Program-made: the position numbers and the translations under genes
Notes under the pieces: model-generated
Databases searched by the model: none
Told to the model about the DNA's origin: nothing
What the model saw: the letters and a program-made list of their open reading frames with translations, nothing else
Assembly: GCA_964551735.1 (NCBI GenBank)
Contig: CAZKEF010000001.1
Span: 118,167-182,166 of the forward strand
Direction: 5' to 3'
Length of the DNA stretch: 64,000 bases
Source of the DNA: an uncultured Anaerolineales bacterium
GTDB lineage: Bacteria; Chloroflexota; Anaerolineae; CG2-30-64-16
Shown: one piece after another, positions 1 through 64,000 of the stretch
How positions within the stretch are numbered: the first letter of the stretch is position 1
Layout: the number at the start of each line of letters is the position of its first letter

Positions 1-420
1 ATCCGGAGCCGCTGGCCACAGGTGCGGGTGATCGCGCTGACCAGCTTCGGCGATAAGGAACTGGTGCGCGAAGCGTTGGGGGCCGGCGCGCTGAGTTATT
101 TGCTGAAGAATGTCTCGGCCGAAGACCTGGCCGAGGCGATCCGGGCAGCGTGCAGCGGCCGCTCTACCCTGGCCGCCGAGGCGGTGCAAGCGCTGGTCCA
201 GTCCGCACAAGCTGAGCCCGTGGCCCAGGACGAACTCACCCCGCGCGAGCGGGAGGTGCTGGCCCTGATGGTGAAAGGCCTGACCAACCCCGAGATCGCC
301 GAACGCCTGGTAGTGAGCCGCGCCACGGCCAAAGCGCACGTCAGCAACGTGCTGGCGAAGCTGGGCGTCACCAATCGAGCAGAGGCGGTGGCTGTGGCGC
401 TCCAACGGAAGCTGGTGTGA
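1..420 (+). CDS. NarL/LuxR-family response regulator, C-terminal part (5' end lies outside the window)
   Basis: The frame is open to position 1. The end of a receiver domain (VIALTSF..GAGALSYLLKN) is followed by a LuxR HTH (LTPREREVLALMVKGLTNPEIAERLVVSRATAKAHVSNVLAKLGV). Close paralogue of 15704..16348. Confidence 0.9.
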   Translation: MRSRWPQVRVIALTSFGDKELVREALGAGALSYLLKNVSAEDLAEAIRAACSGRSTLAAEAVQALVQSAQAEPVAQDELTPREREVLALMVKGLTNPEIAERLVVSRATAKAHVSNVLAKLGVTNRAEAVAVALQRKLV

Positions 421-601
421 AATAGACCGTTCGCTGGCAGATTAGCCATCCGGCCAATACAGCTATCCCCCAAGCGCCGGATGCGCGCCAGAGCCCAGTC
501 CCTTATACTACCTATCAGAGCGCCAAGTTTACGTGAGTCGCCTGCGCAAGAGGGCGCGCCGGACTGGGCGCGGCTATCTCCCAGCGCTCGGGAGCCACAC
601 A

Positions 602-991
602 ATGGATATTCTGATTGCCGATGGTCACGACCGAGTGAGACATGCGTTGCGGGTGCTGTTGACACAGCAGCCAGGGCTGCAAGTCGTCGGCCAGGCAGCA
701 AACGGCCAGGAGTTGTTGGCCCAGGTCAGCCTTGTTACGGCCGATCTGATTCTGGTGGACTGGGATCTGCCAGGGCTGACTGAGGTAGGCGGGTTGCCGG
801 CCATCCGCCAGACCTGTCCCACCATGCAAATGATCGTTCTAAGCAGCCGGCCTGGTGTGCGTCGGGCCGCTCTGTCCTCCGGCGCTGATGCTTTTGTCAG
901 CAAGGGGGATCCGCCCGAACGCCTGTTAACTGTCATCCGTCGCTATAACACGCTGGTCACAGAAGGAGGCGCGTATGTTACCCCCGAGTGA
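602..991 (+). CDS. stand-alone CheY-like receiver-domain response regulator
   Basis: Receiver pattern MDILIADGHDRV...ADLILVDWDLPG...MIVLSS..ADAFVSKG with no output domain. ATG 602 is chosen because similarity starts at MDIL; the ORF-track start 533 only adds an Arg-rich extension. Confidence 0.75.
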   Translation: MDILIADGHDRVRHALRVLLTQQPGLQVVGQAANGQELLAQVSLVTADLILVDWDLPGLTEVGGLPAIRQTCPTMQMIVLSSRPGVRRAALSSGADAFVSKGDPPERLLTVIRRYNTLVTEGGAYVTPE

Positions 992-1205
992 ATATGAGTT
1001 GGTGAAACACTATAAGCTGAACAAACTACCGGCTGTCATCGCCAAGGCCGAAGAACATCGCCTGCTGGCAGAGGCCGGCTTGATCCGCCGGCCCTGGCTG
1101 AAGTGCCAGATCTGCCGGTCGCTGTGGCGCTTGGGGCGCATGCTGGTCCTGGCCGGGAAACGGCTGGAACAGCGCTACGCGCCGCTGGCGCTCAGGCCGG
1201 CGTGA
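975..1205 (+). CDS. hypothetical small protein (76 aa)
   Basis: GGAGG at 965..969, 5 nt before ATG 975. Overlaps the stop of the receiver gene (coupled). No family recognised. Confidence 0.45.
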   Translation: MLPPSEYELVKHYKLNKLPAVIAKAEEHRLLAEAGLIRRPWLKCQICRSLWRLGRMLVLAGKRLEQRYAPLALRPA

Positions 1206-1241
1206 GACCGCAAGAGAGGCCGTAAGAACGGGAACAACATC

Positions 1242-2270
1242 ATGTCAGACTTCGAAGCTTCGATCCCGATCCAACTTCCCTCCGGCTACGTCGCCCGCCC
1301 GGTCACGCTGGACGACGCGGCGGCTGCGGCCGGGCTGGAAAACGCGTACAACATCGCCATGACCGGCCGGCCCAGCATCGAGGCCGGTGAGATCCGCAGC
1401 GACTGGGGGCAGGCCAGCATGAACCTGGTGACCAACACCCTGGCCGTGTGGGCGCCGGACGGCGGGCTGGCCGGCCTGGCTGAGGTATGGGATAGCGAGC
1501 CGCACGTGCGGCACTACGTCTACGCAGTCACGCACCCTACTCATCTGGACCGGGGCATCGGCACGGCGCTGGCCGGCTGGGCCGAGGCGCGGGGCCGGCA
1601 ACTGCTGGCGGATGCGCCCCCCGATGCCCGCGTGATCCTGCGCCAGTTCAAGATGAGCGCGGACGAAGCCGCGGCCCGGCTGCTGCACGACCAGGGCTAC
1701 GCGGTCGTGCGCCACAACCTACGCATGGCGATCCAGTTTAACGGCGCGCCGCCCGCGCCCAACCCGCCAGCCGGGCTGATCATCCGGCCCTTCATGCGTG
1801 AGCAGGAGCTTCACGACCTGATTATGGCAATCCGCGAAGAATTCCACGACCATTGGGGGTATGTGGACACGCCGTTCGAGCAGGAGTACGAGGAGTGGCA
1901 GCACTTCATGGCAACCAGCCCATCCTATGATCCGGCCCTGGTGTTTGTTGCAGTGGACGGCGATGCGATCGCCGGCACCGCGATCTGCCAGGACTGCTGG
2001 GCCGAGGATTCTGATGCGGGCTGGATCTACGCCCTGGGGGTGCGCCGGCCGTGGCGCCGCCGCGGGGTGGCTCAGGCGCTGCTGCAGCAATGCTTCGCGG
2101 CGCTCTATGCCCGCGGCAAACATGCCGCTAAGCTGGGGGTGGACGCCGACAGCCTCACCGGCGCAACGCGGCTGTACGAGAAGGCGGGCATGCACCTGGA
2201 GCGCCAGTACAACGTCTACGAGAAGGAGCTGCGGCCCGGCCGCGACCTGAGCACCCAGGCATTGATGTGA
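1242..2270 (+). CDS. GNAT-family N-acetyltransferase with two tandem GNAT halves (MshD-like layout)
   Basis: Acetyl-CoA motif GVRRPWRRRGVAQALLQQCF...GATRLYEKAGM in the C-terminal half and DRGIGTALAGWAE in the N-terminal half. Paralogue of 40188..41219. Confidence 0.85.
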   Translation: MSDFEASIPIQLPSGYVARPVTLDDAAAAAGLENAYNIAMTGRPSIEAGEIRSDWGQASMNLVTNTLAVWAPDGGLAGLAEVWDSEPHVRHYVYAVTHPTHLDRGIGTALAGWAEARGRQLLADAPPDARVILRQFKMSADEAAARLLHDQGYAVVRHNLRMAIQFNGAPPAPNPPAGLIIRPFMREQELHDLIMAIREEFHDHWGYVDTPFEQEYEEWQHFMATSPSYDPALVFVAVDGDAIAGTAICQDCWAEDSDAGWIYALGVRRPWRRRGVAQALLQQCFAALYARGKHAAKLGVDADSLTGATRLYEKAGMHLERQYNVYEKELRPGRDLSTQALM

Positions 2271-3496
2271 ACAAACGTCCGCTCCTCAACGCGACCCTGC
2301 GTTGGTTCCTGCTGGCCATGATCCTGGCCAACGTCGCCAGCGAGATGTACTTCAGCCTGCTCTCGGTCTACCTAGCGCAGCTCGGTGCCAGCGTGGCACA
2401 GGTGGGCCTGGTTTTCTCCGTCGCCGCGATCGTCCCGCTGGTGCTGCAGATCCTCGGCGGCTGGCTGTCCGACTCCATCGGCCGGCTGCGCACCATCGCC
2501 ATCGGCGCCGCGGCGGCGTCGGTCGGCTACGTGCTGCTGCCGTTGGCGCCTTCGTGGCAGTGGGCCGTCCCCGCGCTGATGCTGGAATACATCTCAGGCT
2601 CGCTGGTTGGCCCCAGCTTCAGCGCGTTCATCGCGGAGCAGTCGACGGAGGAGGCGCGCGGCCGGGTGTTCGGGATCACCAAAGGGATCTTCCTCACCGT
2701 GGCTGTGATCGGCCCGGTCCTGGGCGGCTTCCTGGCGCAGCACAGCGGCTTCCGTCCCATGCTGATGATGGCCGCCGCCTTGTACATCGCCGCCACAGTC
2801 CTGCGCGTCTGGATGGCGACCGCAGCCCGGTTCAATGGTGGACACAAGGCCGAGCGACCGACCCTAAGCTCGCTACGCGGTAGCCTGCGCAGCATGTTTG
2901 CCATGCTGGCTGCAGGCGGGCTAGTGGCCTGGATCCTGCTCACCGACGGGGTGCGGGATGTCGCCTACAGTCTCTCCTTCGACCTGGAGCCGCTTTACAT
3001 GGCCCAGGTCGGCGGCCTGGCGCCCCAACCGATCGGCACGCTGAACTCGGTGCGCGGGATCGGCCTAGTCGCGGCAACCCTACTGGCGGGCTGGCTGTCC
3101 GACCACCTAGGCGAGCGTAAGGTCATCAGCGCCGGCTTCCTGCTCCAATGCCTGGGCCTGGCACTCTTCGTGCGGGCGGCGACGTTCGGCGCCTTCGCCG
3201 CAGCCGCGCTGGTCCAGGGCCTGGGCTTCGGCGCGATGATCCCCGCGTACGACTCACTGGTCTCCAAGGCGATCCCGGAGCGGATGCGCGGGATCGCGTT
3301 CGGCGTCTTTGGCACCAGCATCGGGCTGATCTCGCTCCCCGCGCCGTGGCTCGGTGCGCGGCTGTGGGAGCTGACCACCCCCCAGGCACCGTTTGTCGTG
3401 ACCTCCGTGGCCGTGCTGCTGTGCACCTTGCCGGCATGGCGTAAGTTCATGTTGCCGGCTGGAGCCGTTGGTGTCGGGGAGGCCGAAGCCGCCTAG
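2267..3496 (+). CDS. MFS transporter
   Basis: About 12 hydrophobic segments. MFS loop motifs GWLSDSIGRLRT and GWLSDHLGERKV. The GTG start overlaps the upstream stop. Confidence 0.85.
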   Translation: MNKRPLLNATLRWFLLAMILANVASEMYFSLLSVYLAQLGASVAQVGLVFSVAAIVPLVLQILGGWLSDSIGRLRTIAIGAAAASVGYVLLPLAPSWQWAVPALMLEYISGSLVGPSFSAFIAEQSTEEARGRVFGITKGIFLTVAVIGPVLGGFLAQHSGFRPMLMMAAALYIAATVLRVWMATAARFNGGHKAERPTLSSLRGSLRSMFAMLAAGGLVAWILLTDGVRDVAYSLSFDLEPLYMAQVGGLAPQPIGTLNSVRGIGLVAATLLAGWLSDHLGERKVISAGFLLQCLGLALFVRAATFGAFAAAALVQGLGFGAMIPAYDSLVSKAIPERMRGIAFGVFGTSIGLISLPAPWLGARLWELTTPQAPFVVTSVAVLLCTLPAWRKFMLPAGAVGVGEAEAA

Positions 3497-3660
3497 AAAG
3501 CATGCTGATCTTCCTGGGCGTCACGTTCCTGCTGGCGTTGGGCTGGGGCGCGACAATGCAGCGGACGGACAGTTGGTGGGGGTCGGTGCTGTTCCACGCC
3601 GGAACGGATATTTCCATTGTCGTGGGGATCTTCTCGAATCTGTCGTCAAGGAGTCCCATC

Positions 3661-4869
3661 ATGTCTGACATCAAGATCCGTCGCCTGGAAGGGGACGAGA
3701 TGATCGAGGCGATGTACAGCCTCAACGCATACGCGCTACACGCCTCGCCGCCGCTAACGAACAGGGAAGAATGGGAGGGGATTGTTCGTCCACGGCAGGG
3801 CGTTACCTACATGGCGTTGTTCGAGAACGCGCGCCCCGCGTCCGGCGTGGCCAGCACAGCCATGATCCAGAACGTGCGCGGGAAGCTGTTCGATGCGGGC
3901 GGTGTGTGGGGCGTGGCAACCGCGCCCGCCGCGCGGCGCAACGGCTACTGCCGCCAGACATTGGCCGCGGTGCTGGCATCCGCACATGCAGATGGGCAGG
4001 TCTTTTCGAACCTCTACCCGTTCCGCGAATCGTTTTACCAGCGGCTGGGCTACGTCACTTTCCCGCTGCCCCGCATTGCCAGGTTCGCGCCATCGGCCGT
4101 GACGCCGCTGCTGGGCCGCGACCTGGGCGGCCGCGTCGAGGTGGCCTTGATCGGCGCGGTCTACGACGCGTATCGCGCGTATCTGACCCGCATGCGGCCG
4201 CGCACGCATGGCATGGGCTTTTTTGTCCACCCCGATCACGCCAGCGCGGCCCGCAACCGCTTCTGGCTGGCGCAGGCGGTGGCCGGCGGGCAGACCGTCG
4301 GGCTGATGCTCTACGATCTCAAGGGCGAAGAGCCGACCAAGTTCTGCTTCCGCGCGCTGCGGTTCTACTACGACACCGCCCAGGGCCGCTACCTGCTGCT
4401 CCAGTGGATCGCGCGCCACGTGGACCAGGCCGACCGGGTCGAGCTGTGGCTGGCGGCGACCGAGCAACCGGAGACGTGGCTGGCCGACCTGGCGCTGAAA
4501 ACTGAATCGGAGATCCGCGCGCCGATGGGCCGTGTGCTCGACGTGGCGCGGCTCGGCGGGATGACGGTCGGGCCGGGCGGCTTCACTGCGCGTATCAGCG
4601 ATCCGATTTGCCCGTGGAACGAGGGGATTTGGCGGTTCGAATCAGCGAATGGCGAATCGGCGAAGAAGGAGTTGCGCGTAACACGAGGGGGCGCGAGTGA
4701 GGAGCCTGATTGCGCGTTGACCATCCAGGGGCTGACTGCGCTGGTCTACGGCACGCACGATCCGGGCGATTTCGCCTTCCGCGGCTGGGGCGATCCGGGA
4801 CCCGGTGTGCAGGCGGCGATGCGAGCGCTGTTCCCGCGGCTGGTTCCACATCTGCATGAACGGTTCTAA
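3661..4869 (+). CDS. Eis-like GNAT acetyltransferase (GNAT plus SCP2-like C-terminal domain)
   Basis: GNAT motif A VATAPAARRNGYCRQTLAAVL. About 400 aa with a C-terminal Phe (..HLHERF), as in the Eis family. ATG 3661 is preferred; the 3502..3660 extension resembles a CPBP fragment (see findings). Confidence 0.75.
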   Translation: MSDIKIRRLEGDEMIEAMYSLNAYALHASPPLTNREEWEGIVRPRQGVTYMALFENARPASGVASTAMIQNVRGKLFDAGGVWGVATAPAARRNGYCRQTLAAVLASAHADGQVFSNLYPFRESFYQRLGYVTFPLPRIARFAPSAVTPLLGRDLGGRVEVALIGAVYDAYRAYLTRMRPRTHGMGFFVHPDHASAARNRFWLAQAVAGGQTVGLMLYDLKGEEPTKFCFRALRFYYDTAQGRYLLLQWIARHVDQADRVELWLAATEQPETWLADLALKTESEIRAPMGRVLDVARLGGMTVGPGGFTARISDPICPWNEGIWRFESANGESAKKELRVTRGGASEEPDCALTIQGLTALVYGTHDPGDFAFRGWGDPGPGVQAAMRALFPRLVPHLHERF

Positions 4870-4919
4870 TGCTCAGAACGCAGGCTGATACCTCTGCGAC
4901 TTGTCAGGAGGATCTGCCC

Positions 4920-4948
4920 TTCACAGCGCCACACAAAGATGGTATAAT
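4920..4948 (+). promoter_or_regulatory. promoter TTCACA-17-TATAAT with extended TG (TGGTATAAT)
   Basis: -35 at 4920..4925 and -10 at 4943..4948, 36 nt upstream of ATG 4984. Confidence 0.5.
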
Positions 4949-4983
4949 CCCGCCATTCTCCGTCAAGAGGTGAGCGGCGACCC

Positions 4984-6156
4984 ATGCCATTGACCCTGCA
5001 GCCCGTGACCACGCGACGCGATCTGCGGCGCTTCGTGACTTTCCCCTGGCGCATCTACCGCGACGACCCCAATTGGGTGCCGCCGTTGATCGCCGCGCAG
5101 ATGGACAAGCTGACGCCGGGCCGCAATCCCTTTTGGGCGGACGCCGAGCGTCAGTTGTGGCTGGCGCTGGATGGCCGGCAGCCGGTGGGGACCATCGCGG
5201 CGATCGTGGATCACCACGCCAACCGGACCACGGGTGAAACCGCGGGCAGCTTCGGCTTCTTCGAGTGCGTGGATGACCCGGCGGTCGCCCGTGCGCTGCT
5301 CGACACAGCCGCGGGGTGGCTGGCCGGCCGCGGCATGACTGTGATGCGCGGGCCGTACAATCCCGGCCCCAACGACGAGTACGGGCTGCTGGTCGAAGGC
5401 CATGCCACCCGGCCGGCCCTGCTGGAAGGCCACACCCCGCCCTACTACGTCGCCCTGGTCGAGGCGGCCGGCTGCCACAAACACTGGGAGTCGGTGGCGT
5501 GGCTGGCGACCGTGCCCCCCGGCGCGCGCCGCGTGGAGGATATTTTGCCCGCCAAACTATTGCGGGCGACCGAATGGGCTGAGGCAAGCTCCCGGGCCTG
5601 CCTGCGGCCGATGAACCTGGCGCGCTGGGATGACGAAATCGGCCTGGCCTGCCGCATCTACAATGCCGCCCTGGCGCACCTGCCCAACCATGTCCCCGTG
5701 CCCGAGGCAGACTTCCGGCACTTGGCCGCTTCTTTCAAACCGTTGATAGACCCCGCACTGGCACTCCTGGCTGAGGTGGATGGCGAGCCGGCCGGTTTCG
5801 CGCTGACCCTGCCCGACGTCAACGAGGCGCTGCAGCACGCTAACGGCCGGCTGTGGCCGACCGGCGCGCTCAAGCTGTGGTGGCACGGCCGGCGTCTGCA
5901 CCGCGCGACTTTTAAGATTCTGATGGTCCGGCCGGAGTTCCGTGGGCGCGGGATCGAGATGCTGCTGATGGCCGAGACGGCGCGCGCCATCTTCGCCCGC
6001 GGCTTCCGCGAAGTGGACATGTCGCTGACCGGCGAAGACAACGAAGCCATGCAGCGCCTGATGGCCGGCCTCCACATGCAGGTGTACCGGCGCTATCGGA
6101 TTTACGAGCGGGAGGTGGGGAGGAAGGACGGACGACCGGCGACCGATGACGAATGA
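4984..6156 (+). CDS. GNAT-like acyltransferase family protein (about 390 aa, substrate unknown)
   Basis: Acetyl-CoA-binding-like segment ILMVRPEFRGRGIEMLLMAETARAIFARGF. GAGGTGA RBS. A sigma70-like promoter lies at 4920..4948. Confidence 0.7.
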   Translation: MPLTLQPVTTRRDLRRFVTFPWRIYRDDPNWVPPLIAAQMDKLTPGRNPFWADAERQLWLALDGRQPVGTIAAIVDHHANRTTGETAGSFGFFECVDDPAVARALLDTAAGWLAGRGMTVMRGPYNPGPNDEYGLLVEGHATRPALLEGHTPPYYVALVEAAGCHKHWESVAWLATVPPGARRVEDILPAKLLRATEWAEASSRACLRPMNLARWDDEIGLACRIYNAALAHLPNHVPVPEADFRHLAASFKPLIDPALALLAEVDGEPAGFALTLPDVNEALQHANGRLWPTGALKLWWHGRRLHRATFKILMVRPEFRGRGIEMLLMAETARAIFARGFREVDMSLTGEDNEAMQRLMAGLHMQVYRRYRIYEREVGRKDGRPATDDE

Positions 6157-6211
6157 CGAATGACGGACGACGCAGTACGCAACACGCAGTATGCACCACG
6201 CAACACGAGCA
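6138..6211 (+). repeat. heptad-periodic tract (about 10 units of nnnACGn)
   Basis: ACG (once ATG) recurs at 6149, 6156, 6163, 6170, 6177, 6184, 6191, 6198 and 6205, exactly 7 nt apart. The tract spans the stop of 4984..6156 and the leader of 6216..7619. Confidence 0.8.
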
Positions 6212-6215
6212 ACCC

Positions 6216-7619
6216 ATGACCACACCACCCTCCTCCACCCACCTGTCCCGCCGCACGAAGATCATCTTCGGACTGGGCGATTGGGGGCCGACCACGGTTG
6301 GCACGGCCTTCATGTTCTTCTTCGCCTTTTTCCTCACCGACGTGGCTCGGCTCCCGCCGGCCTATGCCTCGGTGGTGCTGCTCATCGGCGGGCTGTGGGA
6401 CGCGGTCAACGACCCGATCGTGGGCGTGCTGGCTGACCGGGTGCACACGCGCTGGGGCCGGCGCCGGCCATTCTTCCTCTTCGGCGCGGCGCCCTTCGCC
6501 CTCAGCGTGATCGCGCTATGGTGGGTGCCGCCGTGGGACGCGCCGTGGGCGATGATGCTCTATTACGCCGCGGCCTACCTGGTCTGGGACACCGCCTTTA
6601 CGCTTGTCAGCGTGCCCTATGCCGCGCTGACCCCTGAGCTGACGGAAGATTACGACGAGCGCACCCGGCTGAACGGCTATCGCATGGTGGTGAGCATGGC
6701 TGGCGGCCTGATTGCCGCGCTGGCCGTGCCGATCCTCGCCGGCCTCTTCACCCAGCCCAAGACCGGTTACCTGCTGGCCGCGGTCATCTTTGGCGTGTCA
6801 GGCGCATTGCCATACCTGCTGCTGTTTTTCGGGATTCGCGAGCGCTTCGTCTCTGCCCCGGCCGCTCGGCCCGCGGCCGGCCCGGCCCGGCCCGTTGCAG
6901 TGCTGCTGTCCATCTTCCGCAACCGGCCCTTTCGCTACGCGGCCGGCATCTACCTGACCTCGTGGGTAACGGTCAGCCTGGTGGCCGCGCTGTTTCAGTA
7001 TTTCCTCACCTATCCGATGCAGATGCCTGCCGATGTGGAGATCGTGCTCGGCCTGCTGCAGGCCTCCGCGCTGCTCTTCACTGCGGCTGCAGTCTGGCTC
7101 GGCACGCGGTGGGGCAAACAGCAAACCTATATCGCGGGCGTGATGTGGCTTTCCGCGATCGTGCTCTCGCTTACCTTCTTGCAGCCGGGGAGTCCGCCGC
7201 TTGTGTTTGTGCTGGCGCTGTTGGCCGGCTTCGGTGTGGCCGTTATTCAGGTGATCCCGTGGGCCATCGTGCCGGACGTGATCGAGGCGGATGAGCTGAT
7301 GACGGGCGTGCGCCGCGAGGGGACGTACTACGGGGTCCTCACCTTCGCTCAGAAGGGCGGCAACGCCCTGGCCCTGGCCCTGATGCAAGGAGTGCTGGCG
7401 GCCACCGGCTACGTGGCGGGCGCGGAGCAGCCGGCGGGCGCCCTGTTGGCGATCCGCCTGATGATCGGGCCGCTGCCGGCGGTGCTGCTGATCATCTCGG
7501 CGCTGCTGGCCTGGCGCTATCCGCTGACCCGCGCCCGTCACGCGGAGCTGCGCGTCCAGTTGGCCGAAAGACGAGGCAAGGCAGGGGAAGATGATTCACG
7601 TAGACCCCTGGCACAATAG
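6216..7619 (+). CDS. GPH/MFS-family cation:glycoside symporter-like transporter
   Basis: GPH-type N-terminal region FGLGDWG...LWDAVNDPIVGVLADRVHTRWGRRRPF and about 12 TM segments. ATG 6216 is preferred over 6153, which lies in a heptad-repeat tract. Confidence 0.8.
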   Translation: MTTPPSSTHLSRRTKIIFGLGDWGPTTVGTAFMFFFAFFLTDVARLPPAYASVVLLIGGLWDAVNDPIVGVLADRVHTRWGRRRPFFLFGAAPFALSVIALWWVPPWDAPWAMMLYYAAAYLVWDTAFTLVSVPYAALTPELTEDYDERTRLNGYRMVVSMAGGLIAALAVPILAGLFTQPKTGYLLAAVIFGVSGALPYLLLFFGIRERFVSAPAARPAAGPARPVAVLLSIFRNRPFRYAAGIYLTSWVTVSLVAALFQYFLTYPMQMPADVEIVLGLLQASALLFTAAAVWLGTRWGKQQTYIAGVMWLSAIVLSLTFLQPGSPPLVFVLALLAGFGVAVIQVIPWAIVPDVIEADELMTGVRREGTYYGVLTFAQKGGNALALALMQGVLAATGYVAGAEQPAGALLAIRLMIGPLPAVLLIISALLAWRYPLTRARHAELRVQLAERRGKAGEDDSRRPLAQ

Positions 7620-10215
7620 ACTCATCCGGTACATCCTGCGCCGGGCCGCAGTAGTCCTGCTGACGGTGATCGCCAGCGTGTACGTGACCATCCTGGCCGC
7701 GAACCTGGGCGGCCATGTGGATAAAATCACGCGCGGCATCATCATTGACCGGCTTGAGTTGCGGGCTGACACGCCGGAGATGCGGGCCCTCACGCCCGAA
7801 CAGCGGAATGCGATCTACCAACAGGAACTGACCAGGTTAGAGAAGGCCGCGGGGCTGCACGAACCCTTCATCTGGCGCAGCTTCCGCCATCTGGCGCGGA
7901 TCCTCACGCTCGACTGGGGGCGCAGCTGGGCCACCTTGACCGGCAAACTCGCGGCGTCGGGTTCGCGGCTCTACGACAACCGGCTGATCATCGCTGATCG
8001 GATCCCTGCCACCCTGCTTCTGCTCGGCTTCGCCACCCTATTCACCTTTATCAGCAGCCTCTACCTCGGGCTGTACCTCTCGCAAAACCGCGGCCGGTGG
8101 TTGGGCGACGCGGCGGCTCTGCTTTCTCCCCTCTCATCCATGCCGGCCTGGTTCTATGGCGTGTTCCTGGTCGCCATCCTCGGCGCAGTGCTGCCTGCTC
8201 GCGGTATGCTGCCCACGCCACCGCCTGAGTCCAGGTTCCACTATGCCCTGGGCGTGGCAGAGCATATGATCCTGCCTTCTCTGGCCATCTGCCTCAGCGT
8301 CTTCTTCGTCAGCGTCAATACTTGGCGCACTTACTTCCAGATCTACGCCAACGAAGACTATGTCGAACTTGCCCGTGCCAAGGGCCTCACGCCGGCGCTG
8401 ATCAGGCGGCGCTTTATCCTGCGTCCAGCGCTGCCGGCGGTCTTTACCGGCTTCTCCCTGACGCTCCTGGGGATCTGGTCTGGCTCACTGGTGCTGGAGA
8501 TCCTGTTCGATTGGCCGGGGTTAGGACAGCTCTACTATACTGCCGTCAACACGTTGAACACCGGGCTGGTCTTGGGGCTGACTGTCGTCTACGCGTGCTT
8601 CCTGGGCATCACGCTGTTCATCCTGGACATCGCGTACGCGCTGGTAGATCCGCGCATTCGCATCGCTGACCAAAGCGACGGCCCGCAAGACCTGAGGATC
8701 GCGCGGGCGATCAGCCGCAGCGAACGGATACGGCTGTGGCTCCGGGACGCCAGGGATCGGCTCAGTAACTTGCTCACGTCCCCTAGAGGTTCACCCTCAA
8801 GCCAGCGTCCGGGTGAGATCGCACCGATGTCACTCGCCCCCAGGCCCCGCCGCTGGATGCCCGCAAGCTCCCGGCCGGTTGCCGAACGCCTGCGCCGCGG
8901 CCTGGCAGACCTGGCGAGCCACCCCTCAGCCCTGGTTGGGCTGTTCGTGATCGGCACTATGATCTGCATCGCGATCTATGCGGTCGTCGCGATTCCGCGG
9001 GACGAAGCTATCAGGCAGTGGCGCATCTCACCCAGCCTTGAGCTGCCGCGTAACGCCCGGCCCGTCTGGTTCAACCTGTTCACCCGCACCAAGCTCCCGG
9101 CGACGATCATTCTGGACAGCCACGCCGGGCAAGCCGAGAAGCGGGTGGAGACGTTCAACGGGGGCAAAGAGATCCTCCTGGCCTTCAATGTCCATTATCC
9201 GTATGACGCTTTCCCCCAGGAATTGAATGTCCTCTTCGACGTCGAATTCGATAGCCGGCCGCCGCACGTCGCGTTGTCATGGCTCACGCCCGATGGCCGG
9301 GAGATCCGGATCGGCGAACTGGCGCCAACCCGCCAACAACTGTATCGGTTCAACCAGGATAGCCGCTTGGTGCGGCGCTCGAATGCCGCGCCACCCCAGC
9401 GCGTGCTTTTCCTGGGCCCCACTGGGACCGGTGATGCGCCCGTCAAAGGCGCCTACCGTCTGCAGATCAGCGGTCTGTTCTTCGAGGAAGCCGGGGACCT
9501 GGAAGCCCGTTTCGTGGTGCTTGGCCAGGTTCACGGTCTGGCAGGCACCGATCACCTGCGCCGCGACCTGATGATGGGGCTGCTGTGGGGCACGCCCACC
9601 GCCCTGGCGTTCGGCCTGTTGGGCGCGTTGCTGACTGGCATCGGCACCCTGCTGCTGGCGGCGGTGGGCGCCTGGTTTGGCGGCGCCTTAGATGCAGCCA
9701 TCCAGCGCCTTACCGAGATCAACCTGGCGCTGCCCGCGCTGCCCATCCTGGCGATGGTCGCTAAATTCTACACACTGAGCATCTGGTACTTGCTGGCCGC
9801 GGCCGTGCTGCTGAACATCTTCAGCAGCTCGCTCAAGTCATATCGGGCGATCCTGCTCCAAGCGAAGACCGCGCCCTACATCACAGCGGCTCTCGCTTAC
9901 GGCGCAGGGGACGGCCGCATCATCCGCGCCTACCTGATCCCGCGCATTGCCCAGGTGGTGATCCCCCAGATGGTGATCCTGGCGCCGGCTTACGTCTTCC
10001 TCGAGGCGGCGCTGGCCTTCCTGGGCCGCAGCGACCCCGCGCTCCCCACCTGGGGCAAGATCATCCATGATGCCCATGTGAACGGCGCCCTCCTGTACGG
10101 GAACCACTATTGGATATTGCTGCCGGCATGTTTGTTGCTGCTGCTCAGCCTGGCGTTTGCGCTGGTCGGACGCGATCTGGAGCGCGTCCTGGACCCGCGA
10201 CTGCGCGCAGCGTGA
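7591..10215 (+). CDS. fused ABC permease (DppB/OppB-like domain plus DppC/OppC-like domain)
   Basis: Two binding-protein-dependent transport inner-membrane domains (..ELARAKGLTPALIRRRFILRPALP.. and ..AALAYGAGDGRIIRAYLIPRIAQVV..) are joined by an Arg/Pro/Ser-rich linker of about 100 aa. No cognate ATPase or binding-protein gene is nearby. Confidence 0.8.
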   Translation: MIHVDPWHNRLIRYILRRAAVVLLTVIASVYVTILAANLGGHVDKITRGIIIDRLELRADTPEMRALTPEQRNAIYQQELTRLEKAAGLHEPFIWRSFRHLARILTLDWGRSWATLTGKLAASGSRLYDNRLIIADRIPATLLLLGFATLFTFISSLYLGLYLSQNRGRWLGDAAALLSPLSSMPAWFYGVFLVAILGAVLPARGMLPTPPPESRFHYALGVAEHMILPSLAICLSVFFVSVNTWRTYFQIYANEDYVELARAKGLTPALIRRRFILRPALPAVFTGFSLTLLGIWSGSLVLEILFDWPGLGQLYYTAVNTLNTGLVLGLTVVYACFLGITLFILDIAYALVDPRIRIADQSDGPQDLRIARAISRSERIRLWLRDARDRLSNLLTSPRGSPSSQRPGEIAPMSLAPRPRRWMPASSRPVAERLRRGLADLASHPSALVGLFVIGTMICIAIYAVVAIPRDEAIRQWRISPSLELPRNARPVWFNLFTRTKLPATIILDSHAGQAEKRVETFNGGKEILLAFNVHYPYDAFPQELNVLFDVEFDSRPPHVALSWLTPDGREIRIGELAPTRQQLYRFNQDSRLVRRSNAAPPQRVLFLGPTGTGDAPVKGAYRLQISGLFFEEAGDLEARFVVLGQVHGLAGTDHLRRDLMMGLLWGTPTALAFGLLGALLTGIGTLLLAAVGAWFGGALDAAIQRLTEINLALPALPILAMVAKFYTLSIWYLLAAAVLLNIFSSSLKSYRAILLQAKTAPYITAALAYGAGDGRIIRAYLIPRIAQVVIPQMVILAPAYVFLEAALAFLGRSDPALPTWGKIIHDAHVNGALLYGNHYWILLPACLLLLLSLAFALVGRDLERVLDPRLRAA

Positions 10216-10250
10216 GCCACCGTTCGAGAGACACAAAGGGAGATGATGGG

Positions 10251-11147
10251 ATGAGCAGGGAACCGCTCTGGGCGCCCGGCGCGACGCCCCCGCCGCCGGG
10301 CCAGCGCGTGCTGCTGGCAGTCTTCGCACACCCAGACGACGAATCGTTCGGGCCGGGCGGCACGCTGGCGCGCTACGCCGCGGAGGGCGTGACGGTGTGG
10401 CTGGTCTGCGGCACCGATGGCGACGCCGGGACCGTGGACGCCGCAAAGCTGGAAGGCTATGCCAGCACGAGCCAACTGCGCGCGGCCGAGTTGTGCTGCG
10501 CGGCGCAGACGTTGGGGCTGGCCGGGGTGGACTGGCTGGGCTATCGCGACAGCGGCATGGCCGGCGCGCCGGAGAACCAGCACCCCGACAGCCTGGTGCA
10601 GGCGCCGCTGGATCAGCTCGTCGGCCAGCTCGTGGCCTCGATCCGCCGCCACCGGCCGCAGGTGATCCTCTGCGACAACCGGCACGGCGGCTACGGCCAC
10701 CCCGACCACATCAAGCTGCACCAGGCGACCATGCTGGCGGTCGCGGCCGCGGCCGACCCGGCGCGTTACCTCGCGGCCGGCACGGCGCACCGCGTCGAAG
10801 CGGTGTACCATCCCGCGTTCACCGCCGGGCTGCTGAAGGTGATCGTGCGCCTGATGCCGCTCTTCGGCCGCGACCCGCGGCGCTTTGGCCGCAACCACGA
10901 CATTGACCTGCTGCAGGTGATCAGTTGGGAGGCGCCCGTCCACGCGCGGATTGACATCAGCCACCACCTGGAGGTCAAACAGCGGGCGTCGGCCTGCCAC
11001 GAAAGCCAGGCCGGGCCGGGCGGCATGTTCCGCTGGCTGCCGAAGTTCATTTTACGGCGCATGAACAGCACCGAGAGCTTCACGCAGGCGATCCCTGCGC
11101 CGGGGAAGGGGGTGCGGCGGGAGTTGTTCCTGAAGGCAGGGATGTAA
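10251..11147 (+). CDS. PIG-L/LmbE-family deacetylase, copy A
   Basis: Metal-binding motifs VFAHPDDESFGPGGTLARY and GGYGHPDHIKLH. About 99% identical to 27504..28400. Confidence 0.9.
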   Translation: MSREPLWAPGATPPPPGQRVLLAVFAHPDDESFGPGGTLARYAAEGVTVWLVCGTDGDAGTVDAAKLEGYASTSQLRAAELCCAAQTLGLAGVDWLGYRDSGMAGAPENQHPDSLVQAPLDQLVGQLVASIRRHRPQVILCDNRHGGYGHPDHIKLHQATMLAVAAAADPARYLAAGTAHRVEAVYHPAFTAGLLKVIVRLMPLFGRDPRRFGRNHDIDLLQVISWEAPVHARIDISHHLEVKQRASACHESQAGPGGMFRWLPKFILRRMNSTESFTQAIPAPGKGVRRELFLKAGM

Positions 11148-11209
11148 TCTGCGAGATTCTTTCGCTTGGCAGAAGGCGCGCGCCTGACTACCCACCCATC
11201 CAATCCCCG

Positions 11210-11252
11210 AACTCCCCAGTTGGCCGATGCCGCCGGGGAGTTTTCGTTGTAT
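11210..11252 (+). terminator. hairpin (AACTCCCC..GGGGAGTT) followed by TTTTCGTTGT
   Basis: 8-bp stem, 17-nt loop and a T-rich tail, 63 nt after the PIG-L stop. An identical copy lies at 28463..28505. Confidence 0.5.
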
Positions 11253-11371
11253 CCTGTTATGCAGGAGACAAACGGGCGATCAAGGAGGTCACAGACGAAC
11301 GGTTCCCAGTTGAGTAAATCTCGGTTCATTCGCCCGTGAGCAGAAATCGGTCTCAGGGCGCTTCATATAAT

Positions 11372-13045
11372 TCAACCCGCCCCCCATAAAAATCGCGCTG
11401 CCGGGTCACGCGCATCTGCGCCGCCAGCGTTTGTGGAACTACCCCCCCCTGGATCAGTATACGAGTTATGACTGTAAACCAGCCAGACCCTTTTCCGGCC
11501 GCTCACCAATGATACCAACCCGGGGATGTCATCAGCCATCATCTGGGGTTCCAGGACACCGCTATCGAACAGATCGAGCGGAACGCCCTGTTTCATGACC
11601 TGGAGAGCATACTGCTGCTCATAGGGCTTGAAATAGTAGTCGAACGGGATCTCCACGAAGTTGGAGTTGAAAAGGACCAAATCATCCTTTTGCGCGAAAT
11701 TGGCGACATAACCGGCAGGGGTGCGCCAATCCTCTTTGGTCATGAACCTGAAATAATCGCTGGCAGCAAACAGGTTGAAGGTGCTCAAAATCCCCACCAC
11801 CACGATCATCAGAAAGCGAAATCTCAATTGAACGATGCCGGCCGCCAGCACCAGGATCAACGGGATCGTGAGCCAGATCAGAGTGCGATCGTAAAAGATG
11901 GGCCGGCGGATGCTCACGATCAGCTCGCCCAGGAAAGGGATGGCGAACAGGGCCGCCAGAAACAGGAGCTGCGTCATGCGCTTCCGGTAGTGCAGCAGCC
12001 CCAGGCCGAGCACCAACGCGAACGTGATCCAGGTCACCGTGAACTCGCCGGTCTGTCCGGGCGTCGGCGTGGGCGCATTTACGAAGGATTTGAGCGCCCG
12101 GAGAACAGTGTCCCAGGTCGGCGCAGGGATCCAAAACTCTTCATAGACCCTACCGGCCTGCCTGATGAAGGCCAGGATCCACGGGCTCCAGAGCAAGAGA
12201 ATGCCGATCTGCGCCATCACCCAGTTCCCGAAAGCGGGAGCCCGGAAGGCGGGCGGCAGCCCCGCTTTCTTGATCCTTTCAAACAGCAGCAGCCCCAAGA
12301 TGAACACATTCGCGGCAAAAAGGAGAAGAAGCGCCGTGTGATGGGTGAGCAAGGCTGCGACCGAGAACACGATGAATGCCACCCAGGCCAGGTCAGTCTC
12401 AAGGATCCGGATGGGCGGCCAACGATGGCGGGACAGCCAGGCGCGCCAGCCGGTCCGGTTGCGTGGTTCAACCTGATAGCTGAAATCCCTTCGGACCTCT
12501 GGTTCGACCGGCCCAGGTGTACGCCAGGCGTGCAGATACTCCCGCAACTGGCTGCCGATGGGCCTGCTGGCGCGGGAATCCGTCAGCAGCCCGACCAGCG
12601 CATAGATCGCCACCGCGGCGTTGAACGTCAGGAGGGTGTACATGCGCGCTTCCTGGGCGTAACGGATGTTGAAGGGCGAAAACGCCAGCAGCACCGCTGC
12701 CGCCAGGCCCAGCACCGCGCCCGACAAGCGCTTGCCGATCAGGTAAACGATCGGGATCGTCCCCGCACCGAACAGCACCGAGAGCAGACGGACATGATAG
12801 GGCGTGTCTTTGCCGAGCGCGATCCAGCCGTGGAGCAGGAGATAATAGAGGGGGGGATGCTGGTCAATCCTAACCGTCCACCCGACCAGTTCGGGGATAC
12901 TGTGGTTGGCGAGCCAGACGCTGAACGTTTCATCCAACCACATCCCTTTGCTGTCGAGCAGCAAAACGCGCAGCACACCACCCACCACGGTGATGAATGC
13001 AACCAACCAGGGCGCCAGCTCTTCAAAATCAGTTTCCTCGTTCAT
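11372..13045 (-). CDS. GT39/PMT_2-type polytopic glycosyltransferase (ArnT/dolichyl-phosphate-mannose mannosyltransferase-like); the 3' end is probably frameshifted
   Basis: MWLDETFSVWLANHS..DQHPPLYYLLLHGW..AFSPFNIRYAQEARMY and many TM segments. ATG 13045 has an AGGAAAG RBS; the ORF-track start 13390 adds non-homologous sequence. A G8 tract at 11442..11449 opens a better-looking alternative C-terminus that ends at 11353. Confidence 0.85.
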   Translation of the reverse strand: MNEETDFEELAPWLVAFITVVGGVLRVLLLDSKGMWLDETFSVWLANHSIPELVGWTVRIDQHPPLYYLLLHGWIALGKDTPYHVRLLSVLFGAGTIPIVYLIGKRLSGAVLGLAAAVLLAFSPFNIRYAQEARMYTLLTFNAAVAIYALVGLLTDSRASRPIGSQLREYLHAWRTPGPVEPEVRRDFSYQVEPRNRTGWRAWLSRHRWPPIRILETDLAWVAFIVFSVAALLTHHTALLLLFAANVFILGLLLFERIKKAGLPPAFRAPAFGNWVMAQIGILLLWSPWILAFIRQAGRVYEEFWIPAPTWDTVLRALKSFVNAPTPTPGQTGEFTVTWITFALVLGLGLLHYRKRMTQLLFLAALFAIPFLGELIVSIRRPIFYDRTLIWLTIPLILVLAAGIVQLRFRFLMIVVVGILSTFNLFAASDYFRFMTKEDWRTPAGYVANFAQKDDLVLFNSNFVEIPFDYYFKPYEQQYALQVMKQGVPLDLFDSGVLEPQMMADDIPGLVSLVSGRKRVWLVYSHNSYTDPGGGSSTNAGGADARDPAARFLWGAG

Positions 13046-13179
13046 CGTCTTTCCTGCTGCTGCCTTTGTGTATACTCGATTATACCACCACGCCGCAAAC
13101 AGGGAGTACCCCCTGTCAGGAGTTCTCAAGATAGACAAGCGCGCAGCCATCCTAAGCAGTTTTGATCTAAACAACATGC

Positions 13180-13209
13180 TTGTCAAACAGACCTGTCCTG
13201 CTGTATAAT
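13180..13209 (+). promoter_or_regulatory. candidate sigma70-type promoter TTGTCA-18-TATAAT
   Basis: -35 at 13180..13185 and -10 at 13204..13209, about 170 nt upstream of the histidine-kinase start. Confidence 0.45.
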
Positions 13210-13378
13210 AATCAGGCTGCTGATCTTGCGGCGGCATGAGCAACGGGAGGACGTACATGGATTCCACCCTGCTTGCCTCCAAACGCGCTAGGCCCCATTC
13301 AATCCCCGACCTGGTGGCGCGACCGCGCCCCACGCAGCGGCTCCGCGATGGCCCTCGAACGATGATCATGGAGTCAAA

Positions 13379-15658
13379 ATGAAGCGACACTGGTGGAACA
13401 GCCTGCGGGTCAGGATCATCGCCTGGTCTTTCGTGCCCACCGTGATCATCCTCTCAGCGGTGGCCTGGTTCACTTTTTACTCCTACCAATCAGTGATCGG
13501 CGATCAGGCCGTCAAGCAAGACTGGGCGGTTGTCCAATCAAAGACCAAACCGCTCTTTGAGGCCTTCGTTGACTTGGCCAATCCCACGCTGATCCGAGCA
13601 CTCCTGCAGATCGATCTCAGAAAAGAGGATCCCCTCGAGGTCCGAGCTCAGACTATCCTTGACCAGACGCCGGGCCTCGACATTTTCGACGGCGGCATCT
13701 ACTTTGTGGAGCAACAGGGAAAGGTCTACAAAACGTGGCCGGAGCAGCCGGACGTCCTGGGCCAGGACTGGTCGGGCACCCCCCACTTTCGTTTTGTGAT
13801 CGATCACCCGGGCAGGGCCGCAGACACCGATCTCAGACATATCGAGTCCAGCGGGAAGGAGATCCTTTGCTCGACGGTGGCACAGAACGGCCCGCGGGGT
13901 GAATTCGTGGGTGCCGCTTATTTCTGTTTCACTGTCTATCCGGCCACGCAGAACGCCTACTACGAAGCATTCCGCAAAGCGTTTGAAGTCGCGGGTCTGG
14001 GCCCGAATTCATACATAATTGATGGGAACCAACGCATCATTTTTTCCCTGGATCCGTCCCAAATGGGCAAGGATCTGTCTGGAGAAGCTTACCTTCAACA
14101 GCTTCTTCAGGGGCAAAGCGCGAGTAGACGGTTCCGCAAAGGGCAAGAAGATGTGTTGGTCAGCTATGCCCCGGTGTGGGCTTTTTCCAGCAACCTGGTG
14201 CTCTGGAATCTCATCAAAGAGGAAAGCTGGGCTGATGTCATGCGGCCTTCCCTGCCCTACCGGCAGCTCTTGCTCGTCCTGCTGGCGTTGGGCGTGGTCG
14301 TGCCGGTGCTGGTGACCGCCTACGGCGTCAGACACATCACCGTTCCCATCCAGAAGTTGATCCAGACCTCCAAGCAGGTAACCGCGGGCCAGTTCGAGCA
14401 CCGCATCGAGGTCAAGACAGGTGACGAGGTCGAGGCGCTGGCCGACCAGTTCAACTTGATGTCGGCAGAACTGGGCGATTCCTATGCTTCGCTGGAGAAA
14501 AAAGTCGCCGAGCGCACCCATGAATTGGCCACACTCAACGCCATCGCTGCGCGTGTGAGCAGTTCGCTCGATCTCAACGAGATCATGGCGGACGCGCTGG
14601 AGCGAATCATGGAACTGACCGGGATGGAGCATGGCGTCGCTTATCGCATTGCGGGCGGCGAAGGCGGCGCGGAGGAAGCTCATCTCCGCGTGATGGCATA
14701 TCGCGGGCTGCCACCCACCTTTGCCGATCTAGGCGATGGGTTGCCCTTGAGTCAGAGCGCCGCCGGCGTTGCAGGCCGCCGCGGTGAACCCGTGATCTGG
14801 ACACTGGCGGAGTTGCCTACGGAAAGCGGTGTGAGAGAGAGAATCGCGACTTTAGGGGTTGAGCAGGTCATTGCGATTCCGCTGATGGCCAAAGATAGAT
14901 TGGTCGGATCGCTCAATCTCAGCACGAATCGAAGCCGGGCCTTTTCGCCGGAGCAGGTCGCACTCTTGAAGACGGTTGGGCAGCAGATCGGCGTGGCTGT
15001 TGAGAATGCCCGCTTGTACGAACAGGCTCAACATACAGCTGTTGCGGCCGAGCGAAACCGACTGGCTCGCGAGCTCCATGATGCCGTCACGCAAACCCTT
15101 TTCTCCGCCAATCTCATCGCCGATGTGATCCCCCGGATCTGGAAACGCAATCCCCAAGAGGGCATGCAGAGCCTGGAAGAGCTGCGCCAGTTGACGCGTG
15201 GTGCACTGGCAGAGATGCGGACATTGCTGTTGGAGATGCGGCCCGAATCTCTGGAGCGGTCCGATCTCAAGTCCCTCCTCACCCAACTGGCCGATGCCTT
15301 TGTCGGGCGCGTCCGCATCCCGGTGGCCCTGACGATCGAGGGAGAGTGCGAGCTGACCCATGATGTGAAGCTGGTCTTCTACCGCGTTGCCCAGGAAGCC
15401 CTGAACAACATCGCCAAGCATGCGGGCGCCCGGCAGGTCGAGCTGCGCCTGGAATGCCAGGCCGGTCAGATGACCCTCTCTATCAGAGACGATGGATTGG
15501 GTTTTGAGCCCGGCTCACTCCCCCCGGGACACATGGGGGTCGCGATCATGCGCGAGCGGGCCAACGCGATCGGGGCCAGCCTGGCGATCGAAAGCCAGGC
15601 CGGCCGGGGAACAACCGTGACACTGGACTGGAAATCGGCAGGGAAGGGCTTGCCCTGA
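13379..15658 (+). CDS. sensor histidine kinase (TM, extracytoplasmic Cache-like domain, TM, HAMP, GAF, HisKA_3, HATPase_c)
   Basis: H-box RLARELHDAVTQTLFS, N-box QEALNNIAKHA and G-box IRDDGLGF..GVAIMRERA. Two TM segments flank a sensor domain of about 270 aa. Confidence 0.9.
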   Translation: MKRHWWNSLRVRIIAWSFVPTVIILSAVAWFTFYSYQSVIGDQAVKQDWAVVQSKTKPLFEAFVDLANPTLIRALLQIDLRKEDPLEVRAQTILDQTPGLDIFDGGIYFVEQQGKVYKTWPEQPDVLGQDWSGTPHFRFVIDHPGRAADTDLRHIESSGKEILCSTVAQNGPRGEFVGAAYFCFTVYPATQNAYYEAFRKAFEVAGLGPNSYIIDGNQRIIFSLDPSQMGKDLSGEAYLQQLLQGQSASRRFRKGQEDVLVSYAPVWAFSSNLVLWNLIKEESWADVMRPSLPYRQLLLVLLALGVVVPVLVTAYGVRHITVPIQKLIQTSKQVTAGQFEHRIEVKTGDEVEALADQFNLMSAELGDSYASLEKKVAERTHELATLNAIAARVSSSLDLNEIMADALERIMELTGMEHGVAYRIAGGEGGAEEAHLRVMAYRGLPPTFADLGDGLPLSQSAAGVAGRRGEPVIWTLAELPTESGVRERIATLGVEQVIAIPLMAKDRLVGSLNLSTNRSRAFSPEQVALLKTVGQQIGVAVENARLYEQAQHTAVAAERNRLARELHDAVTQTLFSANLIADVIPRIWKRNPQEGMQSLEELRQLTRGALAEMRTLLLEMRPESLERSDLKSLLTQLADAFVGRVRIPVALTIEGECELTHDVKLVFYRVAQEALNNIAKHAGARQVELRLECQAGQMTLSIRDDGLGFEPGSLPPGHMGVAIMRERANAIGASLAIESQAGRGTTVTLDWKSAGKGLP

Positions 15659-15703
15659 GTGCAGCAAAGGACCTGCCCTGAGTGGAGCGAAGGAACGGCG
15701 CCG

Positions 15704-16348
15704 ATGAACACTCCTCAGACGATCCGCGTGATGCTGGTGGACGATCACAACGTGGTGCGCAGCGGCCTGGTCACCTTCTTGCGGGCCTACGACGACTTCG
15801 AGCTGGTGGGCGAGGCCAGAAACGGCCAGGAGGCAGTCAACCTGTGCCGTCGGTCCGTGCCCGACGTGATCCTGATGGATCTGAAGATGCCGGAGATGGA
15901 TGGCATAGCGGCCACGCGCGCCATCCTGGCCGCCCACCCGGATGTGCGCATCATCGCCATGACCAGCTTTGAAGAAGAGGAGCTTGTCCATGGCGTGCTG
16001 GCAGCGGGAGCGATCAGCTACCTGCTCAAGAACGTGACTTCCGATGAGCTGGCCAAGGCCATCAGGGATGCCGTCTCGGGCCGATCAACCCTGGCTCCCG
16101 AAGCCGCCAGGGTGCTTGTCCAGGCAACGCGCCCGCCGAAGCAGCCGTGGCAGGAATTGACCGAGCGAGAGCGGGAGGTCTTGAGCCTCGTTGTGCAGGG
16201 TCAAAGCAATCAACAGATCGCCGAAGCCTTGGTCGTCAGCGTCGCCACGGTCAAGGCCCATGTCAGCAGCATCCTCGCCAAGCTACAGGTCTCCAGCCGG
16301 ACGGAGGCCATCGCGTACGCGGTCAAGCACAAGATCGTTTCTTTGTAG
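15704..16348 (+). CDS. NarL/LuxR-family response regulator
   Basis: IRVMLVDDHNVVR...DVILMDLKMPEMDG plus a LuxR HTH LTEREREVLSLVVQGQSNQQIAEALVVSVATVKAHVSSILAKL. ATG 15704 follows GGAGCGAAGGA. Confidence 0.92.
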   Translation: MNTPQTIRVMLVDDHNVVRSGLVTFLRAYDDFELVGEARNGQEAVNLCRRSVPDVILMDLKMPEMDGIAATRAILAAHPDVRIIAMTSFEEEELVHGVLAAGAISYLLKNVTSDELAKAIRDAVSGRSTLAPEAARVLVQATRPPKQPWQELTEREREVLSLVVQGQSNQQIAEALVVSVATVKAHVSSILAKLQVSSRTEAIAYAVKHKIVSL

Positions 16349-16363
16349 ACGGAGTATTCCACT

Positions 16364-16699
16364 ATGAACCGCTCAGTGCTGTGTGGTGTCAGATCTATCG
16401 GGATTGGCGTGGCGGTCGGGGCTTTCAGTGCCCTGCTGATCTGGTTGTCGGAAAACGAGTACGACTTTCCCAAAAGCTTCTGGGCAATTGCGGAACAAGT
16501 GTCGATGCTTTCCGCTTGCGTCGTTGGGCCGACCGCATTGACTGGTCTGGTATTCGGGATAATTGGCGTTGTGTCTGGCATCAGGCTACGTTCCTGGCTC
16601 GGATGCCTCTCGTCGGTTGTGGGATTTGTCTTGGTTCTCGTGGTCTCCTTCGCCTACCTGATGGGATGGACGTATACCGGTCCCTTTCGCCGCTGGTAG
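16364..16699 (+). CDS. hypothetical small membrane protein (about 4 TM)
   Basis: GGAG RBS and a hydrophobic profile. By eye, G+C is lower than in the neighbouring genes. Confidence 0.55.
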   Translation: MNRSVLCGVRSIGIGVAVGAFSALLIWLSENEYDFPKSFWAIAEQVSMLSACVVGPTALTGLVFGIIGVVSGIRLRSWLGCLSSVVGFVLVLVVSFAYLMGWTYTGPFRRW

Positions 16700-16816
16700 C
16701 TCAGGCGCCTCCTGTCAAGAACGGCAGGCGGCGATTTTCGGGGGAGAGTATCCTACTTTGGTATAGGACAAGCACGCCATTGGTATAAGCCAAAATACAA
16801 TCCAGAGTCTACCCCC

Positions 16817-16858
16817 AAACTCCTCGGCGGATGGATGCGCCCGAGGAGTTTTTCTTTT
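16817..16858 (+). terminator. rho-independent terminator
   Basis: AAACTCCTCGG / CCGAGGAGTTT 11-bp stem with a 13-nt loop, followed by TTTCTTTT. Confidence 0.65.
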
Positions 16859-16900
16859 ATAGTGGTCGCAGAGTAGAGGTAGATGTAGGAGCACAACGGT

Positions 16901-17326
16901 ATGAACCATCTCGTTTTTCTGAATGCCCAGGCTGGGGAGCTGGAGAGAATTCTGAGCGGCGTCAAGACCATGCTCGTGAAGGAACTCGATCCTGCACAGG
17001 ACGCGGCGCGGCCCGTGCGCCCGGGTGACAGCCTCTACTTCCTGAGGGACAAGGATGACTGCGCCGTGCGCGTGAAAGCAACCGTCGTGCGCGTTCTGTA
17101 CTGCGCCGGCGGCCAGGCCGAAGATCTATCCTTGATCTTGAAAGAGTTGCAGCCCAGGCTCCAACTCACCGAGGCACAGTACAATCATTGGGCCGCAAAG
17201 CAGCAGGCACTGCTGGTTGAGTTTGTGTCCGCTCAAAAGATCAGCGTGATCCAGGTTGCACCGGAGAAGACCGCAGACCGGTCGGACTGGATTGCTTTGG
17301 AGGATTTCAGTCTTGTTACGCCATAG
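16901..17326 (+). CDS. ASCH/PUA-like domain protein (hypothetical)
   Basis: AGGAG RBS. ..ILSGVKTMLVKE...RPGDSLYFL... resembles the ASCH beta-barrel motif. The assignment is tentative. Confidence 0.5.
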   Translation: MNHLVFLNAQAGELERILSGVKTMLVKELDPAQDAARPVRPGDSLYFLRDKDDCAVRVKATVVRVLYCAGGQAEDLSLILKELQPRLQLTEAQYNHWAAKQQALLVEFVSAQKISVIQVAPEKTADRSDWIALEDFSLVTP

Positions 17327-17381
17327 GAGGTTTTCCGTGAACAGCCAACTTCCACTCCAAAATGCAGGAAAGGGGGTCCCT

Positions 17382-18518
17382 ATGTTTGACAAGAAAGGCG
17401 TCTTCTGGTTTCTCGGCCTCACCTTCGGCCTGACCTACCTGATCGACCTGGTCATCTACCTGCGCGGCGGTCTGACCAGTCCAGGATGGTACAACGCTAT
17501 CTGGCTGACGGGGATGTTGCCTGCCTTCAGCGCCATCCTGCTCGGGTTGTTCTTCCTCCCCGCGAGCCCCATCTACCACAAGCGGCCCGCCGGCCGGGGA
17601 CGGTGGTTCTACTACTTCTTCCTGCTGTACACGGCCATCATCGCTATCGGCGTGATCAGCATCTGGCTGGTTCCATCGGATCGAACGATCGAGCTGGTCA
17701 CCATCGCCCCCCAGTTTGTGATGATTGCAGGGCTGCTCCTGCTCGTCGTGCTCCGCTTCACCGCAGGTCGCGAGGCCATGGCTCGCGTCTGGCTTTCGTG
17801 GGGCAACTGGCGCTACTGGCTGCTCTTTGGCCTGGCATACGTTGCTTTTTACGTCCTGCAGCCGGCGCTCAATGCCCTCTTCGGCCTGGGCCCGTCAGAA
17901 ATGGTGCTTAGACCCGCTCCGCAGGGCTCCAACCCGTATCTATACACGATCCTTACCGCAGGGGGGACGGTGCTGCTTGGCTCGGTTCTGTCGATCGTCA
18001 ACCTGTTCGGCGAGGAATACGGCTGGCGGGGATATCTGCAAAGCGAGCTGTTCAAGCTGGGCCGGGTGCGCGGCGCCCTCCTGCTGGGCGTGATCTGGGG
18101 CGCCTATCACTGGCCGGTCATCCTCATGGGCTGGAACTATCCGGGTTATCCGCTGCCCGGCCTGCTGCTGATGGTGCTTTATTGCACCACCGAAGGGATC
18201 GTGCTGAGCTACGCCGTGCTCAAGTCGGGCAGTGTTCTGCTGGCTGCCTTCCTGCACGCCGTCGGTAACGTGATTATGTCGCCTATTGTGGAGATGGGCT
18301 TCATGCCGTTCAACAGGGTTTTTACCTTTTTCAACGGCATTTACGGGATCGCGACTCTGGCCATCATCGCCTTTTTCATCCTGCGCGACCCTATCTGGCG
18401 GGAGAAGGGCGGCAACCTGGCCCAACCCGCGCCTGCACCGGCTGATGTAGCTTTGTCTGAATATCCCGCAGCGGTCGAGAAAGCCGCTGACCAGACCCGA
18501 CTTGGTACCGCCTCGTGA
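17382..18518 (+). CDS. CPBP-family intramembrane metalloprotease (CAAX protease / bacteriocin-processing family)
   Basis: Motifs FGEEYGWRGYLQ, GAYHWP and FLHAVGNV, with multiple TM segments. ATG 17382. Confidence 0.85.
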   Translation: MFDKKGVFWFLGLTFGLTYLIDLVIYLRGGLTSPGWYNAIWLTGMLPAFSAILLGLFFLPASPIYHKRPAGRGRWFYYFFLLYTAIIAIGVISIWLVPSDRTIELVTIAPQFVMIAGLLLLVVLRFTAGREAMARVWLSWGNWRYWLLFGLAYVAFYVLQPALNALFGLGPSEMVLRPAPQGSNPYLYTILTAGGTVLLGSVLSIVNLFGEEYGWRGYLQSELFKLGRVRGALLLGVIWGAYHWPVILMGWNYPGYPLPGLLLMVLYCTTEGIVLSYAVLKSGSVLLAAFLHAVGNVIMSPIVEMGFMPFNRVFTFFNGIYGIATLAIIAFFILRDPIWREKGGNLAQPAPAPADVALSEYPAAVEKAADQTRLGTAS

Positions 18519-18533
18519 AAGGAGCGAAGCGAA

Positions 18534-19430
18534 ATGAAACCCTCTGATTCTTTGGTGCTGGAAACTCGTGACCTGAGCAAGGCCTACAAGGGGGTGCAGG
18601 CCCTCAAGGATTTCGACCTGAAACTGACCCCGGGCATCCTCGGCCTGTTGGGCCCCAACGGGGCAGGCAAGTCCACCCTGATGCGCATGCTGGCAACCAT
18701 CACCACCCCCACCGAGGGGACCATCCTGTGGAACGGCCAGGATGTGGTCAAAGATCCGGAGGCGCTGCGTTCGGTGCTGGGCTACCTGCCGCAGGACTTC
18801 GGCGTCTACCCCAACCTGTCGGCTCAGGAGTTCCTCGAATACATGGCAGCCATCAAGGGCATGAGCGGCGAAAAGGCCCGCCGGAAGATCTCCGGCCTAC
18901 TGGACCTGGTCAACCTGCGCGACGCGGCCCGCAGGCCGCTGGGCGGCTATTCCGGCGGGATGCGCCAGCGCGTGGGCATCGCCCAGGCGCTGCTGAACGA
19001 TCCGCAGCTATTGATCGTGGACGAGCCGACCGTGGGGCTGGACCCCGAGGAGCGGGTGCGCTTCCGCAACCTGCTCTCGGATCTGGCCGGCGAACGGATC
19101 GTCATCCTCTCCACGCATATCGTCTCGGATGTGGAGTCAACCGCCACGGACATCGCCATCATCCACAAGGGACATCTGAAAATCCGCGCCCAGCCGGAAC
19201 AACTGCTCAAACAGATGGAAGGCTCCGTGTGGGAATGGATGGCCACCAGCCAGGAGCTGCCCGCGCTCAAACAGCAGTTCCTGGTCAGCGGCACGATCCG
19301 GCGCATGGATGGGGTTGAGGTGCGAGCAGTGTCCGCGACACAGCCCTGCTCACAGGCCCGGCCGGTGACGCCCAACCTGGAGGATGTGTACCTCGCGACA
19401 GTGGCGCAGCGTCAAGGAGGTCCGGCATGA
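18534..19430 (+). CDS. ABC transporter ATP-binding protein (ABC-2 type)
   Basis: Walker A GPNGAGKST, signature YSGGMRQR and Walker B LLIVDEPT. Confidence 0.92.
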   Translation: MKPSDSLVLETRDLSKAYKGVQALKDFDLKLTPGILGLLGPNGAGKSTLMRMLATITTPTEGTILWNGQDVVKDPEALRSVLGYLPQDFGVYPNLSAQEFLEYMAAIKGMSGEKARRKISGLLDLVNLRDAARRPLGGYSGGMRQRVGIAQALLNDPQLLIVDEPTVGLDPEERVRFRNLLSDLAGERIVILSTHIVSDVESTATDIAIIHKGHLKIRAQPEQLLKQMEGSVWEWMATSQELPALKQQFLVSGTIRRMDGVEVRAVSATQPCSQARPVTPNLEDVYLATVAQRQGGPA

Positions 19431-21052
19431 AAACCCTACGCGTCCTCTACCACCTGGCACTGGCCGATTTCTACGAGCGCACCCGGCGTTCCCGCTTTCT
19501 GCTGACCCTGGCGGCCGTCATCGTCATGGGTGTGCTGGTCAACAACGGCACGTTGTTCCTGGCCCTGACGCCGGGCGACGCGCACTTGCCAGGATATCGA
19601 GGCGAATTCAACTCGGCCTGGATCGGCACGATGACCGTACTGATCATCAACTTCCTCCTGAGCCTGTTCAGCTTTTACCTGGTCAACGACTGCATCGAGC
19701 GCGACACCCGCACAGGCGTGGGGCAGATCATCGCCACCACACCGGTGCGGCGGGTGACTTACCTGGTCGGGAAGTGGATCAGCAACATGGCGGTGCTCTT
19801 CGTGCTGGTGCTGATCCTGACGGCTGCGGCGGCGATCATGGTGCTGCTCAAACGGGAAGCCGCTCTGGACCTGGGAGCCCTGGTGATGCCGTTCTTCGCC
19901 GTCGCGCTCCCCTGCATGGCGCTGATCGCCGCGCTCGCTGTAGTGTTCGAGACCGTGCCCTGGCTGCGCGGTGCGGTGGGCAACGCCCTCTACTTCTTCC
20001 TGTGGATCGCCTTACTCCTGGCCTCGTTTCAACGGTGGGAGGCGCTGCCCCTCCTCAGGGACCCGATAGGCATTGGCGTCTTTCGCGCGTCCCTGTACGC
20101 GGGGGCCCGCGCGGCCTTTCCCAACGAAACGATCAGTGGGATGAGCATCGGGATACCCATCGCTGGCAGCCAATACAAGGTCTTCGACTGGCCCGGGCTG
20201 GCCTGGGTGCCGGGCAGCGCGGGCGGGCAGTGGCTGTGGGCGGTCTTCGGCCTGGCACTGATCCTGCTCTCGGCGCTCTGGTTCGCGCGCTTCGACCCCT
20301 CGCGGGAAGGGCTGCGGCGCACGCGGGAGCAGACCGGGGAAGCCAAAGAAGGCGAGCCGGCAGCGCCGCGGAAGAAAGCTCTCGGCGCCGCGCTGCTCGA
20401 ACGTCTCTCGCCTGTCTCCAGACTGGCGGAACTGTTCGACCTTTCGCCGCTCGTCTCAAGACTGGCCCAGGTGAACCCCTTCCTGGGGGTGCTGTTTGCC
20501 GAGCTGCGCCTGCTGCTCAACGGCCGCCGCTGGTGGTGGTGGCTCGTCATGGCCGGGTTGAACATCGCCATCCTCATCGCCCCGTTCTCGATGGCGAAGT
20601 CATACCTGCTGCCCATCGCCTGGCTGTGGCCGCTGCCCATCTGGTCTGAGATGGGCAACCGCGAGCGGAAGAAGAACACCTACCAGATGGTCTTTTCTTC
20701 GAGTCGCCCGGTGCTGCGCCAGCTTCCGGCTGCCTGGCTGGCCGGCATCCTGGCGACGGTGCTGTTCGGCATTGGTGGGGCGGTGCTTTTCCTCGTGCAC
20801 GGCGACCTGCCCGGCCTGGCCGGGTGGGCCGGCGCAGTGATCTTCGTCCCCACCCTGGCCCTGGCGCTGGGCGTCACCTCCTCCGGCAGCCGGGTCTTTG
20901 AGGTGGCTTACGTGATCTGGTGGTACCTCGGCCCGCTGCAAAAGATGGCGGGAACCGACTTCATCAGCGGACCGCCTCTGGTCTACCTGCTGGCGGCCGC
21001 CGGGCTGCTGCTGCTCTCCGCGTTCTGGCGGGGCAGGCAGGTGCGGGTATAG
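19427..21052 (+). CDS. large polytopic membrane protein, putative permease partner of 18534..19430
   Basis: ATGA start/stop overlap with the ATPase gene. About 10 or more TM segments. No specific family recognised. Confidence 0.7.
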   Translation: MKTLRVLYHLALADFYERTRRSRFLLTLAAVIVMGVLVNNGTLFLALTPGDAHLPGYRGEFNSAWIGTMTVLIINFLLSLFSFYLVNDCIERDTRTGVGQIIATTPVRRVTYLVGKWISNMAVLFVLVLILTAAAAIMVLLKREAALDLGALVMPFFAVALPCMALIAALAVVFETVPWLRGAVGNALYFFLWIALLLASFQRWEALPLLRDPIGIGVFRASLYAGARAAFPNETISGMSIGIPIAGSQYKVFDWPGLAWVPGSAGGQWLWAVFGLALILLSALWFARFDPSREGLRRTREQTGEAKEGEPAAPRKKALGAALLERLSPVSRLAELFDLSPLVSRLAQVNPFLGVLFAELRLLLNGRRWWWWLVMAGLNIAILIAPFSMAKSYLLPIAWLWPLPIWSEMGNRERKKNTYQMVFSSSRPVLRQLPAAWLAGILATVLFGIGGAVLFLVHGDLPGLAGWAGAVIFVPTLALALGVTSSGSRVFEVAYVIWWYLGPLQKMAGTDFISGPPLVYLLAAAGLLLLSAFWRGRQVRV

Positions 21053-21075
21053 AGTTCAGGAAAGGAGCTGGGAAA

Positions 21076-22041
21076 ATGGACCCCTGCAATTCGCCGGTAA
21101 TCGAAACACACAACCTGAGCAAGACCTACCGAGGGGTGCAGGCCCTGACGGGCCTCAACCTGACGGTCCCGCAGCACTCGATCTTCGGCTTCCTGGGGCC
21201 GAACGGCGCAGGCAAGACGACGACGATGAAACTGCTGCTGGGCCTCATCCGGCCGACGAGCGGCGGCGGCACGGTGTTCGGCCAGGACATCGTCCGCGAC
21301 AGCGTTGCCATCCGCAGCCGCGTCGGGTATCTGCCCCAACAGCCCCGCTTTGGGGATCACATGAGCGCCCGCGAGGCGCTGGACTTCACGGCTCGCTTCT
21401 TCTTCAGCGGCCCTCGGGCCAAGATCGAGGCGAGGGTGGAGGAGATGCTGGAGCTGGTTGGCCTGGAGGACAAAGCCGATCGACCGGTGAACGGTTTCTC
21501 GGGCGGCGAGCGCCAGCGCCTGGGGCTGGCCCTGGCGCAGGTCAACTACCCTGACCTGCTCGTCCTGGACGAGCCGGCCTCGGCCCTGGACCCCATCGGC
21601 CGCCACGACGTCCTGGAGGTGATGGAGCGGCTGCGGGCGCACACCACCATCTTCTACTCGACCCACATCCTCAATGATGTGCAACAGGTGAGCGACACGG
21701 TGGCCATCCTCAACCGCGGCAAGCTGGTGGCCCAGGGGCCCATCGAGACCCTGCTGGCCGGGGGCGGCGCGCCGGTCTACACCCTGTCGCTGAAGGGCGA
21801 TGGCAGCCGCGCCCTGGCCCGCATCCGGGCCTTGCCGTGGGTGTCCGGCGTCCGCGAGACGGCGCGCAACGGTCATGTGACCTGGGAGATCAGCGTCACC
21901 GACGGGGGGGCCGCCGAGGCCCAACTGCTGGGCCAGGTGCTGGCCGGCGAGGCGCTTACCGTCGTCGAGTTCAGCCGCAAGAAATATGAGCTGGAAGAGA
22001 TCTTCATGAGCATTGTCGAAGGAGGACAAGATGGTCGCTAA
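21076..22041 (+). CDS. ABC transporter ATP-binding protein (ABC-2 type)
   Basis: Walker A GPNGAGKTT, signature FSGGERQR and Walker B LLVLDEPA. ATG 21076 follows AAAGGAG. Confidence 0.92.
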   Translation: MDPCNSPVIETHNLSKTYRGVQALTGLNLTVPQHSIFGFLGPNGAGKTTTMKLLLGLIRPTSGGGTVFGQDIVRDSVAIRSRVGYLPQQPRFGDHMSAREALDFTARFFFSGPRAKIEARVEEMLELVGLEDKADRPVNGFSGGERQRLGLALAQVNYPDLLVLDEPASALDPIGRHDVLEVMERLRAHTTIFYSTHILNDVQQVSDTVAILNRGKLVAQGPIETLLAGGGAPVYTLSLKGDGSRALARIRALPWVSGVRETARNGHVTWEISVTDGGAAEAQLLGQVLAGEALTVVEFSRKKYELEEIFMSIVEGGQDGR

Positions 22042-22825
22042 TACTGAGCTTCAACGCGTGAGAACGAGCGGCTGGCGCGCCGGCCTGGCCAACCTGCTGG
22101 GCAAAGAGAACCGCGTCTGGTGGGCCACGCGACGCTGGCTGGTGCATATCGTGGTGTGGACCGTCATCGTTAACGGCATGGTTGCGGCGATGGTGTTCGC
22201 CCTGGCGCCTATGGTCGGCGCGGATCCCCGTGGAATCGGCGTCGACATGCTGATGAAGTTCGGGGGCATGGCTGTAGCGGTCGGCGCCATCATCCTGGTG
22301 CACGATGCGACCATCGGGGAGCGCCAGCTGGGCGTCACCGAGTGGCTGCTGTCCAAGCCCGTGTCGCGGCCGGCCTATGTGCTGTCCAAGCTGTTTGCAC
22401 ACAGTCTCGCCGTCCTGGTCATCCTGGTGGGCGTGCAGACCGCGCTGGGCTATGGCCTGCTCTGGCTGGCCGCGGGCGAGCCGCTGCCCCTGGGGCCCTT
22501 CCTGACCGGCGTGGCCGGCCTGGCGGTGAACGCGCTCTTCTTCCTGACCTTGACGCTGATGCTGGGCGTGCTGACCGCCAACCGGATCACCCTGCTGGGC
22601 GGGTCGTTGGGCGTGGCACTGCTGGGGTTTATGGCCGTGCCGTTGGGAGCGACCGCAAGCGCGTTCGTGATGCTGACGCCTTTCGCGCTGATCCACGTTC
22701 TGCCGGCCGCCGTCCTGGGGGCGCCATTGCCGCTGTCTATCTGGCTGACCATCGGCGTGACTGCCATCCTATCGGTCATCTTTGTGGTTGTGACCCTCGC
22801 CAGGTTTGAGCGGCTGGAGTTCTAG
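22031..22825 (+). CDS. ABC-2 family permease
   Basis: 6-TM profile. GAAGGAGGA RBS before ATG 22031 (alternative start 22013). Overlaps the ATPase gene. Confidence 0.75.
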   Translation: MVANTELQRVRTSGWRAGLANLLGKENRVWWATRRWLVHIVVWTVIVNGMVAAMVFALAPMVGADPRGIGVDMLMKFGGMAVAVGAIILVHDATIGERQLGVTEWLLSKPVSRPAYVLSKLFAHSLAVLVILVGVQTALGYGLLWLAAGEPLPLGPFLTGVAGLAVNALFFLTLTLMLGVLTANRITLLGGSLGVALLGFMAVPLGATASAFVMLTPFALIHVLPAAVLGAPLPLSIWLTIGVTAILSVIFVVVTLARFERLEF

Positions 22826-22834
22826 CGGATGGGT

Positions 22835-22882
22835 AGATCAGGCTCCCATGCCGCCGAAGCGTCTGGCGTGGGAGCCTGATCT
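22835..22882 (+). terminator. perfect 14-bp stem hairpin after the ABC operon
   Basis: AGATCAGGCTCCCA (22835..22848) pairs with TGGGAGCCTGATCT (22869..22882). The T-rich tail (GCTGTTCTT) is only weak. Confidence 0.5.
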
Positions 22883-22908
22883 GCTGTTCTTCCCAGCCTT
22901 GACCATGC

Positions 22909-22937
22909 TTGCCAACCGCCCCTTGCTGTTGCATAAT
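22909..22937 (+). promoter_or_regulatory. candidate promoter TTGCCA-17-CATAAT
   Basis: -35 at 22909..22914 and -10 at 22932..22937, 50 nt upstream of ATG 22988. Confidence 0.4.
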
Positions 22938-22987
22938 GGCGCGCGCGGTTGTTGTTCTCATCACCGGATGAGCAACGGGAGGCGCGC

Positions 22988-25732
22988 ATGGCTCTTACTC
23001 TGCTCGCAACCAAGCTCCACAGGCCGTGGCCGGCCGCTGGCCTGCTGGCGCGGGCCCGCCTGACCCAGCGCCTCGACGCAGGGTTGCGCAACGACCACCG
23101 CCTGTTCCTGGTCGTCGCGCCGGCGGGCTATGGCAAAACGACACTGATCACGGACTGGCTGGGCAAAACCGGCAACCCTTGCGCCTGGCTCTCGGTGGAC
23201 GAGGCCGACAACGACCCGCACCGTTTCTTCAGCTACATCGTGGCTGCTCTACAAACGCTCGGCCTGGACGTGGGCCAGCCGTTTCTGGACGCGTTCCCCG
23301 CGCTGCCTCAGTCCCCCGAAGCACTCGTCCATCCCTTGATCAATGAGGTCGCCGCCGCGAACCGGCCGATCATTCTGGCATTGGATGACTATCACCTGAT
23401 CACGAACACCCTGATCCAGGACGCGATGGCGTTCTTGCTCGAACATGCCCCGCCGAACCTGCGCCTGGTCGTGCTGACCCGCGCCGATCCGCCTTTCTCG
23501 CTGCCGCGGCTGCGCGTGCGTGAGCTGATGACCGAGGTGCGGGATCGCGATCTGCGCTTCACGCCCGAGGAGATGGCGGCTTTCCTGAACATCTTTCATC
23601 GTCTGAGCTTGCCTGCCGACCAGATCGCGGCGCTCGAAGCGCGCACCGAGGGTTGGCCCGCCGGGGTGCAGTTGGCCGCCTTGTCGCTCCAGGGGAGCAG
23701 CGCAGAGCAGGCCGCGCAGTTCATCGCGGCGTTCAGCGGCAGCCACCACTACATCATGGACTATCTCTTCGACGAGGTTCTTCGCCGCCAGCCGGACGAT
23801 GTACGCGGGTTCCTGCTGCAAACGTCCATCCTCGACCGCATGTGTGCGCCCTTGTGCGAGGGGGTACTGTACAGAGGGGCAGAGGAGCAGGGGGGCAAGG
23901 GAGCAGGGGCAGCTTCTCCATCGCTTCCCACCGCCCTTTCTCCCCTCCCCCCCTTCTCCCTCCCTCAGGCCATCCTCGAACACCTCGAGCACTCCCATCT
24001 GTTCCTGATTCCGCTCGACGACGAGCGGCGCTGGTATCGCTATCACCCCCTTTTCATGGACGCTTTGCGACAACTGCTGGGCGCCTCCTTCCAGCCAGCG
24101 CAGATCGCTGGCCTGCACCGCCGCGCCAGTGGTTGGTTCAGGCAAAACGGGTTCGTCGCCGAAGCGGTTCACCACGCGCTGCGGGCAGGCGATCACCGAT
24201 GGGCTGCCCAGGTTGTGGAGGAAAACGCGTGGGCGATGGTGCGGCATGGGGAACTCGCCACCCTGGAGCAGTGGCTTCTCGCGTTGCCTGATGACGCTAT
24301 TGCGGCACATCCCTGGCTGCGCATCTACTACGCGTGGGCGCTGTTGTTTCAAGACGCACGAGCCGCAGAAGGCCAGTTGCAGGCAGTTGAACATCGGCCA
24401 CAGGCAAGGGACAGGACCACTCTGCCGGCAGAGATGCAGGGTCATATCACAGCCATCCGGGCCTGGATTGCCTACCTGAACGGCGACGCCGACCGCGCGG
24501 TCCTCCTGTCCCGCCAGGCGCTGGAAGATTACCCACAGATGGATGCGGCTGTCAGCAGCGGATTGGTGGCGATCACGGGGGAAGGGTGTCTGCTGCGAAA
24601 CGACTTCCCTGGCGGGTTGCGCGCCTACGCCGAGGCTGCCGAGCTGGCCCGTTCGAGCGGCAACATCATGCTGGAAGTCGCCGCGCGCACCTCGCTGGGG
24701 GATGTGACCGAGTGGATGGGGCGTCTGCGCGAGGCGGAGGCGATCTACCAGGAAGCGCTGCGGAAATCCTTGCAGCACAAGTCTCCTGCGGCGGCGCAGG
24801 CGTATCTCTGCCTGGCTGGCGTACATCGCGAGTGGAACGAACTGGCGTCTGCTAAGTTTTTCGCCGAGAGAACCATCGAATCGAGTCGCATGTGGGGAGT
24901 CGCAGATACGCTGGCATGTGGCTATATCACTTTGGCGGATATACTTCAGGCGCAGCATGATGTCGCTGGGGCGAATCGCGCCCTGGCAGAAGCGAACCAG
25001 ATCATCAACGAGCATCCCCACGAGGTGCGCTCCGTACGGTGGATCGGCGCCGTTCGTGCAAGGCTGTGGCTGGCGCAGGGCAAGCTGGATGACGCCCGCC
25101 GCTGGGCTGAGTCACGCGAGCTGAACGCAGAAACGGAGCCCGATCTCCGGCACGAGGTCGAATTGCTTGCATTGGTGCGCATACTTCTGGCAGAAGGCCG
25201 GCTGGATCGAGCGCTTCATTTGGTAGCGCGCCTTCAGACCGCGATAGAATCCACAGGACGGCAGGGCAGCTTGATCGAGGCCCTGGTTCTCCGAGCGGTC
25301 GCGCTGGAGGCGCAGGCAAACAAGCCATCTGCCCTCCTCACCTTGGCGCAAGCCTTGAGCCTCGCGCGCCCCGAAGGCTACGTGCGCGTGTTTCTCGATG
25401 AAGGCAAGCCGATGGAGCGCTTGCTGAAAGCTGCGATCACCCAATGGAAAGACCAAGACCTCCTTGCCTACGCCCGCAAACTGCTGGCAGCCTTCAACGA
25501 TGACATCGAGCCAACCCCCTCGGCTCAGCCACCGCATCCAGGCATCCTGAGCGAGCGCGAGCTGGAAGTGCTGCGCCTGATGGCGGCCGGTCGCTCGAAC
25601 CAGGAGATCGCCGATGCGCTGGTCATCGCCATCGGGACGGCCAAGCGGCACACCGCTAACATCTTCGATCGGCTGGATGTGCGCAACCGCACCGAAGCGG
25701 TGGCCAAAGCGCGGCAGTTGCGCCTGCTCTGA
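22988..25732 (+). CDS. LAL/MalT-type large ATP-binding LuxR-family transcriptional regulator
   Basis: N-terminal P-loop [12 protein letters not shown], Walker B ILALDDYH, a long TPR-like helical middle, and a C-terminal Lux[49 protein letters not shown]. Confidence 0.9.
23872..23968. repeat. purine-run/pyrimidine-run palindromic insert translated in frame inside the LAL regulator
   Basis: AGAGGGGCAGAGGAGCAGGGGGGCAAGGGAGCAGGGGCAG is followed by CTTCTCC..CCCTTTCTCCCCTCCCCCCCTTCTCCCTCCCTC. It encodes [31 protein letters not shown]. Confidence 0.6.
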
Positions 25733-25738
25733 AAAACA

Positions 25739-25773
25739 CCGACCGACGATCGGCGACCGCTGACCGCCGCATC
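25739..25773 (+). repeat. heptad-periodic tract (nnGAyCG x4-5)
   Basis: CCGACCG ACGATCG GCGACCG CTGACCG CCGCATC, directly after the LAL regulator stop. Confidence 0.6.
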
Positions 25774-25794
25774 ATCAGCGGCCGTGGCGACGCG

Positions 25795-25832
25795 TTTTTA
25801 AAGAAGCCCAGGGGATCCTGGGCTTCTTTTGC
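25795..25832 (+). terminator. rho-independent terminator (A/T tracts on both sides)
   Basis: TTTTTA-AAGAAGCCCAGG-GGAT-CCTGGGCTTCTT-TTG: a perfect 12-bp stem with a 4-nt loop. Confidence 0.7.
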
Positions 25833-25960
25833 TGCCCGCGACAGGATCAACCCCAGATACATATTTCGACACATGACAAGCAGGCCGGTTGAGGACTATG
25901 CTGTGTACGAACGAAGCGGAGACATCAAGCAGAAGTTCGAGCGACTGGAGTTCTGAAAGG

Positions 25961-26212
25961 ATGAACAAACAACCGTGGAGTCAACCACAGGTATACGAGA
26001 TCAGGTTTCAGGGCCACTTGAGCCTGCGCCGTGCGCAGATGTTCGAAGGCCTGGAAATGGTTCAAGAGCCAGGCGGCGACACCGTGCTGACCGGCCCGGT
26101 GCTCGACCAGGCGGCGCTGCACGGCATCCTGGCCAGGATCCGCGACCTGGGCGTGCCGCTGTTGTCAGTCAGGCGGTTGTCGGCGGATGACGCCGATGTA
26201 GATGCGATTTGA
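25961..26212 (+). CDS. small conserved hypothetical protein (83 aa)
   Basis: GAAAGG RBS. The ..YEIRFQGHL...GPVLDQAALHGILARIRDLGVPLLSV pattern recurs in GC-rich Gram-positive/Chloroflexi-type genomes. Function unknown. Confidence 0.6.
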   Translation: MNKQPWSQPQVYEIRFQGHLSLRRAQMFEGLEMVQEPGGDTVLTGPVLDQAALHGILARIRDLGVPLLSVRRLSADDADVDAI

Positions 26213-26259
26213 AATGCGTCGTGATTCCCAACCACCTTCATGTTCCGCAAGGAGAAAGG

Positions 26260-26448
26260 ATGTGTCTGATGGACAAGTCAAAGATGTCGGTGATCTTGCT
26301 GGCTGCGCTCGGAGTTCTCGTCGTGTTGTCCGCTGTGGGCAAGGCCCTCATCGCGAGGGAATGGTGGACCTTCCTGTTCGTGCTGTCCGCCATGGCGTTC
26401 GCTGTAGCGCTGGTTCTGTTCGTGGCTCGGAAAGTCCTGCGCGCGTAG
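26260..26448 (+). CDS. hypothetical 2-TM small membrane protein (62 aa)
   Basis: AAGGAGAAAGG RBS directly before ATG 26260, with two hydrophobic helices. Confidence 0.5.
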   Translation: MCLMDKSKMSVILLAALGVLVVLSAVGKALIAREWWTFLFVLSAMAFAVALVLFVARKVLRA

Positions 26449-26464
26449 AAAGGAACGGTGTGAC

Positions 26465-27388
26465 ATGACAACGCCACAAATCGGAAGACTCTCGGATCAG
26501 ATCCGCAGTGAAGCGCCGGTGACCTCCACGAAGGCAAAGCTGCTGGCTCTCCTTGAGGTTTCGCTGGTGTTCGCCCTGATAGTGACCTTGCTCAAGGCTC
26601 TGCGCGCAACGGCCATCGTGGGGTGGGAGAATCAGCATCTCGGCTGGTCCTACACCGGGATGCTGATCCTGGCGGGCATCCCGCTCCTGGCCGCCTGGCT
26701 GACGCGGCGGCGCTGGGCGGAGTACGGGGTCTCCCTGGCGAACTGGCCGACCAACCTCGACATCGGCCTGAAGGCCTTCCTGGTCGCGCTGATCCCGATG
26801 GTGTTGGGTGTGGGGGTCGCGATGCAGGTGGGGTGGGATTACAGGCGGATCAACGGCGGTGTTTTCGCCGCGCTGATGGAGGTTGTCGCCCTAGCGCTGA
26901 TGATCTGGCTCCTGAACCGTCAGAAGCGGGTCGCGTCCGGCCGCAGGAACCTGATCTCCATCCTCGTGCTGCTGCTGCTCCCGATCGGCGTGGCGCTGGC
27001 CCTGGGCAAGCTGAGCGCGGTGCTCGCCTCAACGGTCGTCTGGCAGTTCGTCTTTTCGGGGTTCGGGGAGGAGTTTGCCTTCCGCGGCTACTTCCAGTCG
27101 CGGCTGAACCAGGCCTTCGGCCGGCCGCTGCGGCTGTTCGGTATCCAGTTCGGCGTTGGCCTGTTCATCGCCTCCCTGCTGTTCGGGCTCTTGCATGCGT
27201 TCAACACGTTCGATCCCACAGTCGGATGGTCATCCTTTGCATGGGGTTGGGGGCTCTGGACGTTCGCAGGCGGGCTGTTCTTCGGTGCGATCCGCGAAAA
27301 GACCGGTTCGCTGGTCGCACCGGGCATCGCCCACGGCTTGCCGGATGCGGTCGGCGAGGCGTTGATGAAGGTTTTCGGCTGGATGTGA
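26465..27388 (+). CDS. CPBP-family intramembrane metalloprotease
   Basis: Motifs GFGEEFAFRGYFQ, LFGLLHAFN and GIAHGLPDA. Confidence 0.85.
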   Translation: MTTPQIGRLSDQIRSEAPVTSTKAKLLALLEVSLVFALIVTLLKALRATAIVGWENQHLGWSYTGMLILAGIPLLAAWLTRRRWAEYGVSLANWPTNLDIGLKAFLVALIPMVLGVGVAMQVGWDYRRINGGVFAALMEVVALALMIWLLNRQKRVASGRRNLISILVLLLLPIGVALALGKLSAVLASTVVWQFVFSGFGEEFAFRGYFQSRLNQAFGRPLRLFGIQFGVGLFIASLLFGLLHAFNTFDPTVGWSSFAWGWGLWTFAGGLFFGAIREKTGSLVAPGIAHGLPDAVGEALMKVFGWM

Positions 27389-27503
27389 CAGCGCTGGAGC
27401 TCAGATCTCGGTGGGGCTTGAGCTTGACATCCCACGCGGCGCCGTTATACTGCCTCCACAACTCGGCCGGACCAGCCGCTGGCCGTGGAGGGTGATAACA
27501 GGG

Positions 27504-28400
27504 ATGAGCAGGGAACCGATCTGGGCGCCCGGCGCGACGCCCCCGCCGCCGGGCCAGCGCGTGCTGCTGGCGGTCTTCGCGCACCCCGACGACGAATCGT
27601 TCGGGCCGGGCGGCACGCTGGCGCGCTACGCCGCGGAGGGCGTGACGGTGTGGCTGGTCTGCGGCACCGATGGCGACGCCGGGACCGTGGACGCCGCAAA
27701 GCTGGAAGGCTATGCCAGCACGAGCCAACTGCGCGCGGCCGAGTTGTGCTGCGCGGCGCAGACGTTGGGGCTGGCCGGGGTGGACTGGCTGGGCTATCGC
27801 GACAGCGGCATGGCCGGCGCGCCGGAGAACCAGCACCCCGACAGCCTGGTGCAGGCGCCGCTGGATCAGCTCGTCGGCCAGCTCGTGGCCTCGATCCGCC
27901 GCCACCGGCCGCAGGTGATCCTCTGCGACAACCGGCACGGCGGCTACGGCCACCCCGACCACATCAAGCTGCACCAGGCGACCATGCTGGCGGTCGCGGC
28001 CGCGGCCGACCCGGCGCGTTACCTCGCGGCCGGCACGGCGCACCGCGTCGAAGCGGTGTACCATCCCGCGTTCACCGCCGGGCTGCTGAAGGTGATCGTG
28101 CGCCTGATGCCGCTCTTCGGCCGCGACCCGCGGCGCTTTGGCCGCAACCACGACATTGACCTGCTGCAGGTGATCAGTTGGGAGGCGCCCGTCCACGCGC
28201 GGATTGACATCAGCCACCACCTGGAGGTCAAACAGCGGGCGTCGGCCTGCCACGAAAGCCAGGCCGGGCCGGGCGGCATGTTCCGCTGGCTGCCGAAGTT
28301 CATTTTACGGCGCATGAACAGCACCGAGAGCTTCACGCAGGCGATCCCTGCGCCGGGGAAGGGGGTGCGGCGGGAGTTGTTTTTGGAGGCAGGGGCATAA
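27504..28400 (+). CDS. PIG-L/LmbE-family deacetylase, copy B
   Basis: Same motifs as copy A. The offset between copies is exactly 17,253 bp with no indels. Confidence 0.9.
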   Translation: MSREPIWAPGATPPPPGQRVLLAVFAHPDDESFGPGGTLARYAAEGVTVWLVCGTDGDAGTVDAAKLEGYASTSQLRAAELCCAAQTLGLAGVDWLGYRDSGMAGAPENQHPDSLVQAPLDQLVGQLVASIRRHRPQVILCDNRHGGYGHPDHIKLHQATMLAVAAAADPARYLAAGTAHRVEAVYHPAFTAGLLKVIVRLMPLFGRDPRRFGRNHDIDLLQVISWEAPVHARIDISHHLEVKQRASACHESQAGPGGMFRWLPKFILRRMNSTESFTQAIPAPGKGVRRELFLEAGA

Positions 28401-28462
28401 TCGGCGGGACTCTTTCGCTTGGCAGAAGGCGCGCACCTGACTACCCACTCGTCCAATCCCCG

Positions 28463-28505
28463 AACTCCCCAGTTGGCCGATGCCGCCGGGGAGTTTTCGT
28501 TGTAT
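28463..28505 (+). terminator. hairpin plus T-rich tail, identical to 11210..11252
   Basis: Same sequence as in copy A. It lies 60 nt upstream of the next gene start (28565). Confidence 0.45.
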
Positions 28506-28564
28506 GGTGGCAGGTGGGGGTTGCAGGCGCTCTGCCCGAGAACCAACGCCCAAAGAAGGTAGTG

Positions 28565-30247
28565 ATGAAACACCGTGTGATGAACCGCAACGTGGTTGCA
28601 GCCATGCTGATCCTGCTGCTGTTCCAGTGCAGCGCGGTGCAGGCCGCCACGGACGTTGGCGGTGAAGAAACACCTTCGCGCTGCACAGTGTTCACCGTGT
28701 CGAAGGGCGGTCAGGTCTTCTTCGGCGGCAACGACGACTACATCAACCGCGACAGCTACTACTGGGTTGATCGGGGCAGCGCACAGAGCTATGGCGCCAT
28801 CTGGATCGGCACGCCCGACAACGTGCAGCAGGGGGTCAACGAGAAGGGCCTGGCCTACGATGCCAATGGCCTGCCGCGCGTGGATGTCAATCCCCACCGC
28901 GAGCGGGCCCCGGTTGCTGGCGACTACAGCAGCTACCCCATCCACATCCTGCACGAGTGCGCCACCGTCGAGGAAGTGATCGCCTGGGTCAACACGCACC
29001 AGTGGCACGCCTACATGCACGATCAGATGCAGTTCGCCGATGCCACCGGCGACGCGGTGATCATCAGCGCGGGCGCCGACGGCGAGGTGGCCTTCACCCG
29101 CAAGCCCCAGGGTGACGGCTACCTGGTCTCCACCAATTTCAACGTCGCCAACCCCGCCAACAGCTATGGCTACCCCTGCCCGCGCTACCAGACGGCGCAG
29201 AAGCGGCTGGGCAGGCTGGTGGATCGGGCGGGTGAGCTGACCGCCCAAGACGCCGTCAGTGTGCTGGATGCCGTCCATGTGGAGGGCGCCAGTTGGACCA
29301 TCGAATCGCTGGTCGCCGACCTGCCCAATGGGATCGTATACCTCTACTACTTCCATCAGTTCGACAGGCCGGTAGTTTTGAACGTGGCGGAGGAGATCGC
29401 CAGGGGGCGCGCCGGCGGGCCGTTGAGCGCGTTGTTCCCCGAGGACGTGCGGCAGGAGGCAGCGCGGCGCTACCAGCGCATCCAGTCTGGAAGAAACGAG
29501 TGGCAGACGTTAGGTCAGGCCTGGCTTGGCCTGGTGCTGGCCAGCCTGATCGTGCTGATCATCGGTTGGATCAAGAAGCGCAAGGGAATGATTTTCTGGA
29601 TCCCGGTCATGGCCATCTTCGGCCCGTTGGGCCTGCTGATCTGGCTGATCGCCGGACGCGGGCAGAGCACCGGCAACGGGCGGGCAGCCCTGGTGGAAGC
29701 CGCGGGGGATGTGGCCCCGACCGTCGTAGCGTTCATCGTGGCAGCGGTCGGGCTCGTACTGGTCCCGGCAGCCCTGGCCTCGCAGACTCTACAGCTCCTA
29801 CTGTTCTTCGGCTTGCCGCCCCTCGTCGGACTGTTCGTGTTCCAGGGACCGCTGCTGGCTATCGCCGCAAGGAGAGGCTATCCCCGCACGCTCCTTCAAC
29901 GGCTGCCGCATACCTGGATCGCTGCCAACCTGGGGATGGCGGGGATCTTCGCGCCGGCGATACTGTTGGCAAACCTGAGCGCACAACTGCCACTGCCGCC
30001 CTGGATCGTGGTGGCCTGGTGGGGATGCACCGTCGTGAGCTCGCTGGCGGCGCTACTTCTGCTCCTGCTCTACGAAAGCTGGTGCCTGCGCCGCGGCTAT
30101 CGGGCGTGGAGCGTCCTGGCCTGGGGGGAGGGTGAGGTCGCCTCGGGCCCGTGGCGCAAGCTGTGGTGGTGGGTCCTGCTGAGCTACGCCGCTTTGATCG
30201 GTGGCGTGGTTCTTAATGGGGTCATCCAACAGATGCTTCAGGGGTGA
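28565..30247 (+). CDS. Ntn-hydrolase (choloylglycine hydrolase / linear amide C-N hydrolase-like) fused to a C-terminal polytopic membrane domain
   Basis: A signal peptide is followed by ..SRCTVFTVSKGGQVFFGGNDDY (nucleophile Cys plus a GRNxDW-like motif). The last 240 aa or so contain about 7 TM segments. Confidence 0.7.
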   Translation: MKHRVMNRNVVAAMLILLLFQCSAVQAATDVGGEETPSRCTVFTVSKGGQVFFGGNDDYINRDSYYWVDRGSAQSYGAIWIGTPDNVQQGVNEKGLAYDANGLPRVDVNPHRERAPVAGDYSSYPIHILHECATVEEVIAWVNTHQWHAYMHDQMQFADATGDAVIISAGADGEVAFTRKPQGDGYLVSTNFNVANPANSYGYPCPRYQTAQKRLGRLVDRAGELTAQDAVSVLDAVHVEGASWTIESLVADLPNGIVYLYYFHQFDRPVVLNVAEEIARGRAGGPLSALFPEDVRQEAARRYQRIQSGRNEWQTLGQAWLGLVLASLIVLIIGWIKKRKGMIFWIPVMAIFGPLGLLIWLIAGRGQSTGNGRAALVEAAGDVAPTVVAFIVAAVGLVLVPAALASQTLQLLLFFGLPPLVGLFVFQGPLLAIAARRGYPRTLLQRLPHTWIAANLGMAGIFAPAILLANLSAQLPLPPWIVVAWWGCTVVSSLAALLLLLLYESWCLRRGYRAWSVLAWGEGEVASGPWRKLWWWVLLSYAALIGGVVLNGVIQQMLQG

Positions 30248-30263
30248 AGCATGTCTCACCACC

Positions 30264-30863
30264 TCAGTCTTCCGAGCCGGGTCGAGACAGCGGGACGCGC
30301 CGATAGAGGCCACCCTCCCGCTGCATGAAGCCGTGCTCGATCATGCCCCGGCGCAGGGTGGCCACGTCGTCGTGGAACTCGACCAGAATCTGGTTGACCT
30401 CGCGCTCGGCATAGGTCCGGTCAGGCTCGAACTCCTGAACCAGCCTCTCCAGGACGATCTGCCGCTTCTTGAGCTGTGCAGGAATGTTGATCAGGCGGCC
30501 GCGGCGGAGGAAGGTGTCCAGGACCTTCTGGCGATAGGCATCCTCTGCCACCTGGGCGGTCAGGCCCGGCTGCGGCAGCGCGATCAGCTCCCCCAACGTC
30601 CGGCGCGCCAGGTCGCCAGACGGCGAGTAGGTCTGGTAGTACTGGTCTCGCTCTGAGCTGAGCAGGCCGGCGCTGCTTAACTTGGCCAGGTGGTGCGAGA
30701 TGGTCGCCGGGCTGAGCTGCAAGATGGCCGCCAACTCTTCCACGTGCCGGGGCTTGTTGCCGATCAGGTTCATGATCAGCAGCCGGGCCGGGTGCCCCAA
30801 CGCCTTGAACAGCTCAGCCCGGGCTTCGAGATCCTGTTCGGGCCTGCTCTCATGCGGCTTCAT
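30264..30863 (-). CDS. ArsR/SmtB-family HTH regulator with a DUF2087-like C-terminal domain
   Basis: ELFKALGHPARLLIMNLIGNKPRHVEELAAILQLSPATISHHLAKLSSAGLL. AGGAGG RBS before ATG 30863 (alternative start 30905). Confidence 0.8.
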   Translation of the reverse strand: MKPHESRPEQDLEARAELFKALGHPARLLIMNLIGNKPRHVEELAAILQLSPATISHHLAKLSSAGLLSSERDQYYQTYSPSGDLARRTLGELIALPQPGLTAQVAEDAYRQKVLDTFLRRGRLINIPAQLKKRQIVLERLVQEFEPDRTYAEREVNQILVEFHDDVATLRRGMIEHGFMQREGGLYRRVPLSRPGSED

Positions 30864-31125
30864 GCCAGGGCCTCCTGCCGATGACGCGACAGTAGCAGTG
30901 CTCAAAGATCGAGCGTGCGTGGGCCATCGTCTCCTTCTTGATCTGGGTCGCGATCAGTTGCTGGCGATCCTGCAGCGCCCGGGTGAGCGCGATCTCCGCT
31001 CCGGCATGGCCAATAATGAAGCTGGTGATGCAGTCGAAAGCCTGGGTTAACTTCTCCAGGTCGGATAGGTCTGAGGCAAGGATGCGTTCCACCTCATGGG
31101 AGCAATCGGTGTCAAACTCGGTCAT
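30850..31125 (-). CDS. hypothetical Cys/His-rich small helical protein (91 aa)
   Basis: Strong AGGAGGA RBS. First gene behind a consensus promoter. Contains C8, H10, C32, H40 and the H75-C76-x-C78 cluster. No family recognised. Confidence 0.55.
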   Translation of the reverse strand: MTEFDTDCSHEVERILASDLSDLEKLTQAFDCITSFIIGHAGAEIALTRALQDRQQLIATQIKKETMAHARSIFEHCYCRVIGRRPWHEAA

Positions 31126-31146
31126 GTCTTCCTCCTGTCTGTCAGT

Positions 31147-31204
31147 GATTCGATGGTAATCGAGTCGTGTTTTTAGTTTTGATTCGATATTTATCTAAAT
31201 AGAT
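31147..31204. promoter_or_regulatory. candidate operator cluster in the leader of the ArsR operon
   Basis: GATTCGAT occurs at 31147 and 31181. Inverted partner ATCGAGTC at 31159..31166. Palindrome ATCTA-aa-TAGAT at 31193..31204, immediately downstream of the -10. Confidence 0.35.
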
Positions 31205-31231
31205 TATAAGAAGCTATTTGGCATCTGTCAA
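31203..31231 (-). promoter_or_regulatory. consensus sigma70 promoter TTGACA-17-TATAAT
   Basis: On the minus strand, TTGACA is the reverse complement of 31226..31231 and TATAAT of 31203..31208, with a 17-nt spacer. It lies in the most AT-rich stretch of the window. Confidence 0.7.
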
Positions 31232-31262
31232 ATTCTGTGAGCGCGTTCTCATGGGACGTAAC

Positions 31263-31293
31263 AGCGCCTGGCGTCTCACAGACGCCAGGCGCT
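31263..31293 (-). terminator. perfect 13-bp stem hairpin 9 nt after the stop of the GyrI-like gene
   Basis: AGCGCCTGGCGTC-tcaca-GACGCCAGGCGCT. There is no clear U-tract. Confidence 0.5.
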
Positions 31294-31301
31294 TGCCATT
31301 C

Positions 31302-31769
31302 CTACTCAGCGATCGGCGCGTACAGATCCAGCAGCAGCTCTTCATCCGACGCGACGAATCCCGTGTTCAGGTTCTCCTCCAGCCATTGATGACATGCCTG
31401 CTTGTAGCGGCTGTCGGCCAGCCATTGCACCAGCCGGCCCCAGGTGGGGCCGATGTTTTCAACCCCCTGGCAGCGCGTCACCGCGTACAGGCCGCCGCCG
31501 AATTCCAGGACGGGGACTTCATCGGTTGCCTCCACCTCCGGGCCGACGGTGATCCAGAATTCGTAGCCATAGTTCGGGCTGCCGGGTGAAGGGTTCGGGT
31601 TGTTAAAACCGAAGATGCGATGCTGCGCCGGGTCGGCCAGGTAGCCGCGTGGCCCGGCCCAGGCAGCCAGCTTTTGCGCGGCCAGGTGCTCCGGGTTCGG
31701 CCCGAAGCCGTGAAAACTGGCAACGCGCAGCGGTTCGAGTTGCACGATGCGGACGGTGAGATCGGACAT
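31302..31769 (-). CDS. GyrI-like small-molecule-binding domain protein
   Basis: VRIVQLEPLRVASFHGFG...YEFWITVGPEV...GGLYAVTRC.. is typical of GyrI-like/effector-binding domains. AAAGGAG RBS. Confidence 0.75.
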   Translation of the reverse strand: MSDLTVRIVQLEPLRVASFHGFGPNPEHLAAQKLAAWAGPRGYLADPAQHRIFGFNNPNPSPGSPNYGYEFWITVGPEVEATDEVPVLEFGGGLYAVTRCQGVENIGPTWGRLVQWLADSRYKQACHQWLEENLNTGFVASDEELLLDLYAPIAE

Positions 31770-31785
31770 GGTGAGGACTCCTTTC

Positions 31786-31813
31786 GGTGATGCGTGATGC
31801 GTGGTGCGTGATT
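31786..31813 (-). repeat. heptad tract (ACGCAnC)x3-4 in the leader of the GyrI-like gene
   Basis: On the plus strand, CGT occurs at 31793, 31800 and 31807. The sense strand reads ..TCACGCACCACGCATCACGCATCACCGAAAGGAG..ATG. Confidence 0.7.
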
Positions 31814-31868
31814 TTCAGGGGCATAGCCGCTCTGGAAGTCACACTTCACGTTATCACGTGACGCCCAC

Positions 31869-31877
31869 ATCCTACCA
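31869..31877 (-). promoter_or_regulatory. extended -10 element TGGTAGGAT (for the GyrI-like gene)
   Basis: Reverse complement of ATCCTACCA at 31869..31877. Confidence 0.4.
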
Positions 31878-31884
31878 CTCCTAT

Positions 31885-31903
31885 CCTGACATCTCTTGTC
31901 AGG
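31885..31903. promoter_or_regulatory. 7-5-7 palindrome CCTGACA-tctct-TGTCAGG, candidate YafY/WYL operator
   Basis: Perfect inverted repeat between the two divergent extended -10 elements. Confidence 0.45.
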
Positions 31904-31910
31904 GTTTTTG

Positions 31911-31919
31911 TGGTAGAAT
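31911..31919 (+). promoter_or_regulatory. extended -10 element TGGTAGAAT (for the yafY-like gene)
   Basis: TGn plus TAGAAT, 130 nt upstream of ATG 32049. Confidence 0.45.
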
Positions 31920-31934
31920 CGCGATCGTGACGCT

Positions 31935-31995
31935 GGAATCGAGGCTTTAGCCGGTCTCGCCCATTGCCAGAGAGACCGGCTGAAGCCTCCATTCC
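31935..31995. repeat. R1 hairpin repeat, copy a
   Basis: GGAATCGAGGCTTTAGCCGGTCTC pairs with GAGACCGGCTGAAGCCTCCATTCC around a 13-nt loop. Related copies lie at 38174..38234 and 36093..36128. Confidence 0.75.
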
Positions 31996-32048
31996 TGAGG
32001 TCAATCCGAAACGATTATCCACATCCAGATCGTCTCAAAGGAGACTTC

Positions 32049-33050
32049 ATGCGTGCCGATCGGCTCTTAGCTGTATTGCTTCTGCTGCAAGCCCGTGGGC
32101 GGCTGACCGCACCGCAACTGGCGCGCGAGCTGGAGGTCTCCGAGCGCACCATCTACCGCGACATTGATGCGCTGAGCGCCGCGGGCGTGCCGGTCTACGG
32201 CGAGACGGGACCGAGGGGCGGCTACAGCCTGCTGGACAGCTATCGCACGACCCTGACCGGCCTGACCGAGGGGGAGGTGCAGGCGCTCTTCATGCTCAAC
32301 ATCCCCCGGCCGCTGGCCGACCTGGGGGTAGGGCACGACCTGGGCGCCGCGCTGCGTAAGTTGGCGGCCAGCCTGCCCGGCGCGCGCCGCGAGGATGAAC
32401 ACCGCGTGCGCCAGCGCTTCCTGCTGGACACGGTCGGTTGGGACCAGGTTGAGACACTGGCGCCGCACCTGGCTACGGTGCATCGCGCTGTGTGGGAGGA
32501 TCGGCGGCTCCACATCGCCTACCGCATCGGCCCATTGGCCGCCCACTTCGAGCAGACGGTTGAACCCTATGGATTGGTTGCGAAGGCGGGCGATTGGCAC
32601 CTGGTCTACGCGGTCAACCTTCAAGGGGGGCTGCGCACGGGTGTGCCCCGTGTCGTGCGCGTGGCTGCGCTGCTCGACGCCCGGCTGGCGGACGAGACCT
32701 TCACGAGGCCTGCGGACTTCGATCTGGCGGCCTTTTGGGGGGAGTGGCTGGCGGCGCGGGCGGCGAGCCAGGCGCGCTATGTGGTCGCCCTACGCGTCGC
32801 GCCGCATTTCGTGGCCGAGCTGCCCCGCTATCTCGGCGACGCGGCCCGGGCGCAGATCGCCCAGGCCGGCCCGGCCGATGCGCAGGGTTGGCTGACGCTG
32901 CAACTGCCCTTCGAGTCGCTGGAGGCCGCGCGGGCGCGCCTCCTGGGCTTCGGCGCCGCGGTCGAGGTGTTGGCGCCCAGTGCTCTGCGGCGCAGCATCG
33001 CGGATTACGCGGAGCAGATCAGGGCGTTGTATGCGGCAGCACTGGGGTAA
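32049..33050 (+). CDS. YafY-family transcriptional regulator (HTH plus WYL domain)
   Basis: MRADRLLAVLLLLQARGRLTAPQLARELEVSERTIYRDIDALSAAGVPVYGETGPRGGYSL. WYL-like ..DWHLVY.. region. AAAGGAG RBS. Confidence 0.88.
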   Translation: MRADRLLAVLLLLQARGRLTAPQLARELEVSERTIYRDIDALSAAGVPVYGETGPRGGYSLLDSYRTTLTGLTEGEVQALFMLNIPRPLADLGVGHDLGAALRKLAASLPGARREDEHRVRQRFLLDTVGWDQVETLAPHLATVHRAVWEDRRLHIAYRIGPLAAHFEQTVEPYGLVAKAGDWHLVYAVNLQGGLRTGVPRVVRVAALLDARLADETFTRPADFDLAAFWGEWLAARAASQARYVVALRVAPHFVAELPRYLGDAARAQIAQAGPADAQGWLTLQLPFESLEAARARLLGFGAAVEVLAPSALRRSIADYAEQIRALYAAALG

Positions 33051-33468
33051 TCTCACCATCCCCTGCGGGCACGCCGAACTCATAAACAACATCCGCGAAC
33101 GAGTCAACGGCAAACGCGTAGAGCATCCGCAGGCCCGCGCTGCCAGCGTGGCGCGTGCCGTGCCAGGTGTTGCCGGGGATGAACACCGTGGCGCCGGGTC
33201 GCACCGGGTAATCCACACCCGCGACGGTGACGATCCCCTGGCCCGCCAGGATGTAGTACACCTCCGGTGCGGCGTGGCGGTGGTGGACAAACAGGTCGCC
33301 TGCCTGCGACGGCGCTACCTCGGCGATGCCCACTGTCAGGCCGGACGTGGGTGTGCGATCGCCGCTCAGCAGCGTGCGCCAGACGACCTTGCCCACGCCG
33401 GGCACGTCCCAGCCCTCCAGCTCGCAAGCCTCTTCCTGCACCATGAAAGGTTCTGGATCGCCCACCAT
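33019..33468 (-). CDS. cupin-domain protein
   Basis: Cupin motifs HHRHAAPEVYYILAGQG...GATVFIPGNTWHG. Confidence 0.8.
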   Translation of the reverse strand: MVGDPEPFMVQEEACELEGWDVPGVGKVVWRTLLSGDRTPTSGLTVGIAEVAPSQAGDLFVHHRHAAPEVYYILAGQGIVTVAGVDYPVRPGATVFIPGNTWHGTRHAGSAGLRMLYAFAVDSFADVVYEFGVPAGDGEITPVLPHTTP

Positions 33469-33506
33469 TGCTCGCCTCTCAATCTATATCCTATCTTCAC
33501 AATTCA

Positions 33507-33661
33507 GCCAGCATCCCTTCGACTTCGCTCAGGGCAGGCTCTGAGCGGGTTTGCAGGCCAACCTCCTTGACGAATAGCAGCCAGTCGAAGGATGCTGGCG
33601 CCCGCTCCGCAAGTACCCTTCGACTCCGTACCTCCGCTCAGGGTGCTTGCTCCGCTTGCGG
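33507..33661. repeat. R3 REP-like element pair (CCCTTCGACT..CGCTCAGGG units)
   Basis: Stem 33507..33524 pairs with 33583..33599 (GCCAGCATCCCTTCGACT / AGTCGAAGGATGCTGGC). A second hairpin runs 33607..33661 (CCGCAAG...CTTGCGG). The CCCTTCGACT unit occurs twice. Confidence 0.65.
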
Positions 33662-33669
33662 CTGAATAG

Positions 33670-34740
33670 CTATGTCCGGTTTTCGGGTCCGATCTGAATG
33701 GCAATCTTCCCCACGATGCGGCGGCTCATCTGCAAGCGGAAGGCTTCCCGCACCCCCGCTTCGGTGAACGGTAGCGTGTGCGCCAGGGTCACTTTGAGCT
33801 GGCCCGCGGCGCAGAAACGCGCCAGGGCCGCGAGGTCGGACGCACTGTTAGGGAACCTGACCCAGAACAGCTCACGGCCTTTGGCGAACAGGTTGACGCC
33901 CAGGAAGCGCCGCGCGTGCGCCCGCACCCAGTCGTCCACCCGGCCGCCGATAAAGATGTACATGCCGTCCTCGCGCAGCAGGCGCGGCCGCGCACGGCGA
34001 ATCCGGCGCTCGTAGGCGAAACGGGCGTCCCGCGGGTCGTGCGACGAGACCGAGTCGAAGACCAGGTCGAACGGCCCGCACGCCCGCACGACCGCGGCAA
34101 AACTTGCCATGAAGTCATCCGCGTCATAGGTGATGACCTGATCGGCGCCCAGGCTCCGGACAAAGTCCGCGTTGCGCTGCCCGCACAGCGCGGTCACACA
34201 GGCGCCCTTGATCTTCGCCACCTGCACGGCCACGTGGCCCGTGCCGCCCGATGCGCCGAGCACCAGCACATGCTGGCCGGCCGCCAGCCGGTTATCCTGA
34301 AACGCTTGCAGCGCGGTCAACCCCACCAGCGGGACCACGCACCCCTCCGCGAAGGACAGATTTTCCGGCAGCAGCGCGATGGAGTCCAACGGCGCGCGTA
34401 CGTACTCTGCAAACGTGCCGGCCAGCGGCGGGATCGTGCCGAAGACCCGATCCCCCACGGCATACTGGCGCCCGGCCGGGGCCTCCACCACCACCCCGCT
34501 GAAATCAATGCCGCACACATGGGCTTCGATCTTGCGCTGCACCAGGGGCAGGAAGGCATGCGGCAGCTTATCACCATACAGGAACTTCGCGTCAACCGGA
34601 TTGACGCCGCCGCCGTACACACGACACACGACATACGGGCGGCCCGGAGCTTCTGCGGCCGCCCCATCCAGGGCCGGCCGCGGCCGCTCAACCATTTTCA
34701 CCCCTGCGGGACAATCCCGGGCGTAGACGATCGCTTTCAT
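33670..34740 (-). CDS. MDR-superfamily NAD(P)H-dependent oxidoreductase (quinone oxidoreductase/zeta-crystallin-like)
   Basis: Nucleotide-binding motif VLVLGASGGTGHVAVQVAK. AAAGGGAG RBS before ATG 34740. Confidence 0.85.
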   Translation of the reverse strand: MKAIVYARDCPAGVKMVERPRPALDGAAAEAPGRPYVVCRVYGGGVNPVDAKFLYGDKLPHAFLPLVQRKIEAHVCGIDFSGVVVEAPAGRQYAVGDRVFGTIPPLAGTFAEYVRAPLDSIALLPENLSFAEGCVVPLVGLTALQAFQDNRLAAGQHVLVLGASGGTGHVAVQVAKIKGACVTALCGQRNADFVRSLGADQVITYDADDFMASFAAVVRACGPFDLVFDSVSSHDPRDARFAYERRIRRARPRLLREDGMYIFIGGRVDDWVRAHARRFLGVNLFAKGRELFWVRFPNSASDLAALARFCAAGQLKVTLAHTLPFTEAGVREAFRLQMSRRIVGKIAIQIGPENRT

Positions 34741-34793
34741 GCCTGCTCCCTTTGTGTTCGGCAAAGATGCTGCGCCGATCGCAGCCGGTGCGC

Positions 34794-34802
34794 ATTATGC
34801 CA
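34794..34802 (-). promoter_or_regulatory. extended -10 element TGGCATAAT
   Basis: Reverse complement of ATTATGCCA, 54 nt upstream of ATG 34740. Confidence 0.35.
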
Positions 34803-34885
34803 CAGCCAGGCTCAGATAGCGAGTCCTCTGCCGGGCAGCAGCAATGCCAACACCCGGCCGGGTAGGACAATAACTGGCGGCTCTC

Positions 34886-37231
34886 TTACCTCGCAGCAGC
34901 ACTACCCTGCGCTCGCCGCAGCGCCAGCCCTACCAGAGCATAGATCGCGGCCGCAGCAGCGGCCAGGGCCGCCACGCCGGACCAGAGCAGCGCGGCCGGC
35001 ACGCTGTCTGCCATCGAATAGCGCAGCAGGTTGATCATCTGCGCGCCGGGCAGCCAGGCCAGGAACGACCGCAGCGCGGCGGGCCAGGTCGCAGGGGCCA
35101 GGAACGCGGCCGCGGTCAGACCGCCTAACCCGAGTAGCCCGCCGACGCCCCACAGGCTCAGCGCGCTTGGGTTGTCCGCCAGCACCCCCAGCAGCAAGCC
35201 CAGCGCTACGACGCAGGCGATGCCCAACAGCACGGCGGCGAGCGCGGCGCCCGGTGCGGCGACGAATGACCAGTTGAACGCCAGCAGCACTGCGGCCGCG
35301 ACCAGGCAATAGGTGAAGCCTGCCGCGGCTTTCGCGGTCACGAGTTGCCCCAGGCTGGCCGGCGAGACCAGCAGCGTGTCCAGCGTGTGCGCCTCTTTCT
35401 CTTCGATCAGCAGCAGCGGCACCAACACCAGGCCCAGCGTGGAGACCACGATCACCAACAGGAGCGCGGCCATGAACGGCTCGCCCCCCGCATCGGCCGC
35501 GGGATAGAGTACATGCGCCGGATCAGCCGGCCCCGCGCCCAGGTTGATCCGCACCGGCCGGCCCAGCGCGGCGCTTAGCTCAGCTGCGAAGAAGTCGGCC
35601 CATGCGCCGATCTTGTCCGCCGCGGCCCAGTGCGCCCGGTAGCCGGCCGCCGCGACGGCCTGATCGCCGGACAGCTCTGCCGGTATCACCAGACCGAGCC
35701 GCGCCGCGCGCGTTTGGGTCAGAGCTTGCTCCATCTCGGCGCGGGAGTCCATCAAGACCAATCGGAAATCGCTGCGACCCACCAGCTCGCGCAGCGCATT
35801 GTAGTGCAAGCTGCCGGCTTGCGCCTCATCGTAGATGACCGCAATTGGGATCGTATCTCGGAACAGCAGCCGCGGCAGCAGCGCATTGGTGCCGATCATG
35901 ATCCCGACTCCGAAGAGGATCGAGATGAACATCCGGTTGCGCAGCGCCTCCCGGATGTCTTTGGCGGCGATGGCCCCGATGATGCGGAGCGGGGCAGGGA
36001 GACCTAACCTCCCGACCCCCTTCCCTCCCAGGGAAGGGGGAGTTGTGCCCTCCTCTCCTCGCAGGGGAGGGGTCAAGGGACGGGCAGATCCACCGGCTGA
36101 AGCCTCGATACCAGATCGAGAGGTCTTCTCCCCTGCCCGATCCTGCTGGCGCACGAGCCAGGCAACGGCCGCCAGCACCACGCCGGCCCAGGCCAGCACC
36201 CATGCAAGGCCGATGAGGCCGCTCCCGGCCGGGATGGGGTCGGCGATGGCGGTGCGGAGCAGGTTGAAGACCACGACCGTCGGAATCCAGCGCATCACCT
36301 GTACGAGCATGGCCGGGATGAGCGGTTCCAGCAACGTCAGGATCACCGGGAAGAGCAACGGGACAACGAGGATGGAAGTCCAGACGGCCAATTGTCCGCG
36401 GTCTTCGATGCGCATGCCCAGCCACAGCCCGATTGCCACGAGGAACAGCGCGCCCGCCGCCGTGGCTGTGATCGCCAGCCCCCAGTGCAGGATCAGGGTG
36501 TGGTTGATCGCCAGCGCGATGGCCGCGGCGAGCAGCGTATAGAGGAGGCCGGTGAGGGCCTTGCCGATGAGCAGGTGCACAGTGCTGGCCGGCGAAACCA
36601 GCAGCACCTCCAGCGTGCGGCCCTTCTTCTCCTCCAGCATCAGGTGCGGCACCAGCACCAGCCCAACCATCACCAGCACAAAAAGCAGACTCAGCCCCAT
36701 CGTAACGCCGATCCCCCCGGAATCGGGGCGCGGGTACACGGGCGCCTGCGGCTCGATCGTCACCGGCGCGCCGGCCAGACGGCTGATCTCGGCGGCCGCG
36801 CTCGCGCGCAGAGCTGCGCCGGCTTCTTCCGACACCCAGTTCATGGTGTAACCCCGCAAGGCCGGCGGCCGGCCCTCAGCCACGGCCTGATCGAAGCCGG
36901 CCGGGATCACCAGGCCCAGCTCCGGCACGTCACCATGGGTCAGCGTCTCCTGGAGATGCGCCACCGACCGGTAACGAGTCCACACGGCGAAGGCCGGGCT
37001 GGCCTCCAGTTGCGCGACCAGGGAGGAGCCGCCCTCGTCGTAGATCAGCAGGCTGGGCGGCTCCATGCCGCCGAGCAGCCCAGGGTAGACCCGGTAGAAG
37101 ACCACCATCAGCAGCGAAGTAACAAGCAAGGCGACAATGTTCTTGTTCTTGAGCGCCTCAAGGATATCTTTGGCGGTGATGGCCCACATGATCCGCAGAT
37201 GGGCCTGCCAACGAGTTTTCATGGTGTTCAT
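34886..37231 (-). CDS. tandem-fused ABC-2 type permease (two ABC2_membrane halves)
   Basis: Both halves start with the same pattern (LRIMWAITAKDILEALKNKN / LRIIGAIAAKDIREALRNRM) and each has a large loop plus 5-6 TM segments. The linker is encoded by repeat sequence. Confidence 0.85.
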   Translation of the reverse strand: MNTMKTRWQAHLRIMWAITAKDILEALKNKNIVALLVTSLLMVVFYRVYPGLLGGMEPPSLLIYDEGGSSLVAQLEASPAFAVWTRYRSVAHLQETLTHGDVPELGLVIPAGFDQAVAEGRPPALRGYTMNWVSEEAGAALRASAAAEISRLAGAPVTIEPQAPVYPRPDSGGIGVTMGLSLLFVLVMVGLVLVPHLMLEEKKGRTLEVLLVSPASTVHLLIGKALTGLLYTLLAAAIALAINHTLILHWGLAITATAAGALFLVAIGLWLGMRIEDRGQLAVWTSILVVPLLFPVILTLLEPLIPAMLVQVMRWIPTVVVFNLLRTAIADPIPAGSGLIGLAWVLAWAGVVLAAVAWLVRQQDRAGEKTSRSGIEASAGGSARPLTPPLRGEEGTTPPSLGGKGVGRLGLPAPLRIIGAIAAKDIREALRNRMFISILFGVGIMIGTNALLPRLLFRDTIPIAVIYDEAQAGSLHYNALRELVGRSDFRLVLMDSRAEMEQALTQTRAARLGLVIPAELSGDQAVAAAGYRAHWAAADKIGAWADFFAAELSAALGRPVRINLGAGPADPAHVLYPAADAGGEPFMAALLLVIVVSTLGLVLVPLLLIEEKEAHTLDTLLVSPASLGQLVTAKAAAGFTYCLVAAAVLLAFNWSFVAAPGAALAAVLLGIACVVALGLLLGVLADNPSALSLWGVGGLLGLGGLTAAAFLAPATWPAALRSFLAWLPGAQMINLLRYSMADSVPAALLWSGVAALAAAAAAIYALVGLALRRAQGSAAAR
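35990..36135. repeat. cluster of GC-rich palindromic repeats translated as the inter-domain linker of the permease
   Basis: Perfect 10-bp stem CCCCCTTCCC (36016..36025) / GGGAAGGGGG (36031..36040). CCCTCCTCTCCTCGCAGGGGAGGGG. R1 half-copy CCGGCTGAAGCCTCGAT at 36093..36109. Confidence 0.7.
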
Positions 37232-37252
37232 GGTTCTCCCTCCATCATTCCG

Positions 37253-37312
37253 GTAGGGGCGATCCCTTGCGGTCGCCCTGGGGCAGGGGCAGGCGCGAGG
37301 CCATGCCCCTAC
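37253..37312. repeat. R4 hairpin (GTAGGGGC...GCCCCTAC) between the ATPase and permease genes
   Basis: 8-bp outer stem (37253..37260 / 37305..37312) and an inner GGCGA..TCGCC stem. The stop codon of the ATPase gene lies in the 3' arm. Confidence 0.65.
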
Positions 37313-38034
37313 AGCAATTCGCGACCGGTCAACGCGATAAAGACGTCCTCCAACGTGCCCCCGCCGTGGGTGGCTTTTAGCCCAGCGGGCGCATCCAGCG
37401 CGACGATCCGGCCCCGATCCAGGATCGCGACCCGGTTGCAGAGCTGGTCGGCCTCCTCCATGTAGTGGGTGGTCAGGAAGACCGTGATGCCCTGCCGCGC
37501 CAGGTCAGCCACCATCTGGCGGATGCCGCGCGCCATGGCGGGGTCGAGGCCACGCGTCGGCTCGTCCAGGAAGAGCACCGCCGGCCGGTGGATCAGCGCC
37601 CGGCCGATCAGCAGCCGCTGCTTCATGCCGTTGGAGTAGGCCTTCAGGCCGTCGTTTGCCCGCTCGGCCAGACCGACCTGCGCAAGCACCTCGTCCACGC
37701 GGGACTTCGGGACGCCGTAGAGGCTGGCCGCGAAGTTCAGGTTGTCGCGGGCCGAAAGGCGTTGATAGAGGTTCTGGTATTCGAACACCACCCCGATCTG
37801 CGGCTTGAGCGCGTCCCGCTCCGTCACCACATCGCAGCCCATCACCCAGGCGCGGCCCGCGCTGGGGCGCAACTGCCCGGTCAGGATCTTGATGGTGGTG
37901 GTCTTGCCCGCGCCGTTGGGGCCGAGGAAGCCGAAAACCTCCCCCGGCTCGACAGCGAAACTGATGCCTGCCAGTGCGACCAACCCATCGTAGCGTCGTT
38001 CCAACGCTTCTACTTCAATTGTCTTGCCGTTCAT
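37309..38034 (-). CDS. ABC transporter ATP-binding protein (canonical)
   Basis: Walker A GPNGAGKTT, signature YSNGMKQR, Walker B LFLDEPT and H-loop TTHYMEEA. GGAGG RBS. Confidence 0.92.
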   Translation of the reverse strand: MNGKTIEVEALERRYDGLVALAGISFAVEPGEVFGFLGPNGAGKTTTIKILTGQLRPSAGRAWVMGCDVVTERDALKPQIGVVFEYQNLYQRLSARDNLNFAASLYGVPKSRVDEVLAQVGLAERANDGLKAYSNGMKQRLLIGRALIHRPAVLFLDEPTRGLDPAMARGIRQMVADLARQGITVFLTTHYMEEADQLCNRVAILDRGRIVALDAPAGLKATHGGGTLEDVFIALTGRELL

Positions 38035-38064
38035 TGCACACCTCCGAACGTGAACTCTGCGTCC

Positions 38065-38093
38065 AGTATATGAACTCCTGCGGGCGAATGCAA
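38065..38093 (-). promoter_or_regulatory. candidate promoter TTGCAT-17-TATACT for the ATPase/permease genes
   Basis: On the minus strand, the -35 is the reverse complement of 38088..38093 and the -10 of 38065..38070. Confidence 0.5.
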
Positions 38094-38116
38094 CAGAAAC
38101 GCGTTGAACGGCGCTA

Positions 38117-38159
38117 GGGGAACGACGAATGGCGGTTTTGGCGGGTTGAATGATGAATG
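38117..38159 (-). promoter_or_regulatory. two direct repeats CATTC(A/G)TC(A/G)TTC upstream of the -35 (candidate LytTR site)
   Basis: On the minus strand, CATTCATCATTCAAC is the reverse complement of 38145..38159 and CATTCGTCGTTCCCC of 38117..38131. Start-to-start spacing is 28 nt. Confidence 0.3.
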
Positions 38160-38173
38160 CCCTTTAGCATGTT

Positions 38174-38234
38174 GGATTCGAGGCTTTCGCCGGCTGGGTG
38201 ATCAACGCGAGAAACCGGCTGAAGCCTCGATTCC
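38174..38234. repeat. R1 hairpin repeat, copy b
   Basis: GGATTCGAGGCTTTCGCCGG ... CCGGCTGAAGCCTCGATTCC. Confidence 0.7.
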
Positions 38235-38284
38235 GGAGATTTCTAAGAATCACTCCCGGCCAAATCCATCTGGTGCGACGCTTA

Positions 38285-39274
38285 TCAGTATCCCAGCAGA
38301 TCCTTCAATTCCCCCGCGGCCGATTTGCTCAGCGGGATCTCGGCGCCGGCCGCGTCATCCAGGCGGAGGCTGAAGCTGTTGCGGGTGTAGGGGATGATCT
38401 CCCGGATGTGCTGCAGGTTGACGAGATATGAACGATGGGCGCGGAAAAAGCCGCTGCGCGCCAGCCGCGCCTCAAGCTCGGCCAGCGTGAACTGGGTGGT
38501 CAGACGGCCAGAGGCTGTTTGTATGATGGCATGGCCGCCCTGCGCCTCCACGTAGCGGATGTCGGCCGGGTTGAGAAGGATCACCTTGTCCTCGGTGCGC
38601 ACGGGAATCTTGAAGGGCTGAAGTGCGGGCGTCGTGGCGTCGGGCCGGGGCGCTTCGGCCAGGCGGCCGCCGCTGATCGTGTAGATCGTATCGCACAGCG
38701 GCTCCAGATAGGCCGCGTCATCGGCCAGGATCAGCACGGCTGCGCCGGCCTCAGCCAGATCACGAATGAGGCGCCCCAGGAGCGCGATGGTCGCCTGATC
38801 GCAGCGAACGAACGGATCAGCCAGGAGCAGCGCCTGGGGCCGGTGCAGGAGCGCGCGGCCGAAGGCCAGCCGGCGGCGCGAGCCAGGGGGGAGCTTGTCC
38901 AGCCTGGCCTCCGCCTGCTCCCCCAGCCCGACCTGCGCCAGCACTTCGTCAGCGCGGCTCGAGGGGAGGCCGTGCAACTGGCAGTGCAGCGTCAGGTTCC
39001 CCCGGGGTGATCGGCGCAGATACAGCCCGTCTTCCGTGAAAAGGACGCCGACCACGCGGCTGAAGGCGGCCCGATCGGCCGGATCGCACCCGGCCAGCCG
39101 TACCGAGCCGGCCGAAGGCCGCGCCCGGCCGAGCAGCACCTCGAAAAACGCCTCAATGCCGCTGCCCGGCGGCCCGACGATCGCCGCAAGCTCGCCCGTC
39201 TCAACGCGCAGGGCCGCGACGTCGAGGATGAGCTGCTGTCCGGCAAGCACCTGGAGGTCTTTGATCTCGATCAT
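38285..39274 (-). CDS. degenerate ABC-ATPase-like domain fused to a LytTR DNA-binding domain
   Basis: N-terminal NBD fold with all catalytic motifs substituted (GPPGSGIEA, LPPGSRRRL, LLLADPF). C-terminal LytTR domain ..ILLNPADIRYVEAQGGHAIIQT..LAELEARL..GFFRAHRSYLVNLQHI.. Confidence 0.85.
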   Translation of the reverse strand: MIEIKDLQVLAGQQLILDVAALRVETGELAAIVGPPGSGIEAFFEVLLGRARPSAGSVRLAGCDPADRAAFSRVVGVLFTEDGLYLRRSPRGNLTLHCQLHGLPSSRADEVLAQVGLGEQAEARLDKLPPGSRRRLAFGRALLHRPQALLLADPFVRCDQATIALLGRLIRDLAEAGAAVLILADDAAYLEPLCDTIYTISGGRLAEAPRPDATTPALQPFKIPVRTEDKVILLNPADIRYVEAQGGHAIIQTASGRLTTQFTLAELEARLARSGFFRAHRSYLVNLQHIREIIPYTRNSFSLRLDDAAGAEIPLSKSAAGELKDLLGY

Positions 39275-39283
39275 GGCATGCTT

Positions 39284-39312
39284 ATTCTACTACGAAGGAC
39301 ATTCGGCGGCAA
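39284..39312 (-). promoter_or_regulatory. candidate promoter TTGCCG-17-TAGAAT, only 9 nt from the ATG (near-leaderless)
   Basis: On the minus strand, the -35 is the reverse complement of 39307..39312 and the -10 of 39284..39289. No Shine-Dalgarno sequence lies between the -10 and ATG 39274. Confidence 0.4.
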
Positions 39313-39384
39313 TCTCGGATCATCCACCTGTCCAACCCCCAAATCATCCGGTTGGCCGATGCCGGCGGGAAGTTCTCGTTGTAT
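39293..39384 (+). repeat. third, diverged copy of the tail element of the PIG-L duplication
   Basis: TTGGCCGATGCCGGCGGGAAGTTCTCGTTGTAT (39352..39384) matches TTGGCCGATGCCGCCGGGGAGTTTTCGTTGTAT (11220..11252, 28473..28505). Weaker similarity extends about 60 nt upstream. Confidence 0.55.
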
Positions 39385-39437
39385 CATGTTTGTTAGAGAA
39401 CAAAGGCGCGTCAGGCAAAGCAAAGATGGAGGAAAGC

Positions 39438-40151
39438 ATGACGGCTCAGCAAACATCCGGGGGCGTGGATGCTCGCCGGGCGATCACCGGCTGGCTGGTG
39501 AGGACAGTGCTGTTCGTGCCGTTCATCGGCGCGATCATCTTCTGGGCCGCGGGCACGGTTCGCTGGCTCAACGCGTGGGTCTATGTGCTGTGGTACCTGG
39601 TCGTCTCGGTGGCGGCCGTGTTCCTCAGCGATCCGGCGCTGCTGGCAGAGCGCTCCGGCGCCCGGCGGGTCAAGGGCCAGAAGGGGTGGGACAGGGCATT
39701 GCTCGGCCTTTACGGCGCGATCACCCCCCTGGTCATCCCCATCGTCGCAGGACTGGACCTCCGCCTCGGCTGGCGGCCAGAGGTGGCAGTCTGGCTCCAG
39801 GTCGCCGCGTTCGTCGTCTACGCGCTGGGTTGGGCCTTGCACCTGTGGGCCATGGCTGCGAACCGCTACCACGCGCTGGTGGTACGCATCCAGTCCGACC
39901 GCGGGCAGACGGTGGTGACGGGCGGGCCGTACCGCTTCGTGCGCCATCCCGGTTACGTGGGCGGTATCGCGATGACCGTGGCCGCAGCGCTGGTGCTCGG
40001 CTCCGTCTGGGCGCTGATCCCCGGCGTGCTGGGCGGGCTGCTGCTGATCATCCGCACGATCCTGGAGGACCGGACGTTACAGCGGGAGTTGGACGGTTAC
40101 CGCGCGTACGCGGCCCGCGTGCGCTACCGGCTGCTGCCGGGGGTGTGGTGA
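39438..40151 (+). CDS. ICMT-family (isoprenylcysteine carboxyl methyltransferase-like) membrane methyltransferase
   Basis: GGPYRFVRHPGYVGG...LEDRTLQRELDGYRAYAARVRYRLLPGVW and about 5 TM segments. Alternative start ATG 39426. Confidence 0.8.
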   Translation: MTAQQTSGGVDARRAITGWLVRTVLFVPFIGAIIFWAAGTVRWLNAWVYVLWYLVVSVAAVFLSDPALLAERSGARRVKGQKGWDRALLGLYGAITPLVIPIVAGLDLRLGWRPEVAVWLQVAAFVVYALGWALHLWAMAANRYHALVVRIQSDRGQTVVTGGPYRFVRHPGYVGGIAMTVAAALVLGSVWALIPGVLGGLLLIIRTILEDRTLQRELDGYRAYAARVRYRLLPGVW

Positions 40152-40187
40152 AAAACGGCTTTGGCCGAAAAGAGGTAGAGCAGAAAG

Positions 40188-41219
40188 ATGGATACCACTC
40201 AAGATGCGATCAAAGTCCCTGGCGCCCCGGCCATCCCGGGGCTCGTGTTTCGCCACTTCGGCGGGCCAGCCGATTTCCCGGCCATGGTTGCGGCACTCAA
40301 TGCCAGCGAGGCCGCGGATGGCGAGGAACGCGTCGTCACGGTGGAAGGGATCACGAACAACTACGCGCACCTGTCGAACAGCGACCCGGCGCACGATATG
40401 CTGATCATCGAAGTAAACGGCGAGGTGGTCGGCTATGCGCGCGTCTTTTGGTTTGACGAAACCGGCGGGCCGATCGTGTATACCCCCTTCGCCTACCTGG
40501 CCCCTGCGTGGCGACGCAAAGGCATCGGCCGTGCGACCCTGCGCTGGACGGAACACCGCCTGGCCGAGATCGCGGCCGGCCATCCCGGCGATCGAGCCAA
40601 GGTCTACCAGACCTTCGCCCTGCAGGGCGCCGCGGGCCTGACCGCACTGCTGGAACAGGAAGGCTACCGGCCGGTGCGCTATTTCTACCAGATGGTGCGG
40701 CCCGACCTGGAAGAAATCCCGGACTTCCCGCTCCCGGATGGGATCGAGGTGCGGCCGGCCCTGCCCGAGCACTATCGCGCCATTTGGGATGCCGGCAACG
40801 AAGCCTTCCGCGATCACTGGGGCTACTCGCCGCCGACCGAGGAGGACTACCAGGCCTGGCTGGGCGACAAAGCGCATTTCCAGCCCCACCTGTGGCAGAT
40901 CGCCTGGGATGTGGCCACCGACCAGGTCGCAGGCCAGGTGGGCACCTACATTGACTACGCCGAGAACGAGGAGTTCCACCGGCAGCGCGGGTGGACCGAA
41001 GGGATCAGCGTTTGCCGATCCTGGCGCCGCCGCGGCCTGGCGCGCGCGCTCATCGTCCGCAGCCTGCGCGCCCAAAAGGCGGCGGGGATGACCGAATCCG
41101 CGCTTGGCGTGGATAGCGAGAACATCAGCGGCGCTACCCGGGTCTATGAGGCCTGCGGCTTCCGCGTGATGAAGCGCAATACGGCCTATCGGAAGCTGTT
41201 GGCCGGCGGCCCGGCATGA
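40188..41219 (+). CDS. GNAT-family N-acetyltransferase with two GNAT halves (MshD-like layout)
   Basis: ..YLAPAWRRKGIGRATL.. and ..VCRSWRRRGLARALIVRSL...GATRVYEACGF. Paralogue of 1242..2270. Confidence 0.85.
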   Translation: MDTTQDAIKVPGAPAIPGLVFRHFGGPADFPAMVAALNASEAADGEERVVTVEGITNNYAHLSNSDPAHDMLIIEVNGEVVGYARVFWFDETGGPIVYTPFAYLAPAWRRKGIGRATLRWTEHRLAEIAAGHPGDRAKVYQTFALQGAAGLTALLEQEGYRPVRYFYQMVRPDLEEIPDFPLPDGIEVRPALPEHYRAIWDAGNEAFRDHWGYSPPTEEDYQAWLGDKAHFQPHLWQIAWDVATDQVAGQVGTYIDYAENEEFHRQRGWTEGISVCRSWRRRGLARALIVRSLRAQKAAGMTESALGVDSENISGATRVYEACGFRVMKRNTAYRKLLAGGPA

Positions 41220-41262
41220 CTCAGTCGTGACATTTTCAACGCGCGGCGAGACTGGGAGGAGT

Positions 41263-41814
41263 ATGCATCCGATGGTTGCAGCCATTCGTTCTTATCGGGA
41301 TTCTGATGCCGAGCGGGTCGGTCAACTCATCGCCGACACCTACAGCAGATATAACCTCTCTTTCGCTTCGGGCGATGAGCTGGGCAAGCTGCTTGGCCCC
41401 TTCCGCCATGCGTGGTCGGACGAGCCGGCCCATCGTGCGGCGGTTGCGCAGGTCATTCGCGCACCAACGGTCCTCGTGGCCGAGGAGGACGGCGAGATCG
41501 TCGGCGTGTTGCGCGGCCGCAAGGAACGGCTGGCCAGCCTGTTCGTGCGGGGCGACCGCCATCGCCAAGGGATCGGCCGGCGGCTGGTGGAGGCGTTCGA
41601 ACAGGCGTCCATCACTGAAGGCGTAACCGTGATCCGGCTCGCCTCAACGCTGTACGCGATCCCATTCTACACCGCCCTGGGCTACCGGCGGACGACCGGG
41701 ATTCGCAACGGCTGGAGCTTCGAGGGCACGGGGTTGAGGTATCAGCCGATGAAGAAGAACCTTCAGGCCAACGCCGTAGGAAGTGCGAATACAGATAACG
41801 GAGGTGAACAGTGA
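41263..41814 (+). CDS. GNAT-family N-acetyltransferase
   Basis: LFVRGDRHRQGIGRRLVEAFE...FYTALGY. GGGAGGA RBS before ATG 41263. Confidence 0.85.
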   Translation: MHPMVAAIRSYRDSDAERVGQLIADTYSRYNLSFASGDELGKLLGPFRHAWSDEPAHRAAVAQVIRAPTVLVAEEDGEIVGVLRGRKERLASLFVRGDRHRQGIGRRLVEAFEQASITEGVTVIRLASTLYAIPFYTALGYRRTTGIRNGWSFEGTGLRYQPMKKNLQANAVGSANTDNGGEQ

Positions 41815-42548
41815 ACGCGTCCTCCATGCTTACCCAGAGGCCCTGGCAACATACAGGCTGGGCACAGGCGCTGGCGATCGGGCTCGGCGTCGCGCCGATC
41901 TACGCGATGACCATTGTGACCCACCTGAACCGGGAGCAGCCCTACAGCCTGGACGACATCCTCTTTTACACTTGTGCGATCGCCGGCCTCGCGCTCGTGT
42001 GGCTGCTCCTGCTGCTGCGTTTCGTCTGCGGCGCGCGCTTCGGCGACCTGAACCTCAAGCGGGCGCGCTGGTGGCAGGACGTGTTGGGCGGCCTTGGCCT
42101 GACCGTGCTCACCTTGAGCGTCCAATACCTCATCGGGCCGGTGATCGGGCGACTCTTGCCGAGCCAGCCGCAGAACGGGCTGGGCGATGTCTTCGCCGGG
42201 CTGGCGCGCGATCCGTGGCGGCTGGCGCTCTTCCTGGGGCCGGGCCTGGCGCTCGGCGCGGCCGGCTTCGAGGAGCTCGTGCGGGTCTTCTTCCTGAGCC
42301 GCTGGTGGCAGATCGCCCCAGAGGCCGCCTGGCGCTGGCTGGGCGTCCTAATCTCAGCGGCGCTGTTCGGCCTGGCGCACCTCTACCAGGGGCCGGCCGG
42401 CATGGTGAACACCGCGCTCAGCGGCCTGATCCTGGCGGTCGTCTATCTGCGGTTCGGCCGGGTCTGGCCCTTGATCATCTCGCACTACCTGCACGATGCG
42501 CTCCAAATCGGGCTGGTGGTCTACCTGATGCGAAGCGGCGCGATGTGA
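41811..42548 (+). CDS. CPBP-family intramembrane metalloprotease
   Basis: Motifs GFEELVRVFFLSRW, FGLAHLYQG and ISHYLHDAL. The GTG start overlaps the GNAT stop (GTGA). Confidence 0.82.
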   Translation: MNASSMLTQRPWQHTGWAQALAIGLGVAPIYAMTIVTHLNREQPYSLDDILFYTCAIAGLALVWLLLLLRFVCGARFGDLNLKRARWWQDVLGGLGLTVLTLSVQYLIGPVIGRLLPSQPQNGLGDVFAGLARDPWRLALFLGPGLALGAAGFEELVRVFFLSRWWQIAPEAAWRWLGVLISAALFGLAHLYQGPAGMVNTALSGLILAVVYLRFGRVWPLIISHYLHDALQIGLVVYLMRSGAM

Positions 42549-42558
42549 AGGAGGTCCC

Positions 42559-43359
42559 ATGAACAACGTACAGGTCTCCACCGGGGAAGCTCAACCAGGT
42601 TTCTTCGACTTTGCGGCCGAGGTCGGCCTGACCAAGCACATCGGCGGCGTGGCGGCCACGGAAGCGCTCGTCGAATTGTGTCACATCGACCAGGGTAGCT
42701 ACGTCCTCGACGTCGGCTGCGGCGCGGGGGCCACGGCCTGCTTCCTGGCGAAACGGGTTGGCTGCCGGGTCGCCGGCGTGGACATCCTGGAGGGGATGGT
42801 TGCGCGATCCAGGGAGCGGGCGGCGCGGGAGCGGGTGGCCGACCGGGTCGAGTTCCGGGTTGCCGACGCCCAAGACCTGCCCTTTGCAGATGGCACGTTC
42901 GACGCGGTCATCACCGAGTCGGTCACCGCCTTCCCGGAGGACAAGCAGCGGGCGGTGGATGAGTACGCGCGGGTGACGAAGCCGGGCGGCTACGTCGGGC
43001 TGAACGAGACCGCCTGGCTGAAGTTCCCCCCGCCGCCGGAGGTGGTCGCCTGGGCGGCGCAAGATGTCGGCGCCAGCGTCAAGCCGCTCACGCCGGACGA
43101 GTGGACCGGGCTGCTGGTGGATGCCGGGCTGCAGGAGATCGTGACGCGGGTCTACGCCGTGGACGTCCGGGACGAGGCGAGGGGCATCGTGCGGCGCTAC
43201 GGCCTGGGCGGGACGCTGCGGGTGATGGGAAGGATGCTGCGCCTCTATGCGAGAAGCCCGGCATACAGGAAGTTCGTGAAGGGCGTCGGTCAGCAGGGGG
43301 TCGTCCCGGCCCACCTTGAGGAGTATTTCGGCTACGGGTTGTTCATCGGGCGGAAATGA
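42559..43359 (+). CDS. class I SAM-dependent methyltransferase
   Basis: Motif I VLDVGCGAGATACFLA and post-I VAGVDI. GAAGGAGG RBS. Confidence 0.88.
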   Translation: MNNVQVSTGEAQPGFFDFAAEVGLTKHIGGVAATEALVELCHIDQGSYVLDVGCGAGATACFLAKRVGCRVAGVDILEGMVARSRERAARERVADRVEFRVADAQDLPFADGTFDAVITESVTAFPEDKQRAVDEYARVTKPGGYVGLNETAWLKFPPPPEVVAWAAQDVGASVKPLTPDEWTGLLVDAGLQEIVTRVYAVDVRDEARGIVRRYGLGGTLRVMGRMLRLYARSPAYRKFVKGVGQQGVVPAHLEEYFGYGLFIGRK

Positions 43360-43368
43360 GGCGGGGAG

Positions 43369-44703
43369 ATGCAGAGAAACAAGCAAGTCGTCCTTGCCAT
43401 CCTGGCCCTCTGCGTTCTCGGTGGCGCATTAATTCTCGCCATAGTTCTGGCCTTTCCCTTGATGCGCAAGGAGTCTGATATGCCAACAGAGAACCCGCCC
43501 GAGGTGATGGGGCAGAGCGAGCAGGCGAGCCTGCCGGCGTCTGCCGGGACAGACGAGCGCATCACCCAGGTAGAAAACGGCCTTATCTGCATGTCTGCAG
43601 ACGGTCAGCCGCAGTGGGGCTGCACCGCGACGCTGGCAGAACGCATGGGGCACACCCGGGCGCCGGGAGTGAGCATCGCGGTGATTGATGCGTACCAACT
43701 CGCCTGGGTCAAAGGCTATGGGGTGGCCGCGGCCGGCGGGGATGAGCCGGTAACGGTGCAAACCCTGTTTCACGCCGGGTCCGTCGCGAAGTCGGTTTCG
43801 GCGGCGGCCGTCCTCACCCTGGTGGAGCGAGACCTCTTGCGCCTGGACGACGATGTGAACGGCGGCCTCAGGTCCTGGCAAGTCTCGGAAAACGAAAACA
43901 CAGCGACCGAAAAGGTCACGCTGCGCCGGTTACTGAGCCACTCTGCCGGCCTGAAAGATGGGCTGACCGACCGCGGCCCGGATGAGCCCATGCCGGCGTA
44001 CGTTACCTTTGGAGACGAGGCGCCCACCGCAACCCTCCAACAGCTTCTGGAAGGCATGCCGGAGGACGGCATCGAACCGACCCGCGTGATCGCCGCGCCG
44101 GGAACGCAGTACCGCTATACCAATGCCGATTACGCGATCCTGGAGCTGTTGGTCGAGGACCGCCTAGGCCAGCCTTTCGACGATTTCGTCCAGGCCGCTG
44201 CCTTGGATCGCTTGGGGATGGCCATGAGCAGCTATCATCAGCCTCTGCCCCAGGCCCTGCGCCAGCTCTCGGCCAGCGAGCACACTCTGGATGGGCAGCC
44301 GATGACAGGCGGTCGGGCCAACTTCCCCTTCCATGCCGCCGGCAGTTTGTGGACCACACCGGGCGATCTGGCGCTTTTCATCATTGACCTGATGAGAGCC
44401 TACCAGGGGGAGGTTGGCCATCTCCTGTCGCCGAGCATGGCTCGGGAGATGCTGTCACCGCAGATCGCGATCCTCGATAGCCCCCTCAGCGACGCCTACG
44501 GCTTGGGGGTGGAGCTGCAGAACACCAGCGGAGGGCCCAAAGCCTGGCATTCCGGGGGCACCTGGGGTTCGTGCAGCATCGTCTGGTTTTATCCGCAGCT
44601 TGGGCAGGGCGCTGTCGTGATGGTCAACAGCGCCAGTGGCAACTTACTGCGCTTCGAGATACTGCTGAGCATCGCTGCGGTGTATGGTTGGCCGATGGGT
44701 TGA
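43369..44703 (+). CDS. beta-lactamase-fold serine hydrolase (class C/PBP4*-like) with an N-terminal membrane anchor
   Basis: SxxK motif HAGSVAKS and YxN-like YTNADY. Confidence 0.82.
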   Translation: MQRNKQVVLAILALCVLGGALILAIVLAFPLMRKESDMPTENPPEVMGQSEQASLPASAGTDERITQVENGLICMSADGQPQWGCTATLAERMGHTRAPGVSIAVIDAYQLAWVKGYGVAAAGGDEPVTVQTLFHAGSVAKSVSAAAVLTLVERDLLRLDDDVNGGLRSWQVSENENTATEKVTLRRLLSHSAGLKDGLTDRGPDEPMPAYVTFGDEAPTATLQQLLEGMPEDGIEPTRVIAAPGTQYRYTNADYAILELLVEDRLGQPFDDFVQAAALDRLGMAMSSYHQPLPQALRQLSASEHTLDGQPMTGGRANFPFHAAGSLWTTPGDLALFIIDLMRAYQGEVGHLLSPSMAREMLSPQIAILDSPLSDAYGLGVELQNTSGGPKAWHSGGTWGSCSIVWFYPQLGQGAVVMVNSASGNLLRFEILLSIAAVYGWPMG

Positions 44704-44846
44704 TGACACCGGAGCCTGTTTCTGTCGGTCGCGATGTTCGCCAATCCATGAAGTATGGCGTTCCAGGGGATGAGTGGAAGAAACTGCCCCCCAACCACCC
44801 GGCAGTGCACCGGGAACTGACCTGCCAGTGAAGGAGGTTAGATCGC

Positions 44847-45296
44847 ATGAACAACAGAACTATCCTTCCCCCAACCTACCTGTGGGCTGCCATGATCCTG
44901 ATGGTGGCGCTTCACTTCGTGGTCCCGGTCATCAGGCTGATCACCTTTCCCTGGCAGTTGGTCGGCCTGCTGCCCCTGGTCCTGGGCGCGGCGCTGAACC
45001 TCGTCGCCGACAAGGCCTTTCGCGACGCCAAGACCACGGTCAAGCCCTTCCAGGAATCGACCGCCCTGGTGACGACCGGCGCTTACCGGCTCTCCCGGCA
45101 CCCAATGTACCTGGGTTTCGTGCTGATCCTGCTCGGCCTTGCCGTTTTGCTGGGCTCCTTGACGCCGTCTCTGGTCATTCCACCCTTTGCACTGCTGATG
45201 GACCGGGCCTTCATTGTGGTCGAGGAAGGGATGCTGGCGCAGAAGTTCGGCCAGGCCTGGCTGGACTACAAACAGCGGATAAGGCGTTGGGTATAG
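44847..45296 (+). CDS. ICMT/PEMT-family membrane methyltransferase (short form)
   Basis: TTGAYRLSRHPMYLGF...VEEGMLAQKFGQAWLDYKQRIRRWV. GAAGGAGG RBS. Confidence 0.8.
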   Translation: MNNRTILPPTYLWAAMILMVALHFVVPVIRLITFPWQLVGLLPLVLGAALNLVADKAFRDAKTTVKPFQESTALVTTGAYRLSRHPMYLGFVLILLGLAVLLGSLTPSLVIPPFALLMDRAFIVVEEGMLAQKFGQAWLDYKQRIRRWV

Positions 45297-45329
45297 AGGC
45301 GTAGCCCAGGCACGAAGGGAGTTCTCCAC

Positions 45330-45533
45330 ATGTACAACAAAACACTCATCAACGGTCTGGTTATCCTATGCGCCGGGCTGTTGGCGTCCAGCGCATCCTC
45401 GTTCCTGGAGCGCTTCGCCATCTTGGGAACCGCGACCGAGTTCGCCAGGGGGTTTCTCGATGGACTTGCGGTCGTGGCCTTCGGTATCGCTATCTTCGTA
45501 CTGGCGCGCAATCGGCGTGTCGTGAAGGAGTAA
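45330..45533 (+). CDS. hypothetical 2-TM small membrane protein (67 aa)
   Basis: GGGAG RBS. Tightly packed between the ICMT and ABC genes. Confidence 0.5.
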   Translation: MYNKTLINGLVILCAGLLASSASSFLERFAILGTATEFARGFLDGLAVVAFGIAIFVLARNRRVVKE

Positions 45534-45537
45534 CGTT

Positions 45538-46449
45538 ATGCCCCCGATCATCGAAATCCGCAACCTGCGCAAGACCTACGGCAGCGTCCTCGCCGCGGAC
45601 GACATCAGCTTGGAGGTGCAGCCCGGCGAGATCTTCGGGCTGTTGGGCCCGAACGGCGCGGGCAAGACCACCACGCTGGAATGCCTGGAAGGAATCCGCC
45701 AGCCCGATCGCGGGGACCTGGCCGTCCAGGGCGTGGACCCGACGCGGCAGCCCCGCAAGCTGCGCCAGTTGATCGGCGTACAGCTCCAGACCGGCGGCCT
45801 GCCGGACGCGATGACGGTGGACGAGGCGATGCGCTTCTTCGCCGCGTATCACGGCGTGGCCCCGCGGCGCGATCTGCTGGTGCGGATGGGGCTGGGCGAC
45901 AAGTTGGGCGCGCAATATCACCAACTCTCCATCGGGCTGCGCCGCCGGCTGGCGTTGGCGCTGGCCATCGCCCACGACCCGCCCGTCGTGATCCTGGACG
46001 AGCCGACCGCGGGCCTGGATGTGGCCTCGCGCACCGAGCTGCATGCGCTCATGGCCGAGCTGCGCGCGGGCGGCACCGCCATCCTGCTCGCCACTCACGA
46101 CATGGCCGAGGCGGAGAAGCTGGCCGACCGCGTCGCGATCCTGCTGGCTGGCCGGATCGTCGCGGCCGGCTCCCCGCGCGAGCTGACCGCGGCCGGCGCG
46201 GGCCTCACGAAGGTCTCGGTCCGTTCGGAGGAAGCGCTGCTCCTGGCTGAGGACGGCCGTTTCCCGGCCGTGCAGCAGCGGACGGTCAAGGAAGATTACG
46301 CCATCTACTTCAGCACGGATCCCGGCCCGACGGTGGCCGCGATCCTGGATTATCTGGCCGACCACGCCGACCGGCTGATTGACCTGCGCGTCGAACGGCC
46401 CTCGCTGGAGGAACGGTTCCTGGAAATCACCACGGGAGGCCCCCGATGA
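45538..46449 (+). CDS. ABC transporter ATP-binding protein (ABC-2 type)
   Basis: Walker A GPNGAGKTT, Walker B VVILDEPT and H-loop ATHDMAEA. Confidence 0.92.
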   Translation: MPPIIEIRNLRKTYGSVLAADDISLEVQPGEIFGLLGPNGAGKTTTLECLEGIRQPDRGDLAVQGVDPTRQPRKLRQLIGVQLQTGGLPDAMTVDEAMRFFAAYHGVAPRRDLLVRMGLGDKLGAQYHQLSIGLRRRLALALAIAHDPPVVILDEPTAGLDVASRTELHALMAELRAGGTAILLATHDMAEAEKLADRVAILLAGRIVAAGSPRELTAAGAGLTKVSVRSEEALLLAEDGRFPAVQQRTVKEDYAIYFSTDPGPTVAAILDYLADHADRLIDLRVERPSLEERFLEITTGGPR

Positions 46450-47255
46450 ACGCTTACCTGGCTCACTTCACCTTCGAGTTCAAGACCGGCCTGCGCAACG
46501 CGACGCTGCTGATGATGAACTACCTGTTCCCGCTGGGCTTCTACGTCCTGATGGGGCTGGTGATGACGCAGGTCAACCCCGCCTTCCGCGAGACCATGAT
46601 CCCGGCGCTGGTCATCTTCATTGCGCTGGCGAGCACCGTGCTGGGCCTGCCCGCGCCCCTGGTGGAGCAGCGCGAGGCGGGCATCTTCCGCACCTACAAG
46701 ATCAACGGCGTGCCCGCGCCCGCCATCCTGGTCATCCCCAGCCTGAGCACCATGTTTCACGCGGTGATCGCGTCGGCTATCATGGCCGCAACGGCCGGGC
46801 CGCTCTTCGGCGCCAGCCTGCCGGCCGACTGGGGCATGTTCATCCTGATCAGCCTGCTCACCATCGCCGCGTTCGCCAGCCTGGGCGCGCTGATCGGCGT
46901 GGCCTCGGCCAGCTCGCGCGCCACGGTGCTCTGGTCGCAGCTCATCTTCCTGCCGGCCATGCTCATCGGCGGGCTGATGATGCCGATCAGCTTCATCCCT
47001 GAAACGCTGCGCCCCCTCTCGGCGCTGCTGCCGCCGGCGCACGCCATGCAGGCGCTGGTCGGGCTGGCCTACGGGCAGGAAACAGTGTGGAATCCGGCCG
47101 TCTCGGCCGCGATCCTGCTGGCGACCGCGCTCCTGGGGTTCGGGCTGGCGGTCTATCTCTTCGATTGGGATCGCGTTAACCGGGCGCGCCGCGGCCATCC
47201 GGCGCTGGCGCTGCTGGTGCTCGTGCCGTATGTCGTGGGGATGTTCCTGGGTTAA
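46446..47255 (+). CDS. ABC-2 family permease
   Basis: ATGA overlap with the ATPase gene and a 6-TM profile. Confidence 0.85.
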   Translation: MNAYLAHFTFEFKTGLRNATLLMMNYLFPLGFYVLMGLVMTQVNPAFRETMIPALVIFIALASTVLGLPAPLVEQREAGIFRTYKINGVPAPAILVIPSLSTMFHAVIASAIMAATAGPLFGASLPADWGMFILISLLTIAAFASLGALIGVASASSRATVLWSQLIFLPAMLIGGLMMPISFIPETLRPLSALLPPAHAMQALVGLAYGQETVWNPAVSAAILLATALLGFGLAVYLFDWDRVNRARRGHPALALLVLVPYVVGMFLG

Positions 47256-47282
47256 CCCATTAAGGAAAACAGGAGGACTGCC

Positions 47283-47456
47283 ATGAAATACCGGGTTCAC
47301 CGCTTCGAGCTGAAGATGACAGCCGACCAGGCGAAACTGGAGCAGTTCCTGAACAATCTGGAGGGCGAGATCATAGCGATCATACCCAATGTCTCAATGT
47401 GGTTCATGTGGATCCACCGGGTGGACTTCGTGCTCATCGTCGAAAAAGTGAAGTGA
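47283..47456 (+). CDS. hypothetical small protein (57 aa, below the ORF-track cutoff)
   Basis: My own translation is MKYRVHRFELKMTADQAKLEQFLNNLEGEIIAIIPNVSMWFMWIHRVDFVLIVEKVK. Strong AGGAGGA RBS, 6 nt before ATG 47283. Confidence 0.5.
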   Translation: MKYRVHRFELKMTADQAKLEQFLNNLEGEIIAIIPNVSMWFMWIHRVDFVLIVEKVK

Positions 47457-47470
47457 GCGCGTACGGTTCC

Positions 47471-48733
47471 ATGTCAAAACGTGCCAGATTCCTGACCGGC
47501 GTTGTGGGTGGGCTGGCGCTCGGGGCCGCGGCCGGTTGGCTGGTTGGCCGCCTGGTGCGATCCGACAACGCGCCGTTCTTCGTCGCGCTCGTCGCGCTGG
47601 CGGGGCTGTGCGGCGGCCTGGCCTGGGCCAGGGTTTTGCGGCCGCTCGTGCTCGGGGCCATCGCGTTGCTGAGCCTGCTGCTGGCGGTCGTGTTCACGCC
47701 GCCGCGCGCGCCGATCCAGGCCCCTGCTCGGCTGCCAACCGCGGCCGCCTCACCCACGCCGCGGGCCGATGGCCTGACCGCCGACCAGGCCGCGACGTTG
47801 GAGAGCCTGCGGAAAGTGGATGACTATCCGCTCTATACAATGAGATACGCGCGCGGCGCCGGCCCGCCGGTGGCTGGAAGCCGACCGGCTGATAAGACGA
47901 AAGCCGGTTGGAAACCGGCTCAATGGCGGGACGCGGCCGATCTCGCATGGGCCTGCTCTCTCTTCGCCGCGCTGGGCGATGCCGAGGAGCGGCTCTTCGG
48001 CCGGAACTTCGATTGGCGCTACAGCCCCGGCCTGTTGCTCTTCACTGACCGGCCGGCCGCGGGCGGCTACGCGTCGGTCTCGCTGGTGGATCTCGCGTAC
48101 TTCGGCTTCGGCGACGAGGTCAAAGACCTGACGGCGCTGCCGCTGGCCGAGCGCAGGCCGCTGCTCGAGGCGCCCAGCTGGCCCTTCGACGGCATGAACG
48201 AAGCGGGCGTGGCCGTGGCCATGGCCGCCGTGCCCCAAGCCGACGAGCGCCGCGATCCCGGCAAGCCGAGCATTGACTCGCTGGCCGTGATGCGCGAGAT
48301 TCTCGACCGCGCAGGCGACGTGGATGAGGCGGTCGCGATCCTGAAGGAATATAATGTCACCTGGGAGGGCGGCCCGGCGCTCCACTACCTGGTGGCCGAC
48401 CGCGCAGGCCGCGCCGCGCTGATTGAGTTCTACGGTGGGGAGATCGTCCTCCTGCCGAACGCCGGCCCCTGGCACGCGGCTACCAACTTCACGCGCAGCG
48501 CGGTCGCAGGGGACGCCGCGGGCCAGTGTCCGCGTTACGACACCCTTGTCAGGCAGTTGAGGGACACGAACGGCGCGCTCGACCCAAGCGACGCGCTGGA
48601 TCTCCTCCAGGCCGTGGCGCAGACCGACAGCACGCAGTGGTCGGTGGTCTATGGGCTGAGCAACGGGCAGGTGGAGGTGGTGATGGGACGGAAGTACGCT
48701 CGGGTGCACACGTTCCAACTCAGGGAGCGCTGA
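47471..48733 (+). CDS. C45/Ntn-hydrolase family protein (acyl-CoA:6-APA acyltransferase / choloylglycine hydrolase-like) with an N-terminal 2-3 TM anchor
   Basis: ..DDYPLYTMRY...WACSLFAALG..RLFGRNFDWRY (nucleophile Cys plus the GRNFDW motif). ATG 47471. Confidence 0.75.
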   Translation: MSKRARFLTGVVGGLALGAAAGWLVGRLVRSDNAPFFVALVALAGLCGGLAWARVLRPLVLGAIALLSLLLAVVFTPPRAPIQAPARLPTAAASPTPRADGLTADQAATLESLRKVDDYPLYTMRYARGAGPPVAGSRPADKTKAGWKPAQWRDAADLAWACSLFAALGDAEERLFGRNFDWRYSPGLLLFTDRPAAGGYASVSLVDLAYFGFGDEVKDLTALPLAERRPLLEAPSWPFDGMNEAGVAVAMAAVPQADERRDPGKPSIDSLAVMREILDRAGDVDEAVAILKEYNVTWEGGPALHYLVADRAGRAALIEFYGGEIVLLPNAGPWHAATNFTRSAVAGDAAGQCPRYDTLVRQLRDTNGALDPSDALDLLQAVAQTDSTQWSVVYGLSNGQVEVVMGRKYARVHTFQLRER

Positions 48734-48737
48734 CACG

Positions 48738-49292
48738 ATGGCCACATTGCAGCTCGGCATCTTCATCCTCGCTACGGCGGGGATTGTCTACGTATCGCGC
48801 GCATCGCTACGGCAGCCGAGATCACACGGCTTCTATCGCTTCTGGGCCTGGGAGGCGATCCTGGCGCTCGCCATGCTGAATCTGCCAGTCTGGTTTCACG
48901 AGCCGCTGGCCTGGCATCAGATCATCTCGTGGCTGCTGCTGATGCTCTGTCTCGTCCCATTGGCACTCGGCGTCCAACTGCTGCGCAAGGTCAAGCGCGA
49001 GCGCGTGGAGCGGTCGGATGTCGCGCTTCTGGATTTCGAGAAGACGGCCGAGCTGGTGACGACCGGCGTCTTCCTCTACATCCGACACCCGATGTACAGC
49101 TCGCTGCTGCTGCTGGCGTGGGGCGTCTTTTTCAAGGCGCCGTCATGGTCAGGCTTCGTACTGGCTGCGGCCGCTACCGGCTTCCTGGTGGCGACCGCCA
49201 AGGCCGAGGAGCGGGAGAACGTTTGCTTCTTCGGGCCGAGCTATGAAAGCTACATCAAACAGACGCGGATGTTCATACCTTTCGTACTTTAG
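48738..49292 (+). CDS. ICMT/PEMT-family membrane methyltransferase
   Basis: TTGVFLYIRHPMYSS...AKAEERENVCFFGPSYESYIKQTRMFIPFVL. Confidence 0.8.
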   Translation: MATLQLGIFILATAGIVYVSRASLRQPRSHGFYRFWAWEAILALAMLNLPVWFHEPLAWHQIISWLLLMLCLVPLALGVQLLRKVKRERVERSDVALLDFEKTAELVTTGVFLYIRHPMYSSLLLLAWGVFFKAPSWSGFVLAAAATGFLVATAKAEERENVCFFGPSYESYIKQTRMFIPFVL

Positions 49293-49376
49293 GAGGACCG
49301 GACGTTGCAGGCCGAGCTGCCAGGCTACGCAGCATACACGCGGCGGACGCGCTATCGGCTGCTGCCGGGGATGTAG
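49293..49376 (+). pseudogene. orphan C-terminal remnant of another ICMT paralogue, in frame directly behind the TAG stop of 48738..49292
   Basis: Translates to EDRTLQAELPGYAAYTRRTRYRLLPGM*. This matches the tails LEDRTLQRELDGYRAYAARVRYRLLPGVW* (39438..40151) and LEDRTLRAERLGYAAYAERTRWRLLPGVW* (54327..55081). Confidence 0.75.
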
Positions 49377-49407
49377 TAGGACATATGGATTTCCGGGAGA
49401 TAACATC

Positions 49408-51183
49408 ATGGTCGCGCGGTACACGAAAATCATGCTGATCCTGCTGCTGTTGGGCGGGTGCCGCCCCGCAGCAACGCCAGTGGCGCCAGGCGTATCGCCG
49501 GCCGCGCCAACTGCGGCCACCACAATGATGGCAAGCCAGGCTGTGTTACCGTTGCGATCCGGCGGCTTGCTGAACGGGTTTGACTTCGCCGGGCCGCTAG
49601 ACGAGGCCGAACTTACGCCGCCGCAGGGCGCCGCCCTCCCCAGCCACATCTTCGAGGGCCGGTTGGAGCTGCTGGGGGAAAAGGATGGCGGCCGGATGGA
49701 GATGCTGCGCGGCGAGCTGGATCCGGATTACGCCTATCTGCCCGAGTTCGATTTCGAATTCGTGCAACACAACGGCTATCTGATCCCTGTTCGGCGCGGC
49801 CTGATCATCGCCGATCATCCGCTTTGGAATCTTCACCTCGAGCCTGGGCGCGCCTGGCAAGAGGCCGCCGATGGGGGTTTCTCACGCGCCTCGCTTCCTT
49901 TTGCCCTGACGGTCAAGGGCGGCAATGCCACCTTCAATGGCGCCCTGACTTTCCTGTTCGATGACCAGCGCGTCTCGCAGGTCTGGTATCAGGTGACCCA
50001 GGAGACCACCTCCTATACCAGCGCTAACTTGTGGGGGCTGCTCGATGCGATCTATCATCCGGGGCCAGTAGCCGGGGCGGAGCAGGTGCGGGCCGATTTC
50101 GCCGCTGAGCTGGCCTCCCGCCTGCCGGTCAAGCCGATCCAGGCGCTCGCCGAGGACTACCCTGGCGTAGATGTCTCTGCCTTCGGGCGCGGCGTCATGC
50201 CCGAACACATGACCTGGTACGGCGTCGTGGTGAACGGCGTCAATTACCTCGGCGGTTGCCAGACCCGCTTTGGGACCTATCCCTACTGCGAATCTATGCG
50301 CGTCACCTCCTACTCTACCGCCAAGTCGGCCTTTGTCAGCGTGGCATTGCTGCGCCTGGCGCAGAAATATGGCCCGGAGGTGGCGACCCTGCTGATCAAG
50401 GACTACGTCCCCGAATATGTCGCCAGCCCCGGCGATTGGGAGCGCGTCACCTTCAACCATGCGTTGGATATGGCCACCGGCAATTATGTCTCGGCAGGTT
50501 TTATGACCGACGATACCAGCGAGGCAATGGGCGAGTTTTTCGGCGCACAGCCCTACCGCAAGCGGATCGCCGCTGCATTCAGCGCGCCGCACGTCGCCGC
50601 GCCTGGCGCCCGCTGGGTCTACCGCACCAGCGACACCTTCATCCTCACCCGCGCCCTGCACAACTATCTGCAAACCCAAGAAGGCCCGGAGGCGGACATC
50701 TTCCAGTTCGTGGTGGACGAAGTTTACCGCCCACTGGGTCTCGGCCCCGGCGCGCACACCACCATGCGCACCGCCGACGACGGCTGGCAGGGGCAGGCCG
50801 AGGGTGGCTACGGCGCCTGGTGGATTCCCGACGACATCGCCAAACTTGCCCTGCTGTTGAACAACAACGGCGGCAGAATCAACGGCGCACAAGTCCTGCA
50901 TCCTGACCTGCTGGCTGCGACGTTGCAGCACGACCCCGCCGACCGTGGAGTCAGGATTGACAGCCGGCGGATGTACAATAACGCATTTTGGGCCGACCGC
51001 TACACGCCGGCCGTTGGCTTCGACTGCGAATTCTGGGTCACGGAGATGCAGGGTGTCAGCGGCAACGTGGTCGCGCTGTTCCCCAACGGGGTCACCTATT
51101 ACTACTTCAGCGACAACAAGGAGTTTACGTGGGAGGCGGCGCTGCGTGAGACGGACAAGATCGTCCCTTTGTGTCCGCCGTGA
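49408..51183 (+). CDS. lipoprotein with a beta-lactamase-fold serine hydrolase domain
   Basis: Lipobox LLLLGGC at the N-terminus and SxxK motif YSTAKSAF. ATG 49408. Confidence 0.75.
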   Translation: MVARYTKIMLILLLLGGCRPAATPVAPGVSPAAPTAATTMMASQAVLPLRSGGLLNGFDFAGPLDEAELTPPQGAALPSHIFEGRLELLGEKDGGRMEMLRGELDPDYAYLPEFDFEFVQHNGYLIPVRRGLIIADHPLWNLHLEPGRAWQEAADGGFSRASLPFALTVKGGNATFNGALTFLFDDQRVSQVWYQVTQETTSYTSANLWGLLDAIYHPGPVAGAEQVRADFAAELASRLPVKPIQALAEDYPGVDVSAFGRGVMPEHMTWYGVVVNGVNYLGGCQTRFGTYPYCESMRVTSYSTAKSAFVSVALLRLAQKYGPEVATLLIKDYVPEYVASPGDWERVTFNHALDMATGNYVSAGFMTDDTSEAMGEFFGAQPYRKRIAAAFSAPHVAAPGARWVYRTSDTFILTRALHNYLQTQEGPEADIFQFVVDEVYRPLGLGPGAHTTMRTADDGWQGQAEGGYGAWWIPDDIAKLALLLNNNGGRINGAQVLHPDLLAATLQHDPADRGVRIDSRRMYNNAFWADRYTPAVGFDCEFWVTEMQGVSGNVVALFPNGVTYYYFSDNKEFTWEAALRETDKIVPLCPP

Positions 51184-51262
51184 TCGTTTCAGGATGTTGA
51201 TGGGTGGCAGTTCTCGAATCGGGGAGAACTGGCTGAGATCTTCACCGCCGAGGGGAAAGGAG

Positions 51263-51427
51263 ATGACCATGCTAACCGAAACTGAAAGACTCACAGTCGA
51301 AAGAATCATTCACGATGCCATCGGCTGGGCGTTGACCAAGGACATTGACCGGCTGTTCTCGATCATGGCGCAGGATGCAGATGCACTTTTCGTTCGCGCA
51401 GGACTGAAAAGGAACAGCACCCCATGA
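51263..51427 (+). CDS. short ORF resembling the N-terminal third of an NTF2/SnoaL-like protein (possible truncated remnant)
   Basis: MTMLTETERLTVERIIHDAIGWALTKDIDRLFSIMAQDADALF... then stops after 54 aa. GGAG RBS. Its stop overlaps the start of the next gene. Confidence 0.35.
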   Translation: MTMLTETERLTVERIIHDAIGWALTKDIDRLFSIMAQDADALFVRAGLKRNSTP

Positions 51428-52188
51428 ACTTCTCCATTGAACACCTTCCCAAACTCTATCGCGAACTGGCTGATTGGTGGCCGGTTCTATCCGCCCCCGA
51501 AGAGTATGCTGAGGAAGCTGCATTTTACAAGAAGGCTCTGCGAGCGGCGTGTTCTTTCGAACCCGTGACGCTCCTCGAGTTGGGTTCCGGGGGCGGGAAC
51601 AACGCTTCGCACCTCAAAAGGCATTTCCAGGTGACGCTGGTGGATCTTGCGCCGGGGATGTTGAAAGTCAGCCAGGCGCTGAATCCCGAATGTGAACACC
51701 TCCAGGGCGATATGCGCCAGGTCAGGCTGGGGCGCGAGTTCGACCTGGTATTCATCCACGATGCGATCGTGTACATGACCACCGAGGCTGATCTGCGCCA
51801 GGCCATGCAAACTGCTTACATCCACTGCCGTCCCGGCGGTGCAGTTCTATTCGCCCCTGATCATATCCGGGAGAATTTCAAGACCGCAACCGGCCATGGC
51901 GGCCATGATCGCGACGAGCGCTCCCTGCGCTACCTCGATTGGACGCTGGAACCAGATCCAGACGGCACATACTTATATATCATGGCGTACCTGCTGCGCG
52001 AAGGAAACGGCGCAGTGCGCTGCATCCTCGACCAGCATCGCTGCGGCCTGTTCAGCCGTGTCCAATGGCTCCACTGGATGACCGAGGCCGGGTTCGAGGC
52101 CAGCGCCGTGCCCTTCGTTCACAGCGAAGTCCCGTCCGGGGATTGTGAGATCTTTGTTGGTTGCAAGCCAACCAACGCGAGAATTTAG
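51424..52188 (+). CDS. class I SAM-dependent methyltransferase
   Basis: Motif I LLELGSGGGNNASHL and post-II LVFIHDAIVYM. Confidence 0.85.
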   Translation: MNFSIEHLPKLYRELADWWPVLSAPEEYAEEAAFYKKALRAACSFEPVTLLELGSGGGNNASHLKRHFQVTLVDLAPGMLKVSQALNPECEHLQGDMRQVRLGREFDLVFIHDAIVYMTTEADLRQAMQTAYIHCRPGGAVLFAPDHIRENFKTATGHGGHDRDERSLRYLDWTLEPDPDGTYLYIMAYLLREGNGAVRCILDQHRCGLFSRVQWLHWMTEAGFEASAVPFVHSEVPSGDCEIFVGCKPTNARI

Positions 52189-52202
52189 AGAAGGAGATAA
52201 AT

Positions 52203-53159
52203 GTGGACAAACAAGGCTTTCGCACCATGCTGGAAGGGCGCAAAGTGCCCGCCGACAAGCTGGACGCTGCCCTGGCGTTGGCGGAACGCTTCGAGCAGTA
52301 TGCCGAACAAACGGGCGGCTACTCCACCCAAACGGCCTGGGCATTCTCGAAAATCCTCATCGCCGAAGGGCAAAACAGCGAGGAGAACTTCATCACCCTG
52401 GCGCGCTACGGGCTGTTCACCCGAAATAACACCGTATTCGTGGCCTTCCTCGAAGTGCTGGATGGCGGCGAGGCGCAGGGGAATCTGTACCAGCGGGTGG
52501 CGGAAAGATATGGGGAGGCGCTGCGAGACCAAGTCTTCGCCGGGATCGGGCTGGCGCCCTTCGGCATCCCGACGCCTGAGAAGCCGCGCACCATGCAGCC
52601 GGTGATCGCGCGCCTGGAGCAGGCCCTCGGCCCGGAGGCCTGCCGGACGCTCATCGGCGACAGCCTGCGCGATCTACCGGACGAATACTATATCCAAGAC
52701 CGCGAGCTATACCAATCTTGCCAGGACGTGGACGAATACATTGCCCGCAAAAAGCAGGGGTTCGTCGCCCAGTTGGAAGCCTGCCAGCGCGAGGGACGCC
52801 TCTTCTTCGCCCAGGAAATCACCGATAAGGTGCTGGCGTTCGTGCGGAGCGAGCCGGAGATCGGCGGCGGGGTGCGGGTCGGGGATGTAGTCTACGAGAC
52901 CAAGATCCCCTTCCTGACCAAACAATACCTGGCCGAGACCGACCCGACGTTGAGGCGTTACTACTACTGCCACTGTCCCTGGGCGCGTGAAGCCATCCGC
53001 AGCGGAGAAAAGGTGGCGCCCATCTTCTGCAATTGCAGCGCCGGGTTCCACAAGAGGCCCTGGGAAGCCGCGCTGGGCCAAAAAATCGAGGTGGATGTGC
53101 TCGAATCGGTGCTGGCGGGCGCTGACCGCTGCCGGTTTGCCATCCATCTGCCAGGATAA
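52203..53159 (+). CDS. hypothetical protein with a Cys-rich C-terminal module
   Basis: AAGGAG RBS 6 nt before GTG 52203. The C-terminus YYCHCPWAREAI...IFCNCSAGFHKRPWE...ADRCRFAIHL suggests a metal/cluster-binding fold. Family not confidently recognised. Confidence 0.6.
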   Translation: MDKQGFRTMLEGRKVPADKLDAALALAERFEQYAEQTGGYSTQTAWAFSKILIAEGQNSEENFITLARYGLFTRNNTVFVAFLEVLDGGEAQGNLYQRVAERYGEALRDQVFAGIGLAPFGIPTPEKPRTMQPVIARLEQALGPEACRTLIGDSLRDLPDEYYIQDRELYQSCQDVDEYIARKKQGFVAQLEACQREGRLFFAQEITDKVLAFVRSEPEIGGGVRVGDVVYETKIPFLTKQYLAETDPTLRRYYYCHCPWAREAIRSGEKVAPIFCNCSAGFHKRPWEAALGQKIEVDVLESVLAGADRCRFAIHLPG

Positions 53160-53174
53160 TTCGAGGGAGAGATC

Positions 53175-54089
53175 ATGACCACTCAATGCCATCCCTACCA
53201 CCACACTATCGACTACCAACGCGTGAGCGAGTTTCTCATCGCACATCACCAGCCCGGCAACCGGGACGGCAACTGGCTCGAGCCGGCCTGGGAGTACATG
53301 CACTTTCATCCGGCGTTGGAGGACGCCTGCCTGGGCAAGATTGGGATTTGGGAGGATAGCAGGGAGATCGTGGCCGTGGTCCATCCCGAGTGGCGCCCGG
53401 GCGAGGCGTTCTTCCAATTCCATCCCGCCTGCCGCCATCTGCGCGGCGAGATGCTCGATTACGCGGAAGCCAATCTGGCCGGCACCTTGGAACAGGACGG
53501 CCGCCAATACCTGTGCGCCTTCATCAACGACAACGACGGCGAATTCCTGGCCCTGGCGCGAGCGCGCGGCTACCAACAAGACCCCGAAGGCCTACGGCCA
53601 CTGTACCGCGCCGACATTCCCGACCCCTTCCCCGCGATCCCCCTGGCCGATGGCTTCCGCCTGACCAGCCTGGCCGAGGAGCCTGACTGGGCCAAGGTGC
53701 ACCGCGCGCTCTGGCGCGGGTTCGACCACGAGGGCGAGCCGCCGATGTCCGAGGAAGAGCTTGAGAGCCGCCGCCGGATGTTTGACACCCCGAAGGCGCG
53801 GCGTGACCTAAAGATCGCGGTCGCCGCCTCGGACGGGGAGTTTGTGGCCTTCTGCGGCATGTTCTATGAGCCGGTCGGCCGTTTCGCCTATGTGGAGCCC
53901 GTCGCCACCGACCCGGCCTACCGCCGTCTGGGATTGGGCCGGGCCGCCGTGCTGGAGGGCATCCGCCGCTGCGCTGCACTGGGCGCGACCGCGGCCTATG
54001 TCGGCTCGGATCAGCAATTCTACCGGGCCATCGGGTTCAAGAAGGTGTACAATAGCGAGTGTTGGATCAAACGCTTCGGTGGGGCGTAG
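53175..54089 (+). CDS. GNAT-family N-acetyltransferase
   Basis: VATDPAYRRLGLGRAAVLEGIRRC...FYRAIGF. Confidence 0.85.
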   Translation: MTTQCHPYHHTIDYQRVSEFLIAHHQPGNRDGNWLEPAWEYMHFHPALEDACLGKIGIWEDSREIVAVVHPEWRPGEAFFQFHPACRHLRGEMLDYAEANLAGTLEQDGRQYLCAFINDNDGEFLALARARGYQQDPEGLRPLYRADIPDPFPAIPLADGFRLTSLAEEPDWAKVHRALWRGFDHEGEPPMSEEELESRRRMFDTPKARRDLKIAVAASDGEFVAFCGMFYEPVGRFAYVEPVATDPAYRRLGLGRAAVLEGIRRCAALGATAAYVGSDQQFYRAIGFKKVYNSECWIKRFGGA

Positions 54090-54167
54090 GCCTCTCCGCA
54101 GCCAGCTCGCAGGAGGCCTGCGAATCGTTGATGCTATTTTTTCTGTTTGCAGGCGGTCTGCGACCGC

Positions 54168-54294
54168 CGTTCACCCGGGTATACCGCAAAAGTGTCGGTA
54201 GCATCGGGCCTTGTACCCGCCCCCTGACCGCCAAGACGCCTACGGGGGCCAGGCTACAACCCGCCGATAGTTTTGCGCTATACCCCGTTCACCC
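54168..54294. mobile_element. MITE-like element: 109-bp body with 15-bp terminal inverted repeats, flanked by 9-bp direct repeats
   Basis: Direct repeat CGTTCACCC at 54168..54176 and 54286..54294. TIR GGGTATACCGCAAAA (54177..54191) versus TTTTGCGCTATACCC (54271..54285), 14/15 complementary. Confidence 0.5.
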
Positions 54295-54326
54295 GGATTG
54301 CTGAGACCCTAAGATATGGAGGCGCC

Positions 54327-55081
54327 ATGAAGACCGGTGCTGCTCAATCAGATCTCACGGAACCGCCGGTCGGGGAGGCGAGTCGCGGCCGGACGCTGAT
54401 CACGGCCGGCATCCGCTTCCTCCTGATGCTCGTCGTGCTGTGCGGAGTGCTCTTTCTTGCGGCCGGCACGCTTGACTGGCCCATGGGGTGGGTTTACGTG
54501 GCCGTCACGTTGTTTGGTACGCTTGCCAGCCGGCTGCTGGTGCTGCGGCGCCACCCCGATCTCCTGGCGGAACGCGCCGGTTATGCCCAAAAGCAGGATG
54601 CCAAGCCTTGGGACAGGTTACTGGTGCAGTTCGTCGCAGTCATCGGTCTCATGGCTGCGCAGATCGTGGCGGGTCTCAACTACCGTTTCGCCTGGCCGCC
54701 CGCGATCCCGCTCTGGCTGGCGTTGGCCGGACTGGCGCTGGCGGTGGCCGGTTGGACACTGGGCACATGGGCCATGACCGCCAACCGCTTCTTCTCCGCG
54801 GTGGTGCGCACGCCTTCGGCGAGACCGATCGCGGGCACACGGTGGTGGATGCCGGCCCCTACCTGTGGGTGCGCCATCCCGCGTACGCGGGCGGCGTGAT
54901 CGCTAACCAGGCCGTGCCGCTCATGCTCGGCTCGGCCTGGGCGCTGACCCCCGGCGCGCTGACCGCCGCGCTCACCGTGCTGCGAACGGCGCTGGAGGAT
55001 CGCACGCTGCGCGCCGAGCGCCTCGGCTATGCCGCGTATGCCGAGCGGACGCGCTGGCGGCTGCTGCCGGGGGTGTGGTGA
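54327..55081 (+). pseudogene. ICMT-family membrane methyltransferase interrupted by a frameshift
   Basis: The N-terminal 160 aa are in the frame of ORF 54273..54899. The conserved ETDRGHTVVDAGPYLWVRHPAYAGG...LEDRTL...RLLPGVW is in the frame of ORF 54488..55081. The switch lies within 54810..54820 (11 nt between conserved codons). Confidence 0.65.
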
Positions 55082-55197
55082 GAAAGGCCCCTTGACCGCC
55101 TAACCACGATCGGCCAGCTTGTGTTTTCCCGTAATTGGCGTTAGAAATGGGAGTGTATTCCCAAGATTCACGCGACAGGATTCAGGAAGGAACTCTT

Positions 55198-55995
55198 ATG
55201 GTGCTTGAACTCATCACCAAATTGGAAACCGCCGGGTTACCCGGCGACTTGAGACTCGCGCTGACCGAACTGATCCACGAGCTCGCCCCGCTTTGGCCGG
55301 ACTTGCCCGCGAGGCAACAGCGACGCATCCGGTACAGGCTGGAGCGAGTAATGACCGAAGCCAGCAATCCGGCAACCGACGCCCACTGGTGGCGGGTCTA
55401 CCTCGACCTGGTCGGCCAGATCATCCGGCCGCTCGGGCCGGCCGGCCAGGCGGCGGAGGCAGCCATCGGCCGGCTGATCCCGCGCCTGGAGGCGCACCTC
55501 GGCCCCTACGACGAGGTGACCTTGCAGCCGGTCACGGAAGATACCGTGTGGGGCATCTGCCAACTCAGCGACACGCTCACGGAGCCGCGCAAAGATTTCG
55601 TCGCGCCCAACGCGATCTCGCTGGCCGAGGCGCACTTCAACAAACACGCCTGGTTCCGCGCCATCTATGCCGGCAAAGCCCCGGTCGGTTTCCTGATGAT
55701 CGTGGACGACGCGGAAACGCCGGAGTACTTCCTGTGGCGCTTCATGATCGCGGCGCCGCACCAGGGCCGCGGCTACGGCAGCCAAGCGATCCGACGGCTG
55801 GTGGAATATGTGAAGTCGCGGCCAGGCGCGACCGAGCTCCTGGTGAGCTGCGGCGAGGGCGAGGGCAGCCCGAAGGAATTCTACCTGAAGCAGGGCTTCG
55901 TGCCCACCGGCGAGGTGCTCGACGATGAGACCGTGTTGCGTATCGTGCTGGCATCAGGCGCGGTGAACGTGGGCGAAGCGGTGATATGGGATTGA
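55198..55995 (+). CDS. GNAT-family N-acetyltransferase with an N-terminal helical extension of about 130 aa
   Basis: FMIAAPHQGRGYGSQAIRRLVEYV...EFYLKQGF. The start is uncertain (55198 preferred; 55135 and 55146 are possible). Confidence 0.75.
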   Translation: MVLELITKLETAGLPGDLRLALTELIHELAPLWPDLPARQQRRIRYRLERVMTEASNPATDAHWWRVYLDLVGQIIRPLGPAGQAAEAAIGRLIPRLEAHLGPYDEVTLQPVTEDTVWGICQLSDTLTEPRKDFVAPNAISLAEAHFNKHAWFRAIYAGKAPVGFLMIVDDAETPEYFLWRFMIAAPHQGRGYGSQAIRRLVEYVKSRPGATELLVSCGEGEGSPKEFYLKQGFVPTGEVLDDETVLRIVLASGAVNVGEAVIWD

Positions 55996-55999
55996 TGAC

Positions 56000-57901
56000 A
56001 TGCCCCCCTATACCCTGTTCCTGATCCTGCTGGCCCTGGCCGCCCTGGGCTTCGGCATCTACCGCTGGCGCATCGCCAGCATCGAGAGCCGAAACCGTCA
56101 ACTCGCCCTGGAAGTAGCCGACCGCACCCTGGACATCGCCGTGCAAACAGCCGACCTCGAGGCGCTTTTCAAAGCCGACGAAGAGCTCGAGCGGCACGTG
56201 GACCTCGACCAGGTGCTGCAGGCGCTGGTGGATATCGCAGTGGATCGGCTGCACGCGGATAAGAGCGCGGTGCTGGCGTGGGACGCAAGCCGCCAGCAAC
56301 TGGTCATCCGGGTGGCGCGCAACTTCAGCGCAGAGGCCATCGAACGGATCACCTTTGCCCCGGGCGAGGGGTATGCCGGGCAGGTGATGGCCAACGGCGA
56401 GCCGATCATCGTGCAGGATGCTTCTGTTGGCCTCAAGCACGTGCCGGAACGCCCAGAGGTGGTTGCATCTGTGCTGAGTGAGGACATCCGCTCATTCATG
56501 CACATCCCCATCCGGCTGCCGGCCGAGGGCGGCGCGTCGCATGAGGAGGTCTTCGGCATCTTCAACGTGTGCTACGACGAGACACGGGCCTTCGAGGAAC
56601 GCGATCAGCGTCTTTTCACCGCGCTGGCGCAGCGCGCCGCCCTGGCCGTGCAGAAAGCCCAACACTTCGCCGCAGAACAGCGGCGCGCTGAGCAGTTTCG
56701 CGTCATCAGTGAAGTGGGCCGCAGTCTCGCCTCGATCCTGGACACCGGCGCGCTGCTCACCGAGATCGTGCAGCTCATCCAGCGCACCTTTGGGTACGAC
56801 CATGTGGGGCTGGCGCTGATCGAAGGGAACGAAGCGGTCTATCGGGTGGGCGCCGGAAAGCTTTGGGAGAACCCCGCGTTTGACTTTGCGCCTAACCGCC
56901 TCAAAGTCGGCTCGCTCGCACATGGGTTCGGCGATGGTGAAGGCATTACAGGCTGGGTGGCCGGGAGCGGCGAGCCGCTGCTGGCGCCGGACGTCAGCCA
57001 GGAGCCGCGCTACATCTGGATGCACGGCAGCAATACCCGATCAGAACTCGCTGTGCCGCTGCTGGTGGCCGGCCGCGTGATCGGCGTGCTCGATGCGCAG
57101 AGCGATCGCCTGAACGCTTTCGATGACAGCGATCTGATGGTGATGCAATCGCTGGCAACCCAGGCGGCCATCGCCATCGAGAACGCGCGGTTGTACGAGG
57201 AAGCGCAGCAGGCCGCTGCCTCGCAGGAGCGCGGCCGCCTGGCGCGAGACCTCCACGATGCGGTCACGCAGACCCTCTTCTCCGCCAGCCTGATCGCTGA
57301 GGTGCTGCCCACGTTGTGGGAGAGCGACCCGGTCGAGGGTCGCCAGCTCCTGGGCGAACTGCGCCAGCTCACCCGCGGCGCGCTGGCCGAGATGCGCGCC
57401 CTGTTGTTGGAGCTGCGGCCGGCGGCGCTGGTGGAGGCCAACCTGGGCGACCTCCTCCGCCAACTGGCCGAATCGGTCTCCGGCCGCTCCGGCATCGCAG
57501 TGACGGTCTCGCTGACGGGCTGTCCCGTGCCCGAGCTGCCCGATGATGTCCACGTGGCGCTTTACCGCATCGTCCAGGAGGCGCTGAACAACATCGTCAA
57601 ACACTCAGGCGCAAAGCGCACGGAAGTCATGTTGCGCTGCGCCAGGGGCCGGCGCGGCGATCTGGAAGCCGAGGGCGCGCAAGGTCCGCAAGCGTCTGAC
57701 GAATTTGAGCCGGCTGAGGCGGTCGAGGTGCAGTTGCGGATCACCGATGACGGTCGGGGATTTGACCTGGCGATGGTGGCGCCCGACAGGCTTGGGCTGG
57801 GCATCATCCGTGAGCGCGCGCAGGCCATCGGCGCGACGTTGCGTATCGAAAGCCAGGTGGGCAGCGGAACCCTCGTTGAGGTCGCCTGGCATTCCCCGTA
57901 A
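56000..57901 (+). CDS. sensor histidine kinase (TM, 2x GAF, HisKA_3, HATPase_c), with no adjacent response regulator
   Basis: H-box RLARDLHDAVTQTLFS, N-box QEALNNIVKHS and G-box ITDDGRGF..GLGIIRERA. Paralogue of 13379..15658. Confidence 0.9.
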   Translation: MPPYTLFLILLALAALGFGIYRWRIASIESRNRQLALEVADRTLDIAVQTADLEALFKADEELERHVDLDQVLQALVDIAVDRLHADKSAVLAWDASRQQLVIRVARNFSAEAIERITFAPGEGYAGQVMANGEPIIVQDASVGLKHVPERPEVVASVLSEDIRSFMHIPIRLPAEGGASHEEVFGIFNVCYDETRAFEERDQRLFTALAQRAALAVQKAQHFAAEQRRAEQFRVISEVGRSLASILDTGALLTEIVQLIQRTFGYDHVGLALIEGNEAVYRVGAGKLWENPAFDFAPNRLKVGSLAHGFGDGEGITGWVAGSGEPLLAPDVSQEPRYIWMHGSNTRSELAVPLLVAGRVIGVLDAQSDRLNAFDDSDLMVMQSLATQAAIAIENARLYEEAQQAAASQERGRLARDLHDAVTQTLFSASLIAEVLPTLWESDPVEGRQLLGELRQLTRGALAEMRALLLELRPAALVEANLGDLLRQLAESVSGRSGIAVTVSLTGCPVPELPDDVHVALYRIVQEALNNIVKHSGAKRTEVMLRCARGRRGDLEAEGAQGPQASDEFEPAEAVEVQLRITDDGRGFDLAMVAPDRLGLGIIRERAQAIGATLRIESQVGSGTLVEVAWHSP

Positions 57902-58131
57902 GGCGGCCCACGCCCAGCGAGGGCCTGGGGGAGCTATTCTCATGCCGCACCTGGCGCCACAGACCCTTCGAGCGAAACGCGATGACGGTCAGCTATCAGC
58001 GGTCGGCATTTTTAGAGCAGCGCCCATGTCACGGATGACACAAGCAGGAACGAGAACGGGAACGCGGAGAGCCTGCCCCGTAGTTTTGGGCACGACGCGG
58101 ATACCGCGGACCATGCGGCCAGGGACAGAGT

Positions 58132-59412
58132 TTATCCGCATAGTCCGCGTCGTCCGCGTCCAGTTTTCGGGTTAGCGCGGCCGTAGATCCGGCCCCGTTT
58201 CACCACAGTCACCACTGCGTTGTTCCCCAGCCGGTAGATCACATCTTCGAACACCGGCACATCCCAGACCTGGAGGTCGGCCAGCTTGCCTGGCGCCAGC
58301 ACACCCCGGTCGTCCAGCCCCAACGCCTGCGCACCGCCGACGGTTGATGCCAGCAGCGCCGCCTCGGGCGAGAAGCGGTAGAGCCGGCAGGCAAGCTGCA
58401 TCACGAGCTGCAGGGACTCGGCCCAGCACGCCGGGCACAGGTCGGTCGCCAGCGCCAGCGTCAGCCCCTGGCCGGCCAGCATGGGGGCGTCGAAGGGACG
58501 GCTGTGCGCCACGGCCCAGTCCAGCGCGGGCATCACCACGCCCACGACGCTCGCCGCGGCCAGCGCCCGCGCCGCCGCGGGTTCGGCGTAATTCAGGTGA
58601 TCGGCCGAGACGACGCCCAGCTCCGCGGCCAGGTACGCGCCGCCGATGTCGGAATAGGCGTCGGTGTGGATCTTGGGCCGCAACCCGGCCGCGCGGCCCG
58701 CCTCCAGGATGCGCCGCGACTCGGCCACGGTGTAGTAACCGTCGTCGCAGTAGACGTCGCAGAACTCGGCCAGGCCGCGCTCAGCCACGGCCGGAATCAT
58801 CTCGTGGATGATCTGGTCAATGTAACGTGCGCGCGAGAGCTCCGGCGGGAAGTCGTGCGCACCGAGGAAGGTGTTGACCACGTCAGCCGGCCCCAGCGCG
58901 CCCAACCGCCGGCCGACTTCGAGCATGCGCAGTTCATCGGCCACGTTCAGGCCGTAGCCGCTCTTGATCTCGACCGTGGTCGTGCCGGCGCGGAACATCC
59001 CTTGCAGCCGCGCGGCCGCGGACCCCACCAGCTCTTCGGTGGATGCGGCGCGCGTCATGCTCACCGTGGCCTGGATGCCGGTCGGGATGCCCAGCGCCCG
59101 CACTTCGGCCGCGCTGCGGGTCATCCGCGCGGCATACTCCTGGGCGCGCGAGCCACCGAAGACCAAATGGGTGTGACTGTCCACGAAGCCGGGCGCTATC
59201 ACCTGGCCCGTCGCATCCAGCACACGGGCGTGCGAGGTATCCACCTGCGCGGCGACCTCGGCCTGTGTCCCCACAGCCAGGATGCACTCGCCCGCGACCG
59301 CCACCGCGCCATCGAGGATGCGGCCGATGGGGTCGTCCCCGCGCGGGATGCAGGTCAGCACCGTGCCGCCGCGGATCAACAGGTCGGCTTGTGGTTTCGG
59401 CTCGTGTGTCAT
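58132..59412 (-). CDS. hutI: imidazolonepropionase
   Basis: PGFVDSHTHLVFGGSR...; GGGAAG RBS before ATG 59412. The ORF-track N-terminal extension runs through repeat sequence. Confidence 0.92.
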   Translation of the reverse strand: MTHEPKPQADLLIRGGTVLTCIPRGDDPIGRILDGAVAVAGECILAVGTQAEVAAQVDTSHARVLDATGQVIAPGFVDSHTHLVFGGSRAQEYAARMTRSAAEVRALGIPTGIQATVSMTRAASTEELVGSAAARLQGMFRAGTTTVEIKSGYGLNVADELRMLEVGRRLGALGPADVVNTFLGAHDFPPELSRARYIDQIIHEMIPAVAERGLAEFCDVYCDDGYYTVAESRRILEAGRAAGLRPKIHTDAYSDIGGAYLAAELGVVSADHLNYAEPAAARALAAASVVGVVMPALDWAVAHSRPFDAPMLAGQGLTLALATDLCPACWAESLQLVMQLACRLYRFSPEAALLASTVGGAQALGLDDRGVLAPGKLADLQVWDVPVFEDVIYRLGNNAVVTVVKRGRIYGRANPKTGRGRRGLCG

Positions 59413-59428
59413 CTTCCCTCGCTCTCCC

Positions 59429-59452
59429 GGCGACTGGAAGTCGCTGCTACCT
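59429..59452 (+). repeat. R2 repeat, copy a (GGCGACTGGAAGTCGCTGCTACCT)
   Basis: 23/24 identical to the reverse complement of 62415..62438. Confidence 0.8.
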
Positions 59453-59531
59453 TTGCGAAGTCCACCTCCGTGGACTATCTCAGTCGGTGCAGACCGACGG
59501 CTCGACTGAGCTCGCCGAAGTCTTCGCAAGG
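59450..59531. repeat. nested hairpin element in the hutU-hutI spacer
   Basis: Outer stem CCTTTGCGAAG (59450..59460) / CTTCGCAAGGG (59521..59531). Inner stem CTCAGTCG (59479..59486) / CGACTGAG (59503..59510), enclosing GTCGGT..ACCGAC. Confidence 0.6.
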
Positions 59532-59569
59532 GTCGCCGCGGTTTCAACCGCCGGGCCAAGCTGACGCGC

Positions 59570-61306
59570 TTAGCCCTTTTCCTTCGTGTGCGCCGAGCGC
59601 CGGCCGGGACCGCTGCCCTCGGGGCCGAACGTCGCGGTCGGCGTCCACCAGAGCGGCACCTGGATGCTTTCGCCGGTCAGCGGGCCCTGGCCCTGGGCCA
59701 CCTGCCGCGCCACGGGGTAGCCCGCCTGCGCGTGGCGGATCACGCCGATGCCGGAATCGGTGGTCAGGCTGGCCTCCAGCCGCAGGTCGGCCTCCTCGCT
59801 GCCGTCCGCGATCATGGTGACGCCGGTGTGGACCGCCTCGCCCATGGAATAGTTGGCCTGGATCGCGACCAGGTCGGCCATCGCGGCGGTGTTCAGCAGC
59901 GCGTTCAGGTACGGCCAGTCGGAGATCAGGTCGCTGCCGTCCAGCATCTGCTCCGACTCGAAGGTCGGGTTGACGATGGAGCCGGAGTCGAGGTTGTCGC
60001 GCGAGAACGCCACCGGCCCCTTGACCTCACCCGCGCGGATCAGCCGGTTGACCGCCAGGCCGAACGCCTTGCGCTCGCCGAAGCCCAGATAGCAGACGCG
60101 GGCGGGCAGCGCCTCGATGGGCAGGTCGCGCCGTGCCAGGGTGATCCAGCGCACCGTCGTCTTGTCGTGCGGGAACATTGCCAACGCCAGGTCGTCCAGC
60201 CGGGCCAGGTCGCTGGCCTCGCCGGAGAGGCAGGTCCAGCGGAAGGGGCCGCGGCCCATGAGGAAGAGGGGCCGGATGTACGCTGCGACGAAGCCAGGGA
60301 TGCTCATCGCCTGCGCTTCCGCCATGCCTGCGTCGCGACACTCTTTGCGGATGCTGGTGCCGTACTCGAAGACCTGCACCCCGGCCTTGCTGAATTCGAT
60401 CATCGCGGCGAGCTGCCGTTTCATGGATTCCCGCGCCTCGGCCAGGTAGGCCAGGCGGTCGGCGGTGCGCGCGGCCTCGGCCGATTGCACGGTGTGGCCG
60501 GCCGCGATGTAGGAGATCGGGTCGTGGCACGGGCACATCTCGGTGATGATGTCGGGCCGCCAGCCCAGCGCCAGCGCGCGGGGGAAGATCTCGGCCGCGT
60601 TGCCGTGCAGGCCGATGCCCAGCGCCCGGCCCTCGGCCTTGGCCTGCTCGGCCAGCTTGATGCCCTCTTCCAGGGTGTCCACCTGGACATCCAGGAACTT
60701 CTTGCGGATGCGGGTGGGGATGATGTCGGGGTTGGCGTCCACTACCAGGCAGACCCCGCCGTGCATGGTCATGGCGCGGGGTTGGTTCGCGCCCATGCCG
60801 CCCAGGCCCGCGGTGAACAGGATACGGCCGACCAGTGAGCCGCCGAAATGCTGCTCGCCGATGGCGCCCAGCGTCTCGAAGGTGCCCTGGATCACGCCCT
60901 GCGTGCCGATGTACTCCCACGGCGCGGCCGTGTACTGCGCGAACATGGTCAGGTTCTTGTCCTGCAGGTCGTAGAAGATGGGCCAGGTCGCCTTCATGAT
61001 GTTGGTGTTCGCCATCACCACGCGCGGGGCCAGGCGGTGGGTCTTGAAGATGGCGACGGGCATGCCGGACTGGATCGCCAGCGTCTCGTCGTTCTCCAGG
61101 TTGAGCAGCGCGTCCACGATGGCGTGGTACGATTCCCAGTTGCGCGCGCACTTGCCGATGCCGCCGTAGATCACCAGCCGTTCCGGCGCCTCGGCGTTCT
61201 CCATGTTGTTTTCCAGCATGCGCAGCAGGCTTTCCTGCTTCCAGCCCTTGCAGCGCAGCGTCGGCCCGCGCTGGGCCACCACCGAGTAGAGGATTTCGGG
61301 TGTCAT
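59570..61306 (-). CDS. hutU: urocanate hydratase
   Basis: About 578 aa. ..RLVIYGGIGK...GLGGMGANQP... and a C-terminal ..PLWWTP region are typical of urocanase. AAGGAAGG RBS. Confidence 0.95.
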   Translation of the reverse strand: MTPEILYSVVAQRGPTLRCKGWKQESLLRMLENNMENAEAPERLVIYGGIGKCARNWESYHAIVDALLNLENDETLAIQSGMPVAIFKTHRLAPRVVMANTNIMKATWPIFYDLQDKNLTMFAQYTAAPWEYIGTQGVIQGTFETLGAIGEQHFGGSLVGRILFTAGLGGMGANQPRAMTMHGGVCLVVDANPDIIPTRIRKKFLDVQVDTLEEGIKLAEQAKAEGRALGIGLHGNAAEIFPRALALGWRPDIITEMCPCHDPISYIAAGHTVQSAEAARTADRLAYLAEARESMKRQLAAMIEFSKAGVQVFEYGTSIRKECRDAGMAEAQAMSIPGFVAAYIRPLFLMGRGPFRWTCLSGEASDLARLDDLALAMFPHDKTTVRWITLARRDLPIEALPARVCYLGFGERKAFGLAVNRLIRAGEVKGPVAFSRDNLDSGSIVNPTFESEQMLDGSDLISDWPYLNALLNTAAMADLVAIQANYSMGEAVHTGVTMIADGSEEADLRLEASLTTDSGIGVIRHAQAGYPVARQVAQGQGPLTGESIQVPLWWTPTATFGPEGSGPGRRSAHTKEKG

Positions 61307-61348
61307 GGGTCCTTCCTTTTGATTTGTGAGATGCGATCAAGGCCAGTG

Positions 61349-61465
61349 GTCATTCTGAGCGGGTTAACCACTCAACATCCGTTGCAGACAGATACCAGCG
61401 AAGAATCTCCTGCGAGTGCCTCAGATGTCACGAGATTCTTCGGGGCTGCGGCCCCTCAGAATGAC
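61349..61465. repeat. R5 REP-like composite palindrome (GTCATTCTGAG ... CGAAGAATCTC / GAGATTCTTCG ... CTCAGAATGAC)
   Basis: Arm A at 61349..61359, B at 61399..61409, B' at 61432..61442 and A' at 61455..61465. Confidence 0.7.
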
Positions 61466-61484
61466 AGGCTCTCGCCTACAGGAC

Positions 61485-62378
61485 CTATTCGATCAACGCG
61501 ACCTCGATCACCTGTTCCAGCGAAAAGTCGTGGACTTGCAGATAGAACTTCGTCACCTCTTCCAGCACGCCCAGGGGCACCGGCCCGACCAGTTCCGTGC
61601 CGGCGATCGCCACGCCGTAGCGCGCGGCCTCGCTGCGGATCGTCTCCAGCACGCGCGAAACGGGGGTCTTGTCGTAGCGGAGCAGATTCATCGAGACCTG
61701 CACCAGCCCGCGGTCGGCCAACGGCAGGCCCAGTGCGCGCACGTAGCGGTAGCCGCCGCTGATATAGCGCACGGCCTTCGCGATCCGGTCGGCGATGCTC
61801 ACATCCGTGGTGCGCAAGTTGACGTTGAACGCCACCAGCGGGAAGCGCGCACCGGTGACCGTGACGCCCGACTTCGGATTGAAGACCGCCGGGCCCTCAT
61901 CGGGCGCCCATTCCGGCCGGGCCAGCTTCTCGGCCAGTGCCTCGTACTCCCCTTTGCGGATGTCGGGCAGGCTCTTGCGCTCGGGCCGGGTGGCCGCGTC
62001 CTCGTAGTAGTAGACCGGCACGCCCAGCCCGGCGACGTACTGCCCGAAGCGCCGGGCGATCGCGACCGCCTCGGCCGTCTCCACCCCGCGAATGGGGATG
62101 AACGGCGCCACGTCGAGCGCGCCCTGCCGCGGGTGCGTGCCGTGGTGCGCCGTCAAGTCAATCAGCTCGAACGTCCTGGCTGCCAACCGCTGCGTCGCTT
62201 CGAGCACCGCTTCCGGCTCGCCCAGGTAGGTGAACACCGAACGGTTGTGATCGGGGTCGCTGGAATAGTCAATCAGCTTGACGCCAGGCACGCCCCGCAC
62301 CGCGTCCGCCACCTGCTCGACCAGCGCCAGGTCGCGGCCTTCGCTGATGTTCGGTTCACACAAGAGGATTTTGCGCAT
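61485..62378 (-). CDS. glutamate formimidoyltransferase (FtcD N-terminal-domain homologue)
   Basis: MRKILLCEPNISEGRD... is characteristic of formiminotransferases. ATG 62378. Confidence 0.88.
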   Translation of the reverse strand: MRKILLCEPNISEGRDLALVEQVADAVRGVPGVKLIDYSSDPDHNRSVFTYLGEPEAVLEATQRLAARTFELIDLTAHHGTHPRQGALDVAPFIPIRGVETAEAVAIARRFGQYVAGLGVPVYYYEDAATRPERKSLPDIRKGEYEALAEKLARPEWAPDEGPAVFNPKSGVTVTGARFPLVAFNVNLRTTDVSIADRIAKAVRYISGGYRYVRALGLPLADRGLVQVSMNLLRYDKTPVSRVLETIRSEAARYGVAIAGTELVGPVPLGVLEEVTKFYLQVHDFSLEQVIEVALIE

Positions 62379-62388
62379 AGTTTTCCCT

Positions 62389-62982
62389 TTAGTCGGCGCA
62401 GGCCGACCTCGCAGAGGTAGCTGCGACTTCCAGTCGCCGAGCCTCGATCTCCTCGCGCGCGGCCTCATCCTTGACCCCTGGCAGATTGATCGACACGTTC
62501 GCCAGGCAGCCGAGCAGGCCCGCGCGCGCCAGGTGGCCGGCCGCCTGCAGATCGGATAGGGCGCGGGGGTTCGACCGACCCTCCAGCCGCGCCGCAAGGG
62601 ACAGCACCTCGGCACACAGTTCCGCGTTGTGCAACGGGACGCGCGTGGCATAGGTCATGGCGGAACGGATCGCCGCGGTGCGCGCAGCCTTCTCATCATC
62701 GGTCGCTTTCGGCAGGCGATACGCGGCCATCACCGCAGCAAACGACCCGGCGTCCTCGTCCGCGCCGGCCAGCAACGCCTGCGAGAGCGCCGCACCTTGC
62801 TCGGCAATGGCTAAGTAATACGCGTCCGGCTCGCCGCCCGCGCCGTTCAGTGACAGCCGCGCGACCAGCGCGATCAGCGCGGCCGCCATGCCGCCGGCGA
62901 TCGCCGACGCGCTGCCGCCGCCGGTGGAGGTGTCCGCCGGGTCGAGCACACGAAGGAAGGTGGGTGTAGGGTTGTGGGTCAT
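62389..62982 (-). CDS. formimidoyltetrahydrofolate cyclodeaminase (FtcD C-terminal-domain homologue)
   Basis: ..TGGGSASAIAGGMAAALIALVARLS.. is typical of cyclodeaminase/cyclohydrolase family proteins. The last 15 codons or so run through repeat R2b. Confidence 0.82.
   Translation of the reverse strand: MTHNPTPTFLRVLDPADTSTGGGSASAIAGGMAAALIALVARLSLNGAGGEPDAYYLAIAEQGAALSQALLAGADEDAGSFAAVMAAYRLPKATDDEKAARTAAIRSAMTYATRVPLHNAELCAEVLSLAARLEGRSNPRALSDLQAAGHLARAGLLGCLANVSINLPGVKDEAAREEIEARRLEVAATSARSACAD
62415..62438 (-). repeat. R2 repeat, copy b
   Basis: AGGTAGCTGCGACTTCCAGTCGCC is the reverse complement of copy a with one mismatch. Confidence 0.8.
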
Positions 62983-62991
62983 GTGAGATCT

Positions 62992-63012
62992 CGTGTTGCG
63001 TGGTGCGTGTGA
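62992..63012 (-). repeat. heptad tract (ACGCAnC)x3 between hutC and the cyclodeaminase gene
   Basis: On the plus strand, CGT occurs at 62992, 62999 and 63006. The sense strand reads ..ACACGCACCACGCAACACGAGATCTCACATG. Confidence 0.7.
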
Positions 63013-63016
63013 ACGG

Positions 63017-63730
63017 CTATGCTGGCAACGGATCTACCCGAGCGGCCAGGCAGTAGGCGTCACGATAGACTGCGCGGTACCAGACGGCAGGCCGGTTCGG
63101 CGCGGTGTAGGTGAGCCGCGCGACCACGACCGCCGGGGTCGCGGGCGGCACGCCCAACAACGCGGCGTCTTCAGCATCCAGCATTTGTGCTTCGATCTCC
63201 ACCACTGCGCGCAGCAGAGGCAGCTCCGACCGGTTGACCAGGATATCGTGGATCGAGGGCTGCGTCAGGTCCTCGGTCAACAGGTCAGGACACAGCGACC
63301 GGGGCAGGAACCGCTCGGAAAAGCCAACGACCGTCTCCCCCTCAACGCGCAGGCGCCGGATATGGATCACCGGCTCGCCCAGGGGCAGGCTGAGCCGCTC
63401 GGAAACCTCGATCCCCGCGGGGATGACCTCCCGGGTGATGACCCGAAAGATCGCAGCGCCGGGCAGGCAATCGGCGAAGCGGAACGGCACCGCGTTGGGG
63501 TGCGCGGCGCTAACGTAGGTGCCGCTGCCCTGCGCGGTGTACACCAGCCCCTCGGCCGCCAACTGCTCGATGGCCCGGCGCACCGTGCCGCGCGACAAGC
63601 CGTGGCGCGCCATCAGCGCCTCCTCGGTGGGCGCCTGTGCGCCTGGGGCCAGCTCGCCCGACAGGATCTGCTGGCGCAAGAGCTGCAAGAGCTGGCGATA
63701 TTTGGGCAGCGCGCCGGCAACGACTTTCAT
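63017..63730 (-). CDS. hutC: GntR/HutC-family transcriptional repressor (HTH plus UTRA domain)
   Basis: LPKYRQLLQLLRQQILSGEL...EALMARHGLSRGTVRRAIEQLAAEGLVYTAQGSGTYV. Located next to hut genes. Confidence 0.85.
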   Translation of the reverse strand: MKVVAGALPKYRQLLQLLRQQILSGELAPGAQAPTEEALMARHGLSRGTVRRAIEQLAAEGLVYTAQGSGTYVSAAHPNAVPFRFADCLPGAAIFRVITREVIPAGIEVSERLSLPLGEPVIHIRRLRVEGETVVGFSERFLPRSLCPDLLTEDLTQPSIHDILVNRSELPLLRAVVEIEAQMLDAEDAALLGVPPATPAVVVARLTYTAPNRPAVWYRAVYRDAYCLAARVDPLPA

Positions 63731-63751
63731 GCGCTTCGGTCCTTGCTAGAT

Positions 63752-63780
63752 TTGACTAGACGTCTAGTTGTCTATATAAT
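63752..63780 (+). promoter_or_regulatory. promoter TTGACT-17-TATAAT for hutH
   Basis: -35 at 63752..63757 and -10 at 63775..63780, 42 nt upstream of ATG 63822. Confidence 0.6.
63755..63768. promoter_or_regulatory. perfect 14-bp palindrome ACTAGACGTCTAGT, candidate HutC operator
   Basis: It lies inside the spacer of the hutH promoter, in the hutC-hutH divergent region. Confidence 0.55.
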
Positions 63781-63808
63781 TTTTATCATGGAATCAGAGG
63801 TTTGTCAA
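63780..63808 (-). promoter_or_regulatory. candidate divergent promoter TTGACA-17-TAAAAA for hutC
   Basis: On the minus strand, the -35 is the reverse complement of 63803..63808. The -10 is imperfect. Confidence 0.35.
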
Positions 63809-63821
63809 GAGGGAGAACACC

Positions 63822-64000
63822 ATGATCGAGCTTACCGGCAGCACATTGACCATCGAAGATCTGGTCGCCATTGCGCGCCACAGGGCCCCCGTGGCCCCGC
63901 TGAGCAAAGCGGCCCAGGCGCGGATGCAGGCCAGCCATGACTGGGTGATGGCAACCATCGCGGATGAGGCGCAAACGATCTACGGCGTCAACACCGGCTT
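63822..64000 (+). CDS. hutH: histidine ammonia-lyase, N-terminal part (3' end outside the window)
   Basis: MIELTGSTLTIEDLVAIARH...TIYGVNTG is a typical HAL N-terminus. GAGGGAG RBS. Confidence 0.9.
   Translation, partial: MIELTGSTLTIEDLVAIARHRAPVAPLSKAAQARMQASHDWVMATIADEAQTIYGVNTG

Follow-up and report, generated by a model that had tools for sequence, protein, structure and literature searches.

NatR of the Bacillus subtilis NatKR–NatAB sodium-exporter system controls an ABC-2 type exporter, as we propose for the regulator described here. In BceAB–BceS the transporter senses for its own regulation and the signal passes via a histidine kinase, and in heterodimeric ABC exporters the nucleotide-binding domains (NBDs) of the degenerate site still bind ATP and keep most of their motifs. 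LytTR regulatory systems (LRS) linked to ABC transporters include SMU_1070c/1069c and SMU_433/434 in S. mutans and lmo0984-0987 in L. monocytogenes (Zou et al. 2018, PMC6193735).

In a window of 64,000 nucleotides from an uncultured Anaerolineales bacterium (the whole stretch of DNA that was analysed), we found a gene in which an ABC NBD is joined to a LytTR domain, followed on the same strand by a live ABC ATPase and an ABC-2 permease:

38285..39274, minus strand: pseudo-NBD–LytTR fusion gene, 329 aa, stop codon TGA at 38285..38287 (open reading frame with Pfam ABC_tran and LytTR)
38648..39274, minus strand: catalytically dead ABC NBD, aa 1-209 (AF2, Foldseek, motif census)
38618..38647, minus strand: flexible linker, aa 210-219 (AF2 pLDDT < 50; conservation 0.43, the lowest of any segment)
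38288..38617, minus strand: LytTR domain, aa 220-329 (Pfam PF04397)
37309..38034, minus strand: live ABC ATPase, 241 aa, DrrA/ABCA-like, all motifs canonical (Pfam ABC_tran, E 4e-32; NCBIfam DrrA, 275 bits)
34886..37231, minus strand: tandem-duplicated ABC-2 permease, 781 aa (Pfam ABC2_membrane_3/_2, two stretches)

The original prediction had read CDS 38285..39274 as an ABC NBD with a C-terminal LytTR domain, and both domains were matched in a Pfam profile search: ABC_tran at aa 20-155 (E 5e-15) and LytTR at aa 229-327 (E 2e-26), the latter spanning positions 1-97 of the 98-position PF04397 model with 92.4 bits against a gathering score of 22.6. Pfam gave no Response_reg match in the fusion, the N-terminal domain of which is ABC_tran, and no histidine kinase gene lies adjacent to the fusion gene. 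More than 120 full-length homologues were found at 59-85% identity, with a conserved N-terminus (MIEIxxLQK). The LytTR domain is the best-conserved part of the protein (mean 0.82 vs 0.68 for the NBD), with GFFRAHRSYLVNLQ...TRNS...IPLSK nearly invariant, Bacillales included, and it would be expected to bind DNA. The combination of ABC_tran and LytTR is common, occurring in thousands of proteins from Chloroflexota and cultured Bacillales, and these carry generic annotation only. We found no functional study of the dead-NBD–LytTR architecture in the searchable literature, in agreement with the earlier statement that no characterised example was known.

The N-terminal half is predicted to be a complete NBD fold, with a RecA-like core and a helical subdomain (AF2 pLDDT > 90 for residues 1-209). 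Foldseek aligned it to LptB, HrtA, MacB and FtsE at 2.2-2.8 Å rmsd over ~217 columns, with a TM of ~0.8 for LptB, HrtA and FtsE. By BLASTP the fusion is 38% identical to the neighbouring NBD over 189 aa with one gap, and this alignment reproduced all of the motif substitutions which had been listed by eye: GPNGAGKTT to GPPGSGIEA in Walker A, FEYQNLY to FTEDGLY in the Q-loop (Gln to Asp), YSNGMKQRL to LPPGSRRRL in the signature, LFLDEPT to LLLADPF in Walker B and TTH to LAD in the H-loop (His to Asp). To these we add the change of the A-loop Tyr to Ala. In a census of 196 relatives the Q-loop Gln was kept in 0, the Walker B Asp in 1, the H-loop His in 4, an A-loop aromatic in 0 and the Walker A K[ST] in at most 33, and the signature Ser and the Walker A Lys-Ser/Thr are gone in most members. 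The motif loss from which the NBD half had been called catalytically dead thus holds across the 196 relatives and, on sequence comparison, the dead NBD is an ancient trait preserved throughout the family and not a lesion of one genome. Lys to Ile, on the other hand, is not family-wide, since the Walker A Lys is retained in 53% of relatives.

Conservation within the pseudo-NBD is highest in the signature helix (0.83), the Q-loop region (0.82) and the Walker B/D-loop segment (0.77), and new invariant residues (D82, R134, R135, F155, C158 and D159) stand at the former catalytic sites. ED in place of the Q-loop Gln is shared between these proteins and the Bacillales members. Judged by these patterns the domain is not decaying.

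The live NBD has its best PDB matches in the NBDs of ABCA7, ABCA3 and ABCA1 (E 5e-77 to 2e-70) and is 59-95% identical across related loci. The two halves of the permease are 35% identical (E 2e-31), each comprising, by hydropathy, TM1, an extracytoplasmic loop of ~130 aa and 5 more TM segments; no solved homologue of the permease was found by sequence. In 66 of 72 Chloroflexota loci a live NBD lies 124-900 bp downstream of the fusion gene on the same strand, with 2-4 permease genes after it; the other 6 have no NBD directly downstream. The three-gene layout was also found on the same strand in 3/3 Bacillales loci (Paenalkalicoccus, Oceanobacillus and Paenibacillus), in which the module carries a single permease gene. 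Synteny with a live NBD and an ABC-2 permease is strongly conserved, and the fusion gene lies beside such a transporter in hundreds of genomes of the two phyla. The tandem-duplicated permease, on the other hand, is present in the window but is not a general feature, relatives having 1-4 separate permease genes.

Two promoters and three putative LytTR boxes were assigned to the locus:

39284..39312, minus strand: regulator-gene promoter TTGCCG-17-TAGAAT (9 nt before the ATG; near-leaderless; promoter scan)
38145..38152, minus strand: LytTR box 1, distal, CATTCAAC (in register with a conserved box at -59..-49 relative to the -35 hexamer)
38124..38131, minus strand: LytTR box 2, CATTCGTC (21 bp from box 1; matches a conserved box at -38..-28)
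38103..38110, minus strand: LytTR box 3, proximal, CGTTCAAC (21 bp from box 2; 9 nt upstream of the -35)
38065..38093, minus strand: transporter-operon promoter TTGCAT-17-TATACT (-35 at 38093..38088, -10 at 38070..38065)

The TTGCAT-17-TATACT promoter is present before the transporter genes where it had been placed, and a GGAGG Shine-Dalgarno precedes the transporter ATG at 38034. A generic promoter scan gave no call for this promoter because TTGCAT matches only 3/6 positions of TTGACA. The direct repeats which the original prediction saw before it are real, but its two 12-mers (38159..38148 and 38131..38120) were out of register and their number was wrong, box 3, nearest the promoter, being absent from that reading. 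The box register given here comes from comparison and an information profile of 63 unique related loci, in which the -35 TTGCA is invariant or nearly so and TAnnnT follows 16-17 nt later. The consensus is C(C/A)nTTCRnC, of 8-10 bp, with three boxes at a 21-bp period before the -35, of which box 3 is the most conserved (gCGCCgTTcGgCG). Across 84 loci, 67 tandem-box matches fell in the 32 kb of target region and 13 in 1.7 Mb elsewhere, a ~275-fold enrichment in the intergenic target region, and the 64-kb window holds 2 matches to the tandem pattern vs 0.07 expected by chance. Boxes of CTCCATTCA at 21 bp were found in the Bacillales too. In LRS operons the proven LytTR sites consist of 9-bp repeats separated by 11-13 bp and lie ~10 bp before the -35 (PMC6193735). 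On spacing and position, the geometry of our boxes is that of a classic LytTR site and we regard them as predicted binding sites. A simple dimer would not account for three boxes.

The fusion gene had been described as near-leaderless and without a Shine-Dalgarno, and its promoter was indeed found 9 nt from the ATG. This arrangement recurs in about a third of relatives: TAnAAT ends 6-10 nt before the start codon in 25 of 80 unique relatives (17 with TGn), and a TAnAAT so close to the start codon and a Shine-Dalgarno are mutually exclusive among the 80. No LytTR boxes were found upstream of the regulator gene across 80 loci; as the boxes lie downstream of it, no positive autoregulation is built in. 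In the window, the regulator gene and the operon are not separated by a terminator (hairpin -4.5 kcal/mol, z -0.4), so that read-through could supply basal expression independent of the boxes.

From the dead motifs, the conserved synteny and the conserved box position, we propose that the fusion is probably a one-component LytTR-type activator dedicated to the adjacent exporter operon, with the pseudo-NBD as its input module. The regulator gene would be driven by its own, separate and probably constitutive, near-leaderless promoter. The C-terminal LytTR domain would bind the three direct boxes, centred at about -49, -70 and -91 and placed on one helix face by their 21-bp spacing, which end 9 nt upstream of the conserved non-consensus -35 TTGCA, and the bound protein would switch on the genes for the live ATPase and permease; we infer activation rather than repression only from the position of the boxes. 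The N-terminal half, a complete but catalytically dead paralogue from the same ATPase class as the transporter's, which in the window is very probably without ATP binding, would serve as an input or interaction module, the former ATP-sandwich and coupling surfaces being remodelled and conserved. Its likeliest partner would be the cognate transporter, via the live NBD or the coupling helix of the permease, such that the state of the transporter would set the amount of regulator free to assemble on the three boxes. Against this reading count the number of boxes, the 6 of 72 loci without an NBD directly downstream and the possible read-through into the operon.

That the dead NBD contacts the cognate transporter, the central idea of the original prediction, is a more tentative proposal, to which we would give somewhat less than an even chance. 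Of the paralogues in the window, the neighbouring NBD scores highest against the pseudo-NBD (123 bits vs 74, 48 and 41). When the consensus is compared with the cognate NBD family, identity is highest, at 60%, in the helical subdomain, which faces the membrane domain, against 31% for three other NBDs of the window. This similarity may reflect mere descent from the same NBD subclass, the controls being only three NBDs. At the catalytic motifs, identity to the cognate family falls below that of the three controls. The peak in the helical subdomain and the remodelled, conserved interface motifs are hints of a contact with the transporter; with only 21-27% identity between the pseudo-NBDs of Chloroflexota and Bacillales, a conserved docking surface is not obvious.

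The pseudo-NBD might instead be an oligomerisation scaffold only, acting via the former NBD–NBD interface and never touching the transporter. Homodimers or higher oligomers would then place the LytTR domains on the tandem boxes, as AgrA- or ComE-type receiver dimers do, and any signal would be redox state or a small ligand. In favour of this, LytTR regulators in general have to multimerise on direct repeats (PMC6193735), the two domains are joined by a flexible linker, and the remodelled segments with the strongest conservation belong to the NBD–NBD interface: the signature helix and the D-loop ‘RCD’, whose Cys158 is present in 194/196 relatives. Against it, this Cys is absent from the Bacillales members, and conservation extends to the Q-loop and the helical subdomain, both of which point towards the membrane domain and not the dimer partner. 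Walker A and Walker B are intact in some distant members (P0141, P0149 and P0183), so ATP-dependent dimerisation could be ancestral. We nevertheless consider a pure scaffold unlikely; it leaves unexplained why the input domain is in every case an NBD of the same class as the transporter's, with its gene always beside such a transporter in two phyla.

It is harder still to see the fusion as a stoichiometric subunit of the transporter, paired with the live NBD as in heterodimeric ABC exporters that have a degenerate site, so that no more than one site would work, and with the LytTR domain acting from the membrane as a C-terminal appendage for regulation or DNA binding, placed like the regulatory domain of MalK. 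Both composite sites would be crippled: besides a degenerate signature, the pseudo-NBD has lost the A-loop, Walker A S/T, Walker B Asp, Q-loop Gln and H-loop His. The two non-identical permease halves (35%) could bind two different NBDs, but the single permease gene of the Bacillales modules implies a symmetric homodimer. The complete NBD fold, the full-length Foldseek alignments of MalK, MetN and CysA and the existence of membrane-bound LytTR regulators (PMC6193735; PMC10269533) speak for such a subunit, whereas the promoter of the regulator is separate from the box-controlled operon, meaning that stoichiometric co-expression is not built in; on balance we find this reading improbable. A decaying remnant, in which a dead ATPase duplicate was accidentally fused to a regulator and the NBD half has no function, would be in keeping with the loss of every catalytic motif and with the in-frame TAG codons in two metagenome-assembled relatives (L022 and L054). 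However, there are thousands of full-length members across two phyla, zero indels relative to the live NBD, a high-confidence predicted fold and new invariant residues filling the former motifs, and the NBD half has been kept at 27-85% identity over deep divergence. The conservation data effectively refute this reading, which we hold to be scarcely credible.

Taken as a one-component activator of the exporter operon, the fusion resembles the LRS in being a LytTR regulator without a receiver domain, in the order of regulator, (small membrane protein), ABC ATPase and ABC permease, and in having direct repeats with a similar spacer just upstream of the -35. About a third of its relatives (~25 related loci) also have a small 2-TM ORF directly after the boxes. 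It differs in that the regulator carries a 210-aa dead NBD, that there are three boxes vs two, and that the regulator gene lies ahead of the boxes, whereas the LRS show positive autoregulation. In addition, no membrane-inhibitor gene directly follows the regulator in the window, where the minus strand has no ORF of at least 30 aa between 38285 and 38034. The response regulators AgrA, AlgR, ComE and NatR have the same DNA-binding domain and repeat geometry, and the boxes CCGTTCGTG (related locus L001) and CCATTCGTC (window) are similar to the AlgR 9-mer, CCGTTCGTC; unlike these regulators, the fusion has no receiver domain or kinase, and an NBD-like input stands in place of phosphorylation. With MalK, MetN and CysA it has in common a beta-rich domain placed C-terminal to an ABC NBD, and with MalK–MalT the idea that the state of a transporter ATPase controls a transcription factor. 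However, MalK is a working ATPase and MalT a separate protein, while the fusion joins its DNA-binding domain to a dead NBD in one chain. With BceAB–BceS it would share the use of a transporter as the sensor in its own regulation. Heterodimeric exporters likewise put a degenerate NBD to use, but the fusion family has lost the A-loop, Q-loop, Walker B and H-loop throughout, and in the window's fusion the Walker A Lys and Ser/Thr, A-loop aromatic and Walker B Asp are all missing. If our reading is true, a dead NBD fused to LytTR would be a variation on LytTR regulation in which a transporter ATPase that has lost its catalytic motifs forms the sensor half.

We found all three minus-strand open reading frames that had been claimed for this region, and an HMM check against Pfam detected both expected domains in the product of the first of them, ABC_tran at amino acids 20-155 (E 5e-15) and a full-length LytTR domain at amino acids 229-327 (E 2e-26).

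38285..39274, (-) strand: fusion gene, 329 aa, a pseudo-nucleotide-binding domain (pseudo-NBD) joined by a linker to a LytTR domain
37309..38034, (-) strand: live NBD gene, 241 aa
34886..37231, (-) strand: permease gene, 781 aa

The fused NBD was assigned by NCBIfam to the DrrA/ABC-2 class (91 bits). An AF2 model of the fusion protein, with 119 homologues as input, had a mean pLDDT of 88.8, with values of > 90 in the pseudo-NBD (residues 1-209), < 50 in the linker (residues 210-219) and about 85 in the LytTR domain, and its NBD part superposed on LptB, HrtA, MacB and FtsE at 2.2-2.8 Å over about 217 columns.

We compared the fusion protein with the neighbouring NBD by BLASTP (38% identity over 189 residues, single gap), and this alignment reproduced every catalytic substitution which had been listed in the original prediction, to which we add the loss of the A-loop Tyr. 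The same positions were counted in 196 non-identical relatives of the fusion protein.

Motifs of the live NBD and the fusion protein, with counts among 196 relatives
Walker A: GPNGAGKTT in the live NBD, GPPGSGIEA in the fusion; Lys in 103/196, Ser/Thr after the Lys position in 33/196
Q-loop: Gln replaced by Asp in the fusion; Gln in 0/196, Asp in 177/196
Signature: SNGMKQR in the live NBD, PPGSRRR in the fusion
Walker B: DE in the live NBD, AD in the fusion; Walker B Asp in 1/196; catalytic Glu position Glu in 137/196, Asp in 56/196
H-loop: His replaced by Asp in the fusion; His in 4/196
A-loop: Tyr replaced by Ala in the fusion; aromatic residue in 0/196

Conservation of the substitutions among orthologues differed between positions: the H-loop His is almost always lost, but the Walker A Lys is kept in 103 relatives, so the Lys to Ile change in the window is lineage-specific. 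Judged by these motifs, the fusion is not a functional ABC ATPase, and catalysis has been lost throughout the family, and anciently. The domain shows no random decay. There are no indels between the pseudo-NBD and the live NBD, and conservation within the pseudo-NBD is highest at FAEDxLY (former Q-loop), LPSGLxRRLAFGRA (signature helix) and LLLxEPFARCD (Walker B/D-loop), which carry new invariant residues at D82, R134, R135, F155, C158 (194/196) and D159. We read these stretches as a probable repurposed interface.

The D-loop position is occupied by Cys158 (38801..38803) in nearly all of the Chloroflexota relatives (194/196), so that RCD replaces GLD, and by Val in the Bacillales members. Cys98 (38981..38983) is kept in 154/196 relatives, and Cys194 (38693..38695) is a further cysteine of the pseudo-NBD in the window. 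As the D-loops of NBD dimers face each other, a redox-sensitive homodimer is conceivable.

The ABC_tran-LytTR architecture is common and known to domain databases. A first homology search found more than 120 full-length proteins at 59-85% identity. When one genome per species was scanned, relatives turned up in 127 genomes, and the best 80 were all from the Chloroflexota (Anaerolineae, Promineifilaceae, Ardenticatenales and Thermoflexia). Among 1.84 billion representatives, searched exhaustively with HMMER, 89 clusters reached E ≤ 1e-30, and many of these are full-length and 27-45% identical. At E ≤ 1e-10, more than 2000 proteins match. The distant members come from cultured Bacillales, among them Paenalkalicoccus, Oceanobacillus, Sporosarcina, Ornithinibacillus, Virgibacillus, Paenibacillus, Cytobacillus and Domibacillus. 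ED in place of the Q-loop Gln is common to the Chloroflexota and Bacillales members. The P-loop of the latter is often unrecognisable (e.g. AIQCNHELGS), and three distant homologues (P0141, P0149 and P0183) keep GSGKTT and LLLDEP and have no signature or H-loop. The family forms a natural series of progressive NBD degeneration, from intact Walker A and B to no P-loop, which should be useful for studying ATP-free functions of the NBD fold.

The names given to these proteins in their sources are generic or conflicting, including "LytTR family ... domain-containing protein", "ABC-2 type transport system ATP-binding protein" (the JGI label for most members) and "response regulator transcription factor". 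One cluster from Domibacillus epiphyticus (P0201/P0273) was labelled "response regulator transcription factor", "ABC transporter ATP-binding protein" and "hypothetical protein". Thousands of genes that now carry the label "ABC-2 type transport system ATP-binding protein" or "response regulator" probably encode transcription factors. The author of the original prediction knew of no characterised example, and our searches agree: as far as the literature is searchable, with subscription journals outside the scope and an early mention possible, we found no paper on the ABC_tran-LytTR fusion and no functional description of it. Nikolskaya and Galperin reportedly defined the LytTR domain in 2002, in an article which may list its domain combinations.

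The neighbouring genes encode a bacterial ABCA-like exporter whose two membrane halves form a single polypeptide. The live NBD matched ABC_tran (Pfam, E 4e-32) and the DrrA/ABC-2 class (NCBIfam, 275 bits), and by far its nearest solved structures were the NBDs of eukaryotic ABCA7, ABCA3, ABCA1 and ABCA4 (E 5e-77 to 2e-69). The permease contains two ABC2_membrane halves (Pfam) which are 35% identical (E 2e-31), bearing out the claimed tandem duplication, and each half has an ABCA-like topology in which TM1 is followed by a large outside loop of about 130 aa and five more hydrophobic segments. No solved homologue of the permease was found by sequence in the PDB. This tandem-fused permease is a local feature of the window. 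By analogy, our guess is that the substrate may be a lipid or other hydrophobic compound.

We also examined the DNA between the fusion gene and the live NBD gene, where three predicted LytTR boxes precede the transporter promoter (TTGCAT-17-TATACT).

38152..38145, (-) strand: box 1, CATTCAAC
38131..38124, (-) strand: box 2, CATTCGTC
38110..38103, (-) strand: box 3, CGTTCAAC, ending 9 nt before TTGCAT (38093..38088)

The two 12-mer direct repeats which had been proposed here do overlap boxes 1 and 2, but the first was out of register and the third box had been missed. When 63 unique loci were aligned by promoter, three boxes of the form C(C/A)nTTCAnCC started at -59, -38 and -17 from a near-invariant TTGCA, with TAnnnT 16-17 nt after it; the proximal box was the best conserved (gCGCCgTTcGgCG) and was followed by an invariant T-run. 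Both promoter-like sequences which had been claimed for the fusion and transporter genes were present in their expected places. It should be noted that the transporter promoter call rests on conservation across loci and not on a generic promoter scan, which missed it because TTGCAT matches only 3/6 positions of TTGACA. Two instances of the box dimer pattern are present here, where 0.07 would be expected in the whole window, and a loose tandem-box pattern in 84 loci gave 67 matches in the 32 kb of fusion-NBD region vs 13 in the other 1.7 Mb, an enrichment of about 275-fold. The same boxes are found in Bacillales loci, for example CTCCATTCACC, CTCCAAACCCC and CTCCTTTCACC, 21 bp apart each, in locus L086. 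Their geometry is that of experimentally proven LytTR sites, which consist of 9-bp repeats with a 12-bp spacer about 10 bp upstream of the -35 (PMC6193735, Tables 2 and 3). The box centres lie near -49, -70 and -91, on one helix face and beside a conserved non-consensus -35; from this activator-like position, a LytTR domain bound at the boxes would activate the transporter operon. There is strong support for the fusion as a regulator of the exporter next to it, and the conserved box-promoter cassette predicts the regulon of these genes. Two weak tandem matches elsewhere in the window, at 6127..6155 (-), where two long plus-strand ORFs meet, and at 52308..52335 (-), were judged to be chance and rejected as further regulon members.

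In many lineages (e.g. loci L003 at about 9055-9080, L061 and L082) the proximal box lies inside a GC palindrome followed by T6 (GCGCCGTTCGGCGC-TTTTTT), which folds at -10.5 to -14.1 kcal/mol and has a compensatory variant, CCGCC/GGCGG. This resembles a terminator of the regulator gene that overlaps with the LytTR site. Such a hairpin is absent from locus L001 and from the window (38094..38115; -4.5 kcal/mol, z -0.4), where the T-run is still conserved, and we rejected it as a feature of the system at large. A comparison of 34000..40500 with Rfam gave no match at E ≤ 0.1.

No boxes were found upstream of the fusion gene in 80 loci, and autoregulation was rejected; the regulator is not built for it, unlike the LytTR regulatory systems (LRS; Zou et al. 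2018, PMC6193735). The near-leaderless promoter which had been noted for the fusion gene (TAGAAT 9 nt before the ATG, with no SD) matches a pattern of the family: a TAnAAT ends 6-10 nt before the start codon in 25/80 loci, 17 of which have an extended TGn, an SD-like sequence is found in 16/80, and the two occur together in only 1, so that they are almost mutually exclusive. Given the lack of upstream boxes and a TAnAAT adjoining the start codon, the regulator would be expressed separately, from a leaderless mRNA in about a third of the family.

The predicted conservation of the ABC-2 neighbourhood held in both phyla. In 66 of the 72 Chloroflexota loci with at least 2.5 kb of downstream sequence, the fusion gene is followed on the same strand, after 124-900 bp, by a live NBD that is 59-95% identical to that of the window and precedes 2-4 ABC-2 permease genes. 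All three of the Bacillales loci examined have the order fusion, NBD, single ABC2_membrane gene. Between the two groups the live NBDs are 44-47% identical, vs just 21-27% for the pseudo-NBDs. Two loci (L073 and L075, 6001-9700) carry a variant module consisting of the fusion, three boxes, a CTGCGC -35-like hexamer, another gene, a distant permease (24% identical) and lastly an NBD just 37% identical to that of the window; the same type of regulator may here have recruited a different transporter. Small ORFs of 55-120 aa lie between the box-promoter and the live NBD gene in L001 (9190-9384), L003 (9098-9355) and about 25 further loci (including L007, L013, L023, L024, L038, L039, L043, L050, L076 and L078), in the place of the LRS membrane inhibitors. 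Their products, of at least two sequence types, have two hydrophobic glycine-zipper-like segments, typically DNPGxLGVGPAIGxSIGVAIGE and RPWSFLVGFFTGVVTGVGT, and gave nothing significant in a Pfam scan. The 250-bp fusion-NBD gap of the window has no such ORF.

Two complete copies of the fusion gene were found in several genomes: CP070708.1 (L071, L078), VRUJ01 (L022, L047), DUEZ01 (L013, L065), DATHZS01 (L058, L064) and WSZX01 (L044, L051). Each copy has its own transporter genes wherever the available sequence reaches far enough. As the LytTR domains and boxes of both copies are very alike, which raises the question of how cross-talk is avoided, specificity in these genomes may have to come from the input domain, which would also fit a transporter partner. 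Two metagenome-assembled fusion genes, in L022 (about 6244-6246) and L054 (about 6529-6531), contain an in-frame TAG with the frame intact beyond it, which could reflect a pseudogene, an assembly error or another cause. The LytTR half of L054 is possibly made separately (133 aa), and the transporter genes of L022, which have tandem boxes of their own at 9787, are displaced downstream by about 4 kb.

The idea that the dead NBD tethers the regulator to its transporter is plausible. In the full form of this idea, the pseudo-NBD would dock at one of two places on its ABCA-like exporter, the coupling-helix groove of the permease or, in a head-to-tail arrangement, the live NBD. The DNA-binding domain would then be released or captured directly by the occupancy or ATPase cycle of the transporter, from Chloroflexota to Bacillales; we put this forward tentatively, as less likely than not. 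Consistent with a transporter partner, the pseudo-NBD is paired in two phyla with an exporter of the same ATPase class, and its closest paralogue in the window is the neighbouring NBD (123 bits vs 74, 48 and 41). The helical subdomain, which is turned towards the membrane domains, tends to be the most family-specific part of an NBD. In family consensus it is also where the pseudo-NBD is most similar to the cognate live NBD (60% identical, vs 31% for three unrelated NBDs of the window), which again fits a transporter partner, and at Walker A, Walker B and the H-loop these three controls resemble the cognate consensus more closely than the pseudo-NBD does. Shared ancestry could, however, also explain both the paralogue match and the helical-subdomain similarity.

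The main rival is that the pseudo-NBD is purely an oligomerisation scaffold, which is supported by the conserved former dimer interface and by a D-loop Cys that is near-invariant in the Chloroflexota clade, although Bacillales lack this Cys. The pseudo-NBD is unlikely to be a real second ATPase subunit of the transporter, since this would leave both composite ATP sites defective. If docking on the exporter is correct, the pseudo-ABC-ATPase would be a new input module for bacterial one-component regulators, and the fusion a transcription factor that senses transporter state within a single polypeptide, its sensor being a pseudo-enzyme copy of the motor of the transporter itself. The cell would then read the state of its exporter very directly, through a motor domain that was duplicated, inactivated and wired to DNA with no kinase or separate inhibitor. 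With members in cultured Bacillales (Oceanobacillus, Sporosarcina, Paenibacillus and Virgibacillus), the hypothesis is open to genetics now.

In its way of working, the fusion is closest to those LRS whose genes are transcribed together with ABC transporters (S. mutans SMU_1070c/1069c and SMU_433/434; lmo0984-0987). However, the window has no membrane inhibitor gene and its repeats are not in an autoregulatory position, so the fusion is not an LRS as defined, and lacking a receiver domain it is not a response regulator. It also resembles NatKR-NatAB. The likeness to MalK-MalT and BceAB-BceS is conceptual: here the sensor and the DNA-binding domain are in one chain, and the ATPase is inactivated.
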